The notes beneath the pieces were generated by a model, which was given only the letters and a program-made list of their open reading frames with translations, was not told the origin of the DNA and did not search any database. Positions 1 through 64,000 of a DNA stretch of 64,000 nucleotides are shown piece after piece (positions within the stretch are counted from its first letter, which is position 1; each line of letters opens with the position of its first letter). The stretch is taken from contig JAKMXF010000303.1 in the NCBI GenBank assembly GCA_024704765.1, forward strand, positions 1 to 64,000. The letters run 5' to 3'. The stretch comes from Oopsacas minuta (Eukaryota > Animalia > Porifera). Both the position numbers and the translations under genes were made by a program.

Positions 1-23
1 ATTTAGGACTAGGATTCCTAATA

Positions 24-1015
24 ATGGCTCCTAATGTGTGGGCGGATAAATACAATATCAAAGGACACTGGGGCTATACCACATCTACTCTAGACTGGTG
101 TGAGGAGAACTATATCGTGTTATTTTATGTCGCAGAGTTCTGGAATACAATTAGCAATGTTTTATTAGTTATTCTTCCGTTATGTTTAATATATTCATAT
201 TATATACAGAAATTTGCTTTTATTCACATTCTGGCTGTATCCTCAGTATTTACTGTTGGAATAGGTTCTGTTCTCTTTCATGCCACTCTCCTCTATCATA
301 TGCAAATGATGGATGAGCTGCCAATGCTTATTGCTGCTTCTTTCTTGGTATTTAATATGATGACCATTACAGTAGCTGATGGTTCTGTTTGGAAATTTAT
401 TATCGGATTACTCCTTTCAATTTTCTGTATTTTCGCTATTGTCGTATACTTGGTTATTAATGATCCTCTGTTTCATGAAGCTTGTTATGGAATATTGGTA
501 AGTTGTGTAAGCTTAATCTGGCATTCTAATTAAGGCTTAAGTTGGTTATATTCCAAAATTTGTGTAGGACATTTTCCTACATCGTTTGTAGTACGTATTC
601 CGCCTATCATGAATTTGTTATATAATAGAGTATATTATTTTATTTTATGATATTTATCGTGTAGATATTTTTATCTTTCATCGCTTCATTTGGTACAATC
701 TTCAAACATGAGCTATACAACTGTGCCAAACTCCTAATCACAGGCTACTCAATCGTAATAGTTGCATTCATATTGTGGAACGTGGAAAATACATTTTGCC
801 CACAGGTTCGTTCTGTCAGAGATAAATCTGGTTACTTCCGTCCTCTGTTTGAGCTCCATGCTTGGTGGCATATTCTCTGTGGATTAGGTACACATGTTAT
901 AGTTCTATCGCACACTAAGCTATTGCTATCTTACAGGGATATTGCTTACGAATTTCGGTATTATTTCGGTATAATACCGTATATTCAGCAGCTAAGTAAA
1001 GAGAAGAATGTTTAA
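24..1015 (+). CDS. ACER3: Alkaline ceramidase (ACER3-like), join(24..497,665..1015)
   Basis: WG..TSTLDWCEENY, EFWNTISN, GSVLFHATL, MDELPM and HAWWH motifs of the CREST ceramidase family. GTAAGT..TAG intron 498-664 restores the frame. Confidence 0.92.
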
Positions 1016-1212
1016 TTGATCAGCTGTTTTTAGCTAATTATCTATTTATTGTGTTTTCATGATTACATGTGTATTTATTTACAATATTTTCGAATAGAGC
1101 AATATAATAAATAAGTATGTTCTATATATTGATAACAAACTTGATGCTATACAAACAAACAACAATTTACAAATTTTTATTTATTCACAATTAAGGTAGT
1201 ATACGTATACTC

Positions 1213-3427
1213 ATGACTTATAGTGGTGTGAATAGAAGCACCTCTGGTCTCACGGCAGAAGACAATTACTATGGAGAAGGACAGGAGGCATATCAATCTG
1301 AGCTGAGACAGAGTAGCATATCACCTGAGGTATCTGAATTTCTTTACAACTTGCTAGAACAAATTCTGTTTACAACACAAGAGGAAGTACAAGATAAACA
1401 GAGGAAAGGAGAGCTATCTCGTCTCTATGATAACTACTTCTACCTATCTGATAAGTACTATCAGTTGTATCGCTGGCCGACAGTGGAGGAGGTGAGCAGA
1501 CACCTGAACATAGACAGTGAAATAGAGGGATGGCAGATATCTGTGAGTACAATTTATACTCTACAACATAAATATTTATTATCTTGTTTATTATCTTAGA
1601 TATTTAGACGTCTCTATTCAGAACTTTTCATAAGACACTCGCTGGAGTTAAGTGAGTCTAAAGCTCCTGCTCCTTTCTCCTACAGTGACTATTGTGACAG
1701 TATGGATATATACCTGGGTTTATTCAATCTGCTACTGAATGAATGTAAAGAGCCACTTAATTTCGATCTACCTAGTCAATGGATATGGGATATCATTAAC
1801 GGATTCCTCAAGCATCATGAAAGCTTTTTGATTTGGCGCTCTCAGGTGAAAAAGCGTTCCCTCAAAGAGAGACAACTGCTACGAGACTCAGACAACCTCT
1901 GGACGGTTGAGCTAGTATTGAATGCACTCAATACTCTCATTAAATTCTCTAATATAAATGAACAGCTGGAGGCGTATCATAAGACGAAAGATCCAGAAGC
2001 AGCTAAAGAGGTAAGTATTTATCTATTTATTGTTCCATAACCTCTCTAATACAGTTAACTCACGTTATGTCAAACACGGATATATTGAATACCCGCTGAT
2101 AGCGAAGTCTGAAAACAAATATGGTCCAAAACCGTCTAAGTAAGATAAAATTCCATAGGTTATTCATTTATATCGAACTCCGCTATCGAAGTAAACATCG
2201 CTGTACCTTGAGCTTTGATATAGAGAGTTAACTGTACATCTTATGCTATTGGATCTAGCGGTCTCTCCTTTTACGTCTAATTATAGCAATTTATTTTGTA
2301 AATTTCATATACAAAGTTCACTCATTTCATTATTTCATTCTCTTTTTACTTAACATTTTTCTAGGCTGGAAATAAGTACGGGAGGCAGCCTCTCTACAGG
2401 AACCTCGGCTACTTCAGTCTATTTGCACTACTGAAGCTTCACACACAGCTGGGAGATTTTCACGAGGGTTTACTCTCTGTGAAGAATATTCGCATTACAC
2501 ATCAAACCCTTACAAGGATGACTATTCCCCTAAGTGCAATCAATCTAGTATATAATATGGGATTCTGTTACTTCATGATGCGTCGTTACCTAGATGTAAT
2601 CAGAGTATTCTCTGAGATAACTCAGCTCACACAGAGCTGGTCTCTAGGGCAAGGCTCTATCTCAGGCGAGCAGATTATGAAGATACAAGTTGAGCTTATA
2701 GTCAATAAATGTAATAAAATACTTGCTTTCATCACTCCTCTTATTCCGCAAGTAAGTTTGTATTAATTATAGCTTTCTCGTTCTAATATTATTATTAATT
2801 GGCTGTTAACAGAACTTTGATGATAAAACTACAAAATCTCTATCTCGCATAACTACACTTAACGAAGCTATATCTACCTTCAGGCTGGAAGAATTAAGAG
2901 ATTATTTCTACCAATGTTGTCCTCAGTTCCTCCCTACTACCACACCTGATTATGATAATTTAGTGGATCAGAGTGAGAGTTGTGTAGAACACCAATGGGA
3001 AGTGTTTTTATCTGATTATATTCCTCAGATGTTCATACCTAGGGTTAGAGGTTATCTTAAATTTTATGCTTCTCTTCCTCTCAGCAAGCTCGCGGAATTC
3101 CTAGCATCGGAATATGCTGAATTTTCTCAGGAGCAAGTAGAGAAATACATGATCCCTAACGATATAGAGCGACTCCGGTCTTTCCTCATGTGCTATAAAC
3201 ACAAGATGTATTCACCTGTATGGATGGGTGACTCACCACTTGAAGGCATGCATCGCAGTGCCAATGATCTAGAGTTCTATCTGGATGGAGACATGATACA
3301 TATCGTGGAGAGGAAGAAGAGAGATCAGACATATGAAGAATCGTTTGTTGATGAAATTCTTAAGTTACGGGACTTGAGGAGTCAGATCATAAAACCTAAT
3401 CAATCTTTTCATCAAGCACAATATTAG
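1213..3427 (+). CDS. EIF3L: Translation initiation factor 3 subunit L, join(1213..1542,1600..2010,2365..2751,2813..3427)
   Basis: LPSQWIWDII, YGRQPLYRNLGYFSL, GFCYFMMRRYLDVIRVF and EFYLDGDMIHI match eIF3L. Three phase-0 GT-AG introns join the ORFs in frame. Confidence 0.92.
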
Positions 3428-3893
3428 ACATTATTATTAGGTGATTAATGCGGTTATATTGAGTTAGTTACATGTACTTGTTACAATTAACGAGGGTTCA
3501 TGCTATATGCTCATTACAGGTATTTAGGTGAATGGTGTATGTATTTTCTTGGTTTTCTATCATATCTTTTAAACCACTTATCACACGTACATAGGTATAT
3601 TACTCCATTCATGTATTTGTAATTCGCAGTCTGGCATTAATCTCATCCTCTCAATACTATAGAGTCAGTTTTAACCTGTGCAGCTGTGTTATATTTATAA
3701 CACCATTGTTAACTTTCAGAGTATTTCTTAATTTCTTCCAAATTTTCGCAATTGTTTCACTTTCTACTTGAATCCACATGCGGAATTATTTACCTATCTA
3801 TTAATAATAGCTCATATCAAACTAACTTTATTTAATACAAATATCACTGAATTAAGTTTATATACAAACAGTAGACAAACTGCTACTACAGAG

Positions 3894-6800
3894 ATGTCAG
3901 CGGCTAATCTGTCTGAAGGGATTGTCAAGACAGAACCTGATCTCTCACCTGTACCATCCGGTGGGAAAGATTTCGCTACCGGAGCTATTGTGAGCATATA
4001 TTTAAGGAATTTCGTCACTTACGAAGAAGTGAAGTTCTACTGTAAGCCTGGTTTGAACTTAATACTTGGTCCCAATGGATCTGGAAAGTCTACGATCGTT
4101 TGTGCCCTCTGTCTGGGATTGGGAGGTTCTCCTAAGTTGCTGGGGAGAGCTAAAGATGTTAAGGAATTCGTGAAGAGAGGATGTATCGAAGGTGAAATAG
4201 AGTTGCAACTTTTCCGGAAGCGTGGACGATCTCTCATAATCAGACGCTGTATCAACAGTACTAACTCGAAATCTAAATGGTATATTGATGGACGACCCAG
4301 TAAATTGGAGACTGTAACAGTAGAAATACAAAAGATGAATATTCAACTTGCAAATTTATGTCAGTTCTTACCACAAGACAAAGTATGTTCCTCTATTATT
4401 ATATATATATATACCTTAAGAAAGTTATCTTATATTCTATTCAAGGTTGTAGAGTTTGCTAAGATGGATAAGTACAAGTTATTGCGAGCTACAGAGCAAG
4501 CTATCGGACCAGCTGATCTAGATGAAATGCACGAGGAATTGATTAATCTTAGAGATAAAGAGAAAAATACTAAGAAGAATTTGGAAACAATGAATGACAA
4601 ATGCAAACAGTAAGTACAGCTAACTCAGCTTAATTGGGACACAATCACTTGTCACAGTTAAGTGAGTTGTAGATTAACTAAATACGATCCGCTTCGCTTG
4701 CTCGCACAAAGAGTGTTCACATATAACTCGGGACTTCGTGCCTCGATATTTTCATAAGAATTAAGAACGACTATTATTTACACATGACTACATTGAAAAA
4801 GCGAAGTTTGGAATCAGCGTATTCGACTACCCCAGATATAAACGTTGAAAGTTAAGACTATTTAGAAATTTATTTACTTTATACACTTAAGCAACAACAA
4901 ATATTCGCACTAAGTTGTTGACAATATCATCTTTGGAATCAGTGTACTACATTTCCTAGAATAACCGTTATTAGAAAGTTGTTTACTTTATATTCTTAAA
5001 AAAACAAATAATTTTACATATGATTAATTCAAAAGTGTGAAAATCGGATTCAGCATATTCGATATATTTAGTCAAGTTTATTGAATTCAGTTTTACTTTC
5101 TTGATAACACGATAATGATAAATATAGTTATGCGGCAACTGAGAATTGCGAAATTAGAATTCGATACAACATTCCATAAATCCTTTCCTTGACAACGGAC
5201 AAATAGACAACAATAACAATTTAGAGGCCTCACACAAAGTAGTCACGGCGCTGATTACGTGTATGTATCAGCTTTGCATTTAAGTTTGGGTATATTCGAT
5301 TATCATGTTAAGATCTAAACTGAGCAAACAGTCACGAAATATCCCATCTGATAACTCGTTTTTCACAATATCTATGTATTAATAGGTTGACACAGCTTAA
5401 TCAGCTGGTACAAGGTGATGTAGAACGGTATATGGAAAGGCAGAAAGTTATAGAAAATGTACAAGAGTTAAAACAGAAAAAATCTCTGATAGAATATCGT
5501 CATGCAAGAGAGAGATGGCAGAACATGAATAAGAATAAGAAGGAAGCTATTAGTATTCTGTCACAAGCTACAAAACACCTACAACCTGTTGAGTCATCCA
5601 TAACAGAAGTAGAGAAGCAGGTTAGTGAGAATACTGGCCGAATCAGACTATTCGGTGCATACTGTGATGACATTGATTATAGCCAGCTATATACGTAAGT
5701 ATATGGCGTATACTATATACATGATAGCTAGGATAAGCTAGTTAACATATCTAACTGTGCACCAGTAGACTTATGATCAGGATTAGACTATTAGAGAATA
5801 TATTCTCTCTTATATGAGTAAATATACTGTACAATTAGACAATTTGAGAGTGGATCTTAACTTCTTAAGTGTATATAATAGTATTGAGTGTTAAAATACA
5901 AATAGGGACTATAATCAATACAATTACACTTCATTTATCTAGACTTAGGGATATATACAGTATAACTATGTACTATATTAATTGCCCTGCAATTAATTGG
6001 GTATACGTTTTGTGAATGTAGATAGAGAAACTGCGGATGGAGTCTCACCAGCTTTCTATGAAATACAGACAAGGTGATAAGTCACTACACCAGCTGATTG
6101 AGAACATCAGACAGCTGGTAGACGAGCTAGACGGACCTAGACGAGAATTCCAAGAGAAACAGCAACAAGAGCAGAATAGAATTAGTAAAATTGAGAGCTT
6201 GCAGCGTGACATAACAAAGCTTCAGGATGAACTTACCAACCTCCCTGCTCTAGTAGACATTAAACCTGAGTTAAATAGACTATCTAAGGAAACCAAAGAT
6301 ATAGATTATAAAATACGGAACTTCCAAGTAAATATAGTTATACTAGAATATTTGTTACTTTTATGCATTAACATATTATCTTATCTAGGACAGAAAAGAC
6401 GAATTAAATGAAAATAAACATCACTTAATTCGCCAACTTGATGATATCAGAAGAGAAATACATGTGCTCAATGATATCCGTACTCAGAGATTGAAAATGA
6501 TGGCTCATTCAGAACCAGATACAATTGCCTCAGTAGAATGGCTTATAAAGAACAAAGACAGGTTTAAAATGCAAATATTTGAGCCGATCATTACTGTTGT
6601 TAATGCAACTAATGTTAAGTACGCCAAGATGTTAGAGGCTTGCATTAAGTTCAAGGAGAGATATGCCTTTGTAGCTCAGAATGTAGAAGTGAGTATTTGC
6701 AGTAAACTTAATATTTCGTATTATTTTGTAGATTTGCCAGTCATCCAGCTTATTAGCTAAATATTTTACCCTACGGGATGCTTTTGGCCTCAATTCTTCA

Positions 6801-8705
6801 AACGATTAAGTATATTCACTTTTTGCTATAACAGTTCTTACAGTTTATGTTGATAGATCCTCAATGAATAAGAAATACAAATTCACGAGCCTACCCCCAT
6901 CTCCCTAACATTTAGTACCATGAATTACAGTATGAATACAGCTTAATTGTCAGTTTACTTCACCTGTGTTATTATAAGGTTGAGTAACTTGGTTATGTGT
7001 TTATGTTAGACATTATTCCAAATAGGATGCAGAACTATTCCTAGAGGAACAACGAGTGAGAAAGGATTTGCGTATAGATTGTGTACGAGCACCTAACAAG
7101 CCTCTATCATCTTACCAACACCCTTATCCCCTGGAAGAGATAAAGAAGTTCCGTTTTGAGACCTACATCTCTGAAATAATCGATGCTCCTATTCCTATAC
7201 TAGCGTACATGTGTGAGAATTTCAATGTACACAGGATTCCAATACACAAGAATAAAGAGCTAGCTGAGCATGAAACAAAACAAATTCAGGCACATTTACC
7301 AAATATCCGTACTTTCTACACACAAGAGGTTCGTTACGTCATCAGCGGTAGTCGTTATGATCCAGACAAGAGGATTATCAGAACAGAAAGCATAAGAAAC
7401 CCTTACTTTCTTACAAAGACAGGGCAAGTTAGCGGGGAGGCGGAGCTGCAGAACAAACAAGAGGAGACTCTGAGGAAGTTGTCGGTACTAGACACACAGC
7501 TGAAAAGTCTAGACTCCCATGAGCAGCAGCTCAGGGTAGAGCTGGAGAAGCTGAGACGACAGAAAAATAGTTTAACAGATGTTTCCTCAACCAGGAAGAA
7601 ATTGGACAGTAATATTCTGATTAAAAATACTAAATTGGATGAATTATCTAAGACTACGTTTGATGTACAAGCTGAGGAGAGGAGATGTCAGGAGCAGATT
7701 GATGCGATACAGGAGAAGAGAATACAAATTTCTACCAAGCTCTCTAACATGAGTAGACTACAGAAAGATAATATTAAAGAGCAGCTACACTTTAACCTCA
7801 AGAAAGTACAACTTGGTATTAAAAAGTCAGATCGTCTCAGAAGCATTAGAAAGTACAAGGAGGAAGTTGAAAAGGCTGAATCTAAGGTAGCAGAGTTTAC
7901 AGAGGTAGAGAAGGAACTGAAGAATAATGCTAATACTCTACTTGGATATGTAGAAGAGTTGTTAGGCTATAAAATAACTGAAATACCAATATCTATGAAG
8001 CAGAGACTGATGACTGGAACGGATGAGGAGGATTCTCTGCAGAAAATACAAACTCAATTGCATGAGTATCAAGCTAAGTTAGAGCTGTGTATTGCTACTG
8101 ATCCTCACACAATAAGGCAGTATACAGATCGTAATCAGGAAATTAATGGAGTACGTGATGCAATTGAGAGAGAGACCAAAGAGAACGATAACACTCGGGG
8201 CAGGATTGAGCAGCTTAAAGTTCGCTGGTTGGAGCCGTTAAAGAAATTGTTAGAAGAAGTGAATAATCGATTTTCTTACTATTTCAACCAGATCTCATGC
8301 AGGGGAGAAGTGAAGCTAAGTATTGAAGATTTCTCTGGAGAAGATGAGTTTGACAAGTATGGTGTTACTATCAATGTAAAATTCAGAGATGAGGAGGAAT
8401 TACAACAGTTGACAGCTTTTCATCAGAGCGGTGGAGAACGTTCTGTCAGCACCATTCTCTACCTGATGGCTCTACAAGAACATGCACAATCTCCCTTCCG
8501 AGTAGTGGATGAGATAAATCAAGGCATGGACTCACATTATGAACGCTGTGTGTTTGACTTTATAACAAACTCAGCCAGTAAGCAGAACACATCTCAGTAC
8601 TTCCTTCTTAGTCCTAAGCTCCTCCCCTCCCTTAAGTTTTCCCCAGACATGGCTCTACACTTCATATGTAACGGACCTGGCATAGGAGAGATTTCATTAC
8701 ACTAA
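3894..8705 (+). CDS. SMC5: Structural maintenance of chromosomes protein 5, join(3894..4382,4446..4609,5386..5620,6022..6327,6389..6688,7026..8705)
   Basis: Walker A GPNGSGKS(TIVCALCLGLGG), NLCQFLPQDK, long coiled coils, signature QSGGERS and Walker B FRVVDEINQGMD. Confidence 0.95.
4690..5215 (-). mobile_element. Truncated copy of non-autonomous Helitron-like family in SMC5 intron 2
   Basis: Shares CGCTTCGCTTGCT, AAAGTGTGAAAATCGGATTCAGCA and AATCCTTTCCTTGACAACGGACAAA blocks with the complete copy at 31930-33017. Termini are missing. Confidence 0.65.
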
Positions 8706-9479
8706 TTATATTAGACTGAGCAGTGAGCATATTTTGACATGTTATTCATTTCACACCTTGTAGAGCCAGCAGGTAGAGGAAAAAATTTTAATTTCAGTTT
8801 TCTATTAGTGAGTATTTTAATGATCTTATAACACAATTTAATTTACTGAACTCCTGCTAAGGGCTTACTTAGTTTTATGGATTAATAAATAATATACCAG
8901 TTTGTATACCTCCCGAATTATATATTTCTTTACACGCTTTTTCGTACAGATTCGATGTGCGGATCCATACGTCCGTCCCCGCGATCCTGCGAAATATTGC
9001 AGACCGATTATATACCAATTAATAGGCATGTACGCAGGCACTTTGAGGTGTACCATGGATATGAACTTTTTGGTGATTAATCATATGTTTACACAATCTT
9101 CGCTTTAATTCATCTTTACAAATCTTGGTGAGATTTCGTTGCATTAATTAACTAGCACTAATATCGTGTTGTGAGGTAACCAGTCGCTAATTAGAATGTT
9201 ATAACATCCATCCCATACTTGCAACCTGAGTGATTAAAAAGTGGAACGAAATGGCTGATTTAGCGAGACATCGCGGGACGTAGAGTACCATGCTAGCATT
9301 AGATTGGACTTACAAAATTCGTGACTAATAAGGGTTTCGGAATGTATCAGCGGGACATTAGCCTCTACACATGTCCGAACTTCCCGCCAATATCGTAACA
9401 GTTATCGAATATACCATTCAAAGAGAAGAACAAAACTCCTTCAGTTTGCATGCATGCCTCTGGTAACTATGGAGTGGGA

Positions 9480-10190
9480 CTTCTCTCCTGAGAGAACAAA
9501 CACATGAATGTACAGATTGTCTTGCCAGCTAAACACAAATATTCAATGTTCGAGATCTAACATCTCTACATGATATACCCTAAGATTAAATGCACATCTT
9601 GTTTCTCTTATGAATGAGAATAGAATATCTATTGATTTGGAAGGGCTGTGTCTAGCTTGCATTGACTGATCTACGAGAAGTTTACATCAACACATATAGT
9701 CATGGTTAGGTATCTTAGCAAGTGTTTGAAATTTGTTTAGTTGCAGGATTTGGAGTAAGTTGTGGAATTAATCTGGTACATAGAGACGTTGATTTGGAGA
9801 GAAAGATATAGAGAGTGGTTAGGATGATTGAATTCTTCACTATCATATCCATTCTTGCCAAATAGCTTTATCCTTGTTAAGTCTGGTAGCATGAATAGAA
9901 AGCTAGATGATTTCCTGTTTCCATGACATAAAGGCTATCCTGATAGGTTAGCATACTTCATAACTGCTTCAGGTCTTGAGCTCAGAATCGGTTGAGCTGG
10001 TCTCTTCCTGTCAGAGAGAATATTTCATTATAATGTTATTCATCTCTGCCACATAAATGTGTCCGATTCTGATACCTTTTGAGAGTTACGAATTTATCAG
10101 TAGTCCCCTCCAAAAATTATAGAATACATTGATCATACCAAGGATAGTGGGAAGCTGGATAGATGCTGCTATACCCATGACCATATCCTT
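9480..10190 (-). pseudogene. Degraded NHL-repeat (beta-propeller) coding remnant
   Basis: Hand translation of the minus strand gives GHIYVAEMNN and LYVMETGNH...LFGKNGYDSEEFNHP, which resemble NHL repeats, interrupted by stops and frameshifts. Boundaries are approximate. Confidence 0.4.
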
Positions 10191-10469
10191 ATGAGTCTAA
10201 ATCTTTCATATTAAATTATTAACAAAAAATAACTTATTTATAGCTCAACTATACTATAGTACAGTTTTTGTGTATTAGCTTCTCTATGTTCGAGGAAAGG
10301 TCATTTATTAGGCCTAATGAAAGCCACCTTTTTGGGATGAGGGTATGGGGTTTTTGTATTACAAAAACTACTATAGTATAGTTGGGCTATATATAAGGAA
10401 TCTGTTCAATTAATTATTGCATTTAATGGTTTGTGTTATTATACTTATATTACATAGCCATTTTCCAAT

Positions 10470-10900
10470 ATGTTTCGCGGATATGCACCACCTGCCTTAA
10501 TGCATACTCCTACCACTCATCCCGCGTTCCAAGAGGTGAGGGATTTTATAAATGCAGACGTAACTAGAATAGTCTCTGCACTTCAAGAAAAGAAAACACT
10601 GATGTTTCAAGAACTAGACTCTGGAGAAAGAATTCTTACGAACACAACAACAACAACAAACTGAATTGGCTAAACTTGGAAATCTGAAATCACATGCTGA
10701 AGGGTTGACGCTGGGGTACCTAGCTGATGTCCAAGATAGACTGGCACAGGATATACAGATCGGGATTTCTAAACTAAATTTGGACATTGAGAAGTCCAAA
10801 ATCCCCCTTATATTATTCAAGCTGAATGGGTGTTTAAGGTAGAAAATTTGATTTGGCAAATAAGGAATTCTAAAATAAGTTATTACAACCGAGGCCCTAA
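10470..10900 (+). pseudogene. Frameshifted coiled-coil coding remnant (possibly the N-terminus of a coiled-coil/NHL protein)
   Basis: ORF 10470-10664 continues in another frame after an ACA repeat (ELAKLGNLKSHAEGL...IGISKLNLDIEKSKIP) with heptad character, followed by stops. Confidence 0.3.
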
Positions 10901-11166
10901 AGATTTTGGTAAGTTAACACCTTATTCTCCTGAAACTATTCCTTCTGGGACTAATCTCTATACTAATCCCTCTGATCACTCTTATACTTTCAAATCCCCT
11001 TGATGACACGATTATTTTGGCTCATTATTTCGTAGAGATGTTTTGGTATTTTGACGTCCCCGATTTATACATTTCAAACTATTGTTATTGTTTATTTGCA
11101 TTTTGTAAGGATGTACCAATGTAGAGTACAACTTGAACATTACTATGAACCTTTACTACGTTTGAA

Positions 11167-11224
11167 TTGTGTTGTGTTGTGTTGTGTTGTGTTGTGTTGT
11201 GTTGTGTTGTGTTGTGTTGTGTTG
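11167..11224. repeat. (TTGTG)n pentanucleotide microsatellite, about 11-12 units
   Basis: Perfect period-5 repeat, read directly. Confidence 0.95.
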
Positions 11225-12307
11225 TTGTTTCTGTTGTTGTTCAGGTTTAATTCTGGGTTCAAGGGGGATGCGACCAATATACAGGGCATATCGCCAATTC
11301 ATTCACTAAAAGAAATTGCTTGAATTAAACTCATAACCAAGATAAATTGATAAACTTCTCTCAGGTGATAGATATTGCTTTGACATTTATGGAAAAAGAT
11401 ATAAACGATGACAACTATACGAAATTATTTTAGAATTTGTATCTTCAAAGTTAGAACCTTACCATTACGTGTTTAAGCGGATAAAAAATATTGTATCTAG
11501 ATTATTTTGAGAGTAAGTTGCGTTATTTGTGAGATAAAGTTTTCAACTTCAGTTTTCAGTTCTAGAATTGGGGATTGTTTTTATAGATTTAATGCAACAT
11601 TACTACGATGACATTTTCATGACCTCCGCCACTCGCTGGGGATACCTACAATTGACCTATTTCAATGATAGAACTCCACCATCTGTATTTTTCCTTTGGG
11701 TATCGCTCAACAATTCTATCTTTGCGTTATACAAATGTCATAAACTCCTGAATAAAATCCAAAATATTGAACCAGATGGTTCTAAACTTTTTCAGTAATA
11801 TCACATGATATTTTTGTGATAGAATTGGTGAAACACCCTGCATAGTGTATAGAGGGCAATAATATTTAAGAGTGGGATAGCTAGGAATTTGAGGTTAGTT
11901 TAAATTTGAAACCCTGGGTGCAACTAAACTCAATCTAATTTCCATGTTCAGGACAACTAATTTGATACACTAATCAACTCTCTGAATAAAAAATTTCATA
12001 TACCAACAATATATTTATCTACTATTTCCAATAAAGTGCATTTTGTCTACTTGCTTTACTCTCATAATCGCCTTGTTTATGCGATTTCTACACCGACGTT
12101 ATTTCGATGTGTTTGGGTTCTTATTGCGTCCAAAACCCAGGGATTTCACCTTTCCTGCTTTCCATCTCGATATTACTGAACACCAAAATACAGAGATTAA
12201 TAAATAGATACAAAAACAAAATAATGCTTTTCTTCCCCAACTAAGTGTATATATATTACTCTTAAACAAACACTATGATAACACACATAAAAAGGTGGAA
12301 ATCAATA

Positions 12308-14005
12308 CTAAGAACACATCTTTGAGGCACACAAACAAGAGGCCCCAACTTTAATGTCAGCATATACGCTTGCTTTCTGGTACTTCTCAAAGATAGACTT
12401 AGCCTCCTCCAACTTGTTTTGTGCTTTCAATGTTTGATGAAGACCCAATAATGACCACATGTTATCTTTGTAGTTAATCAAGTCTTCTCGATACACAGCT
12501 TCAGCTTCTTGAAAGTCTCCATGTTCTAACAATAGTGCACCTAGCACGTGTCTGGTAGGCATCATCCAAGACCAGGGCTCGTCATAGATTAAACTAGCAT
12601 CACGCTTGACTGCAAGACGGAGATGGTCAAATGCTTGATGGTAATTCCCTTTCCGATATTCAATTTCACCATTTAAGACGGATTCTGCAACATCCAGAAT
12701 ACCTTTCCCCAGCTGTTCAGGATCATACATTATGTTATTGAGGAGAAATCTCTCAGCTAGCGATTTATCTTTCAGAGATTCATAGAATAAATCACGTTCT
12801 ACCTCAGCTTCTGCTACTTTACCTAATGCAGCGTATGCTACAGCTCTAGCATATCTTGACATGGCAATACTGCTAGGATATAAATCTTTGTCCTGTTCAA
12901 TTGGTCTTTTCACAATGTCTTCCCATTTGCCAAATCGAACCAAAACTTCCCAAATAATGACTCTCATTGGTTCTAGAAACATTGTTCCTATTGGAACCTC
13001 TCCTATCTTACAAGTAATAGCTTCCTTTGTCAGATATTCTAGAATACCTTCAGTTAATTGTAAAGATTTTCCAAATTGTCCGATGAACATGGCGGCCCAA
13101 ATAGCGGAATGTATGGTATGCATACGACCTACTTTATAAAAGTTATTCTCCACTTTGCTAGTTAACATGTATCTCTTATCAGCTTCAATTGCTAGTTGAT
13201 TCACTTCCATAGCTTGTTGGTAGTGCCCTATCCACATGTCGATATGGGAAGCCATGTGAATCAAGTGTCCATAATCCTTCACTGTATCACGAAAAACATT
13301 TGCACATGGTAATGCTTTCTCAGGTGTAGCAGAGAGTTCCATTGCGTGAATGTAGAAATGACACAAACCTGGATGCTGCGGTGATTGCTTAAGGGCATTT
13401 TCAAGTACCTTAACTAGCTCTCCTGTCTCTGGGATTCCTTCCTTGTACTCAGGATATCGAGTCCATAACTTCCAAGGAGCTAAATTCATTAACGACTCAG
13501 CAAAGAAGGTAGCAACTTCAACTTTATCTCCGTATTTGCTATACACACTACGCATAGCATTAGCATAATTCCTGTTCAATTGATCAAATGGTACAGAACC
13601 TACTGGGGAACAGAATCTATGTACCTGTGCCTCTATTAATCCTATTTCCCAATCAGTCACAGTGACTTTCTTAGACACTGACAAAGCCTTCTGTGCTTCC
13701 TCAAATCCGTAAGCATAATCCAAACCATTCAGGTTATTGTAAAACCCCGCATTACTGTAAGCAATAAGATAATGAGCCATAGCACAATCATTGTCATACG
13801 TGAGAGCTTGTTTACAATCGAGGATAGCTTGTTCATGATTGAAGTTGAATAATTGTAGTAGTGCATCATCTATTAATTGTAAACATGTACTGGAAGAGCT
13901 GGTTACCTGGTTGTACATACCTCTAGTGAGATCTTTTGCCATTTTGTTTGTAAGATTTTCTACTAAAACAACACAACTACTGAATATCATAATAATTAGA
14001 CACAT
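12308..14005 (-). CDS. Intronless TPR-like alpha-helical protein of a family typical of bacteria and fungi; function unknown
   Basis: 565-aa ORF with FNFNHEQA...DNDCAMAHY, HPGLCHFYIHAME, GHLIHMASHI, YDEPWSW and NMWSLLGL motifs. The true start may be the later Met (MAKDL). Confidence 0.8.
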   Translation of the reverse strand: MCLIIMIFSSCVVLVENLTNKMAKDLTRGMYNQVTSSSSTCLQLIDDALLQLFNFNHEQAILDCKQALTYDNDCAMAHYLIAYSNAGFYNNLNGLDYAYGFEEAQKALSVSKKVTVTDWEIGLIEAQVHRFCSPVGSVPFDQLNRNYANAMRSVYSKYGDKVEVATFFAESLMNLAPWKLWTRYPEYKEGIPETGELVKVLENALKQSPQHPGLCHFYIHAMELSATPEKALPCANVFRDTVKDYGHLIHMASHIDMWIGHYQQAMEVNQLAIEADKRYMLTSKVENNFYKVGRMHTIHSAIWAAMFIGQFGKSLQLTEGILEYLTKEAITCKIGEVPIGTMFLEPMRVIIWEVLVRFGKWEDIVKRPIEQDKDLYPSSIAMSRYARAVAYAALGKVAEAEVERDLFYESLKDKSLAERFLLNNIMYDPEQLGKGILDVAESVLNGEIEYRKGNYHQAFDHLRLAVKRDASLIYDEPWSWMMPTRHVLGALLLEHGDFQEAEAVYREDLINYKDNMWSLLGLHQTLKAQNKLEEAKSIFEKYQKASVYADIKVGASCLCASKMCS

Positions 14006-14262
14006 AGCCTACTAAAATACGGCTATACCTGATGCCGAATCATAAAAAAATAAGAGTCCAGTTTTGTAATTCTCGTAAAAGAACAATTAGGCCTCCAATG
14101 TTTGCAAATTGAACCTTTTTAGGGTAAAAGTATTCAAGGAATAAATAAAGACTACTTATAAACCAGGGGTAGAAGAAAACACAAACAATTATTAGCTTGC
14201 TGCGGACCTGTTTTATTGTTTCACTAATCTAGTGTGTGTTGTTACTCTTTGTAGCGTATTGA

Positions 14263-15834
14263 ATGTTAAAATTATTTCTTCTCGCAATTCTTGCATTAAT
14301 AATCGCACCTCTTAAAGCAATCTACAGATGGACTACCTACTGTAGAAAACCTCCTCTACACGACAAACACTTCAGTAAGGAGATAGTACTCGTAACAGGA
14401 GGAGCTCAGGGCATAGGACGTTTGATAGCAGATAACTTTGCTCTTACAACAGCTACTGTAATTATTTGGGACATTAATGAGCAACAGTTAGATAAAACTG
14501 TAGCTGAGATGAGAGGTAATGGACACACGGCATATGGATATCATGTAGACGTGTCAGATCTGGATCAGCTATTGACTAGCTATGAGCGTGTTGTAGAAGA
14601 GGTAGGACAGGTTACTGTACTAGTTAACAATGCTGGTATAGTCAGTGGTAAGAGTATATTTGATATTTCTCTTGAGCAGTTTGAATTGGTAATCAGAGTC
14701 AATCTGCATGCAATGGTTAGTTTATATACTAGAGATCATTAGATTTCTACAGTAGAACTCAGTTTATGATGTACATTGAGTTACTCAGCCTTGCACAGCT
14801 GTATCAACTCATTTTGGCATAGTTTTCGTTGTGATCGAATGAATGAGTTGACAACGCGAATCGGGCCTGGAAGTATGAAAAGTGGCTACACAACATTATC
14901 TGTTCCAAGAATTGAGAATCATCTAGGGAAGTGATGTTACAATGTATTTTACATTCGCGGTAACTGCAATGCATCAGTTATAATGTTTTAAACTCATTAT
15001 TTTGAGTTTAACTCTTGGTTATAAAATGAGTTGGTAAAATCAACTCATTATTTTGAATGTGTTGAATGATTTGGTAGACAAAAATGAGGGGTTTTTGCCA
15101 ACTCAAAATGATTGATACAGCCCTGCCGGCCCGGGGGCCCGCTCGCCCACAAATACATTTGATTAGTACGTACTCATCTGCAAAATGGTTTTAACGTTTT
15201 CTATTCTTGTACTACAGTCAACATCGAGTAACTGAACATCAATTATCTCGAACGAATACTCACTTCCCTTTATTGTACTATTAGTACTTATCAGGGGGTA
15301 CATCTTATCCGAGTTCTACTGAATAATAATCACCACTCGACAGTTTAACACGTTATCCTTTAGATCCATTTAACAAAAGCTGTCATACCGCACATGCTCA
15401 AACTGAACCATGGATACATCATCAATATAGCTTCTGTTGTCTCCTATTTCGGCTATGCTAAGCTAAGTGATTACTGTGCCTCTAAGGCTGGCGCACGAGC
15501 ATTCTCAGAAGCTCTACAATCAGAACTATACTGTATGGATAAGACAGGAATATCTGTCACTTGTGTCTGTCCTTATAAGATAGATACTGGCATGTTTACA
15601 GGTGTACGGCTGAAACATAATTGGTTATTCCCTGCCTTGCAGCCTAAATACGTAGCTGACCGTGTATATTTTGGTGCTAGAAACCGTGAATTTCGTTTGT
15701 TACTTCCTTGGACAATGCATCTATTGGTTGCATTAATATATATCCTCCCTCGCCATTCTAGAAAACTTTTCTTTGATTTTTTCGCTATTAATGAATCAAT
15801 GGATCAATTTGTTGGTCACGGCAAAAAAGAATAG
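14263..15834 (+). CDS. Short-chain dehydrogenase/reductase (SDR16C/RDH10/DHRS3-like), join(14263..14715,15364..15834)
   Basis: TGGAQGIG cofactor motif, NNAG, catalytic YCASK and an N-terminal hydrophobic anchor. Phase-0 intron. Confidence 0.9.
14750..15321. mobile_element. pogo/Tc1-type MITE in the SDR intron, with a probable nested TIR element (about 14796-15125)
   Basis: TIR CAGTAGAACTC / GAGTTCTACTG with TA on the left. Internal inverted pair CTGTATCAACTCATTTT / AAAATGATTGATACAG. Confidence 0.65.
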
Positions 15835-16773
15835 ATACAGCAACAAAGGTTTATTTTATTTTAATTCTATTTTGTTCCATTTTACAGTACCCTATTTGGA
15901 TTACAACCAATCCCTGAAATTATATATGCTAATACGAGTTTAACAGATGCTTACATATATTATATTCTCTAGCCTCTAGCTATGCTATTTATAGTTGTGG
16001 CTATTTGTATATAATTAATACGTAGTATGTATTTCGAACTAGTGCTGAGCGATCACAAGTTCATTTCGTGTTCGTATCCGTGTTTCACTTTCTGTCCTTC
16101 GGGTTGTGTTGATGTGAATTTGGACATTACGCTAAGCTCTATTTGGAACTACAATAGCCAATCAAGGCTCTCAACCAAATCGTGAGCTGTACTTAGTGTA
16201 CTATTTAGTATTAGTTTGATATGAAAATACCAAGGATTCTTATCCAATGTAGACCCGAAATCTCACAACGAGTTCCTGAGAGTTGACACTTGACATGTCT
16301 GAATTATACCACACAATCATAGACTCCTTTAGAGAAGGACTGGAATGTCGCGATCTCTGGGTTTTTAACTTGAGTCTGAGAGGCTCCAATTAAAAATTGA
16401 AAAAGTATTAGAACCTATATTAGCCTCGGTTGGGGGCCAGACACAACCAGGAAGCTTAAAATAAGAGTATTGGCCACATTTCGCTTTGACCTTAGGCAGA
16501 TATGAAGTTCCTGTTTTCAGCCACATTTCCTTATGTTTTCCTTATGTTTTGGGATATTTGCATGTTTTGTGCAGTGGCTGCGTGGTAATGTTTTATTTTT
16601 CTTGTTGCAGATATGTCTGTATGTTTATTGATATTGATTATGCATGATAATGTGTCATACGTCAAGACTTTTTGAACATACTTTACTTGGATTGATGCTC
16701 TGATATTTTGATTGAACCTTTCCAGCTGGTGGCCTAATAGGATCTTTGTTTTGTTTTCAGCTTTTGTGACAAT

Positions 16774-19156
16774 ATGCCACGTCGTTGCAGCTGTTTTGGT
16801 TGTAGAGGAAACTATGATGGGATGCCTTACCTAAAGGTCATATCCTTCCCAAAAGATCCTGAGGAGAGGAAGAGATGGATATTGGCAATGCCGAATGAAA
16901 AATAAAGCTTGAGGCGCTTGAAGGAGATATATATTTGTGAGAGACATTTCAATTGTGTATGGGTGTCAGTAAAGGGTGGAAAGCCACCTAAAGAACATCC
17001 ATCAATATTTCCTGGAGTACCGAAATCAGTTTTTAAGCAGGTCACCTCAGCTCCACGCCCAACATCATCTACATCCGAATCAAGAGCTAAGAAGGTACAG
17101 GCAGCTAATGAGGCTGCAGACAAGATCCAAGATTTCGACCACTTCTCCGCCAAAATAAGCTCCTATTTTCCTGGCTTTGACGTCATAAAGGCCAGAAAAA
17201 CCTGTACCTATCAAGAACTGACGCTACTGGACAAACTGTCAAGCAGTTCTTTCATTTACAACAAGTCAGTTTCGCCATTTGGATTCCTATTCTTGAATAG
17301 AGTTGACAAAGATGGTATTGAGGTATCCAAGCGACCATTTCCTTTGCAGAAGAACAGCTTACTCTCGAAATGGTCCCAGATTGGATACATAACTGACCAG
17401 GTAAACGCCTATGAGTACACAAGCCAAGAAATTCTTGAGCACGCAATAAGCCAGCTCTGCAAGATCACTGAGGCGCACGAGCTTGCTCGTTTCACCTTCC
17501 TTCTGTCGCAGCTGTGCCTTATATTCAAACCTCCTGATGGACGCCGATTTGACACTGATAATATGATTTTCGCAGTACAGCTTCACAACATACCACCCAA
17601 TGCATACAAAATGGTTCGCCGACCGGCTTAATCATTCTGCCATCAACAGAAAAGGTAAAACAGATGCTTGCTAGGAGTCTGCAGGACTCCAACCTCAAAA
17701 CCTTGTTCGACTAGCTTAAGCCACAGCAGCGTTTGGCAAATTTAATGTTTGACGAGGTAAAGCTAGTCGAGACAATGCGATTTTCTGGATGGCATGTTCT
17801 AAGATACTCTCAAAATACTGCAGCGGGTGGTGACCATGAAATGCTTGCTTCACATACTATGGTCGTTGAAGTTGCTGCCATTTTGGTGGTTCACGCTATA
17901 TTCTACGCGTTTTTCCCTGCAAAAAACTAACTTCGGATCAGCTGAAAGAACTCCTTATCCAAGCTGGTTCAGCTATAGTTGGTGCTGGCGGTACTGTGAT
18001 CTCTTTAATATGTGACAATTGCAATACCAACCGTAGTGTTTATTCAAAACTTGGAGGACCTGGAAGTTGTCAAGTGCTATCGATTCAAGAACAATCTATG
18101 TTCTTAGTGTACGACTACTTGCGCATCTTCAAAAATATATGCAACAACTGGATTACTATTGATAGCAAGCACTCTCACTTGTCGTAGATGGCAATGAGTA
18201 CAAAGCTTACTAGTGATATTCAGAAGCTTTATGAGATCGACCGAGCTACTCCTATTCGCTTAACCAAGCTGACACACACTGCTGTTTTCCCCAAGCCCCT
18301 TCAACGGCAGAGCGTACCATTGACATGTCAAGTGTTCAATGACAAGACTGTCGCTGCCTTGAAGACGTTCAAGGGTTCACTGGGCATCAGCAAAGGCACC
18401 ATCATTCTCACCCAGACAATGAGTGAGTGGTTCAAGATAATGAATGTGAAAGACCGTTTCTCAGCTATCCGTCTTCGCGACGAATCCAGACAACCTTGGA
18501 CAGCAGACTGTACAAGTTTCACTAGGCTGGAGGAGGCCTGCCAAATTATATCTACCTGTGCATGGCAAGGAGGTGGTGGTCGTAAGCTGAAGCTAACTAA
18601 GCAAACTGCTGAAGCCTTCACTGTGTCCATACGTAATAATGTGGATGCTGCCAAATTGCTTCTGGTGGACAAAGACTTTGACTACGTTCTTCCTGCTATA
18701 TTCGCGGACGAAGCCTTTGAAAAGTTTTTCGGCCAAGCCAGGCAAAGAAGAAGTGGAAACTTTTACATTGACGATATTCTTCTGCATAAAGTTGTTTATT
18801 TGGCCGGATACCTTGTTTATAACTATGGTGATACCTCTAGTATGGAGGAGATCATTGGTGATGAAGATGGTAACGAGGTGTCTTCTGAGTTCCTAGATAA
18901 TTTGAATAGAAGTGGATTGTGTGTGCCGACTATGTCAACCGTCTTTTTTGTACCCAATGCCTATAATTTGCATGACCAGACTAAATTGCGTTGCTGCTTT
19001 CATTTTGTTGAGCTATTATCTTTTGTAGATGCACCTTTAGCAGGTAATAAGGCTGCATGTACTACTTTAGCTAATATTCTATTGAAAGCTCATGTGCTCA
19101 ATGTAAGTGACAAAGAAAAGTCTGGGATGCCTCAGGAGGCAAGACAAGCTCTCTAA
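16774..19156 (+). pseudogene. THAP-domain P-element transposase (THAP9-like), disrupted
   Basis: THAP zinc finger MPRRCSCFGC...FPKD...W...ICERHF with TAA at 16903. Catalytic-type segments LMFDEVKL, LICDN and EKFFGQARQR are spread over several frames with stops. Confidence 0.88.
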
Positions 19157-19224
19157 CTAACGATAGGCATAGACAATGTTGTAATAGACATAGTGTTGTG
19201 ACATGCAAATAATGTAATTACATA

Positions 19225-19406
19225 CAGTAGAACTCGGATGAGATGTACCCCCTCGGGAAGTCTAAAATTACGTACCATCCGAGTGTACGTACTAACCAAG
19301 TTGTATTTACATAGAATCCTATGCAATGAATTTTGGTTCATAAAATTTAGTACGTACTAAGCCGAAGTACGTCTTATCCAGGGTGCGTGCTAACCGAATT
19401 CTACTG
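19225..19406. mobile_element. pogo/Tc1-type MITE nested in the P element
   Basis: TA|CAGTAGAACTCGG ... CCGAATTCTACTG|TA. Confidence 0.85.
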
Positions 19407-19968
19407 TATATGACAATAATATCAAATTTGTGCTGCTATACACTACTGCGTCTCATTACAATCAGCCATCTCTCACCTTTATTAGTTAGACAGAAAAAAC
19501 GGGCAAAAATTACCAAAATTCACCCATTTGACCTTTAAGATGACTCCAGGTGGTGTTGAAAATGGCATCATTGAACTCGCCGTCCTCAAAATCCCCTATG
19601 TGGACCCGAGATCGTGTCTCTAGCCCTTCTAGAAGTCATTTTAGCCCAGGACTCAAGTTAAAAACCCCGAGCATTGGAGGATTCAGTCCTTCTTTAAAGG
19701 AGTCTATGCACACAATATATAATATGAACTGTAACAGGGGCGGCACTAGCCAATCGCTACTGGTGGGACACAATTACGTCACAGGTACAGGTGAGGCACA
19801 TGTTATTTAACTGGGGCAGACTATCATTAATGATGTGGGGCACAGGTCCCATCCTCGCGCCATCTCTGACTTGTAATAATCTCACTACTCTCATATGCCA
19901 CTTTAACATACATCGGCTAAGTATACAATATTAGTTGTAACTAAATGCTATGTCATTCACTATTAGTA

Positions 19969-20626
19969 CAGTGGAACCCCGCTTAACGGCCACCCCAGAA
20001 TAGCGGCCACCTCGATATACCGGCCACTGTTTAAAGTCCCGTTTAATATACTATAGACATTAACATTAATTTATTTCAGAATTACGGCCATACTTTTAGA
20101 ACGAAACCCTATTTTAACCTCAGAATTACGGCCAATCTTAACAATAGGAATCACTATTGGATGTTTGAAAACGAAAACAATTTCTGGACAATTAAATAAC
20201 AATACATTGGAGTGTATACATATAAATGCAAAGCAGATTAATGAGACAGTAATTCATACGTTATTACTGGCATCGAGCAAACGCAATGAGCTGGATCTCA
20301 AACGAAAAGTGGAGTTAATTCATAATTCTTCTGGACAATCGCATCGGCAATTGGCAGTAAGATTTAATATAGGAAAAACCCAAGTATCTTCCATACTCAA
20401 ACGAAAAACAGAGTATTGGCCGCTTATGAGGAAAATCAAAGACAATCAAAATTAGATGCATATTTTAACTAATAATTATGTATTAACATGTTATAATATG
20501 GTAAATATTAATAGAATATGGTTTAGTATGGTAAATATTGATAGAATATGGTTTCTTTCAAAAAGTTTCACAATTACGGCCATTTTTCTCGGTCCCCTGG
20601 GTGACCGTATTTCCGGGGTTCCACTG
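19969..20626 (+). mobile_element. pogo/Tigger-type internal-deletion derivative retaining the transposase HTH fragment
   Basis: TA|CAGTGGAACCCCG ... CGGGGTTCCACTG|TA. Internal ORF RKVELIHNSSGQSHRQLAVRFNIGKTQVSSILKRK resembles the psq/CENP-B-type HTH. Confidence 0.88.
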
Positions 20627-20749
20627 TATATGTTTTAATAGCTATTATAATAACAAGGAAGAGTCGTCTAAACTAGGACTTACTTGCTATCAGTTGTACT
20701 CTACTCTACAGAGCATTTTCAATCAATCATAAGATCTATCTATCTAATA

Positions 20750-21622
20750 ATGTCTCAAGAGTGCAGCATTAATCACAATGATTTTATTCTCTACACCAGC
20801 GTCTTGCTTGTCCTAGTGCTGATATTTCCTATGCTAGATCTAATAATAATCAGACTGACATGGTTCTACAAAGATGATCTATTCATCCCGCGGGATATTG
20901 AGCACAAAACAGCTAAACTATCCAATTATAATAAAGAGAGTAGATTCTTCCCTAAATCAATCTCCTCTATCTCTACAAGAAGTCACCCAGTGCACCCCTT
21001 AACCGGGGCAGAACCTACACTCGTATTCTCTAACAATGAGTCACAAGACATAGATGAATCAGACACACAGAGGAAACTGGAGGATACTATCATATACGGG
21101 AAGTCTAGTGTCAAGCAGGGTTCTAATAAGGCCACTACAATCGAGACTACGCTGATTAGCCGCTCTGTTGAAGATTACAGTTTGGACTCCAAATATAGAG
21201 AAACTCAACAGAAACATACTGTAGTGCATATTGAATCTCTCCCAGGGATTGAAACCCCTCTTGAGTTATCAGCAAGAACGCGAAAATTACTGGATTCTCA
21301 GAATGCTGATGTTCGAAGAGAAACAGTTAAGAATCTGCAGTCAGACTTACCCGAGGTAACCCGTGTCACTCCTATCATGAAACTATCAGTGCTCCCACCA
21401 TTACCAAATACAGGTTATAAGAGTAGTGAGTTTATTGAGAGTTTAGCTGATGCTAGTGTGCTATATCAAGATAAATATGATGTAACTTATGTCAGCTCAC
21501 GTACTAATCTTATTGATACATCGAGTCATGGTTCTTCCCTGAAACATGGAGAGAGGAAGCTACTTAATCGTCCAGATAATAATAGACGGAAACTTGCTAA
21601 GTTAGATACTCATAATCCTTAA
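20750..21622 (+). CDS. Hypothetical single-pass membrane protein with a long low-complexity tail
   Basis: Long open frame (290 aa from ATG 20750) with one hydrophobic helix (FILYTSVLLVLVLIFPMLDLIII). No family recognised. Confidence 0.6.
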   Translation: MSQECSINHNDFILYTSVLLVLVLIFPMLDLIIIRLTWFYKDDLFIPRDIEHKTAKLSNYNKESRFFPKSISSISTRSHPVHPLTGAEPTLVFSNNESQDIDESDTQRKLEDTIIYGKSSVKQGSNKATTIETTLISRSVEDYSLDSKYRETQQKHTVVHIESLPGIETPLELSARTRKLLDSQNADVRRETVKNLQSDLPEVTRVTPIMKLSVLPPLPNTGYKSSEFIESLADASVLYQDKYDVTYVSSRTNLIDTSSHGSSLKHGERKLLNRPDNNRRKLAKLDTHNP

Positions 21623-22236
21623 TACAAACTGCTAATAAATGTATTATGCCATATCTATTATACTTATATGTATCTATTTCCATATATTTACGATTGTCAG
21701 TCTATTTCAGTTAATTTGAAGTTCCTTATACGTAATACACTACCAAAGGGGCTTTTTGTATCATAATCACATACTAAATATAAATAATTTTGTATTTGGT
21801 TATAATTGAGTGTTTCATGCAATCGTCTATTTGTCATAATAGATGGCTCAAAATCACTTTGCCCAGATGTTCTACGTAATTCTTACAGAATGCAATTATT
21901 CACTTTTTGAATATAGAATTACAGAAATATATTTCTCCACTTTTGTGTATAGAAATGAATCTCTCTATTTAAGTGTACTATAGTAGAACTTAGTAGTATA
22001 TACTCAGCTTAAGACGTACACTCGTTTTTTTCGTACTTTTCTTCAAAACTGTTTTTCTTTTCCCGTACAATTTGCACAATAAGAATATACGGATAAGGAG
22101 TATTTCGGTTAGTACTTAGTACGTACTATTTTTTCTTTTCCGAAACTACTATATTACGATAACTACAGAAATATATTTTCTTATTTTTGAATTGTGATAT
22201 TATACTAATTACTGTGTTACTATATAACTTTAGTTC

Positions 22237-24000
22237 ATGATGAGCAATGTGTCAAGAATTGTTAACACTTCTCTTCATAAAGACAGAGCATTTCATTTAC
22301 TGAAGCTTGAAGTAGTTGTAGTTCAACTGATTAGTGAGCCTAACAGATTGCCTGTACGGACTCTAAAACCTCTCTTCAGAACTTCACCAGTAGTTTCAGT
22401 TTTCACAGGCAATGAACTCGTCAGTAATCTCATGGCAAAACTTCAAACTGAGAAGAGAGAAGCTTTGCACATAGCTGGTCAACTCTATAAGTATGCGTAT
22501 CTGTATCCTGTTGATCAGAGTGTGACGTCAGTAAAAGATGACTCTACTCTCTATAGAATGCAATCAGAAGACAGATGGCCATCTCAATGCATAAGCCCTA
22601 CTAATTTGGATTATTCAACTTATTTAGAAAAGAAGTTGATTCTCAAACAAAAGCTAACAGAGTATGAACAGGATGCTTATGATAGATTCAGCGTTACCTA
22701 TGCTAGGAACTGGCATAACCTCACCATTAAGGCTCAAGAAGAGGCTAACATAGAAGAGAATTATCAAAAAGATGAGCGTGTTGTGAACCAGGGGGAGGAG
22801 CGGACGTTTTGGCACTTGCATCGCCCACCACCTGGAGAACCCCTGGTGATGGAATCTAGCATTCAGAAGCGGAATCTGAACAGGTCTGAGCTCACTGATA
22901 TTGAGATAATACAAGATTTAGAAATTCGTTTGGATGTGTACAGAAGAGCTCAGAAGCGTAACAGAGTTAGAAGTTCTCACTCAGCTGACCTTATAATATC
23001 ACACATGGAAAATTCCTCTAATCAAGATCCTTTTCTAAAAAAGAATGTCTTCAATCCTTGGAGCAATGAGCATAAGCTAGTATCTGGGAATTATATTAAT
23101 AAATTCCAATTATGGAACTCATCTTTTGACGCTTTAATTAGAGATAAATCTGGTCGCGACCTCTTTAGAGCATTTCTGAAAACAGAGGTTTCAACCGAAA
23201 ACCTTTCTTTCTGTGAAGAAGTTACTGAATATAAAATGCTTCCTACCTCACATCTGAAAGATGTAGCACTCCGAATATTCAAGCAGTACATTGGTCCTAC
23301 AGCTCGTAACGAAATTAATATCGATGGAAAAACACTTCGAATAATAAAAGATAGAATGGTAAAACCTGATAGATATACATTTGACCCTGCACAGAATTAC
23401 ATATACGATCTGATGCGTAAGGATTCTTACTGTCGTTTTCTCAAATCTCATGTTTATACAAACGCTTTAAAGAAATATTCTATTGATAGGAAAGCAGGAC
23501 GGATGTCTCGAATTCTAACACACCCGCTTAATGCACATTCTCTACACAATAATAGAGGCTCTATGCTTGAATGTACTTCATCTGATCTCAATCTTGTCAG
23601 GAGCAATTCCATGGATACTTTAACAGAAGTTGATAGTATCGTGTCTCCATGCCACACTAGCATTGCCAGCTCTCATACATCATTTGATGACGAACACACG
23701 CATCGGAAAAAGGCTTCACTATACAGAAACTCCAGTGGGTTAAATTTCGCCTCAGTAGATTATGAAGATATCTTAGATCCAGGGGAAGTAGATCAGAATC
23801 GTCACCCTATGAATAAATCTAAATCTTTGACTCAGCCACGTCTTATCTCTATTCCTGTTAAAAACATGAGTAATTCATTTGATGAGACAGCTTTATCCCA
23901 ACCTGCAGCACCTGTTCTAAAGAATTTTCCAAAACCAAAATCTTCAAAATCTTTTACTCATGATGAAGCACTCCGCACACAACAACTGCTTACTAAATAA
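22237..24000 (+). CDS. R7-family regulator of G-protein signalling (DEP-DHEX-GGL-RGS; RGS6/7/9/11-like), intronless
   Basis: VKDDSTLYRMQ, ERTFWHLHRPPPG, GGL-like DPFL..NPW, and RGS box GRDLFRAFLKTEVSTENLSF...DLMRKDSYCRFLKS. Confidence 0.93.
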   Translation: MMSNVSRIVNTSLHKDRAFHLLKLEVVVVQLISEPNRLPVRTLKPLFRTSPVVSVFTGNELVSNLMAKLQTEKREALHIAGQLYKYAYLYPVDQSVTSVKDDSTLYRMQSEDRWPSQCISPTNLDYSTYLEKKLILKQKLTEYEQDAYDRFSVTYARNWHNLTIKAQEEANIEENYQKDERVVNQGEERTFWHLHRPPPGEPLVMESSIQKRNLNRSELTDIEIIQDLEIRLDVYRRAQKRNRVRSSHSADLIISHMENSSNQDPFLKKNVFNPWSNEHKLVSGNYINKFQLWNSSFDALIRDKSGRDLFRAFLKTEVSTENLSFCEEVTEYKMLPTSHLKDVALRIFKQYIGPTARNEINIDGKTLRIIKDRMVKPDRYTFDPAQNYIYDLMRKDSYCRFLKSHVYTNALKKYSIDRKAGRMSRILTHPLNAHSLHNNRGSMLECTSSDLNLVRSNSMDTLTEVDSIVSPCHTSIASSHTSFDDEHTHRKKASLYRNSSGLNFASVDYEDILDPGEVDQNRHPMNKSKSLTQPRLISIPVKNMSNSFDETALSQPAAPVLKNFPKPKSSKSFTHDEALRTQQLLTK

Positions 24001-24454
24001 TTGCTAATTTTACATATCCGATTGCTTCTTTCAGTGTGCATTTAGCCACTGAATTGAATAATTGGCTATGTTTGTTATACTGTCTAGATCTATATATGTA
24101 TATTTCTTAATTTAGGCCAGCTGATGTATGTTATTTTTTGGTATTTTAAATTATTGTTCAATAAGTTTATTTCGAGATTCTCTGATAGAAAGAATTTATT
24201 CCAATTGGAAGGTGGATATTTCTTGGAAATCCCTTCAAGATTTTCACTTAAATTCCTTTCAGTTAATTCAAGCTGATCTATCCAAATTGCAAATTGGTTG
24301 TAAATGCAAAAGTTTGGTTCACATTTAAATACATACAGTCTGTTAGAGTGGATTTGATAATTTCAAGGTACCGTAAATTGTATGTAGTCACAAAAACATA
24401 TTACCAATCGTATAGTCAGATCCATAGCTATGTCGATACACACAGAGACATAGA

Positions 24455-25315
24455 ATGAATGAGGCACAGAGAGAGGAGCTAAGTGCTCTAGAAGCTGTTT
24501 ATCCTGATGAACTGAGTATCATAAACAAACTGCATAATACATACTCCATGCATTTAGAGGAGTCAGGACACTCCCTTACTCTATATTTTGAGTTCCACTC
24601 TGATTACCCAGCTGTCTTACCTCCCCGCTTCCAATTGGAATCATTCGGACTCGACGAAATAGCAAAAGCAGAACTCCGTAACGAGCTCCTCTCTCAATTT
24701 GAAACAGAGTCAGGAGTGCTGTTTAATTGGGTAGAACATATCATAGAATTCTTATCTCATCTCCCTCCTGTACTAGTACATAGCGAAATATCTCATGATA
24801 CACCTGCATACAGCTTACCTAATAAACCTCAACAACCTGTTAATATTCCTGAGATACATCCTCCACCCATCCTCCAGGAGTCTGATAACTGTTACGAACT
24901 CAAGATATTTCATGGAGAACCTCTAACTGATAGAAAAAGTGTATTCCAATCGCACGCCTGTAGAGTTTCTTCTGTAACTGAGGTTGATCACATGTTAACA
25001 GCTCTGAAATCTAATAAGAAAATCGCACAAGCTACTCATAACATTCTAGCTTATCGCTTCATAGATAAAGAGAGAGGAGTATTGATGCAAGATTGTGATG
25101 ATGATAAAGAGCATGGAGCTGGAGGCAGGTTGTCACACCTGTTACAATTCTCAGGAGCAGAAGGTGTAGCTGTTGTAGTAACTAGATGGTATGGAGGTAT
25201 ACAGCTGGGACCTGATAGATTCAAACACATTAATAACGTGGCAAGAACATTGTTGGTTGAGTGTGGTTTTATCCAAGGAACAGCTGATAAAGGAGGTAAG
25301 AAGAAAAAGAAATAA
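24455..25315 (+). CDS. IMPACT: IMPACT (RWD + UPF0029 domain), GCN1/GCN2 regulator
   Basis: N-terminal RWD (EELSALEAVYP), DRKSVFQSH, ATHNILAYR, DCDDDKEHGAGGRL and VTRWYGGIQLGPDRFKHIN. Confidence 0.95.
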   Translation: MNEAQREELSALEAVYPDELSIINKLHNTYSMHLEESGHSLTLYFEFHSDYPAVLPPRFQLESFGLDEIAKAELRNELLSQFETESGVLFNWVEHIIEFLSHLPPVLVHSEISHDTPAYSLPNKPQQPVNIPEIHPPPILQESDNCYELKIFHGEPLTDRKSVFQSHACRVSSVTEVDHMLTALKSNKKIAQATHNILAYRFIDKERGVLMQDCDDDKEHGAGGRLSHLLQFSGAEGVAVVVTRWYGGIQLGPDRFKHINNVARTLLVECGFIQGTADKGGKKKKK

Positions 25316-26423
25316 TCCTAATGTTGTTTAATTTTAATTATATATCATGTATAGTGTTTTTTATTATCTATATATGTATAATTTAACACCTATTTTAGCT
25401 TAGTGTTAGAATTTATATGTATATATGACACTCATACATACACACTTTTAGATTCGTAACTTACCCCAGTTCGGCAATTTTTTTCCTGACAGGTAATTAT
25501 TCTAGGCTAGACAATCCACATGGATTGAAAATCAAGTTAGGTTATTTTCGGTCCTATTTTGAGGTATTTAAAAGCAGGGGTGTTATACAGGCGCATAAAT
25601 TTGGGTACATATATCTCTAGGGCTAGGCGTATGAAAAGTTCTCTCTAGGGGTAGAAACTCCTACATCATAATGCTAAATGTATAGTCTAGGCGTATGAAA
25701 TGAATTCGAATCAATTTTTAGGGATATGATCCTGAGAACCTGGATGAAACCCTGTTTCAAAGTACTCAGCGCGTACTCTGCGCATGCGCTGAATTTAATG
25801 ACACTATTTTAGTATAGTATAATAAATACACATTTGTAACTAATTATTAGTTAATTCAGCCATTTTCTGGATTATTATATAATTATTAGTTATCAGTTAG
25901 TGTTTACATTTTATGTTCTAATAGCACCAGAGATTTTGATATTTGGAATGATGCAAATAACATCTCAATGCATAGTGGTATAATTCGAGACATCCCTTTT
26001 CAAACAGTAACTTGAAAGAATTCAGAGACATTAGTAGATTAGTTTAGGGTTGAATCCCAACGTTTCATGCCAACATAACTTGCACAGTCATCATATTTTG
26101 GTTGTTGATGAGATATAACAAGATTGGGTCCTAGATCCTTCAAATAGTACACAAGTGTAATCATCAATGGCAGAATATCTATTTTAGATGTATTATGAAA
26201 GTGCATATTTGACGATATCGTCCATGGTCCATAGCAAATTTCCAACATACCATACTCGTTCATGGCCTATAATTTGTTATATTTTTATTTCAAATATTTT
26301 CATACTTATATTCATACTTATATTCATACTTATATTTGTCTTTGGGGTAACTTAAGATCTCTACATATGCGTTATCCTATATCTCACAGTATAGTTATAT
26401 ATTATTGATAAACTAACTGCATA

Positions 26424-27758
26424 ATGGCTACAGCTGACGCTGACTGTGGCTGTGACATGGAGTCTCCCTCACGAATAGAAGAGGCCATAGAGATAGCGTC
26501 TAGTGTTAGAGAGGCAGGGCTGTCTATTGCTGACAGGTGTTCTGGTCTGTTCAGCTCGCTGGGATTTGGGAAGCAAATGAATTGTTTCGTAGCTTCTGAA
26601 CTTATAGACTTGTTGATAAGTAAGGGCTTTGCTGAAAACCGTGATGGAGCAGTGTCAGTAGGTCAGTTATTGGTCGATACTGATCTGATACACCACGTGT
26701 CTGATAAACTACAGTTCATGGACGGAGACCACTTTTATAGGTTTAGAAAGGATGAAGGGGAGGATAAGGGACCCAGTGCAGCATCTATCCGTCAAGTTAA
26801 GAAATCTCATTGTGGTTACGTTTATAAGAAGGGATATATATTCTGGTCAAGGTAAGTAACTGTTATTTCATTTTACTCAGGTATAATTGTGGTAATTGTA
26901 TAGATATTATTTCGCATTATCCTGTCCTGCTTCGAGACAGCTGCTGGTGTATAGACAGGAATTAGACTCTAATCCTCTGCTAAACTACTCATTCTCTGAG
27001 GCTGTCCTAACGCCAAATTTAAAGAAGAAATCGCCAGAAATTAGAATAGATCTCACACTACTAACTAAAGATTCAGTTACACTGTTCCTAGCATTGAGGA
27101 GTGAAGATGAACTATTTGGTTGGGTTACAGCTTTTGGTAACTCTGGAGCTAAGGTTTGTTATACTATTTGTTTATTTCTGTGTGCGTATTATTATATTTA
27201 TTGCCTACCTATTACATCATACTATATACTTAGGTATTGGACACTGTTAACAGAGCTATTGTGCCAAACAAAGCTTCTAGTGTGTTTGAGTTCACTGCGA
27301 TAGATATTCACGGAAATGAATATTCATTTGAACAAGATAGAGGTAAAGTAATGCTGTTTGTGAATGTAGCGAGTGAATGAGGACTAACTCAGAAGAACTA
27401 CCGTCAGTTGGTAGATCTTCATACTCAGTACTCAGAACAAGGACTTATGATTGTAGCCTTCCCTTGTAATCAGTTTGGAGGACAAGAACCTAAGACTAAT
27501 GAAGAGATTTTTCAGTTTTCACAAACATTCGGAGTAAAATTCCTGATGATGTCAAAAGTGGATGTCAATCTTAGCAAGACGATACCTCTGTACGAATATT
27601 TGAAATCTAAGAAAGGTGGTACCCTTGGTTCCTTCATCAAGTGGAACTTTACTAAGTTTCTATGTGATAGACAGGGACAGCCTGTCATACGTTACGCCCC
27701 TAATGTAGACCCTATTTCAATAGCACCTGACATTGAGAAGTACCTTTTAATGCAATAA
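26424..27758 (+). CDS. DEP-PH-glutathione peroxidase (GPx4-type) fusion selenoprotein, join(26424..26851,26904..27153,27234..27758), Sec at UGA 27378-27380, 400 aa
   Basis: DEP (FVASELIDLL...AVSVGQLL...IHHV..F.DGDHFYRF) and PH (GYVYKKG..WSRYYFAL...ELFGWVTAF). Two GT-AG introns keep the frame into VNVASE-U-GLT..FPCNQFGGQEP..KWNFTKFL. SECIS downstream. Confidence 0.85.
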
Positions 27759-27785
27759 ATATGAATTATAACCAGGATACGAGGA

Positions 27786-27850
27786 AGGAGATTGGTATGA
27801 AGATTTCATTCTTAACCTAATTGGGGAATGTTATCCGATCTTAACTCTCT
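27786..27850 (+). promoter_or_regulatory. SECIS element (type II-like) of the DEP-PH-GPx gene
   Basis: ATGA (27797-27800), helix GATTTCATTC/GAATGTTATC, unpaired AA, CC/GG mini-stem and GA at 27837-27838, starting about 30 nt after the stop codon. Confidence 0.85.
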
Positions 27851-28029
27851 ATTTCTCATTTTATAATTTTATTTTTTATTATTTATCCTCAAAGCTTTTA
27901 ATTTTCTTTGATTTTTTATTCGTAAGTAGTTGTTGAAATTAGGATTTTGTCATGTTAATAATGTCATCAGTGGGATTGAGTGGGTCATGAGTTCTTAAGA
28001 GGTCTAGATGTCTGATTTTATATACACGA

Positions 28030-28350
28030 GCCGCTTCGCTTGCTCGTGCTGCGCAGCTTGAGAACACTGTTCGCATTTAACTCGGCACTTCCTACCTCGA
28101 ATTTTTCATAAGAACAACGATTACCCATGTATATCCGTTAAGAGTTTAACTCTACATATATTTTGAGACTTCAACTATTTGTTTACTTTCTATACATAAT
28201 ATCAACAAATCTATATTTACATATGATAAATTCAAAAGTGTGAAATCGGATTTAGCATATTCAATATATTTAGTCAATTTTATAAAATTCTGTTTACTCC
28301 CTTGATAAACATTATAAATATATACGTAGTTATGCGACATCTCAGGATCC
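28030..28350 (-). mobile_element. Truncated Helitron-like family copy between the two GPx modules
   Basis: CCGCTTCGCTTGCTCG and CAAAAGTGTGAAATCGGATTTAGCATATTC blocks shared with 4690-5215 and 31930-33017. Confidence 0.6.
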
Positions 28351-29190
28351 ACAAATATTACTGGACACACAGAAATCATTGAGAGTTAATAATATAAAAA
28401 TATACTTATTAGATCTCAAATTACATCTTTACGTGTTGCTCATAGGGCATGCAGTCAGTTTGGGTTTAAGTATCTAATTTAAATGTATTGAATCCAGTGA
28501 TTTCTATTTTGTACAGGTAAATATAAGGATATAGGCTAGGGGTGACCATTGTCCAGGGTTTTCGCCAAAATTCCTGTGTCCAAGATTCTAGAGATTATTA
28601 CTTAGAATAGAAGAATATTAAAGTTATTAAACTGGCTATCAATTGTTAAATGAGGTTTCACGCTATTTCTATTACAAAATTAGACATCCATTTATGGTTT
28701 TATGACATATAGTGTACTTGTCAAACAATATAGTGTCCAGGAAATTCGTGTGGAAATGCTCCAATGTACAGGATTTAAACCTAAACATGCTAGTTACCCT
28801 AATATATGCAGATGCAATATTCGCATGGAACTGTGGCCATGTGTGAGGTTCGTCCCTCCCTCCACGTGATCGTGGGAATCTAACGTTGAATATTAGCACA
28901 TAAAATAATTGCTCTCAATATATCTCATAATAATACCCAAATCAAACATCTAGTCTTGTAGAGCCCGCTATACATGACGCAACTTTTTTGCATGCAACAA
29001 GGTAACACACGCGGTACAACAATGTGCATGAACTCTAACTGAACAAGTTGTATGTGAATGTTTGGACAATTCATAATTGAGTATGAATGATCCTATCCTG
29101 ATATTCAAAACATGAAACTTGTAGTTATACTATACACATACAGTATAACCTGTGACTATAACAACCACTACTTAGATGAATTAGATTAGC

Positions 29191-29790
29191 ATGATAAGTA
29201 TCCCTATTTTACGAAAGGCTCCACTTGTTACAATATCAGTTGTAACCGTGCTACTGCTAAGTGTTGCGTTGTGGACATTACAAAGCTATCCAAATGAAAG
29301 TGAAGCTTCTAGTGTGTTTGAGTTCACTGCGATAGATATTCACGGAAATGAATATTCATTTGAACAAGATAGAGGTAAAGTAATGCTGTTTGTGAATGTA
29401 GCGAGTGAATGAGGACTAACTGAAGAGAACTACCGTCAGTTGGTAGATCTTCATACTCAGTACTCAGAACAAGGACTTAGGATTGTAGCCTTCCCTTGTA
29501 ATCAGTTTGGAGGACAAGAGCCTAAGACTAATGAAGAGATTTTTCAGTTTTCACAAACATTCGGAGTAAAATTCCTGATGATGTCAAAAGTGGATGTCAA
29601 TCTTAGCAAGACGATACCTCTGTACGAATATTTGAAATCTAAGAAAGGTGGTACCCTTGGTTCTTTCGTCAAGTGGAACTTTACTAAGTTTCTATGTGAT
29701 AGACAGGGACAGCCTGTCATACGTTACGCCCCTAATGTAGACCCTATTTCAATAGCACCTGACATTGAGAAGTATCTTTTAATGCAATAA
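29191..29790 (+). CDS. GPx4-type selenoprotein with N-terminal signal peptide/anchor, Sec at UGA 29410-29412, 199 aa, intronless
   Basis: ORFs 29191-29412 and 29440-29790 are in the same frame, separated only by TGA at the peroxidatic position. Catalytic Gln, Trp and Asn are intact, the N-terminus is hydrophobic, and a SECIS follows. Confidence 0.92.
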
Positions 29791-29817
29791 ATATGAATTA
29801 TAACCAGGATACGAGGA

Positions 29818-29882
29818 AGGAGATTGGTATGAAGATTTCATTCTTAACCTAACTGGGGAATGTTATCCGATCTTAACTCTCT
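29818..29882 (+). promoter_or_regulatory. SECIS element of the second GPx gene
   Basis: Core is the same as the first SECIS (ATGA 29829-29832, GA 29869-29870) apart from one apical-loop base. Confidence 0.85.
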
Positions 29883-30343
29883 ATTTCCTCTTTTCTTAAC
29901 TTTATTATTTGATTTAAGGTGTTGAGATACTATTTTCATGATAAATTATTTTAGTAAGTAAGCATCTAACCATATACCCTTCACCTGGAAATTTCGTGTT
30001 AGGAGAAATGATGTTACAAACGGCCCCTGCTCTGCATTGCTATTCCACTTCAGTAGACGCTTAGTAGTAAACGAATCGAGAATCCTCTGAATCGAATTTC
30101 GAATCGTTTTAATCTGACTTTTAGCATATGATACGATTAATATATATAACTCTACAATTTGAAATAGGGTTCCTTCTCTTGGAAGAGCATTAGGAAATTT
30201 CTTTTGAATTAGATAGAGTTTTCTTGTGGTTTTTAATTTTTCCTGAAAAATTAACTTTCGACAGTATCGCTTGATTGGAGCAACACTGATCCTGTTATAT
30301 CAAAAAGTTACTCGGCTTTATTTGGTGGATTTATCTTGCTAGC

Positions 30344-33300
30344 ATGTTTTCTATTTCAATAGTAATAGCTCTAATACTATTGAGTTTTGTATTGTCAGTA
30401 TTTCTCCTGAAAAAGCATATTTTATGTAAAAAGGGTTCTATTAACATCAGACTATTCTATGATGACAACCTATTCAATCAAGAAATGATCTCTCTCATTC
30501 CTCAATTCAGTCGCAATTACGATCCTCCTTGTTGGATACGGAATAGAACAACATCCACTTTAATTTTTGGAATACTTGGAAGGTAAACCTTCTGTCTGAT
30601 ATACCTGTACCAAATTTCAGTACCATATCTTGGTACTTCGTGTAATTAGTCCGAATAATTCCGTATGATAGTTAATTGAACACTCATATGACGATACATA
30701 TTATTAACTCGTTAGGTATTATATTTCCATTTTGCTTTATGGGAGTCAACTGCTCCTCCAATAATCCCGATATGTATACGCATATATTCAGTTTCTTAAC
30801 AGGTTTGGAAGCAGACAGGTTACGCCTGTAGGAATTAGACAGAGAGTGAAATTACCAGATGGAACAGCCGCAATATTTGACTTATACTTAGATCCGATAA
30901 GAGAAGATCCTCTCCTCCAGAATATTATCCTTATCGTCATACCTGGTTTATCTAACCATAGTGCGAGTGATTATGTAAGAGCTTATATCGAGTATGCGTC
31001 ATCTCATGGTTTCAGAGTAGCTTGTCTTGATCACCTCGGTAAGTAAGTCAGGTTTAATACTTTTTAGCCGTCGTACAGGCCATTAATATTATCCTTCTTT
31101 CTTACGTGCTCGTATACATGTTACGTTTTCAAAAGGAATATTATCATATTAACTATTGCGGGTTCGGTTTGTGTATTATACAGTGGATTATAATTTTGAT
31201 CCGATATAGTCTTATAAGAGTTATCTCTAGGCTCAGATTGTGGAGAGGCAATCAACCCTGAATCACCTCGTATACACACGTATGGAGGTACAGGAGACCT
31301 ATCAGCTATGGTAGATTATCTGAGAGATAAATATCCTGGGAATAAGTTTATTGGAGTAGGATTTTCTATTGGAGCAAATATCTTGCTCAAGTATTTAGGA
31401 GAACGTCCAGAGAGACAGAGTTACTTTCTAGCAGCTCAATCTTGGTGTCAGGGGTATGACGTCATTACATGTCTCCCATACATTAGCGGGGGAATCAGCG
31501 CTACTAAATTATTTTATAATTTAATATCCAAGAAAAAGAAATTAGAATACAATGCATTATTAGATATTATATATTCTGGCAAACCTACAATCTCTCAAAA
31601 TAATAATGAATATTTGAATTCGGAAGTTTCTAAGTGTGTTCCTGAAGATGAGTTAAAGCCATTAATGTCTGCTAGTAAAGTAAATAATGAAGAAATACAA
31701 ACAGCTGATTGTATATTACCATCGGTAGAACCACACCCTCCATTACAGCCTTCTGAGTTAGAGAGAGATCTACCCAGCTGGGTACCCACATATGCTTACC
31801 AGAAGATAGGGAGAGAGGTTTCTGTCGATAATCCTCCCAGGGATGTTAATGGGTTCCTTATTGAAGGATGGGAGGATGTTCCTCCTTTTGATATTAATGA
31901 GGTTGGTTTAAGAGGCATTTAATATATTACTAGCGCGCTTCGCTTGCTAGGTCGCTGCCGACAGCTTAGGGCCTCAGGTTAGCTTAAATAATCAACCGCT
32001 ACATTTCTTGTTGCTTATGGTCGCAACGTGCGGGATATACTGAGCACTATGTACCTCGGGGTTATTTTTTGTGGAAATTTTGATTTAATATTTTATCCAT
32101 GGTCGATCCAAATTCCCTTTTCTGGTAATACTTCACACTCGTTAATACTGTAGCTCTGATTTTAGATTAGTAATCTAGGCACTTCGTGTCTCGATTATTA
32201 TGAAATTCTCAAAATATCAATATTTAGATAATTTGCTTTCGTGAAGTCAGATGACGTAATAATCCATGACCTCATGATTCTGGCCAAAGAGTTAGCTTTA
32301 GTCAGAATCATGAAGTCAGGACATTTGTCACATTGATAAGTACCTGTGATTCAAATTTCAAACTTCTACCATGTATACTGGCCGAGCTGTGGTTAATAAT
32401 GCGATTTTTCGTAAACCCAAAACGGTGACAATGACGTCATAATTTCGTTTATTAAAATTAACAATAACAATATATATCATGATGAGCCTTTGGCTCGTCA
32501 CATTGCGCCTCGAGGTATTCAACGGACAAACAAACATACAAACAACATCGAGATTTGTTAAAATTGATGTTGTTTACAGACTTAGCGTACTTGAGTATAC
32601 CAGTATAATCGTTGAATGTATGATTCTACCTCAATCTTGAAATTTGTTTACTTTTTGTACCTAAAAAGTAAACAAATATTCACAATATGTTGTTTTCAAT
32701 ATCATATTCAGACTCAGTATACTCGATTACCTCAGTATAGTCGTTGAAAGTATGATTCTACCTCAATTTTGAAATTTGTTTACTTTATATTCACAAAAAC
32801 AACAATAAATTTACATATGATTAATCCAAAAGTGTGAAAATCGGATTCAGCATGTTCGATATATTTCGTGAAGTTTTATTGAATTCTATTTACTTCCTTG
32901 ATAAACACGAAAATACATAGTTATGAGACAATTTCAAATTGCATACCGTAAATCCTTTCCTTGACAACGGACAAACAAACAGACAAACAGACAACAATTG
33001 TTACTTAATAATATAGATGTACCATTGTTATAATGTATTGACCGTAGTTCCAAGGCTAATAATTGAGTTTCGTACTAAAACAATTATCGGATTATTCGAG
33101 GTAATACTGTATTTCTAGTTTGCTTAAACTATGTTCTCTTCTGTTTAGTTCAACAGACACTCTGGCATAGTAATGCTGGACACTCATTTCACTCGACCTC
33201 TGCTAGGCTTTAATACTATAGAAGATATGTATAGATGGGCATGTTGTATTTACGTGATGGACCAGATTAAAGACTTACCAGTGCTACTTGTTAATGCCAA

Positions 33301-33532
33301 AGATGATCCAATGGTTCCCTGGCAAGTAGCTGAGGATATTATGAGTAATCACAGTAGAGTTAATAGCAAAGCAATAGGGATTATAACACAGCATGGTGGA
33401 CATTTGGGGTTCTATGAAGGATCCTGTTGTGCTAGGAAACGTGTCTCCTGGGTGGATAAGGTATCTGTTCTACATGCACGGAGTGTAGTCCAGATAGTAT
33501 CAGCTGATTATTCAGATTCAGAACGTGTATGA
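30344..33532 (+). CDS. ABHD1/2/3-family lipase copy 1, join(30344..30582,30803..31038,31231..31901,33149..33532)
   Basis: N-terminal TM, oxyanion region VIPGL, nucleophile GFSIG, acid NAKDDP and His GGHLGF. Confidence 0.88.
31930..33017 (-). mobile_element. Complete non-autonomous Helitron (about 1.09 kb) in intron 3 of ABHD copy 1
   Basis: On the minus strand it begins A|TC(TATATTATTAA), ends CTAG|T with GC-rich palindromes near the 3' end, has no TSD and carries a (CAAA/CAGA) microsatellite. The same 5' terminus recurs at 62189. Confidence 0.8.
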
Positions 33533-33973
33533 GTATATTTTAGTCTCTGATTTTATTTATCATATTTTAGTTATCAAAACTTTTATCTTCATTGTACAAC
33601 ATTGTAGTTATATATTGGTTCTTTTCAAATTATCTTCGACCATTTTGTCCCTCACTTAATACTACATATATGTACATGTGAACAGGTTTGTAGGAAATTG
33701 GCGACTTATACGCCCAACGCTTCTAAGCCTCCGAGAGCTCAGCGTGTGAAGTTGTGAACAAATATTCCACTTTGTTCCTTATGTTCATTTGTAATGAAAG
33801 AATATCTACGTACATACAATGTACTCTGTGTACTAGCTACGAAACTCCATATATGGATATCGACAGTCCCTACTGTCATAATTTTGAGATAGTATCCTGT
33901 AATTAATATTCACGTTTATATATCACAGATCGATTATTTGTCTGTTACAGCTGGAACACTTTATGGATACAGA

Positions 33974-36900
33974 ATGATCAGTGATACTTCACTCCCTTAC
34001 CCAGTATCTATCTCTTCACTACCATTAGCAACTCTATTGCTGTTATGTCTTGTAGTGTTCTTATTGTTCTTGAAGAAGTTTATGTTATGCAAAAAGGGTT
34101 CTATTAACATCAGACTATTCTATGATGACAACCTATTCAACCAAGAAATGATATCTCTCATTCCTCAATTTACTCGTAATTATATTCCTCCTTGTTGGAT
34201 ACGGAATAGAATAACCTCTACTTTATTTTTTGGAATACTTGGAAGGTACGTAGGATAGTTCATTGCTTTTTCTATAGCCAATATTTAATAGTGAGTATCA
34301 GAGATGTCTCATCTATTTTCAAGCATACCCTCGTTGCTCCTGAAATACCTTCCAGGTTTCACAAATTCAATTACAGCACGATAAAGTTAAAATACACTAA
34401 TTAGTGCACTACTGCATTTGTGGCCACGATCATGAATATGTATAGCTGTATACTTGTATGTATTCGCTTAATACATCACATAAACTGCAAGACATTCGTC
34501 ATATGACAAAATATCAACGATTAAGTAGAAATATCTTTGTTAGCTCATACAGTCCTGATTCCTGACAAATGCTTCCGTCTGATTTACTTGAATTTTGGAT
34601 ATTATTTACTTGACCAACTTTGACACCAGGTTGTATACTGACCTGCTTGACTTGTCAGTATATTCTAAGTTACGGTATCATATCTCTATCTACATAGGTT
34701 TGGAAATGAACAGACTAACCCAATAGGAAACAGACATAGAGTGAACTTACCTGACGGAACTACGATAACATTTGATCTCTACTTAGATCCGATAAGAGAG
34801 GATCCTCTCCTACAGAATGTGATCATAGTAATCATACCAGGTGTCTCTAATCATAGTGCTAGTGATTACATGAGAGCTTATATAGAGTATGCGTCTTCTA
34901 ACGGTTTTAAAGTAGCTAGTCTTAATCACATGGGTTAGTCTGCTATAGTACACCCTCACTGATCCGAACATCACTTTTACAAGTGCAAGAAATTCATACG
35001 GATTAGTGAAATGCATTGAACCAATACTAAAGGATATAGGGATACATTTTGGAAGTTGTATAAACGATGAAAAGACTGACAAATTGCGTAATATGGAATT
35101 ATGTATTTGTCCCAGTAGAATTAGATATTATTAGGTATTTTGAAAATTCTGATTAGCCCTGTTCGGATTAGCGAGGATCTACTGTGCCAATGATAAAAAC
35201 ATTAGCAGACTTTACTTATTGCTTGTTTATAGGCTCAGCTTGTGGAGAGGCAATCAACCCTGAATCACCTCGTATACACACGTATGGAGGTACAGGAGAC
35301 CTATCAGCTATGGTAGATTATCTGAGAGATAAATATCCTGGGAATAAGTTTATTGGAGTAGGATTTTCTCTAGGGGCAAATGTATTGCTCAAGTATTTAG
35401 GAGAACGTCCAGAGAGACAGAGTTACTTTCTAGCAGCTCAATCTTGGTGTCAGGGGTATCACCTCAATATCTGTATCCCTCATATGAACAGGTTGGGGAA
35501 CGGAGCTAAATTATTCAATCATCTTCTAACTAAGAAGAAAAAAGCAGAGGTCAGGAATATATTAGGAACTTTGTTCGGTGGGAAACCAAGTGATAAGATT
35601 CAAAAACAATATTTAGTTACTGATGAATTTGATAAAACTCCTGAAGATGAGTTAAAGCCATTAATGTCTGCTAGTAAAGTAAATAATGAAGAAATACAAA
35701 CAGCTGATTGTATATTACCATCGGTAGAACCACACCCTCCATTACAGCCTTCTGAGTTAGAGAGAGATCTACCCAGCTGGGTACCCACATATGCTTACCA
35801 GAAGATAGGGAGAGAGGTTTCTGTCGATAATCCTCCCAGGGATGTTAATGGGTTCCTTATTGAAGGATGGGAGGATGTTCCTCCTTTTGATATTAATGAG
35901 GTACATATCAAATACTTATAGCAAATTAGCCCTAATTACGAACCTTTGGCTAGTAATTTCTCAATGAACTTGACGCTTAGCTCCTTGAACTATACTTTCT
36001 TTTTCTACTTGGCAATCCATTCGGGGAATTATTTAGGTAATTCATAATACGTATTTCAACAGAGGTAGTGAAGATGCTGTTAACAGCTACACTTTTCACT
36101 CAATTAATACTTTAGCATTGCGAATTTGAGTTTTCAATTAAACACTATCTTTTAGCCATTATCAGCCTTGTGGTCTCTCAGTTCCAATCAATTCCGAACA
36201 TTACATACATAAGTATACGTTAGGGCATTACGATCGTGCGATCTGAGGATGATCACTGATCATTTTATAAACAGTGATCGAGTGTAAGATCCCGACAATT
36301 TTTCCCCGAAATTTTCGATCATAATTTCGATCTTTTAAGGCAGACAGAATTGAAAATCTAGACCCCAAAATGTATGTACTAATTTTCATGGCATTCAGAC
36401 TGGTAGATTTCGCATGGCCGCCCAGAAGGACGGACTTCCGTAAATAATATAGCATCTCCCTATATGAGGTGCTTTCCAAATTCGGATACCGACTATTCGC
36501 ACCTTATTTGATTGGTCAATTTGATATGATATTAATTAAGTAATTATTTTAATCTAACCATTTCTAATAATTATTTCTGGATACGGACAAGTCTTTCAAT
36601 TGGATAGATAATCCTAATTTTAGATGACATGCATTCCAGTGGAATCCATTTATTGATATGAATTCAAAAGATTGCTAAAGTAAGTAACATACACGAAGTA
36701 AATACTCTTAGGGCTATATTGGTAAAGAGGAATGTAGTACACAGGATGTGATCACCTGTGATATTTGCAATCCTCGGACATAAATAGAAAATGATCTAGT
36801 ATTCCTTATAAATTTCAGAAATCTCGCGATCCTTTTTGGTTCAAGGATCGGAATCACTATCTCCGATGATTTTTTATTGAATGATCGGAATCGTGATCAT

Positions 36901-37646
36901 TAGTTAATTTTGCGACAGTTATTAACAGCTTAGCTGTTTCTATCCCTGCGTATATACTTTCTTATATGGCATAACAATATTAATACATTTGCATGTGGCG
37001 AACATGAGAATTGGAAATTCGGATTTAGCATAGGCTTCCTTTGCTGCACAGTGCATACCATAACTTTTTGTGGATAAAGAACTAACATACAAACACGTAG
37101 TATAACGAAGTGTTTCTTTATCCCATATAGTTCGAATGCGATTGATTTTCCAACGCTTATAAAAAATGCCACTTCTCACGAAATGAAACAGGGGTTCCCG
37201 AGCACTCCGTTATAAGAGTTAACTGTACAACAATTGGGTTATTAGTAACATAGATATCTATTCTCTAGTTCAACAGAGCTACAGATATTGCATCTATTGA
37301 TGCTTGTTTCTGTCGTGCATACCTCGGATTTCAGACACGAGAAGATTTCTATAATTGGAGCTCTTCACTACTTGTGATGGACCAGATTAAAGACTTACCA
37401 GTGCTACTTGTTAATGCCAGAGATGATCCAGTAATTCCATGGCGAGTAGTTGAGGAAATTATGAGTGATCACAGTAGAGTTAATAGCAAAGCAATAGGGA
37501 TTATAACACAGCATGGTGGACATTTGGGGTTCTATGAAGGATCCTGTTGTGCTAGGAAACGTGTCTCCTGGGTGGATAAGGTATCTGTTCTACATGCACG
37601 GAGTGTAGTCCAGATAGTATCAGCTGATTATTCAGAACGTGTATGA
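33974..37646 (+). CDS. ABHD1/2/3-family lipase copy 2, join(33974..34245,34698..34933,35233..35900,37269..37646)
   Basis: GFSLG, NARDDP and GGHLGF. Same intron positions and phases as copy 1. Confidence 0.88.
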
Positions 37647-38358
37647 GTATATTCACATTTGAAAGTAAAACACAATAAATTGTTAGCTGAAGAAAACACA
37701 TAGAATATGTAAGGTAGGTATATTTGATCATTCCATTTTCAAACTTATTTTAGCTCCATATATATACATTGTATATATGTAGTACAGAATGACATTATAC
37801 TCAGTTTTTGGAATAATTTGTTATACGAGTTTTACAGTATATAATCTTTTGTATTAATTATTGTATTCGTTTTATGAAGAACTTGGTAAACTAATTATTA
37901 TCAATTCGTCTGTGATTCTCTACCAGATGTTAGCCTGTAATTTGTTAATCTCTTTATTTCTTACCAATTCTCCGAGTTATTCTTAGATGTAACTGACAGC
38001 TGGCAATATTTTCATCTAAATCCTCAATTTTGATCACACACACTGATGTAATTAATTTCTACAGTAAGTTCCATAATAATTCTTTCTCACGTGTTACTGG
38101 TTATTTATTTATTTTACAAGGTATAACAATCTTAAAACATAATCTCTCAACATCATAAATAGGTAGACCTACAAAGATAATTTATAAGTATTTCTTTACA
38201 AACGATTTAGTGAATTTACTTAGATATGTATACCAGGATTAATTACTGAATAAATCAAAACTATTCTCTATCCAAATTCTCATTACATCATTATAAATAC
38301 TTTATTTGAATGCAAACAGTTTGTAATTCATTCAATAATTTTGTTTTCAGATATATAC

Positions 38359-40683
38359 ATGGGCTATCTCATCTGTGTCACATTAGCAATTCTACTTCCG
38401 ATTTCTATACTAATAGTATTGTTATTGAAGAAATATCTTATTTCTCCAAATTGTTCTACTAATATCAGACTCATTTATCAAGACACTCATTTTAACAGGG
38501 AGATAGTATCTTCCCTCCCTCAACTCACAAGTAGTTACACTCCACCCTTATTGTTCAGATATGGTATTGCATGTTTTCTTACATTTGCATTAAAGGCCAG
38601 GTAATATTAAGAATATTGTTGTGTATATATTAAGAGGATATTATTATTTATTTCTACTATATCTCTAACCATCTCTAAATGGTATGTATCCAAATGATGT
38701 GACTAGTGCTATAGTTCGCTATATTTGAGAACTGTTTATATATCCCATTTTTTCGAATATTTCTGTAACATGTCCTCCAAGAACTTGCCTGAAGTGGATC
38801 CCGAATTTTTTTGGGGCCAAACATGGTAATGTGTCATATACGTCCAAATATTAATCCCAACCTTCTGTCAAACATTAATTTACTGCTCATTAGGTTTGGA
38901 AGTAAACAGAATAAACCAATAGGGAGTAGACAGAGAGTGAGATTACCAGATGGAACTGATACAATGTTTGATCTATACTTAGATCCAATTAGAGAAGATC
39001 CTCTCCTACAGAATGTTATGATAGTAGTGTTACCTGGAATATTAAATCATAGTGGTACAGACTATATGAGAGCATATATAGAGTATGCATCTTCTCAAGG
39101 ATTCAAGGTTGCTTGTTACAATCATCTAGGTGAGCTAGTTAGCATGTAATGTGTGCTAGTAGATATAATTCTGAGGATATATTTCATGTAATATATAGCA
39201 GTTTGGTTATAGGAGGAGGTCAATATATAAAGGTATTACTTATATGTATTTGTAATTTACAATAGGATCTCTACCAGATGAAGACATTAGCTCAGAAGCA
39301 CCTCGGTTCATATCCTACGGAGGTACTGGAGACATTACTGTTATGATGGATTTCCTAATAGATAAGTTTCCTGACATGACGTATATTGGAGTTGGATTCT
39401 CTATGGGAGCAAATATCATATTGAAATATTTAGGAGAACAACCTAAGAGACAATCATACTTTTTGTGTGCTCAATCTTGGTGTCAGGGATATCATGCTGG
39501 TAGGTGTATACGCTTTGAGAAAAAAATGAGTTACCCAGAATGGATCATCTGGAAAATAGTTCACGCAAAACTAAAATATAAAATAAAAAGTCGTTACTTG
39601 GATAAGTTATATTCTACTACCTGTCTTAACAAATTGAACAAGACAGATGGGTTAGAATCTTCAGAGAATTCTCTCGTATCAAATGAACTTCCTTCTTGGG
39701 TACATACATATGCTTGTGTTAAAGGCAGGAAGAGAGGAGTCAGTGATCCTTCTAGAGATGATAACGGATACCTGATTGATGGATGGGAAGATATTCTACC
39801 TTTCAACCTACAACAGGTAAGTGTACTACAGTAGGACTCTGTTAGTACGTACTTTTCTCCAAATAGGATTTTGTACTTATTGTATAGGAAGAATATTTGG
39901 AAATAAAACATACTTCGGTTACTATGTATTACATTTTTTTCCCGAGAGGGTACGCCTAATCCGAGTTCTACTGTATTTCTAGAATATATATTATTTATCA
40001 TTTTAATATTTAGCTCACTCATTAGTTGGTTGGTGTCGAGGAGAGCAAATTTGCATATACGTATTCCTCTCAATATGCTGCTTAGACACAGTGTAAATGC
40101 TATCTTACTCAAGTTATTAAGTATAAGTTCAGAGAATATTCATTTAGTACAGTGATGGGCCACTTTTTCACGTTGAAAGTTAGTCCGCGCACCCTAAACA
40201 TTATTGCTCTTAGGATTCACACTAATTAGGTATTCATACGAAATACACCCAACTTTTTTGTTATAACAAATTCATTTATCATTTCTGATTGTGGAAAATA
40301 TTTATTTGTTCCTCCTACAACAGTTTAGAAATTCTACATTTATGGACTCACTTGATCTTTCATTTAACTGTCCTCTACTCGGATTCAAAAACTTGGATGA
40401 ATTCTATGATTGGAATTCTTCCCTCACCTACATGAACAAGATTAAAGATTTGCCAGTTTTGCTAGTCAACCCTAAAAACGACTATTTAGTTCCTTGGCAA
40501 GTAATTGAGGATATAGTGAAGGGTTATTGTGAAGGAATTAACGCTAATGCAATAGGAGTATGGCCTGACTATGGAGGACATCTAGCATTCTATCAAGGTT
40601 CTTATTTTTCGTCTCGTGTCTCATGGTTAGACGTAGTCTCTATTCAACATGCAAGGAGCATTGTATTATCCTATTCCAGTTAG
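38359..40683 (+). CDS. ABHD1/2/3-family lipase copy 3, join(38359..38600,38894..39129,39266..39816,40324..40683)
   Basis: GFSMG, NPKNDY and GGHLAF. Same exon structure. Confidence 0.86.
39829..39973. mobile_element. pogo/Tc1-type MITE in intron 3 of ABHD copy 3
   Basis: TA|CAGTAGGACTC ... GAGTTCTACTG|TA. Same family as 19225-19406. Confidence 0.8.
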
Positions 40684-41851
40684 GCGAATAGGTAATTGAT
40701 TGTGTTAATTTATTAAACGGTGTATTATTTTTCTAATTTAAGTTTTAAAAACCATTGCGAAAATTTGTGGTATGACGTATGTACTAACGCTTAGAATAAA
40801 AATAGCCAAAGTCCATACTATGATCAATATTACTCAAGGCATGAAAGTACGATTTGTGGACGATGTATCAATAATGAGCCCACTAGTGCACTATGTATTG
40901 TCTGTTGGCTTCATGTTGAAGCTGATGTATATGTAAAGTCATTAATCACCTCTAGGAATTCATTTGATTCCGCTCCTCTCTTCATAGTCTTTCTACTCTC
41001 ATGCGATACCTCGAGGAGCGGAGTGACGAGATCTTCGCGAAGCTTAAAACTTGAAAGTTTGTGTAAATTAACTAAATCTGCTTCCAACACTTCATGAATT
41101 TAGCTTGACCCGACTTTCATCCTTACATCCCTATAGCTGGGTACTGTCCCACAATCAAGCTACTCCACCGTAAATTGAAGTTGAATCATTATTTGACATC
41201 TAATATCAATTTCATAGCTCTTACCAGTTTATCAATCAAATATAACTTGACTTCCTAGCAATAATTATAACACATAAGCCCATCATACACGATGCAGTTC
41301 CACCGTACGGAGGCCGTTCGAAATCTAGCAGTCTGTATAACGAGAAGATTGGTACACATCTACTGGTTGTGTCTGGGATTTGCACCTTGAGTATGATATT
41401 TTTTCTAAAGAGAAATTTTTCACACCTTTCTATGTAAGATTCAAAGTATCCTATAAGTTAGGTTTCAACATGTCAGGGGTACACACCCAAACGTAATGGT
41501 ATCCAATTCTACATGGACAAATTTCTAATACAATAGTATTACATACGTACACTATAGATGGCAACATTTCATTTTATGTACAATATAGTTACTTATGTGC
41601 TTCTAAACCGAATTAAGAGGATGGTTAAAGCCTTTTCGATAATAGCGGTTAAACACTGCAATTATTCTTAATACAATCAATGTTGTGTGACTAAAATTGA
41701 AAATATCAATACATAGCTATTATATGATGTTATCCACTTAAACTATTGGAATTTGAGAATACGGAACTAGAATGTAACATCACATCAATACCGAACTAGC
41801 ATAATTCGCGTATATATTATTTCGTATCTCTCAAACCCTTAGGAACACTGA

Positions 41852-42135
41852 CAGGGTTCTATCTAGGATGTTAAATTTGGGGGGGGGGGAAGCTTTGAAA
41901 TCCTTAGTACCCAATTATCAAAATATTACAACCTTGAAGTAAACACCAAACCTTTAATTTAATTCCTAATAATGAAGATTTCCCATTTGTTATTTATTTA
42001 CACTTCAAATAGTATTTTCACAATGAATTGATATTTTAATAATTTATCAATTGAATAATATATTGCGATTAATAGTACATTTTATGAGATTTTTGGGGGG
42101 GAAGCTTCCCCCCCCCCCCAGTAGATAGAACCCTG
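41852..42135. mobile_element. MITE with 5-bp TSD inserted in the left foldback arm
   Basis: ACTGA|CAGGGTTCTATCTA ... TAGATAGAACCCTG|ACTGA. The opposite arm shows the empty site. Confidence 0.85.
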
Positions 42136-42623
42136 ACTGAAAATATTGGTGGAAATGACACTTTTAGGTTAACCGAATATATTTTATCCCAGTAGTTAAC
42201 TGGATATAGCAGAGGTTAGCCGGCTTACAGAATCTAACCCTGTCTGAACAAATTATTTAGCAATTGGAACAGTGCAGTTCGTATTAACGAGGATGCTGCA
42301 TACAATTATATATCTATATATGATTTATTTCATGGAGGAGTTATTCTCAGGACCAAGGGTTTCATAGGAAAATCCCAAGACCCTAGGGCCCCAGCTCGAA
42401 ATTTTATCCCAGGACCCTAAGGTCCTAGTCTAAATATTCGCTCCAGGACCCTACATTTACTAATGCAAATTTAACTTTATATTTCTACTATTAAACACAC
42501 ATTTTGTTTTTGTCCATAATCCGATCAAACACCACGCCAGTTATCTAAACAGTATACCTGAAATGCTCATATCCTGCGCTAATGTAAATGAAAGAATCTA
42601 ATTAAAATTAAGATACACTAGAC

Positions 42624-43159
42624 CAGTGTTTCTCAACGTCTGACATCCATTCCTCCGTTAGCGACCCCCAGGATCTTGCATAGCCTCCCAATCTTAGAAA
42701 CATTATACCTTAATTTTTGTAATAGATATGATTAATTTTTCAGTTAGTCTACCAAACAACAATAGAAAATTTTCGTTTTGGCATTTTGAATAGAACTACG
42801 TATAATAATCCAAAATATATAACAAAATAATGCATAAATATGATGTTGACATCACCACTTATACATTAGCTGAACAGTGATAATGTTACCGAACAAGTAT
42901 TATTATTCATAAATATTAAACGCCTATCTATATTCGATGTATACTTCTATGTTTGGATGTGTTTAATCAATAATATTTGGTTAGATATCATAATATAAAT
43001 ATTTGTACAAGTTCTGAACCCGGTTAAGTCAAAATTAATTGACTAGGTGAATCGATTTTGAGTGGTTAGTGACCCATTAGACCTGGTGGATAATCCTTTA
43101 ACATAATCCTCCGTAATTCCTCCCCAGGGGGGCCAAGTGGACCCCGTTGAGAATCACTG
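42624..43159. mobile_element. hAT (Charlie-like) MITE
   Basis: TIR CAGTGTTTCTCAAC / GTTGAGAATCACTG with a perfect 8-bp TSD CACTAGAC. Confidence 0.9.
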
Positions 43160-44310
43160 CACTAGACTGATATAATAAGTTTTTAAAATACACTAAATAC
43201 AGGGTTCTAGATATAATTTTCCTATTTCATGATTGTTCATATTTTATATTTTGACTTAATTTCAAAATGACGCATTGCTTTACATTTTGACTCATAAATT
43301 CCAAATTAGGTATTATTTGGTGATTCATCATAGAATGAGGAAGTCCTTAGTGTAAATAGTATAATTCGTCTTAGAGTAATAATTCAAGGGTTAGATTCTG
43401 TTAACCAGTTAACCGCCACTATATCCGGTTAACTACTGGGGTAAAATATATTCGGTTAACCGAAAAGTGTCATTTCCACAAAATATTCAGTGTTTCTAAG
43501 GGTTTGAGAGATACAAAATTATAAACACACGAAGTATGCTAGTTCGGTATGGATGTGATGTTACATTCTATTTCCGTATTCTCAAATTTCAATGGTTTAG
43601 AAAATATCATCGCTTCACGATTCCATATATGATAGCTATGTATTGGTATATTCAATTTTAGTCACAAAAACATCACTGATTGTGATTGTATTAAGAATAA
43701 TTGCAGTGTTTAACGGTTAACCGCTATTATCTAACTGATTATTATTATAGAGGAACGTTCAAATTAACTCCAAGAATCAATATATTTCTTAGCGATAATA
43801 CACAATCACAAAACCAGAATCATACGTATGCGCATGCTTACTACACTCCAGAAATAAATAAAAATGTTCAGCCGACAGACTAGTAGCGCAGCTCGGGCCT
43901 CTAGATCATATTTATTACCAATTAACATAATAATTAGTCGTTAAAACCCGAATATTCATATCATTCGACTTATAAGTCAAAGGTGGTGAAAGATGATTAA
44001 TCATATGATAAATCATGTAGAGGATTGAAAATTGAACTCTAAATACTCAATTACCCCTGACTAACAGAGGAAATGAAATTTCTAGCATCACTTTGAAATA
44101 TTTGCAAAAGGATGTAAAAATATGATTAATCATATGAATTTCTAGCCTCAGGTTAATCTCAAAATCGGACTCTACGCGGCCAATTACACCTGACAACATC
44201 ATATAAGCAAGCATATCATAATCGCAGGGGCTGGGGTTGGTTAACTGAACTAAGGGGGTGGTTAAAACCTTTTCTATTATTCATCAGATATTTTGTTTTC
44301 AGATATATAC

Positions 44311-46276
44311 ATGGGCTATCTCATCTGTGTCACATTAGCAATTCTACTTCCGATTTCTATACTAATAGTATTGTTATTGAAGAAATATCTTATTTCTCCA
44401 AATTGTTCTACTAATATCAGACTCATTTATCAAGACACTCATTTTAACAGGGAGATAGTATCTTCCCTCCCTCAACTCACAAGTAGTTACACTCCACCCT
44501 TATTGTTCAGATATGGCATTGTCAGTACTTTAGCTTTCGCAGCATTCGGCAGGTAACGTTAAAAGCGATTTCTAGAAATATTTCATCTCGATATTTACTA
44601 TGCTAGCGACCTAGCAATTGAAGTGGGCTAGTATAGATTAATTGCATTTTAAGTTAAAGGATTAATTAGGATAATATAATCTCATTTTTCTTGGTGATGC
44701 ATCTGGCTGTGCATTAAGTAGGCCATGATTGGTGGGGTGGAGCTCCATTGAGCTAGAAAAAGTAAAATCGATGAGGGATGGATAAAGCTTATTCGCTAGA
44801 AAAAACAAGCTTCACCATTGCCTATAGGATTAGGGCCCAACTGACAACCCTCACTGTATAATATTGATTATCCCACTGCTTATAATTACGTAGGTTTAAA
44901 CGTAAACAGAGTAAACCAATAGGGAGTAGACAGAGAGTGAGATTACCAGATGGAACTGATACAATGTTTGATCTATACTTAGATCCAATTAGAGAAGATC
45001 CTCTCCTACAGAATGTTATGATAGTAGTGTTACCTGGAATATTAAATCATAGTGGTACAGACTATATGAGAGCATATATAGAGTATGCATCTTCTCAAGG
45101 ATTCAAGGTTGCTTGTTACAATCATCTAGGTGAGCTAGTTAGCATGTAATGTGTGCTAGTAGATATGATTCTGAGGATATATTTCATGTAATATATAGCA
45201 GTTTGGTTATAGGAGGAGGTCAATATATAAAGGTATTACTTATATGTATTTGTAATTTACAATAGGATCTCTACCAGATGAAGACGTTAGCTCAGAAGCA
45301 CCTCGGTTCATATCCTACGGAGGTACTGGAGACATTACTGTTATGATGGATTTCCTAATAGATAAGTTTCCTGACATGACGTATATTGGAGTTGGATTCT
45401 CTATGGGAGCAAATATCATATTGAAATATTTAGGAGAACAACCTAAGAGACAATCATACTTTTTGTGTGCTCAATCTTGGTGTCAGGGATATCATGCTGG
45501 AAAGTTTGCGAATAAGCTGGGCATTGTTTCATGGCTTATATATAAACTTGTTTTTATTAAACTAAAGTATATAATCAAAAGTCGTTACTTGGATAAGTTA
45601 TATTCTACTACCTGTCTTAACAAATTGAACAAGACAGATGAGTTAGAATCTTCAGAGAATTCTCTCGTATCAAATGAACTTCCTTCTTGGGTACATACAT
45701 ATGCTTGTGTTAAAGGCAGGAAGAGAGGAGTCAGTGATCCTTCTAGAGATGATAACGGATACCTGATTGATGGATGGGAAGATATTCCACCCTTCAACCT
45801 ACAACAGGTAAGACCTTAAGAGTATTATCTAGTATCTAGAATATTTATTATTACCATTTTACAATAGTAAAGGTATCATTTATTTGTTCCTCCTACAACA
45901 GTTTAGAAATTCTACATTTATGGACTCACTTGATCTTTCATTTAACTGTCCTCTACTCGGATTCAAAAACTTGAGTGAATTCTATGATTGGAATTCTTCC
46001 CTCACCTATATGAACAAGATTAAGGATTTACCAGTTTTGCTAGTCAACCCTAAAAACGACTATTTAGTTCCTTGGCAAGTAATTGAGGATATAGTGAAGG
46101 GTTATTGTGAAGGAATTAACGCTAATGCAATAGGAGTATGGCCTGACTATGGAGGACATCTAGCATTCTATCAAGGTTCTTATTTTCCGTCTCGTGTCTC
46201 ATGGTTAGACGTAGTCTCTATTCAACATGCAAGGAGCATTGTATTATCACAGACCAGCCAAGTTCTGAATGAGTAG
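44311..46276 (+). CDS. ABHD1/2/3-family lipase copy 4, join(44311..44552,44894..45129,45266..45807,45902..46276)
   Basis: Near-identical to copy 3 except for short patches. Catalytic Ser, Asp and His are intact. Confidence 0.86.
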
Positions 46277-46711
46277 GTATCGGCAATTTTACTTCCTTGA
46301 TTATTGGCCTCTTACTTTTATTATTTTATTAAATGTTCAATTTTTAATACTGTCAGCGTTCATACACGTATGTCATTTATTTACACTACATGGTTTATTT
46401 GTACAATGTACATGTTTCATTATGAATTAATATAGATAGAGCTCAGCTCTATTTATATTATCTCTTTCATTATTTTATGGATAATGTATTTTCGTCAAAT
46501 TGACAAATTATACTAGTATTCACTTATTCTTGCATTTTAACTAATCTGAAAGATTTCTTGATTATCGAATCTAATACCTTGATTTCCAACCTGGGGTCCG
46601 TGGAATATATAGATAGTGTAGTTCACAGTGCAAAAAGGTAGGAAACCCTGGTCTAGTAATTGTAGTTTGTTTACAAAGTAATACTCTTGATAAAACACAT
46701 ATATTGTTAGC

Positions 46712-48620
46712 ATGATTCGTCTCTATCCACTGAGGAATATAGCCAGTATTTTTCGTAGTCATCAGACATGTATGGTGTTCAGCTCTACCTCATCTCCTCG
46801 ATTCCAACAGACGAGTCCAGTATCCCCTGGGCACCCTATTTCTGTATTCAACTACAAGGATCCTCTGTTGCTGGAAGAACAGCTGACTCAAGAAGAGATT
46901 ATCATCAGGGATCAAGTAAGATATCTATAATTAATTGTAGTGCTTTTCATCCTATTTATTGCGGCAGCCTGCGGAACAGCAGTTTCAGCTGTTAACAGCG
47001 TATTACAACAAAAATTAGGGGAATCATCAATGGGATTTAGAGGGAGGATAGATTTACTGCTAACAGCATTTCTACCATCCCTATTTTTTGGGAAACTATG
47101 TGACTGATATCTGGGTAAAGATACTTGAGATTACCTATACTGTAGGTAAGAGAGTTTTGTGATACACAGCTGATGCCACGGATCCTCCAGGCTAACAGAG
47201 AGGGCTGGAGACCCTCCCAAGAGGGAAGCAACATTCTTCCAGAACTAGGGAAACTTGGTGTATTGGGTTCCACTATTGAGGGGTATGGATGTGCAGGTAC
47301 CTCCTCTGTAGCTTACGGACTGATCGCTAGAGAGATTGAGCGTGTAGACAGTAGCTATAGGAGTGCTATGAGTGTACAATCCAGTCTTGTAATGCATCCT
47401 ATACATTCATTTGGAACAGACGAGCAGAAAGAAAGGTGAATTAAGAAATTAATGTAAGGATCATACTGAATCATAGCCAGCCTTGGCAGACTACTGGCGC
47501 ACAGGTGGCGCATGAACAGGGCAAGTGGTGCAACATCACCTGGCGCAACATTAAAACAAGGAGCCCAAATGCGCCAGTTGCGCCAGCCTGTCTACGCCAC
47601 TGATAATACGTATACCTGTTTCACATCACGAATATTCCCATTCACAGCACACGTAACTGCGATTCTCATTAATTTATTCAGTCATAATTGACAGTGTTTA
47701 TGAAATCTAAATAATATTTGCAGCTGTAGTCGTTTTCCAACAATAAACTGTATATGAAGTCACATGCTATTGTGCATTCACTTAGATGGCTCCCAAGACT
47801 GGCTAGTGGAGAATTAGTTGGTTGTTTCGGTCTGACAGAGCCAGACCATGGAAGTGATCCTAGTGGTATGCTAACAAGAGCAGAATATGACCCCTCTAAG
47901 AAGTGCTACATCCTAAACGGATCCAAGTCATGGATAACTAACTCCCCAATAGCGGACCTGCTGCTGGTGTGGGCACGATCCAAGGAGGAGGGAGGGAAGG
48001 TGAAAGGATTCGTATTAGAAAGAGGAATGAGAGGGTTAAGCACTCCTGTGATAGACGGTAAATTCTCCTTACGGGCCTCTGCTACCGGACAGATCCTCAT
48101 GGACCAAGTGGAAGTACCGAGAGAGAACCTCCTCTCCGGGGTAACAGGACTCAAAGGACCATTTTCCTGTCTCAACAACGCGAGGTTTGGTATCTGTTGG
48201 GGGGCACTGGGTGCTGCAGAGTTTTGCATGGAAACAGCGAGGAGCTATACGATGGAGAGAAAGCAGTTCGGAAGGCCTCTTGCTAAGAACCAATTGATTC
48301 AAAAGAAATTAGCAGATATGATGGTAGAAATTAATTTAGGTCTTCTAGCTTGTCTGAGACTTGGAAGATTGAAAGATGAAGGGAAGTTAACACCAGAGAT
48401 GATATCCATGCTTAAGCGGAATTCCTGTGGAAAGGCTTTAGAGATCGCGAGGACAGCTAGAGACATGCTAGGAGGTAATGGTGTATCAGACGAATATCAC
48501 GTCATCCGTCATTCAATGAATCTGGAAGCAGTAAACACATACGAAGGTACCCATGACATACATGCTCTTATAATAGGCAAGGCTATTACAGGCTTACAAG
48601 CTTTCACTGCAGATAGATGA
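46712..48620 (+). CDS. GCDH: Glutaryl-CoA dehydrogenase, mitochondrial, join(46712..46915,47146..47435,47786..48620)
   Basis: Presequence, [46 protein letters not shown] and [13 protein letters not shown]. Confidence 0.96.
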
Positions 48621-49130
48621 GTTATAATTCCGAAAGCTTTGTACGTAATGCAAGTACGTATTGTTCTGTATTGCTAAGTATATACGAGTAATATATTATT
48701 AACTACAGTTAACGAGTATACTAAAAGGGGAAGTGAATTTTCGTTTGATATTACGAATGTTCGAGTTACGAATGTTGACTGTAGTAAGTTTACTCTGGGA
48801 TTTTCCTGTGCTCACTATACAATAGTATGTTCTTGTACATATGGTCCCCCAAGCTCCCAATTAGTTAATAAATAATATTTTAAGCGAAAGGTTAAGTGAA
48901 GCCAAAATAAATATAAATGAAGCCATATTGAATTGTTATTAGAAAGTGTTTCGTAATTAAGAGGGGACCATTTGTACCAAAATCTGAGAGATTTGGTACA
49001 TATGGTCCTAGCGGACCAAATATCCTGGGGACCATATGTACCACAACATATAGTCTCCCAGTATTGTTTATCCATTTATGCAAGTTATTACGTAATATAT
49101 ATTACAAGATGCTTCTATTTGACTTTCTCA

Positions 49131-51008
49131 ATGGATTGGTTTGGAAATGAAGCAAAGAATCTTGAATTTGATAAATACATCCAAGAATTACCTGGAGGTG
49201 ATCAAGATATCCTCAGAGAATATTTTATTTTAATTTATACAAAATACAGAACAAATGCTCCAGTACAAGATATATCTCAAGTATTACAGGAAATAATTAG
49301 AACTAATATCAAGGAATTGACTGATAAGAGATGTCTTAAAATAACAAGGATCATAAAAAAAGCTATTGAATTTAGTGAAACTTTAATTGTATACGATTCT
49401 ACAATATCTCATACTACACCCAAACCTCCAGAACATGTATCAAATACAGATCCTGATGATTCCAACATTGATACTGTATCAGTTAGTGAGTACAATAGAG
49501 AAGGTAATCGTTTGTTCAAAAATAGAAAATTTAGAGAAGCAATTTTATGTTATTCCAAGGCTATAGCTATAGATCCTAATAACCCTTATTATTACAGCAA
49601 CAGAGCAATAAGTCATTTAAAGCTAGAAATGTTTGAAGAAGCACTGTCTGACGCTGAGGAGGCAATCTCTTTAGATCCTCAAACCTCGAAGTATAGAATT
49701 AGATTGGCTAGAGCATATGCTGGTTTAGGAGATCATAAGAAATACTGTGATATATTAGAACAATTGTCTGATTTGAGTGAAAATATGCAAGCAACTCTTG
49801 AGAAGGAATATAAACTAGCTCAGAATACCAGAGGGAAATTTGATTATAAGGAAATGGCAAATAATGTAAAAAATGGAGAAGTAATCGAGATTGGCGATTT
49901 CATAGGACCTGTCTCTATACGATTCATCGGAGAACAGGGGAATGCTCTGTTTGCTAGTAAGAATATAAAGAAAGGAGAAATTATCCTTGTTACTAAGGCA
50001 GTTGCTTTTACTCGTTCTTCCAGTATACACACTTGTACCACTCCAGTAATTCCACAAGCTGAGAATAACACAGATAATAAGAAACTAAAACTATTAAATA
50101 CTCTGTCTAGGAAAGCTAAACACTCGAAACTAACATCTCACAGACTGTATCATTTGTATGCTAGGGAAATAGAGAGGAATCCTATCCCTATAGAGCTATA
50201 TAGCTCAATAGGGTATCAGGTAGTCCGGGATCTAGATTGTATTCATCATACAACAGCTGATCTGGACCATATAATATGTTATAAGAGCTACTCTGTTTTC
50301 CATGATCCTCATATAGCTCCCAGAGATACATCGAGAGAGCAGAGAGGAGTTTGGTACATCCCTTCGTTCATAAACCATTCTTGTCTCCCAACTGCACACC
50401 AGAGATTCATTGGAGACATCTCTATCATTCAAGCTAATATAGACATGAATATAGACACAGAGATTACACTCAGCTATATAGCAGTGTTACAGTATGCTAG
50501 TGTAGAAGAGAGGAGAAGAGAGTTGTTAGAAAGATGGAGATTTATTTGTCATTGTGAATTGTGTGAATTTGAATCTGATGCTAGGAACTTAAACATAATT
50601 ACAAGATGTCTTCAACTACGTGAATCTACTCAGAAGATAGCTTCTCTCTCGAATAACCCTCTACAGATTATTGGTCCTACTCAATACAAAGTGCTAACAG
50701 ATGTAATTGCATTAGCAGAAGAGATAAAACTTAACAACAGGTGGTTCAATGCACATCTCTGGCAAGCAATAATATGTCTGACTAAACTGAAAATATCTCC
50801 AAGTGACTATTCAATATACTGTGAATTCATAGATAAGATCAAATCCTACATTTGTGATTTAGAACTTACGCATCAACTAGACCTATGGAGCAATTGTCTA
50901 TCATACTTAGAGTATATACAACTACATGAAACGAATGAGCGACGTAAGGATGTTGATGACAGATACCAACAAGTAAAGGATAGATACAGTATCACTTACA
51001 AATATTAA
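49131..51008 (+). CDS. TPR + SET domain protein (SMYD-like lysine methyltransferase), intronless
   Basis: Three TPRs (NREGNRLFK...YSNRA...IRLARA), SET motifs GNALFA, SFINHSCLPT and EITLSY, and post-SET FICHCELC. First ATG at 49131. Confidence 0.85.
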   Translation: MDWFGNEAKNLEFDKYIQELPGGDQDILREYFILIYTKYRTNAPVQDISQVLQEIIRTNIKELTDKRCLKITRIIKKAIEFSETLIVYDSTISHTTPKPPEHVSNTDPDDSNIDTVSVSEYNREGNRLFKNRKFREAILCYSKAIAIDPNNPYYYSNRAISHLKLEMFEEALSDAEEAISLDPQTSKYRIRLARAYAGLGDHKKYCDILEQLSDLSENMQATLEKEYKLAQNTRGKFDYKEMANNVKNGEVIEIGDFIGPVSIRFIGEQGNALFASKNIKKGEIILVTKAVAFTRSSSIHTCTTPVIPQAENNTDNKKLKLLNTLSRKAKHSKLTSHRLYHLYAREIERNPIPIELYSSIGYQVVRDLDCIHHTTADLDHIICYKSYSVFHDPHIAPRDTSREQRGVWYIPSFINHSCLPTAHQRFIGDISIIQANIDMNIDTEITLSYIAVLQYASVEERRRELLERWRFICHCELCEFESDARNLNIITRCLQLRESTQKIASLSNNPLQIIGPTQYKVLTDVIALAEEIKLNNRWFNAHLWQAIICLTKLKISPSDYSIYCEFIDKIKSYICDLELTHQLDLWSNCLSYLEYIQLHETNERRKDVDDRYQQVKDRYSITYKY

Positions 51009-51299
51009 TATGCAATTGGTACATATCCTACTAACTCATGTATTTACTCTACTATTAGGAATACATAACCATTGCTCTACCGAGTTGAGAAGCCTGCCTC
51101 TGAGGAGACTAATAATAATGCACATCTGGGCTATAGCAGGTTTCTATGATTGCTTTTGCTACTAACTATTCAATCTTTTGAATTCGAATTTATTTATTTA
51201 TACAATTTCTAATAACTTCGGAGATTGATTAAGGATTTCAATTCTTTTCTAATTCACTTCATAACATAATACTATTTATTTTCATAAATTTAGAATCAA

Positions 51300-52667
51300 A
51301 TGCAAGTTATCATAGAAGGGCTCTCTGTCCCGATAAAGCTGGACCATTCCCCTCTCCTCCCTTACTTCTCCCTAAAATCAGTTGTTAAGACAACTCACCA
51401 ACTGGACCTGGATGAATTCTCCGTGTATTTATCCGGGAGGTTGCTATCTGATGAGAGTATGATATTAGACCTAGATCGTCCTCATGCTGAGCATTTAGTC
51501 TTGAGAGTACAGAGTAGAGTGTTGGGAGGAAAGGGAGGATTTGGTTCTCAGCTAAAAGCGATAGGAGCTCAAATACACAAGACAACTAGTCGAGAGGCTT
51601 GTAGGGACCTCAGTGGGAGGCGGGTTCGTGACATCAATGCTGAGAAAAGATACCAACAACTGGCTCGTGAGGAGAAGCGTCGTATCGAGGAGAGGAAACT
51701 GCAGCAGGTGAAGAGACGAGAGAAGAGATGGGCACAGAGGACAACTAGACCTAAACTAGAAGACCCTCTCTACTACCAATCACTGGAGAAGAATGAGAAT
51801 CGTGTTACTGCTGCACTCAAACATGCCCAGCAAATGAATGGTAAGAGAGTGAGTAATAATCAAGGGGCGACTAGTACTAAGAGAATAGTATTCAGAGGGA
51901 TGGGAGATCTGACAGATAGTGAGTCTGATTCAGAGACAGGAGTATCTTGTAATAAACCCCCTGTCTCTTCTGTATCCATACATACGGATCTTCCTTTATG
52001 TACAGCTGATAATATTTCTGAACATATTCAACCAGTACCAACTAGCTCTTATTCTGTTACAGTCTTACCTAATGATGGACCTATCATATGTAATGAAGTG
52101 ATATCTTCTTTTCAAACAGAAGCTATCCCTATAGAAACTCCTCTACCAGATCCTATAGATCCTAATACTCCTCTACCAGATCCTATAGATCCCAACACTC
52201 CTCTACCAGATCCTATAGATCTCAATACTCCACTACCAGATCCTATAGATCCCAACACTCCTCTACCAGATCCTATAGATCTCAATACTCCTCTACCAGA
52301 TCCTATAGATCTCAATACTCCACTACCAGATCCTATGGATCCCAACACTCCTCTACCAGATCCTATAGATCTCAACACTCCTCTACCAGATCCTATAGAT
52401 CTCAATACTCCTCTACCAGATCCTATAGATCTCAATACTCCTCTACCAGATCCTATAGATCTCAACAGTATCTCACGCAAACAAGAATTAGAGAAGTGTA
52501 GTTTAGAAATTCTTAAAATAACTCTACTGAGTTTTGGCCTGAAGTGTGGAGGTACTCTACAGGAGAGAGTAGATAGACTCTATACATATAAAGTAACACC
52601 TAGGGATCAACTACACCCCTCTATATTTGCTGGGAAAGGAAAGTCTAGGAAGTTGGACAAGAGGTAA
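51300..52667 (+). CDS. SDE2: SDE2 replication-stress/splicing factor
   Basis: Ubiquitin-like N-terminus ending RVLGG|[15 protein letters not shown], and C-terminal [11 protein letters not shown] domain. Confidence 0.93.
52137..52466 (+). repeat. In-frame 30-bp minisatellite x11 encoding (TPLPDPID[L/P]N)
   Basis: Eleven units counted directly in the DNA and the protein. Confidence 0.97.
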
Positions 52668-52873
52668 CTAAATAATATAATTAATAATGCTATAAACTAA
52701 TGCTGGATTTTACAATATTTCTTAAACAGCTGTTTCAACATGTTTTTACTTCCTTAACTACTTTACGTAACACTTTAATTAAGTATGTCTCCTTAATTTT
52801 CAATTTACAATCCTTACTACACTGTATTAGATAATTAGTGTTCTAATCGAAGTACTAATTCATATCAAACAGA

Positions 52874-53188
52874 ATGGCTGTTGGTGATTTCTTCGCTAAA
52901 TTCATATTCACTATTTGTGGATTTGGCGGTTCTCTGTGCTGTATGGTATTCAGCATATGGGGCGTCATAATGTTGGGACTGCTAGGTGTGTTCTTCTACA
53001 TAGAAGCTGTAGCTCTTATCGAGGACATCCCTCCCCTACAAGCTGGTGCAGACAATGCTGCTAACATTACTATGTCTTATCAAAAAGCTGGTATTGGTTG
53101 TTTCATAGGAGCAGGCCTATACGTTGGCACCTTCTTCCTCTCTCTAAGCTTCTTTATCTTTGATAGAGTTAAGCCAAAGATTATGTAA
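52874..53188 (+). CDS. RNASEK: RNASEK / V-ATPase subunit f
   Basis: Two TM helices with CG...S.CC.VFSIWGVIMLGLLGVFFY...ALIED and C.IGAGLY motifs. Confidence 0.88.
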   Translation: MAVGDFFAKFIFTICGFGGSLCCMVFSIWGVIMLGLLGVFFYIEAVALIEDIPPLQAGADNAANITMSYQKAGIGCFIGAGLYVGTFFLSLSFFIFDRVKPKIM

Positions 53189-53429
53189 TTCATGAATCTA
53201 GCTGGAAGTTTATATGTATATGTGAAGTGTTTACTCTATATGTTTGCTAATACTAGTCTTAAAGTAAAGAGACTTGTTGTAATTCATTTATATTAATTCA
53301 TACAACACACAGTATACTTACTATACTATATTATATGAAGGTGTAACGTTAATTAACTATTAACAAAAGAAAATGGTGGATTTATCATATTTGATTTAAG
53401 ATGGATTGTAAATATTGTTAGGCGGTTAA

Positions 53430-56016
53430 ATGTTAGACTCTAAACATACAGTATCATTATCACTTCTAACAGCTGCTAGAGAAGGGAAGAAACGAGAGCT
53501 GAGTGCAGATTTCGGTAAGAAAGAGTACTCAGATTCTGAGCTGGACAATCTCCTAGAGGCTCTGTTCAAAATTCACACTCTCAATGACTTATCTATTACC
53601 AGACTACCATTAACAGAGTTGAGGGAAGAGTTCTACTCACTCAGCAACCTGCTTAGACTCTCTGTTACTTCAGGAGTACTCACTGAAATATCTCCTAGCA
53701 TTAATCATCTCCAACAGATCAAGTAAGCATAGACCAGTTGCCTCACCTGTATTTATTTGTACTAACACATTTAATAAGCCCACAAATCTGTTAGTAATTT
53801 CTAGAATTAATAATGTCATGTTTTTGTGGATAAAATAAGCGAAGCACACTCTGTGTCTGCTATGTTAGGTTGGCAGTTACTATTTTTAGCTTTGCTACAT
53901 CTCCATTCACTAATCTTCCCTCTCTACTATGTAGCGGGGTCCCCAGCAGTGGTACATTAATTCGATAATTAATTTATAACGGAATTTGTTATGAGTTATG
54001 CTTACATATTTAATACATCTGTCACAACCTGAGTACCTATTGCCTGCGGCATGAATGCAAAAACATGATTTTTCCAGTAAAATCATTATCAAATCAAATT
54101 GATGTATATTTGAATATAGATGTATTAATGGGTAAATTAGCAGCCTGAATATATTTTCTTGATTTTATTTGCAAGATATATTGATCATTCCATTTGGAAC
54201 AAGCCAGTGTTCACAGAATTTACACTATGTTGATTCAAATCATTGATTTCTCTTCTGCCGGATAGCGTCTGTACATAACCGTATGAGTTATTATCACGTT
54301 AATTTATTGACTAACGTAAATCTATGACAAGTACTGGAGGTTTCGGCTGCGAGAAACTAAATGTGCTGGAGCTCGATATGATTGTAAAAGATAGAAATTA
54401 TGATTTTTTGTGTGAAATATTTAATGGGATTATGTGAGTACGTATTCTTATATCAGGTATTTGGATTTCTCTCAAAACAAGCTTACATCCCTACCCTCAG
54501 AGATATACTCTTTATACAATTTAGCATTGCTCAATGTCTCTTCGAATGAACTCACGTCTCTACCGGATTCTCCTCACTCACAACTACTTCCTACTCTGAC
54601 TGCTATCAATCTGGGACACAATCTAATAGAGAACTTCCCTATACCTCTACTCTATATGTCAGCTGTTACAGAGTTAGACATACCTAGTAATTCCCTGGTG
54701 GATATTCCTCCAGCTATACACTATCTCAACCAGCTGCGTAGAATTAATGCTAAAGATAACAAGATTACAGGTAATATACGTACTATGTACTGAATACGGT
54801 GGAAATGTCGTTTATAAATTATAACCATTTGGGGGTTTGAATAAGATTGATGCGATTAGAAACCTTGACAAGTTTTAATGTTCAAACATCAAATTCAGAA
54901 TTACAATCTTTCTGCAGGGTTCACTGAAGTGTAAATATATTCGATTCATTTTAGGATTACCAAACGAGTTGTCTAAGTGTAAAATAAAGTGTTTGTCTTT
55001 CGAATCAAATCCAATAAAAGACCGAAAGCTGAAAAAACTGATAGAACAGCATGGTGCTACCAAACCTAAATCTGTTCTTGACTATCTTAAAGCTAATGTT
55101 CCTGAGTCAAAAGATGAACAGTTACCAAAACCTAGATCCATGGTTCTTAAGGAGTTATCTAAAGTTCCTAAGTATGCTGCTGTAGTTAAACAGGGCACAG
55201 ATTGGATACTTGAGGTTAGAATACTGCAGTGCATTACTCCGCTGTACTACTGAACATATTTTCTGTATTATTTATTTCTATTATTAGATGTCAGATGTAG
55301 CTCGGGAGTACAGGTGCGTCTACTGTTGCTGTATTGTTAAGAATATTGATCTTTCAAATAAAGTAACTCTCTCACAATTCCTCAAACTACAGGCAGATAT
55401 ACACGCTAGTGAGCTTAGCAAGAACAGACAGCTGTGTACTGTAGGTACACACGATGTATCTGCTATCCAATTTCCACTCAAATTAATTATAGAATCTAGT
55501 ATCAATTCAAAGCTACAGCCGTTAGGTTGTGATTACGTCATGAGTGCTTTTGATTTTTTAAAGCTGGTGGAGAGAGAGAATATGATGAAGCAAGGAGATC
55601 ACGGTTATCTCAATAGATATATTAACTTATTGAAGTCAACTGAACACATTTGTTACTTACAAGACAGTAACAGTACTGTACTATCAATGCCTCCTATAAC
55701 GAATTGTACTGTCAGTATGTTACAACAGAAATTAGGAGATGTCTTTATTGAAGTGAGTTCTGACAAATCTGTTTATATCTGTCGTAAGGCTATGGAAGTG
55801 TTGCTTACTGGTATGTTACAATCTGGTATAAGTTCTGTTTCTACAGCTGACTCTAGTTTAAGTCCTGAAGGAGCAACTGCTCCTACTATGTTAGGAGCAC
55901 AACAGTTCGGATGTTTGGAGGTTGAACAGGTACGGGTTGTTAATGGGACAGGAGGATTGGTGGGTGTGTATCCAGGAAGAAGTGATTTAGTTGGTTGGGA
56001 AGTTAAGTGGTGCTAA
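53430..56016 (+). CDS. LRRC47: LRRC47 (LRR + B3/B4 PheRS-beta-like domain), join(53430..53722,54457..54770,54955..55214,55288..56016)
   Basis: LRRs, NPIKDRKLKKL, FLKLQ, R.LCTVGTHD, VLSMPPITN and C-terminal EVEQVRVV..G.L..VYP.RSDL. Confidence 0.88.
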
Positions 56017-57271
56017 TTTATTAGTTGTTAGAGGATTTCAATTCAGAGCTTATCATTTATACTCACAGGTAATAGTTTTAATTTTTAGCAATTTAGTTTC
56101 TTTATACTTTCTAAAATTGTGTCAATTTCTTATTAATTAACAAATTTCTCTGGACTCAAATTCTACTTAGTTAGGCTATCAGATACTGACTGATAGCTTG
56201 GGTTAATTTGTCAATAGGATCGTTGGGAAGCCATAGACTCTCAGAAGGAACTATTTCGGGGAGGTTCCTACTCAATCAAAAGGTGCGAAAATGCAATGGC
56301 GGCGCTAGAAATATATGATGGGGATCGTCGTCAAAGTTATGGGATGTTGGCGTTAGTCAGAATGATTTGGAAACGGTTCGTTTTGGGAGCAATTTTCTAT
56401 GAAATCTCAATAAGGCAGACAGTTGGCATTGCTAGGGATGAATTTTGTTCAATCCCCTTTAATGCCCCTTACTTCCTTTATTATTAAACGCGAACCCCGA
56501 TTAGCCTGATTAGCGAGCGAAGCGCTGTCCCAAGTCTTCAAGCCCATTGAAGACTTTACACACGGATTTTCCAGCAATTTATATGATCACATATCGACGT
56601 AATTTTCGAACATAATCAGGCTACTCGTTCTGACTATCGCCAACATAAAAAACCATTTTGACTAATGCCAACTTAGAAATTCTGATTAACGCATGCGCCT
56701 CATATTATTGCTATATCATAACTGGGCGTATAGTGTCAACTGAACACATTTTAAGTTTTAGACATAGAATTGCCAAGGGATTTGAAAACCGCAATCTTAC
56801 ATCAGCAATACTTGTACAAGCAAAGCCTTTGGAAATTTTCTGGGATGGAGGGGCGACCGCACGTTCGCTCCCCTCGGCCCGCCGTCATTGTGAAAATGTA
56901 GGTCCCTACCTCACACACCATTCACCCCGTTAGCTCCCTATAGGATTTGTACTATATGTAAATTCACCTGTGAAGTACTACAACTATTTTATGAATTCAT
57001 TGATCATCCATCTCTATAAATACTCAACACATTTGTTTTACATTAATTTGTTAGGACACATCGCACTTACACATGTTGTACAATTAATGATAACATATTT
57101 TTATCAATGATCATATAGTCAAACCAATTATAGCTATAGTTTGATCAGTGTGTGTTTTACTGAAACCTAAACATTTTCTGATCTGAAAATTATTTGAAAA
57201 ATGCAACATAATTTGATAGTTGGAATCCGAATAAATTGGACTACTGGAACACAGACAAAAAGTCAAACATA

Positions 57272-57458
57272 CAGTGGAACCTCGTTAATACGAACTCCAA
57301 CAGACGAGCGGTCAAATATTGTTCGCCTTATCCGGAGTTCATATGAACCGGAATAATACCAATTGGATATCGATCGTAGGGACCTGATATGTGCAAATAT
57401 TTGTTCGTCTTATCCTGAAATTCGTATTAACCGTGTTTATATTAACGAGGTTCCACTG
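57272..57458. mobile_element. pogo/Tc1-type MITE (187 bp)
   Basis: TA|CAGTGGAACCTCGTTAATA ... TATTAACGAGGTTCCACTG|TA. Confidence 0.9.
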
Positions 57459-58119
57459 TATATTACTTATTTTCCAAAGCGAAAACATCTCTACGAGCTA
57501 TAAATATCCTTGCATTACTAAATTTTGGCAATTAACCTAGAGTCTTCAGGTCAATATATTCATTCTTTCATCAAGCTTTTATATTGTTTGTACTACAAAT
57601 CTGCAACATAATGTTAATCATGGGCATTGGAAGAAATATATGCAGCTTCGCCGTTGAATCACTTGGGCCATAACAAAATGAGTATGAATTATTCGAATTA
57701 TCCAAAATTCAAACATGACAGACTACGTAGTCCCAACTTCGTTTTTCATGTTACCTTGATTATCCGAACATTTTGTAATGTCTGAGATTTCATATACGTA
57801 TTTCCTTGTTGCACTGTACATAACGAATGATTTCGTATAAAAGGATTCCTAAATGCAAAGAAACTCAAAGCTATCAGGAAAGCAGTTTACATACTAATAC
57901 TAATATATCATAGCTTCTTCATTTGCGAACTGACTGATTCTAATTATCTAGTTCAAACTGGTTTCCTTTGATATACTCGATACAACTTCACAACTGTCCT
58001 AAGCTTTTATACGAATTGAATAGATAAAATACCTTATTAACAAGCTATACGTTAGGTGCATATAATTACATATAATAAATGTTATTGCTACAAATCACTA
58101 TCCACAATTCAGATAAATA

Positions 58120-60231
58120 ATGAATATAGCTCCTTGCCTTCGAACAGTTAATGCAAATACTTGCATTGAAGAATTAATTGAGGAGGTTACAGATTTGGAT
58201 GAGTCTTGTTTGGAACTTCACCCAGCCCTGAGGGATGAAGAGTTACAGCTCCTCTACCAAATAACCAGTTCTCTCTGCAAGGAAGCCCTTATTCTACTGG
58301 CACTGGGTCCTACTGGTAGTGGTAAGACTATAACACTCAATAGATTAACAGCTGGGTTGGTACATCTAGATGTTAGTAAACGCAAGAGTCAAGTTGATGC
58401 ATTATTCAGGCCAGAACTACAAGATCTGTTCGATGGGAGACATCCTACCTGTTACGTTAGAGAGTTCGGTTTCTCTTCTCTCCCTCCTAGCAGAATGCTG
58501 GGTATTGCACCATTAGATACACCTCTAAAACTAGCAGTGATAGACACACCTGGATTCACGAATAAGATACAACTAAATAATGAGACTATTATGAACGGAT
58601 TCAAATCTCTAGACTCATTCTTAACAACTTGTAAGCAATCTCTGAATTGTCCGCAGGCACAAGTGTTTGTTGTGTACTTCCTCAAACAGACATGGACCTG
58701 GAGTAAGGTTGATTCTGAGATAATAAAGGGTATACAGCACTACTACGGATCAGTTAACATGTTTTGCATTACACATTCTCTGGTAATACCAGCATACATA
58801 CAGCATCCATTATCGGAAGAACTGATAGATTTCAAGAACCTAGAATTACCAGACATACACGCATTACATGAGGAAGAGAATTCATATCTGGGATTAGTTA
58901 GTGAGACAGATAAACTTCTAGCTGAAGAGAAATTCGAGAAGAGCTGGGTATCTCTATACAAACGTCTCTACAGTCTATCATCACACATCACCAAGATAAG
59001 AGAAAATGTTGTTGGGGCTAGAATTATATTCTTTGAGAACTCACCCAACTTATCTAGTACCAGTGATCTAGGTCTAGCTAACCTAGTGTTTAAGTTCTCT
59101 CGCGGCCTCAACTATACTTACGGCAGTTTCTTCACAATGCTAACTCTATTTGACATGTTACCCTCTTCTACACAGTTTATGCTCCTGCCCACATCTATGG
59201 ACAGGAGTAGAGTGAGTAGACTGCCTGTAGATAAGGAAGAACAACTGATGTCTCCATTCCATAAGTATGATATTGATTGTGTCAGGAAAGGACAGATGGA
59301 CTTCTTTCAGGAGTGCAGAGATGTTATTGATGATATTAATAGAGATAAGATACATCGAGTAAGTAAAAGCTTCTTTAAATCCAGCCTCCATTCTGTAACA
59401 GATCCTGTACCCCTCCAGCAGACAGATAGTCCTATTAAGAGGTTCGTGTCACAAGATTCCTCCAAATCATGTAGCTCTACTCTCTCAGACACAGACATAA
59501 GTAGTACAGCTTCTGAGACTAGTGAGGGGAGTAGAAAAATTAAAATGAAGCTTACCATCAAGGCTTTATGGTCTGATCTGTTTGAGAGTCGTGAGGAAGG
59601 ATTCCAGTTCCTGACAGAAGAGACTAAAAATATTCCACAATCTACACAGCCTAATAAGAAATACTCCAGAAGAGGTTTGAGAGACAAGAGTGATAAATCC
59701 GATAATTACACAACAAGTCGTAGGAAGAGCGCGCCTCTTTTCGCGAGTTTAGGTATTTTAAATCCAGATTTAGCACAATTCTTATCAAAGAAGAGAAGTT
59801 CTGAAGGTTCTCAGTCTCCCAGTCTTTTCTACACATCTGATTCTTCTTCCAACAATATACGTCTCAGGAAAAGCAATTCTGAGTCTCCCATTACTGATAA
59901 CCGGTCGCCAATTTCTAAACCTCAATTTTCAAAATCTCAATCAGCTAGACCAAGAGTATCTAGCTCTGTTAGCATTCAACCAATACGAATTATACCACTA
60001 CAAGAAGACAAGAGTCCGTCCCTACCGAACCTGCCCAATGAGTTAGAAGAGACTATTGTTAATCTGATAGGCAATGAACGAAAGAATTGTATGTTATGTA
60101 AGGATGAGCTAATATACTCTGTCTGTCCGAAATGCAAGAGAGGATACTGTGAGGCTTGTGTTTTTACGTTCTCAGGGTTCCAGAAAAAATGTAAATTTGA
60201 TTCAACCATTATGGAAAGTGTTTCTTTATAA
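58120..60231 (+). CDS. P-loop GTPase-like domain + Ser-rich linker + C-terminal RING-like zinc finger, intronless, 703 aa
   Basis: G1 GPTGSGKT, G3 VIDTPGF, AIG1/septin-like downstream pattern, and C-terminal CxxC-CxxC-CxxC-CxxD. Confidence 0.78.
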   Translation: MNIAPCLRTVNANTCIEELIEEVTDLDESCLELHPALRDEELQLLYQITSSLCKEALILLALGPTGSGKTITLNRLTAGLVHLDVSKRKSQVDALFRPELQDLFDGRHPTCYVREFGFSSLPPSRMLGIAPLDTPLKLAVIDTPGFTNKIQLNNETIMNGFKSLDSFLTTCKQSLNCPQAQVFVVYFLKQTWTWSKVDSEIIKGIQHYYGSVNMFCITHSLVIPAYIQHPLSEELIDFKNLELPDIHALHEEENSYLGLVSETDKLLAEEKFEKSWVSLYKRLYSLSSHITKIRENVVGARIIFFENSPNLSSTSDLGLANLVFKFSRGLNYTYGSFFTMLTLFDMLPSSTQFMLLPTSMDRSRVSRLPVDKEEQLMSPFHKYDIDCVRKGQMDFFQECRDVIDDINRDKIHRVSKSFFKSSLHSVTDPVPLQQTDSPIKRFVSQDSSKSCSSTLSDTDISSTASETSEGSRKIKMKLTIKALWSDLFESREEGFQFLTEETKNIPQSTQPNKKYSRRGLRDKSDKSDNYTTSRRKSAPLFASLGILNPDLAQFLSKKRSSEGSQSPSLFYTSDSSSNNIRLRKSNSESPITDNRSPISKPQFSKSQSARPRVSSSVSIQPIRIIPLQEDKSPSLPNLPNELEETIVNLIGNERKNCMLCKDELIYSVCPKCKRGYCEACVFTFSGFQKKCKFDSTIMESVSL

Positions 60232-60872
60232 TTTTAATATTTTGTACACTTCTGTACATAACTTCTGTCTTTGTGAGAGAATATATATACATATCTATTT
60301 TGTTTCGACTTTAATACCGTAAAAATATTTGTGATTATAGCACTTTATTTTGGTGGGTGTATCCAAGTGAGTATCAATGCTACGTACCTAACTTATATCA
60401 GTGCTGTACTAAGCTGTGCGCTGATAAGCTATGGACTTGTTTCCCATAGCCTTACCAGCTACTACTCATCTAAAACCTGATGCCGAGAGCACACACCATT
60501 TCTTTCTGACCCAGGAGCTGTACATGTATGTGTGTCAGATTAAAAATGTATTTATTTAATTACGTCACAGCAAGTGTGTAATCTTTTTGCGAAAATAATT
60601 GACTATAACTAGTCAGTAATAATATTATCATCAGTCTTAATAGCAATGTAAGAATAATATTTTATCCTCAATTCATACATTTTCTGGACGATATAATATT
60701 ATTATAGTTACTGAATTACACCTCACCCTTAGCCACCCAAATGACTGTACTCGTAATTAGGCAGAATTGGAGTGAGGATACCTTATCTCAAACTATCAAA
60801 TTTACTGTTGGTTGGTTTGTGCAAATATATTGATTATCTGTCATACATGTTTTTCTAATCAGATTATTCATA

Positions 60873-62153
60873 ATGGCTGAGGTATCTAGTGTAACAACTG
60901 ATATATTTGACTTATTACAAGTATACAATGATTTTGTTGTTGAAAATAACGAGTTAGGAGGCCAAGTATGTCCAAAGGAATTTCAATCTCTTATGGTAAT
61001 GAGAGATGAACTGTTCCCAGCTGTTAGAGATAACTCTGATGCACTAACAGTTATATGTAGTCTAAGAGAATGTGTATCTTCTATTCTAAGAGGAAAACAG
61101 GAAGAGGGATATAGTACTGGTAGAGTACAGATGTTGGTTGATCTGTGTTGGGAGAAGTTACATACAGGCGTTTGGAGTGATGTTGGTAAGGAATGGAGAA
61201 TGTTATACGGGATATCTTGTTTAATGCTAGCTTGTATGCAATTAGTTCACAACATGGATAATATAGTTATAGCTGTCAAGTTGTGTGATAAAGCTTTGAT
61301 GATGGGACATCCTGTGATTAGTGAGATAATACATTCTCTTGCAGACAAACTTACAGACATATTGTATGTAAGATATAGTCCTAAACTTCACAATAGTTAT
61401 ATTCATAGAGTGTTAGAGCCTCATAATATAGATTGTCCTATTAAGCTCTGTAGTGATGTAAGTTTACAAGCGTTTCAAACTCAAATATTTGGTATCGAGC
61501 CAGTTGTTATATTCGGAATGATGTCTGACTGGCCGAGTATGAGTATACGCAAATGGGACCTCCAGTACCTGTACAGGGTCGCTGGGTGCAGAACTGTCCC
61601 TATAGAGATCGGATCTAAATACACAGATTCTGACTGGAGACAGGAGTTAATGCTTCTCTCAGATTTCATAGACAAATACGTGACTTCTGATAACCCGCCA
61701 TCCACTGCATATCTTGCTCAGCACACTCTCTTCGATCAGATACCTCTGCTTAAGAGGGACATCTATATACCTGACTACTGTGCAGTGAACGACTCTGATA
61801 GAGAAGAAGGACAAGAAATAAGAATCCATTCTTGGTTCGGTCCAGAAGGGACAGTCTCTCCTCTCCATTATGATCCTCCCCACAATCTCCTCTGCCAAGT
61901 GATGGGCAGCAAATATATCCGTCTATACAGTCCCGATTACACAGACTGTCTCTACCCTCATGATGACAAACTCTTGCAAAACACAAGCAGAGTAGATATA
62001 GAAATACCAGATGATAAATTGTATCCAAAGTTTAAAGAAGCAATATTTATTGAGACAATCCTGAAGCCTGGACAGATGCTGTATATCCCACCTAAATGGT
62101 GGCACTTTGTTAAATCTCTTGAGGTAAGCTTCTCTGTCAGTTTTTGGTGGTAG
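60873..62153 (+). CDS. KDM8: JmjC hydroxylase KDM8/JMJD5
   Basis: WEKLHTGVW, RTVPIEIGSKY, YLAQHTLFDQIP, SPLHYD (HxD) and PPKWWHFV..L..SFSVSFWW. Confidence 0.95.
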   Translation: MAEVSSVTTDIFDLLQVYNDFVVENNELGGQVCPKEFQSLMVMRDELFPAVRDNSDALTVICSLRECVSSILRGKQEEGYSTGRVQMLVDLCWEKLHTGVWSDVGKEWRMLYGISCLMLACMQLVHNMDNIVIAVKLCDKALMMGHPVISEIIHSLADKLTDILYVRYSPKLHNSYIHRVLEPHNIDCPIKLCSDVSLQAFQTQIFGIEPVVIFGMMSDWPSMSIRKWDLQYLYRVAGCRTVPIEIGSKYTDSDWRQELMLLSDFIDKYVTSDNPPSTAYLAQHTLFDQIPLLKRDIYIPDYCAVNDSDREEGQEIRIHSWFGPEGTVSPLHYDPPHNLLCQVMGSKYIRLYSPDYTDCLYPHDDKLLQNTSRVDIEIPDDKLYPKFKEAIFIETILKPGQMLYIPPKWWHFVKSLEVSFSVSFWW

Positions 62154-62188
62154 AAATCAATACATATTATTCAGTGGTTATAATAAAA

Positions 62189-62425
62189 TCTATATTATTA
62201 AATCTCAATTGTTGTTTGTTTGTCCGTTGTTAGGGAAAGAATTTATGGTATGCGATTTTGAAGTTGTCGCAAAACTATGTATTTTCGTGTTTATCAAGGA
62301 AGTAAATAGAATTCAATAAAACTTAACGAAATATATCGAACATCTTGAATCTGATTTTCACACTTTTGGATTAATCATATGTAAATTTATTGTTGTTTTG
62401 TGAATATAAAGTAAACAAATTCTCG
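62189..62425 (+). mobile_element. 5' portion of the Helitron family
   Basis: A|TCTATATTATTAAA..CAATTGTTGTTTG matches the 5' terminus and first roughly 240 bp of 31930-33017. Confidence 0.75.
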
Positions 62426-62897
62426 AAATCTCAAAATATACGTACAGGCTTGTTCTAAACGGCGGAGGTACAAGAGTACGATATTACAAGTACAAATGAT
62501 TTTGAAAATATCAAAAGTGTGTGGAAATGATTAATTTATATTGAAAGGTGTGAAAATATGATTAATCATTAAATGGTGTCTGCGTGAAACGAATTTCTAG
62601 CATCATTTGAAATTCATGCAAAAATGCAGGCTCATAGTAGTCACATTTGAATTGGTCATGTAACTCCTGTTATTCATACCATGGATAGCTGATTTGGGTA
62701 CTTTGGAGTGGTAGTTTCATGTCAGATGATAATACATTTACACATTTAAAAATCAATTCGCGAATAGGAAGGAATTTATAATCAGACTCCATATACCCTG
62801 TTAGTTTGGATTGTATTTCAGTCGCTTCTAATTCTGCAAATATTGTTTTTAGACTGTAAATGTAGTAAATATCCGAAACGAAATCACCCTAAGAGTA

Positions 62898-62966
62898 CAG
62901 TGGAACCTGCATAAACCGACAATATTTTCATGTCCCAACGACTGTTGATGTATGCAGGTTCTACTG
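62898..62966. mobile_element. Minimal 69-bp pogo/Tc1-type MITE
   Basis: TA|CAGTGGAACCTGCATA ... TATGCAGGTTCTACTG|TA. Confidence 0.75.
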
Positions 62967-64000
62967 TACCCGAATTAGCTATTTCACTGACTCAAGAAGA
63001 TAACAACATTTTAAATTTTTACCACCTGTAGCTAGCCTCATTTCTAAATTTTTGATATTTCAGCCTAAAGATAGGGTTGTTAGATTTTCAAAGTCCAAAC
63101 CCGGCCAAAATTTCGTTTCAACAATCAGCGGTATTTTGGAGTGGCAGGAGTGATATCTATCTCTTTCCCGGGGCTATTTTCACCAATAATTTACTGAAAG
63201 TTTAACTTGAATATAGAGCGCGTCTCACTTCTTTTTTTGGCAAAACACCACTGCCAACAATATTAAACATGTTTACTGACAGCTACTAAAAAGAGTTTCA
63301 TTATACTACAAATACCCTTGGTGATGTCACATTTGCTACGAGCGAGCTTAGCAAGCGAGACAAATTTTTCTTGTGTTCAGGTCGAATTTGTGCCCCGTTT
63401 AGGGACGAATGTGGACAATAGCGTGGCAAAAGTTTTCAGTATGCACTTCACAAGAAATATAATCCTTCAAACCAGGACTTCGGACAAATGGCTTCAAATC
63501 CAGACCGTCCGGGTAGAATCAGATGCGAGTTTATCACTTCAATGTTTTACACATATTATGAACCCTTAATTCCTATAGAAAACTGCCCGAGGTGTATAAA
63601 TAGAGATAGAGATCATATTATATCAGCACGGGAAGATTCACTTTCGAAGCTCCTTATTCCCGTGTGGAACCTGCTTCGGGGAAAGTCCCCGGACACTTGT
63701 GTAGCGAGTGCAAGCTCTAAGAGTAATTGTCAGTTGTCTGTCAATGCGAAGACACTTCGGTGGAGCTAAGACAGATAGTCTGGTAGTTCGTCTAAGTTAA
63801 AGTTTGATAGTGAATGGCAACTTATGTTGTTAACCCAATGGGGATTACTCTCCTCGTGCTAACTTTTTGCCATAAAGCAACTAGTTGAAAATACTCCGTG
63901 AGTTACTGCCTGGTGTTGGAGTCATGTATTATAATTATATTTGACATTTTATCATGCCAAATTGGGTTTGTTAATAGATTACGCTCTACCATTCCTTTTA

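What the first reader, a model, noticed from the sequence alone, without database searches (positions are those of the whole stretch)
26424..27850. Hidden DEP-PH-GPx4 fusion selenoprotein: a membrane/signal-recruited lipid hydroperoxide reductase
Seen in sequence: three ORF-track fragments join through canonical introns (26852-26903 phase 2; 27154-27233 phase 0) into one 400-aa frame. It reads DEP domain, PH domain, a short linker (VLDTVNRAIVPNK), then a complete GPx fold with UGA 27378-27380 at the peroxidatic site and a SECIS in the 3' UTR. The GPx exon has no in-frame ATG before the domain start, so it needs the DEP-PH exons. Established: GPx4-type enzymes use Sec with a Gln/Trp/Asn tetrad to reduce phospholipid hydroperoxides and block ferroptosis; PH domains often bind phosphoinositides; DEP domains target membranes and GPCRs. 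Inference: this peroxidase could be recruited to specific membranes or receptors on signal. I know of no described GPx with this architecture, and standard annotation would split or truncate it at the UGA.
Basis: partly seen in the sequence, partly recalled or inferred. Interest (0 to 1): 0.92.

Follow-up and report, generated by a model that had tools for sequence, protein, structure and literature searches.

The report
DEP-PH-GPx4-like fusion selenoprotein gene
A three-exon gene here encodes a selenium-containing, GPx4-like peroxidase fused to two membrane/signalling domains (DEP and PH); it is real and belongs to a widespread eukaryotic family that databases nearly always cut short at the selenocysteine codon and that I found described in no paper.

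Summary
Exons 26424-26851, 26904-27153 and 27234-27758 join through GT..AG introns into a 400-codon frame: DEP, PH, short linker, then a complete GPx4-type domain. TGA 27378-27380 sits at the peroxidatic site and a SECIS-like hairpin lies at 27788-47.

In this species an RNA-like run shows the intron-1 joint. Its depth falls to zero exactly between the intron-2 splice sites, but no intron-2 joint was listed.

The decisive support is comparative. A distant relative has the same synteny and the same two intron positions. An intron-less contig from it reads DEP-PH-GPx through a TGA at the same site. All parts are under purifying selection.

The architecture is not unique. More than 50 protein clusters share it, from corals, amoebae and environmental samples, plus a Cys form and an oomycete-type match. 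All 54 aligned members end just before the Sec codon. Six literature searches found no description.

Membrane or signal recruitment remains an inference. The PH domain of this lineage is divergent and lacks a clear phosphoinositide motif.

Verdict: the gene model is correct and it is a new member of an uncharacterised, mis-annotated variant of GPx4-type selenoperoxidases.

The parts
26424..26851 (+). Exon 1 coding part: N-terminal CxC motif, DEP domain and the first PH strand (codons 1-142 plus 2 nt)
   Evidence: Pfam DEP 57 bits, E 1.9e-15. RNA-like run X4 covers it. It is 66% identical to the relative's product.
26852..26903 (+). Intron 1, 52 nt, GT..AG, phase 2
   Evidence: A spliced joint 26849>26902 (cut +2) was seen in 3 contigs of run X4. 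The relative has an intron in the same codon.
26904..27153 (+). Exon 2: the rest of a divergent PH domain
   Evidence: Pfam PH is only E 0.21. The exon aligns colinearly with family members whose PH is significant. The AF2 model of the orthologue P0224 shows seven strands plus a C-terminal helix, and Foldseek matches PH domains.
27154..27233 (+). Intron 2, 80 nt, GT..AG, phase 0; it joins the PH exon to the GPx exon
   Evidence: X4 depth is about 2e4 up to roughly 27153, zero across 27160-27231, and resumes at 27232. No joint was listed. The relative's intron-less contig joins the homologous exons at the same codon..GAK|VL...
27234..27758 (+). Exon 3 coding part: 13-15 aa linker, then the GPx4-type domain through the TAA stop
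   Evidence: Pfam GSHPx on both sides of the TGA. The best solved relatives are Schistosoma GPx and human/mouse GPX4, E 1e-35 to 1e-38. X4 contigs run from the unique leader 27232-27270 into the GPx part.
27378..27380 (+). In-frame TGA read as selenocysteine (codon 275) in VNVASE-U-GLT
   Evidence: The position corresponds to Cys in the natural Cys form P0199 (VNVSSFCGLT) and to the first stop, always TGA, in transcripts or contigs of six other lineages.
27788..27847 (+). SECIS element in the 3' UTR (ATGA 27797-27800, apical AA, 3' GA)
   Evidence: Rfam SECIS_1 full-length match, 18.1 bits, E 0.33, below the gathering score. It is identical except for one loop base in the paralogue. The relative keeps it with a GUGA core and 3 compensatory pairs.
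29191..29887 (+). Separate paralogous gene: single exon with a hydrophobic N-terminus, plus a 98% identical copy of the GPx+SECIS cassette (29303-29887 = 27271-27855)
   Evidence: the repeat finder and the alignment, Pfam and tblastn. It is not part of the fusion gene but was derived from it, or homogenised with it.

Best explanation
Window 26424-27847 is one three-exon gene for a 400-residue selenoprotein. It has a DEP domain, a divergent PH domain, a short linker, and a monomeric GPx4-type glutathione peroxidase. The peroxidase uses selenocysteine (UGA 27378-27380, decoded through the 3'-UTR SECIS at 27788-27847) with the Gln/Trp/Asn tetrad intact and no resolving cysteine. This much is shown: the gene model, the domain folds, conservation of the whole architecture, and purifying selection on every part. 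The mechanism is inferred. The DEP-PH module, perhaps helped by an N-terminal CxC acylation motif, holds the peroxidase at anionic membrane surfaces or at a membrane-bound partner. There the Sec site reduces lipid (phospholipid) hydroperoxides, or locally produced H2O2, at the expense of glutathione or protein thiols. In other words it is GPx4 chemistry positioned by a built-in targeting module, instead of by the alternative leader peptides used by vertebrate GPX4. My confidence in the gene model is about 0.93. My confidence in the membrane-targeted lipid-hydroperoxidase mechanism is about 0.5.
For: Gene model: the frames and splice sites check out, and Pfam finds DEP and GSHPx. The intron-1 joint is present in RNA-like run X4. 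X4 depth is zero only between the intron-2 GT and AG, and the unique exon-3 leader is covered and contiguous with GPx. Exon 3 has an in-frame TAG just upstream and no usable ATG. Orthologue: the relative's genome L001 has the same RGS7-like / IMPACT / DEP / GSHPx order. Its intron-less contig L002 aligns to L001 in three blocks, with introns at the same codons, and reads DEP-PH-GPx with TGA at codon 276. The two products are colinear over 400 aa with 54-69% identity by part. pN is 0.18-0.28 against pS 0.72-0.87 in every part, including after the Sec codon. Family: the exhaustive and profile searches found more than 50 clusters with DEP+PH+GSHPx. All aligned members end before the Sec codon, and loci L003-L011 continue in frame after the TGA. 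The Cys form P0199 is full length. Folds: the P0224 model has pLDDT 86.9 and pTM 0.79 with DEP and PH. The P0199 model has pLDDT 86.3 and pTM 0.73. GPx4 type: the best solved matches are GPX4/PHGPx, aligned over 121 residues without the oligomerisation insert. The SECIS is supported.
Against: No contig that bridges 27153>27234 was listed for this species; there is only a sharp coverage gap and a 49-nt contig with 6 unaligned letters before 27232. The SECIS scores below Rfam's gathering threshold. PH is below Pfam's threshold in the window and in the relative, and the family's conserved beta2 Arg is Tyr here, so lipid-headgroup binding is uncertain. Nothing here tests localisation, substrate or Sec insertion. 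DEP domains also bind proteins such as GPCR tails and mTOR, so the module could serve regulation rather than membrane tethering.
Confidence: 0.6

Rival explanations
1. The fusion protein is real but acts mainly as a redox sensor or relay rather than a bulk lipid-hydroperoxide reductase. The Sec site would be oxidised by H2O2 or lipid hydroperoxide and pass the oxidation to a thiol of a partner bound by the DEP-PH module, such as a G-protein-pathway or mTOR-type protein. This is how yeast Orp1/Gpx3 oxidises Yap1, or how GPX4 acts as a protein-thiol peroxidase in sperm.
For: The DEP domain is closest in structure to the DEPTOR, P-Rex1 and Epac DEP domains, which are signalling modules. There is no resolving Cys, so the selenenic acid must react with an external thiol (sequence). 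The high pTM of the three-domain model suggests a fixed inter-domain arrangement. The genome already has a second, membrane-anchored copy of the same GPx for bulk duty.
Against: No partner is known. The GPx domain is nearest to GPX4 enzymes that do reduce lipid hydroperoxides. The two roles are not mutually exclusive.
Confidence: 0.25
2. There are two separate genes. A DEP-PH gene ends near 27153, and an independent GPx mRNA starts at the 27233 acceptor by spliced-leader trans-splicing, as the downstream gene of an operon. On this reading the 400-aa frame is an accident of adjacency.
For: The relative's transcript carries a 24-nt non-genomic leader joined at an AG acceptor. Other first-stage notes (unchecked) suspect trans-splicing and operons in this genome. 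No intron-2 joint was listed in this species.
Against: DEP-PH would have no stop codon before 27301, yet RNA coverage stops at the GT donor 27153/54. Exon 3 has no ATG before the GPx core and has an in-frame TAG upstream. The relative's contigs (5 of them) join the three exons. Dozens of lineages, some with an uninterrupted ORF such as L007, encode the same fusion. Intron positions and phases are conserved although synonymous sites are saturated.
Confidence: 0.04
3. The UGA is a genuine stop. The product would be a 274-aa DEP-PH protein with a 48-residue GPx stub, and the downstream GPx sequence would be a decaying remnant.
For: Gene callers produce exactly this product in every lineage.
Against: The region after the UGA is the best conserved part, at 69% identity with pN 0.18 against pS 0.87. 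It keeps the catalytic Gln, Trp and Asn. A SECIS with compensatory changes follows it. A natural Cys form exists. The genome carries many other selenoprotein candidates according to earlier notes (unchecked).
Confidence: 0.03

Closest known systems
GPX4 / phospholipid hydroperoxide glutathione peroxidase (human GPX4, e.g. PDB 2obi; Schistosoma mansoni GPx, PDB 2v1m)
   Same: It has the same thioredoxin-like GPx fold, with Sec in the VNVASxUG motif and the Gln (GGQEP), Trp and Asn (KWNF) of the catalytic tetrad. It has no oligomerisation loop and no resolving Cys. It is the best sequence match among solved structures, E 1e-35 to 1e-38 over 121 residues.
   Different: It carries about 240 extra N-terminal residues forming DEP and PH domains. 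Vertebrate GPX4 is directed by alternative short leader peptides (mitochondrial, nuclear) and binds membranes through a cationic surface patch, not through dedicated domains (background knowledge).
Uncharacterised database entries with DEP+PH+GSHPx: corals (Stylophora pistillata 'Glutathione peroxidase' P0185, Montipora foliosa P0176, Desmophyllum pertusum P0187), amoebozoan transcripts (Difflugia, Arcella, Stenamoeba; EukProt), AFDB A0A024G5R6 and an oomycete GPx cluster in the ESM Atlas
   Same: They share the same domain order and align colinearly with the window's three exon products. Most are Sec forms whose ORF stops at the UGA.
   Different: The window's lineage has a divergent PH domain (below Pfam threshold), an N-terminal CxC motif and two introns. 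Identity to the other members is only about 30-46%. Some relatives use Cys (P0199). None has a published function that I could find.
DEP-plus-PH signalling proteins: pleckstrin (PH-DEP-PH), P-Rex1, DEPTOR, Epac
   Same: The DEP fold is closest to the DEPTOR tandem DEP (36% identity) and to P-Rex1 and Epac2. The PH fold is closest to SKAP-Hom, DAPP1, Akt and the pleckstrin C-terminal PH.
   Different: None of these carries a redox enzyme, and here there is no GEF, RGS or PDZ domain. The canonical K-Xn-(K/R)-X-R phosphoinositide motif is incomplete.
Yeast Orp1/Gpx3 and other GPx-type peroxide sensors
   Same: A GPx4-like monomer that could hand its oxidation on to a bound partner. This is a resemblance in how it might work only.
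   Different: Orp1 uses Cys with a resolving Cys and has no DEP or PH domain. No partner is known here.
The window's own paralogue at 29191-29887 (N-terminal hydrophobic anchor + GPx + SECIS)
   Same: It has a 98% identical GPx core and SECIS.
   Different: It is targeted by a single hydrophobic N-terminal segment instead of DEP-PH, is a single exon, and is absent from the 2.8 kb downstream of the relative's gene.

Membership tests
Glutathione peroxidase, GPx4 type (Pfam PF00255) | GSHPx domain recognised over its full length | tested here: met
   Profile positions 1-31 lie before the TGA (E 1.1e-5) and positions 34-108 after it (88 bits, E 3.4e-25).
Glutathione peroxidase, GPx4 type (Pfam PF00255) | Peroxidatic Sec/Cys in the NVAS-x-(U/C)-G motif, plus catalytic Gln, Trp and Asn | tested here: met
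   VNVASE-TGA-GLT, GGQEP and KWNFTKF are all present in the translation and align with GPX4.
Glutathione peroxidase, GPx4 type (Pfam PF00255) | Monomeric type: no oligomerisation insert, closest to GPX4 rather than GPX1/3 | tested here: met
   121 residues align to 123 of GPX4-type chains at E 1e-35 or better. GPX1, 2, 3 and 6 match only residues 1-76 at E 1e-10 to 1e-17.
Glutathione peroxidase, GPx4 type (Pfam PF00255) | Reduces phospholipid hydroperoxides with GSH | not testable with these tools
   This needs an enzyme assay.
Eukaryotic selenoprotein | In-frame UGA aligned with Sec or Cys of homologues, with conserved coding sequence after it | tested here: met
   Cys stands at this position in P0199, and TGA at the same site in L002-L011. 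After the TGA, pN is 0.18 against pS 0.87.
Eukaryotic selenoprotein | SECIS element in the 3' UTR | tested here: inconclusive
   There is a full-length match to Rfam SECIS_1 with all core motifs, but at 18.1 bits against a gathering score of 35, E 0.33. It was not found in the 5-kb scan. It is conserved in the paralogue, and in the relative with 3 compensatory pairs. No SECISearch3 was available.
Eukaryotic selenoprotein | Selenocysteine actually inserted | not testable with these tools
   This needs 75Se labelling or mass spectrometry.
DEP domain (PF00610) | Sequence match above the curated cut-off, and the DEP fold | tested here: met
   57 bits against a cut-off of 32.7. The orthologue model matches the DEPTOR DEP at 36% identity.
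PH domain (PF00169) | Sequence match above the curated cut-off | tested here: not met
   12.6 bits against 25.1 for exon 2. There was no PH hit in the spliced orthologue P0224 at E < 0.01. Other family members pass, at 31-35 bits.
PH domain (PF00169) | Seven-stranded sandwich capped by a C-terminal helix | tested here: met
   In the AF2 model of orthologue P0224, residues 129-222 form 7 strands plus a helix with pLDDT mostly above 85. Foldseek gives TM 0.72-0.80 by target to the SKAP-Hom, DAPP1, PEPP1 and pleckstrin PH domains. This was tested on the orthologue, not on the window's own spliced sequence.
PH domain (PF00169) | Phosphoinositide-binding basic motif in beta1-beta2 | tested here: inconclusive
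   KKG at the end of beta1 is kept. The family's FW-x-K-R-Y is FWSRYY here, so the Arg is shifted or lost.
DEP-PH-GPx fusion family (unnamed) | The three domains colinear in one reading frame or one mRNA | tested here: met
   The window pieces align colinearly with five family representatives. The orthologue's intron-less contig shows it, as does the single ORF in L007.
DEP-PH-GPx fusion family (unnamed) | Splice junction PH exon to GPx exon seen in this species' RNA | tested here: inconclusive
   The coverage gap matches the splice sites exactly but no joint was listed. The intron-1 joint was seen.

The most novel reading that the evidence does not exclude
DEP-PH-GPx may be an ancient, pan-eukaryotic class of GPx4-like selenoperoxidase, found so far in animals, Amoebozoa and oomycete-type lineages. 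Its position at membranes, or on a signalling partner, would be set by built-in DEP/PH domains and possibly by N-terminal acylation. That would give regulated, site-specific control of lipid peroxidation or peroxide signalling that predates, and differs from, the vertebrate GPX4 isoform system. The class has stayed invisible because gene callers stop at the Sec codon.
Probability: 0.4. Interest if true: 0.78.

Novelty: new variant of a known kind. Interest (0 to 1): 0.62.

Why it matters
GPX4 is the central guard against lipid peroxidation and ferroptosis. How the enzyme is brought to particular membranes is known only for vertebrate isoforms. A conserved family in which the same chemistry is hard-wired to DEP and PH domains offers a natural experiment in targeted peroxide control. 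It is also a candidate link between G-protein/phosphoinositide-type signalling modules and redox chemistry. Practically, the family is a clear case of systematic mis-annotation: all 54 aligned relatives are truncated at the UGA, and the coral gene models skip the active site. Correcting this would change selenoproteome counts in corals, amoebae and this animal lineage.

Tried and rejected
The Rfam scan of 5 kb found no SECIS. Only a 161-nt scan at a relaxed threshold gave the sub-threshold SECIS_1 match, and the same scan on the relative's UTR missed its GUGA-type element, which I then found by eye and by alignment.

MFE folding of the SECIS region is not better than shuffles (z -0.9). This is uninformative because SECIS cores use non-Watson-Crick pairs.

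Runs X2 and X3 carry the introns at flat depth and look like DNA, so they say nothing about splicing.

The protein search with the orthologue P0224 returned nothing at E 1e-15, and the search with the N-terminal region of P0199 returned only one more relative. The word pre-filter misses this divergent family.

Exact look-up of the window's exon-1 ORF and of the paralogue's N-terminal ORF found neither in the collection.

Six literature searches found only DEPTOR/ferroptosis reviews. The algal selenoproteome paper PMC7539508 reports other selenoprotein fusions but not this one.

I considered a chance in-frame join of neighbouring genes, trans-splicing of the GPx exon, and a genuine stop at the UGA, and rejected all three; see the rival explanations.

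I did not build a GPx tree, so single versus multiple origin of the fusion rests only on the homology of the DEP-PH module.

Organism names for AFDB accessions were masked by the tool, so I do not rely on them.
Full report
**1. What is in the sequence**

The region is eukaryotic, with 36% G+C in the window and 41% in the coding part. Three ORF fragments on the + strand join through canonical introns.
- Exon 1 is 26424-26851, with donor AAG|GTAAGT.
- Intron 1 is 26852-26903 (52 nt, phase 2).
- Exon 2 is 26904-27153, with donor AAG|GTTTGT.
- Intron 2 is 27154-27233 (80 nt, phase 0, acceptor CTTAG|G).
- Exon 3 coding sequence is 27234-27758.

The spliced CDS is 1203 nt. It has a single internal TGA at codon 275 (27378-27380) and TAA at 27756-27758.

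Pfam finds DEP in exon 1 at 57 bits, E 1.9e-15. It finds GSHPx on both sides of the TGA, covering profile positions 1-31 and 34-108, so the TGA falls on the peroxidatic residue. In exon 2 alone it finds only a weak PH signal, E 0.21.

The codon just before 27234 is an in-frame TAG. The first ATG in exon 3 lies inside the GPx core. The GPx exon therefore cannot make a complete enzyme on its own.

**2. The peroxidase**

The part after the TGA matches GPX4-type chains best: Schistosoma GPx 2v1m/2wgr and human and mouse GPX4, at E 1e-35 to 1e-38. It aligns over 121 residues without the oligomerisation insert. GPX1, 2, 3 and 6 match only partly.

The motifs VNVASE-U-GLT, GGQEP and KWNFTKF supply the Sec/Gln/Trp/Asn tetrad. 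There is no Cys at the position of the resolving Cys of thioredoxin-dependent GPx enzymes (sequence; the motif positions come from background knowledge of GPX4).

**3. The SECIS**

A 5-kb Rfam scan found nothing. A focused scan gave a full-length SECIS_1 match at 27788-27847 with 18.1 bits and E 0.33, below the gathering score of 35. ATGA, the apical AA and the 3' GA are correctly placed.

The element is identical except for one loop base in the paralogue 2 kb downstream. In a distant relative it is retained with a GUGA core and with compensatory changes in both helices, at 3 pairs. I regard it as a genuine SECIS, but formally below the curated threshold.

**4. RNA evidence in this species**

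Four runs from one sample hold the region. Runs X2 and X3 carry the introns at flat single-copy depth and look like DNA.

Run X4 behaves like cDNA.
- It has a GT..AG joint that removes intron 1, in 3 contigs.
- In 9-nt bins its depth is about 2e4 up to the donor at 27153.
- Depth is zero from 27160 to 27231.
- Depth resumes at 27232 with a 49-nt contig that has 6 unaligned letters upstream.
- Another contig runs from the unique leader (27245) into the GPx core.

A run from a second organism (X5) carries the same PH-exon / intron / GPx-exon arrangement as DNA. Most of its differences are in the intron: 8 of the 12 listed substitutions plus a 1-nt insertion.

**5. Comparative evidence, which settles the gene model**

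An exhaustive phmmer search with exon 1 gave a 120-aa ORF at 68% identity (P0001). It also gave five proteins of 252-281 aa that read DEP, PH, then the GPx N-terminus, and stop at ...VNVAS-x. The window's three exon products align colinearly with them.

P0001 lies on a 384-kb contig with the same gene order as the window: an R7-type RGS, IMPACT, DEP, then GSHPx. Its 90% cluster contains P0224 (275 aa), which is encoded on five short contigs. One of these, L002 (1588 nt), aligns to the relative's genome in three blocks. The introns are 62 and 57 nt and sit in exactly the same codons as the window's introns. L002 reads DEP-PH-linker-GPx with TGA at codon 276 and TAA at 399.

The window's and the relative's products are colinear over their whole length, at 66% (DEP), 54% (PH), 53% (linker) and 69% (GPx) identity. 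Synonymous sites are saturated, with pS 0.72-0.87, while pN is 0.18-0.28 in every part, including after the Sec codon. The fusion is therefore old and selected as a whole.

**6. The family**

A profile search returned 75 proteins, about 55 of which carry Pfam DEP+PH+GSHPx. Their sources are:
- environmental transcript and contig sets (JGI, Logan);
- EukProt transcriptomes of the amoebozoans Difflugia compressa, Arcella intermedia and Stenamoeba stenopodia;
- NCBI corals (Montipora foliosa, Stylophora pistillata, Desmophyllum pertusum) and Paramuricea clavata.

All 54 aligned members end at VNVA(S/T)x. In loci L003-L011 the first stop is always TGA and the GPx continues in frame. L007 is one uninterrupted ORF inside a 4.4-kb contig.

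The annotations are poor.
- Montipora's entry is a truncated '1-phosphatidylinositol 3-phosphate 5-kinase-like' protein.
- The Stylophora and Desmophyllum models jump over the active site.
- One Logan ORF reads the TGA as Trp.
- P0199 is a natural full-length Cys form of 408 aa.

The AF2 model of P0199 has pLDDT 86.3 and pTM 0.73. It matches an AFDB entry of 393 aa named 'Glutathione peroxidase' from end to end. The nearest ESM Atlas cluster is an oomycete GPx family of 95 members. The architecture is thus widespread and visible in databases. Six full-text searches found no paper that describes it.

**7. The N-terminal module**

The AF2 model of the orthologue P0224 has pLDDT 86.9 and pTM 0.79. 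It shows a DEP fold followed by seven strands and a C-terminal helix. Foldseek places the DEP next to the DEPTOR, P-Rex1 and Epac2 DEP domains. It places the second domain next to the SKAP-Hom, DAPP1, Akt and pleckstrin PH domains.

In the window's lineage the PH domain is too divergent for Pfam. The family's beta2 motif FW-x-K-R-Y reads FWSRYY here. A specific phosphoinositide ligand therefore cannot be predicted.

An N-terminal CxC motif (MATADADCGC) is shared with the relative and with a subgroup of the family (MAHCGC, MAQLCNC; many others begin MC or MAC). It is a candidate S-acylation site, which would fit a membrane location. This last point is inference.

**8. How it most likely works**

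These points are shown: one gene; DEP, PH and GPx4-type domains; a Sec codon with a SECIS; and selection on all parts.

The mechanism is inferred. The DEP-PH module, with or without acylation, places a monomeric selenoperoxidase on anionic membranes or on a membrane-bound partner. There it reduces lipid hydroperoxides or local H2O2 using GSH or protein thiols.

The main rival (0.25) is a sensor or relay role in which the oxidised Sec is resolved by a thiol of a DEP/PH-bound partner. The two-gene trans-splicing reading (0.04) is contradicted by four observations: the lack of a stop for DEP-PH, the lack of a start for GPx, the coverage profile, and the relative's contigs. The 'UGA is a stop' reading (0.03) is contradicted by the conservation after the UGA and by the SECIS.

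**9. Novelty and score**

This is a correct and useful catch. It is one member of a sizeable family, not a one-off invention of this genome. It is a new variant of GPx4-type selenoperoxidases: database-visible, systematically truncated, and apparently undescribed. I score interest at 0.62. A selenoprotein or ferroptosis specialist would find the architecture and its breadth surprising, but the function is untested.

An earlier first-stage note on this same window (s1-266787) already recorded the duplicated GPx+SECIS cassette, which I confirmed.

Noticed in passing
window 29191-29887 (cassette 29303-29887 = 27271-27855): There is a second Sec-GPx gene 1.4 kb downstream. It is a single exon with a hydrophobic, signal-anchor-like N-terminus, joined to a 98% identical copy of the GPx core, stop codon and SECIS. 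Identity starts 37 nt inside exon 3 of the fusion gene and ends just after the SECIS. The relative's syntenic locus has only one GPx within 2.8 kb downstream, so this is a lineage-specific partial duplication or gene conversion. A contig with its unique upstream sequence is present in the RNA-like run X4.
   Followed up: partly
L002 1-24 versus L001 about 3866-3890: The relative's transcript begins with 24 nt (AACTTCAAACAAAACTAAATACAG) that do not match the genome upstream. They join at an AG acceptor 41 nt before the ATG. This looks like a spliced leader or an upstream non-coding exon, and it fits unchecked notes that this genome uses trans-splicing.
   Followed up: partly
window 22237-25312: The upstream neighbours are intron-less ORFs for an R7-type RGS protein (DEP-DHEX-GGL-RGS, 587 aa) and an IMPACT homologue (RWD + UPF0029). 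The order RGS / IMPACT / DEP-PH-GPx is conserved in the relative's contig L001 even though synonymous sites are saturated.
   Followed up: partly
window 26424-26455 (codons 1-10): An N-terminal CxC motif (MATADADCGC) is conserved in the relative (MATADSECGC). It is echoed in a family subgroup (MAHCGC, MAQLCNC) and in many members that start MC or MAC. It is a candidate S-acylation site.
   Followed up: no
window 28051-28116, minus strand: A weak C/D-box snoRNA-like match (SNORD49, 20 bits against a gathering score of 37, E 0.19) lies in the spacer between the two GPx genes, with a well-matched UAGGAAGUGCCG stretch.
   Followed up: no
L002 1303-1345: The relative's SECIS has GUGA instead of AUGA in the core quartet, and Rfam SECIS_1 missed it.
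   Followed up: partly
L005 3' UTR (about 1300-1480): One family member from an environmental transcript set has two SECIS-like hairpins in its 3' UTR.
   Followed up: no
window 26300-26345: A short tandem repeat (units of CATACTTATATT) lies about 80 nt upstream of the start codon, just before the point where run coverage begins (26364).
   Followed up: no
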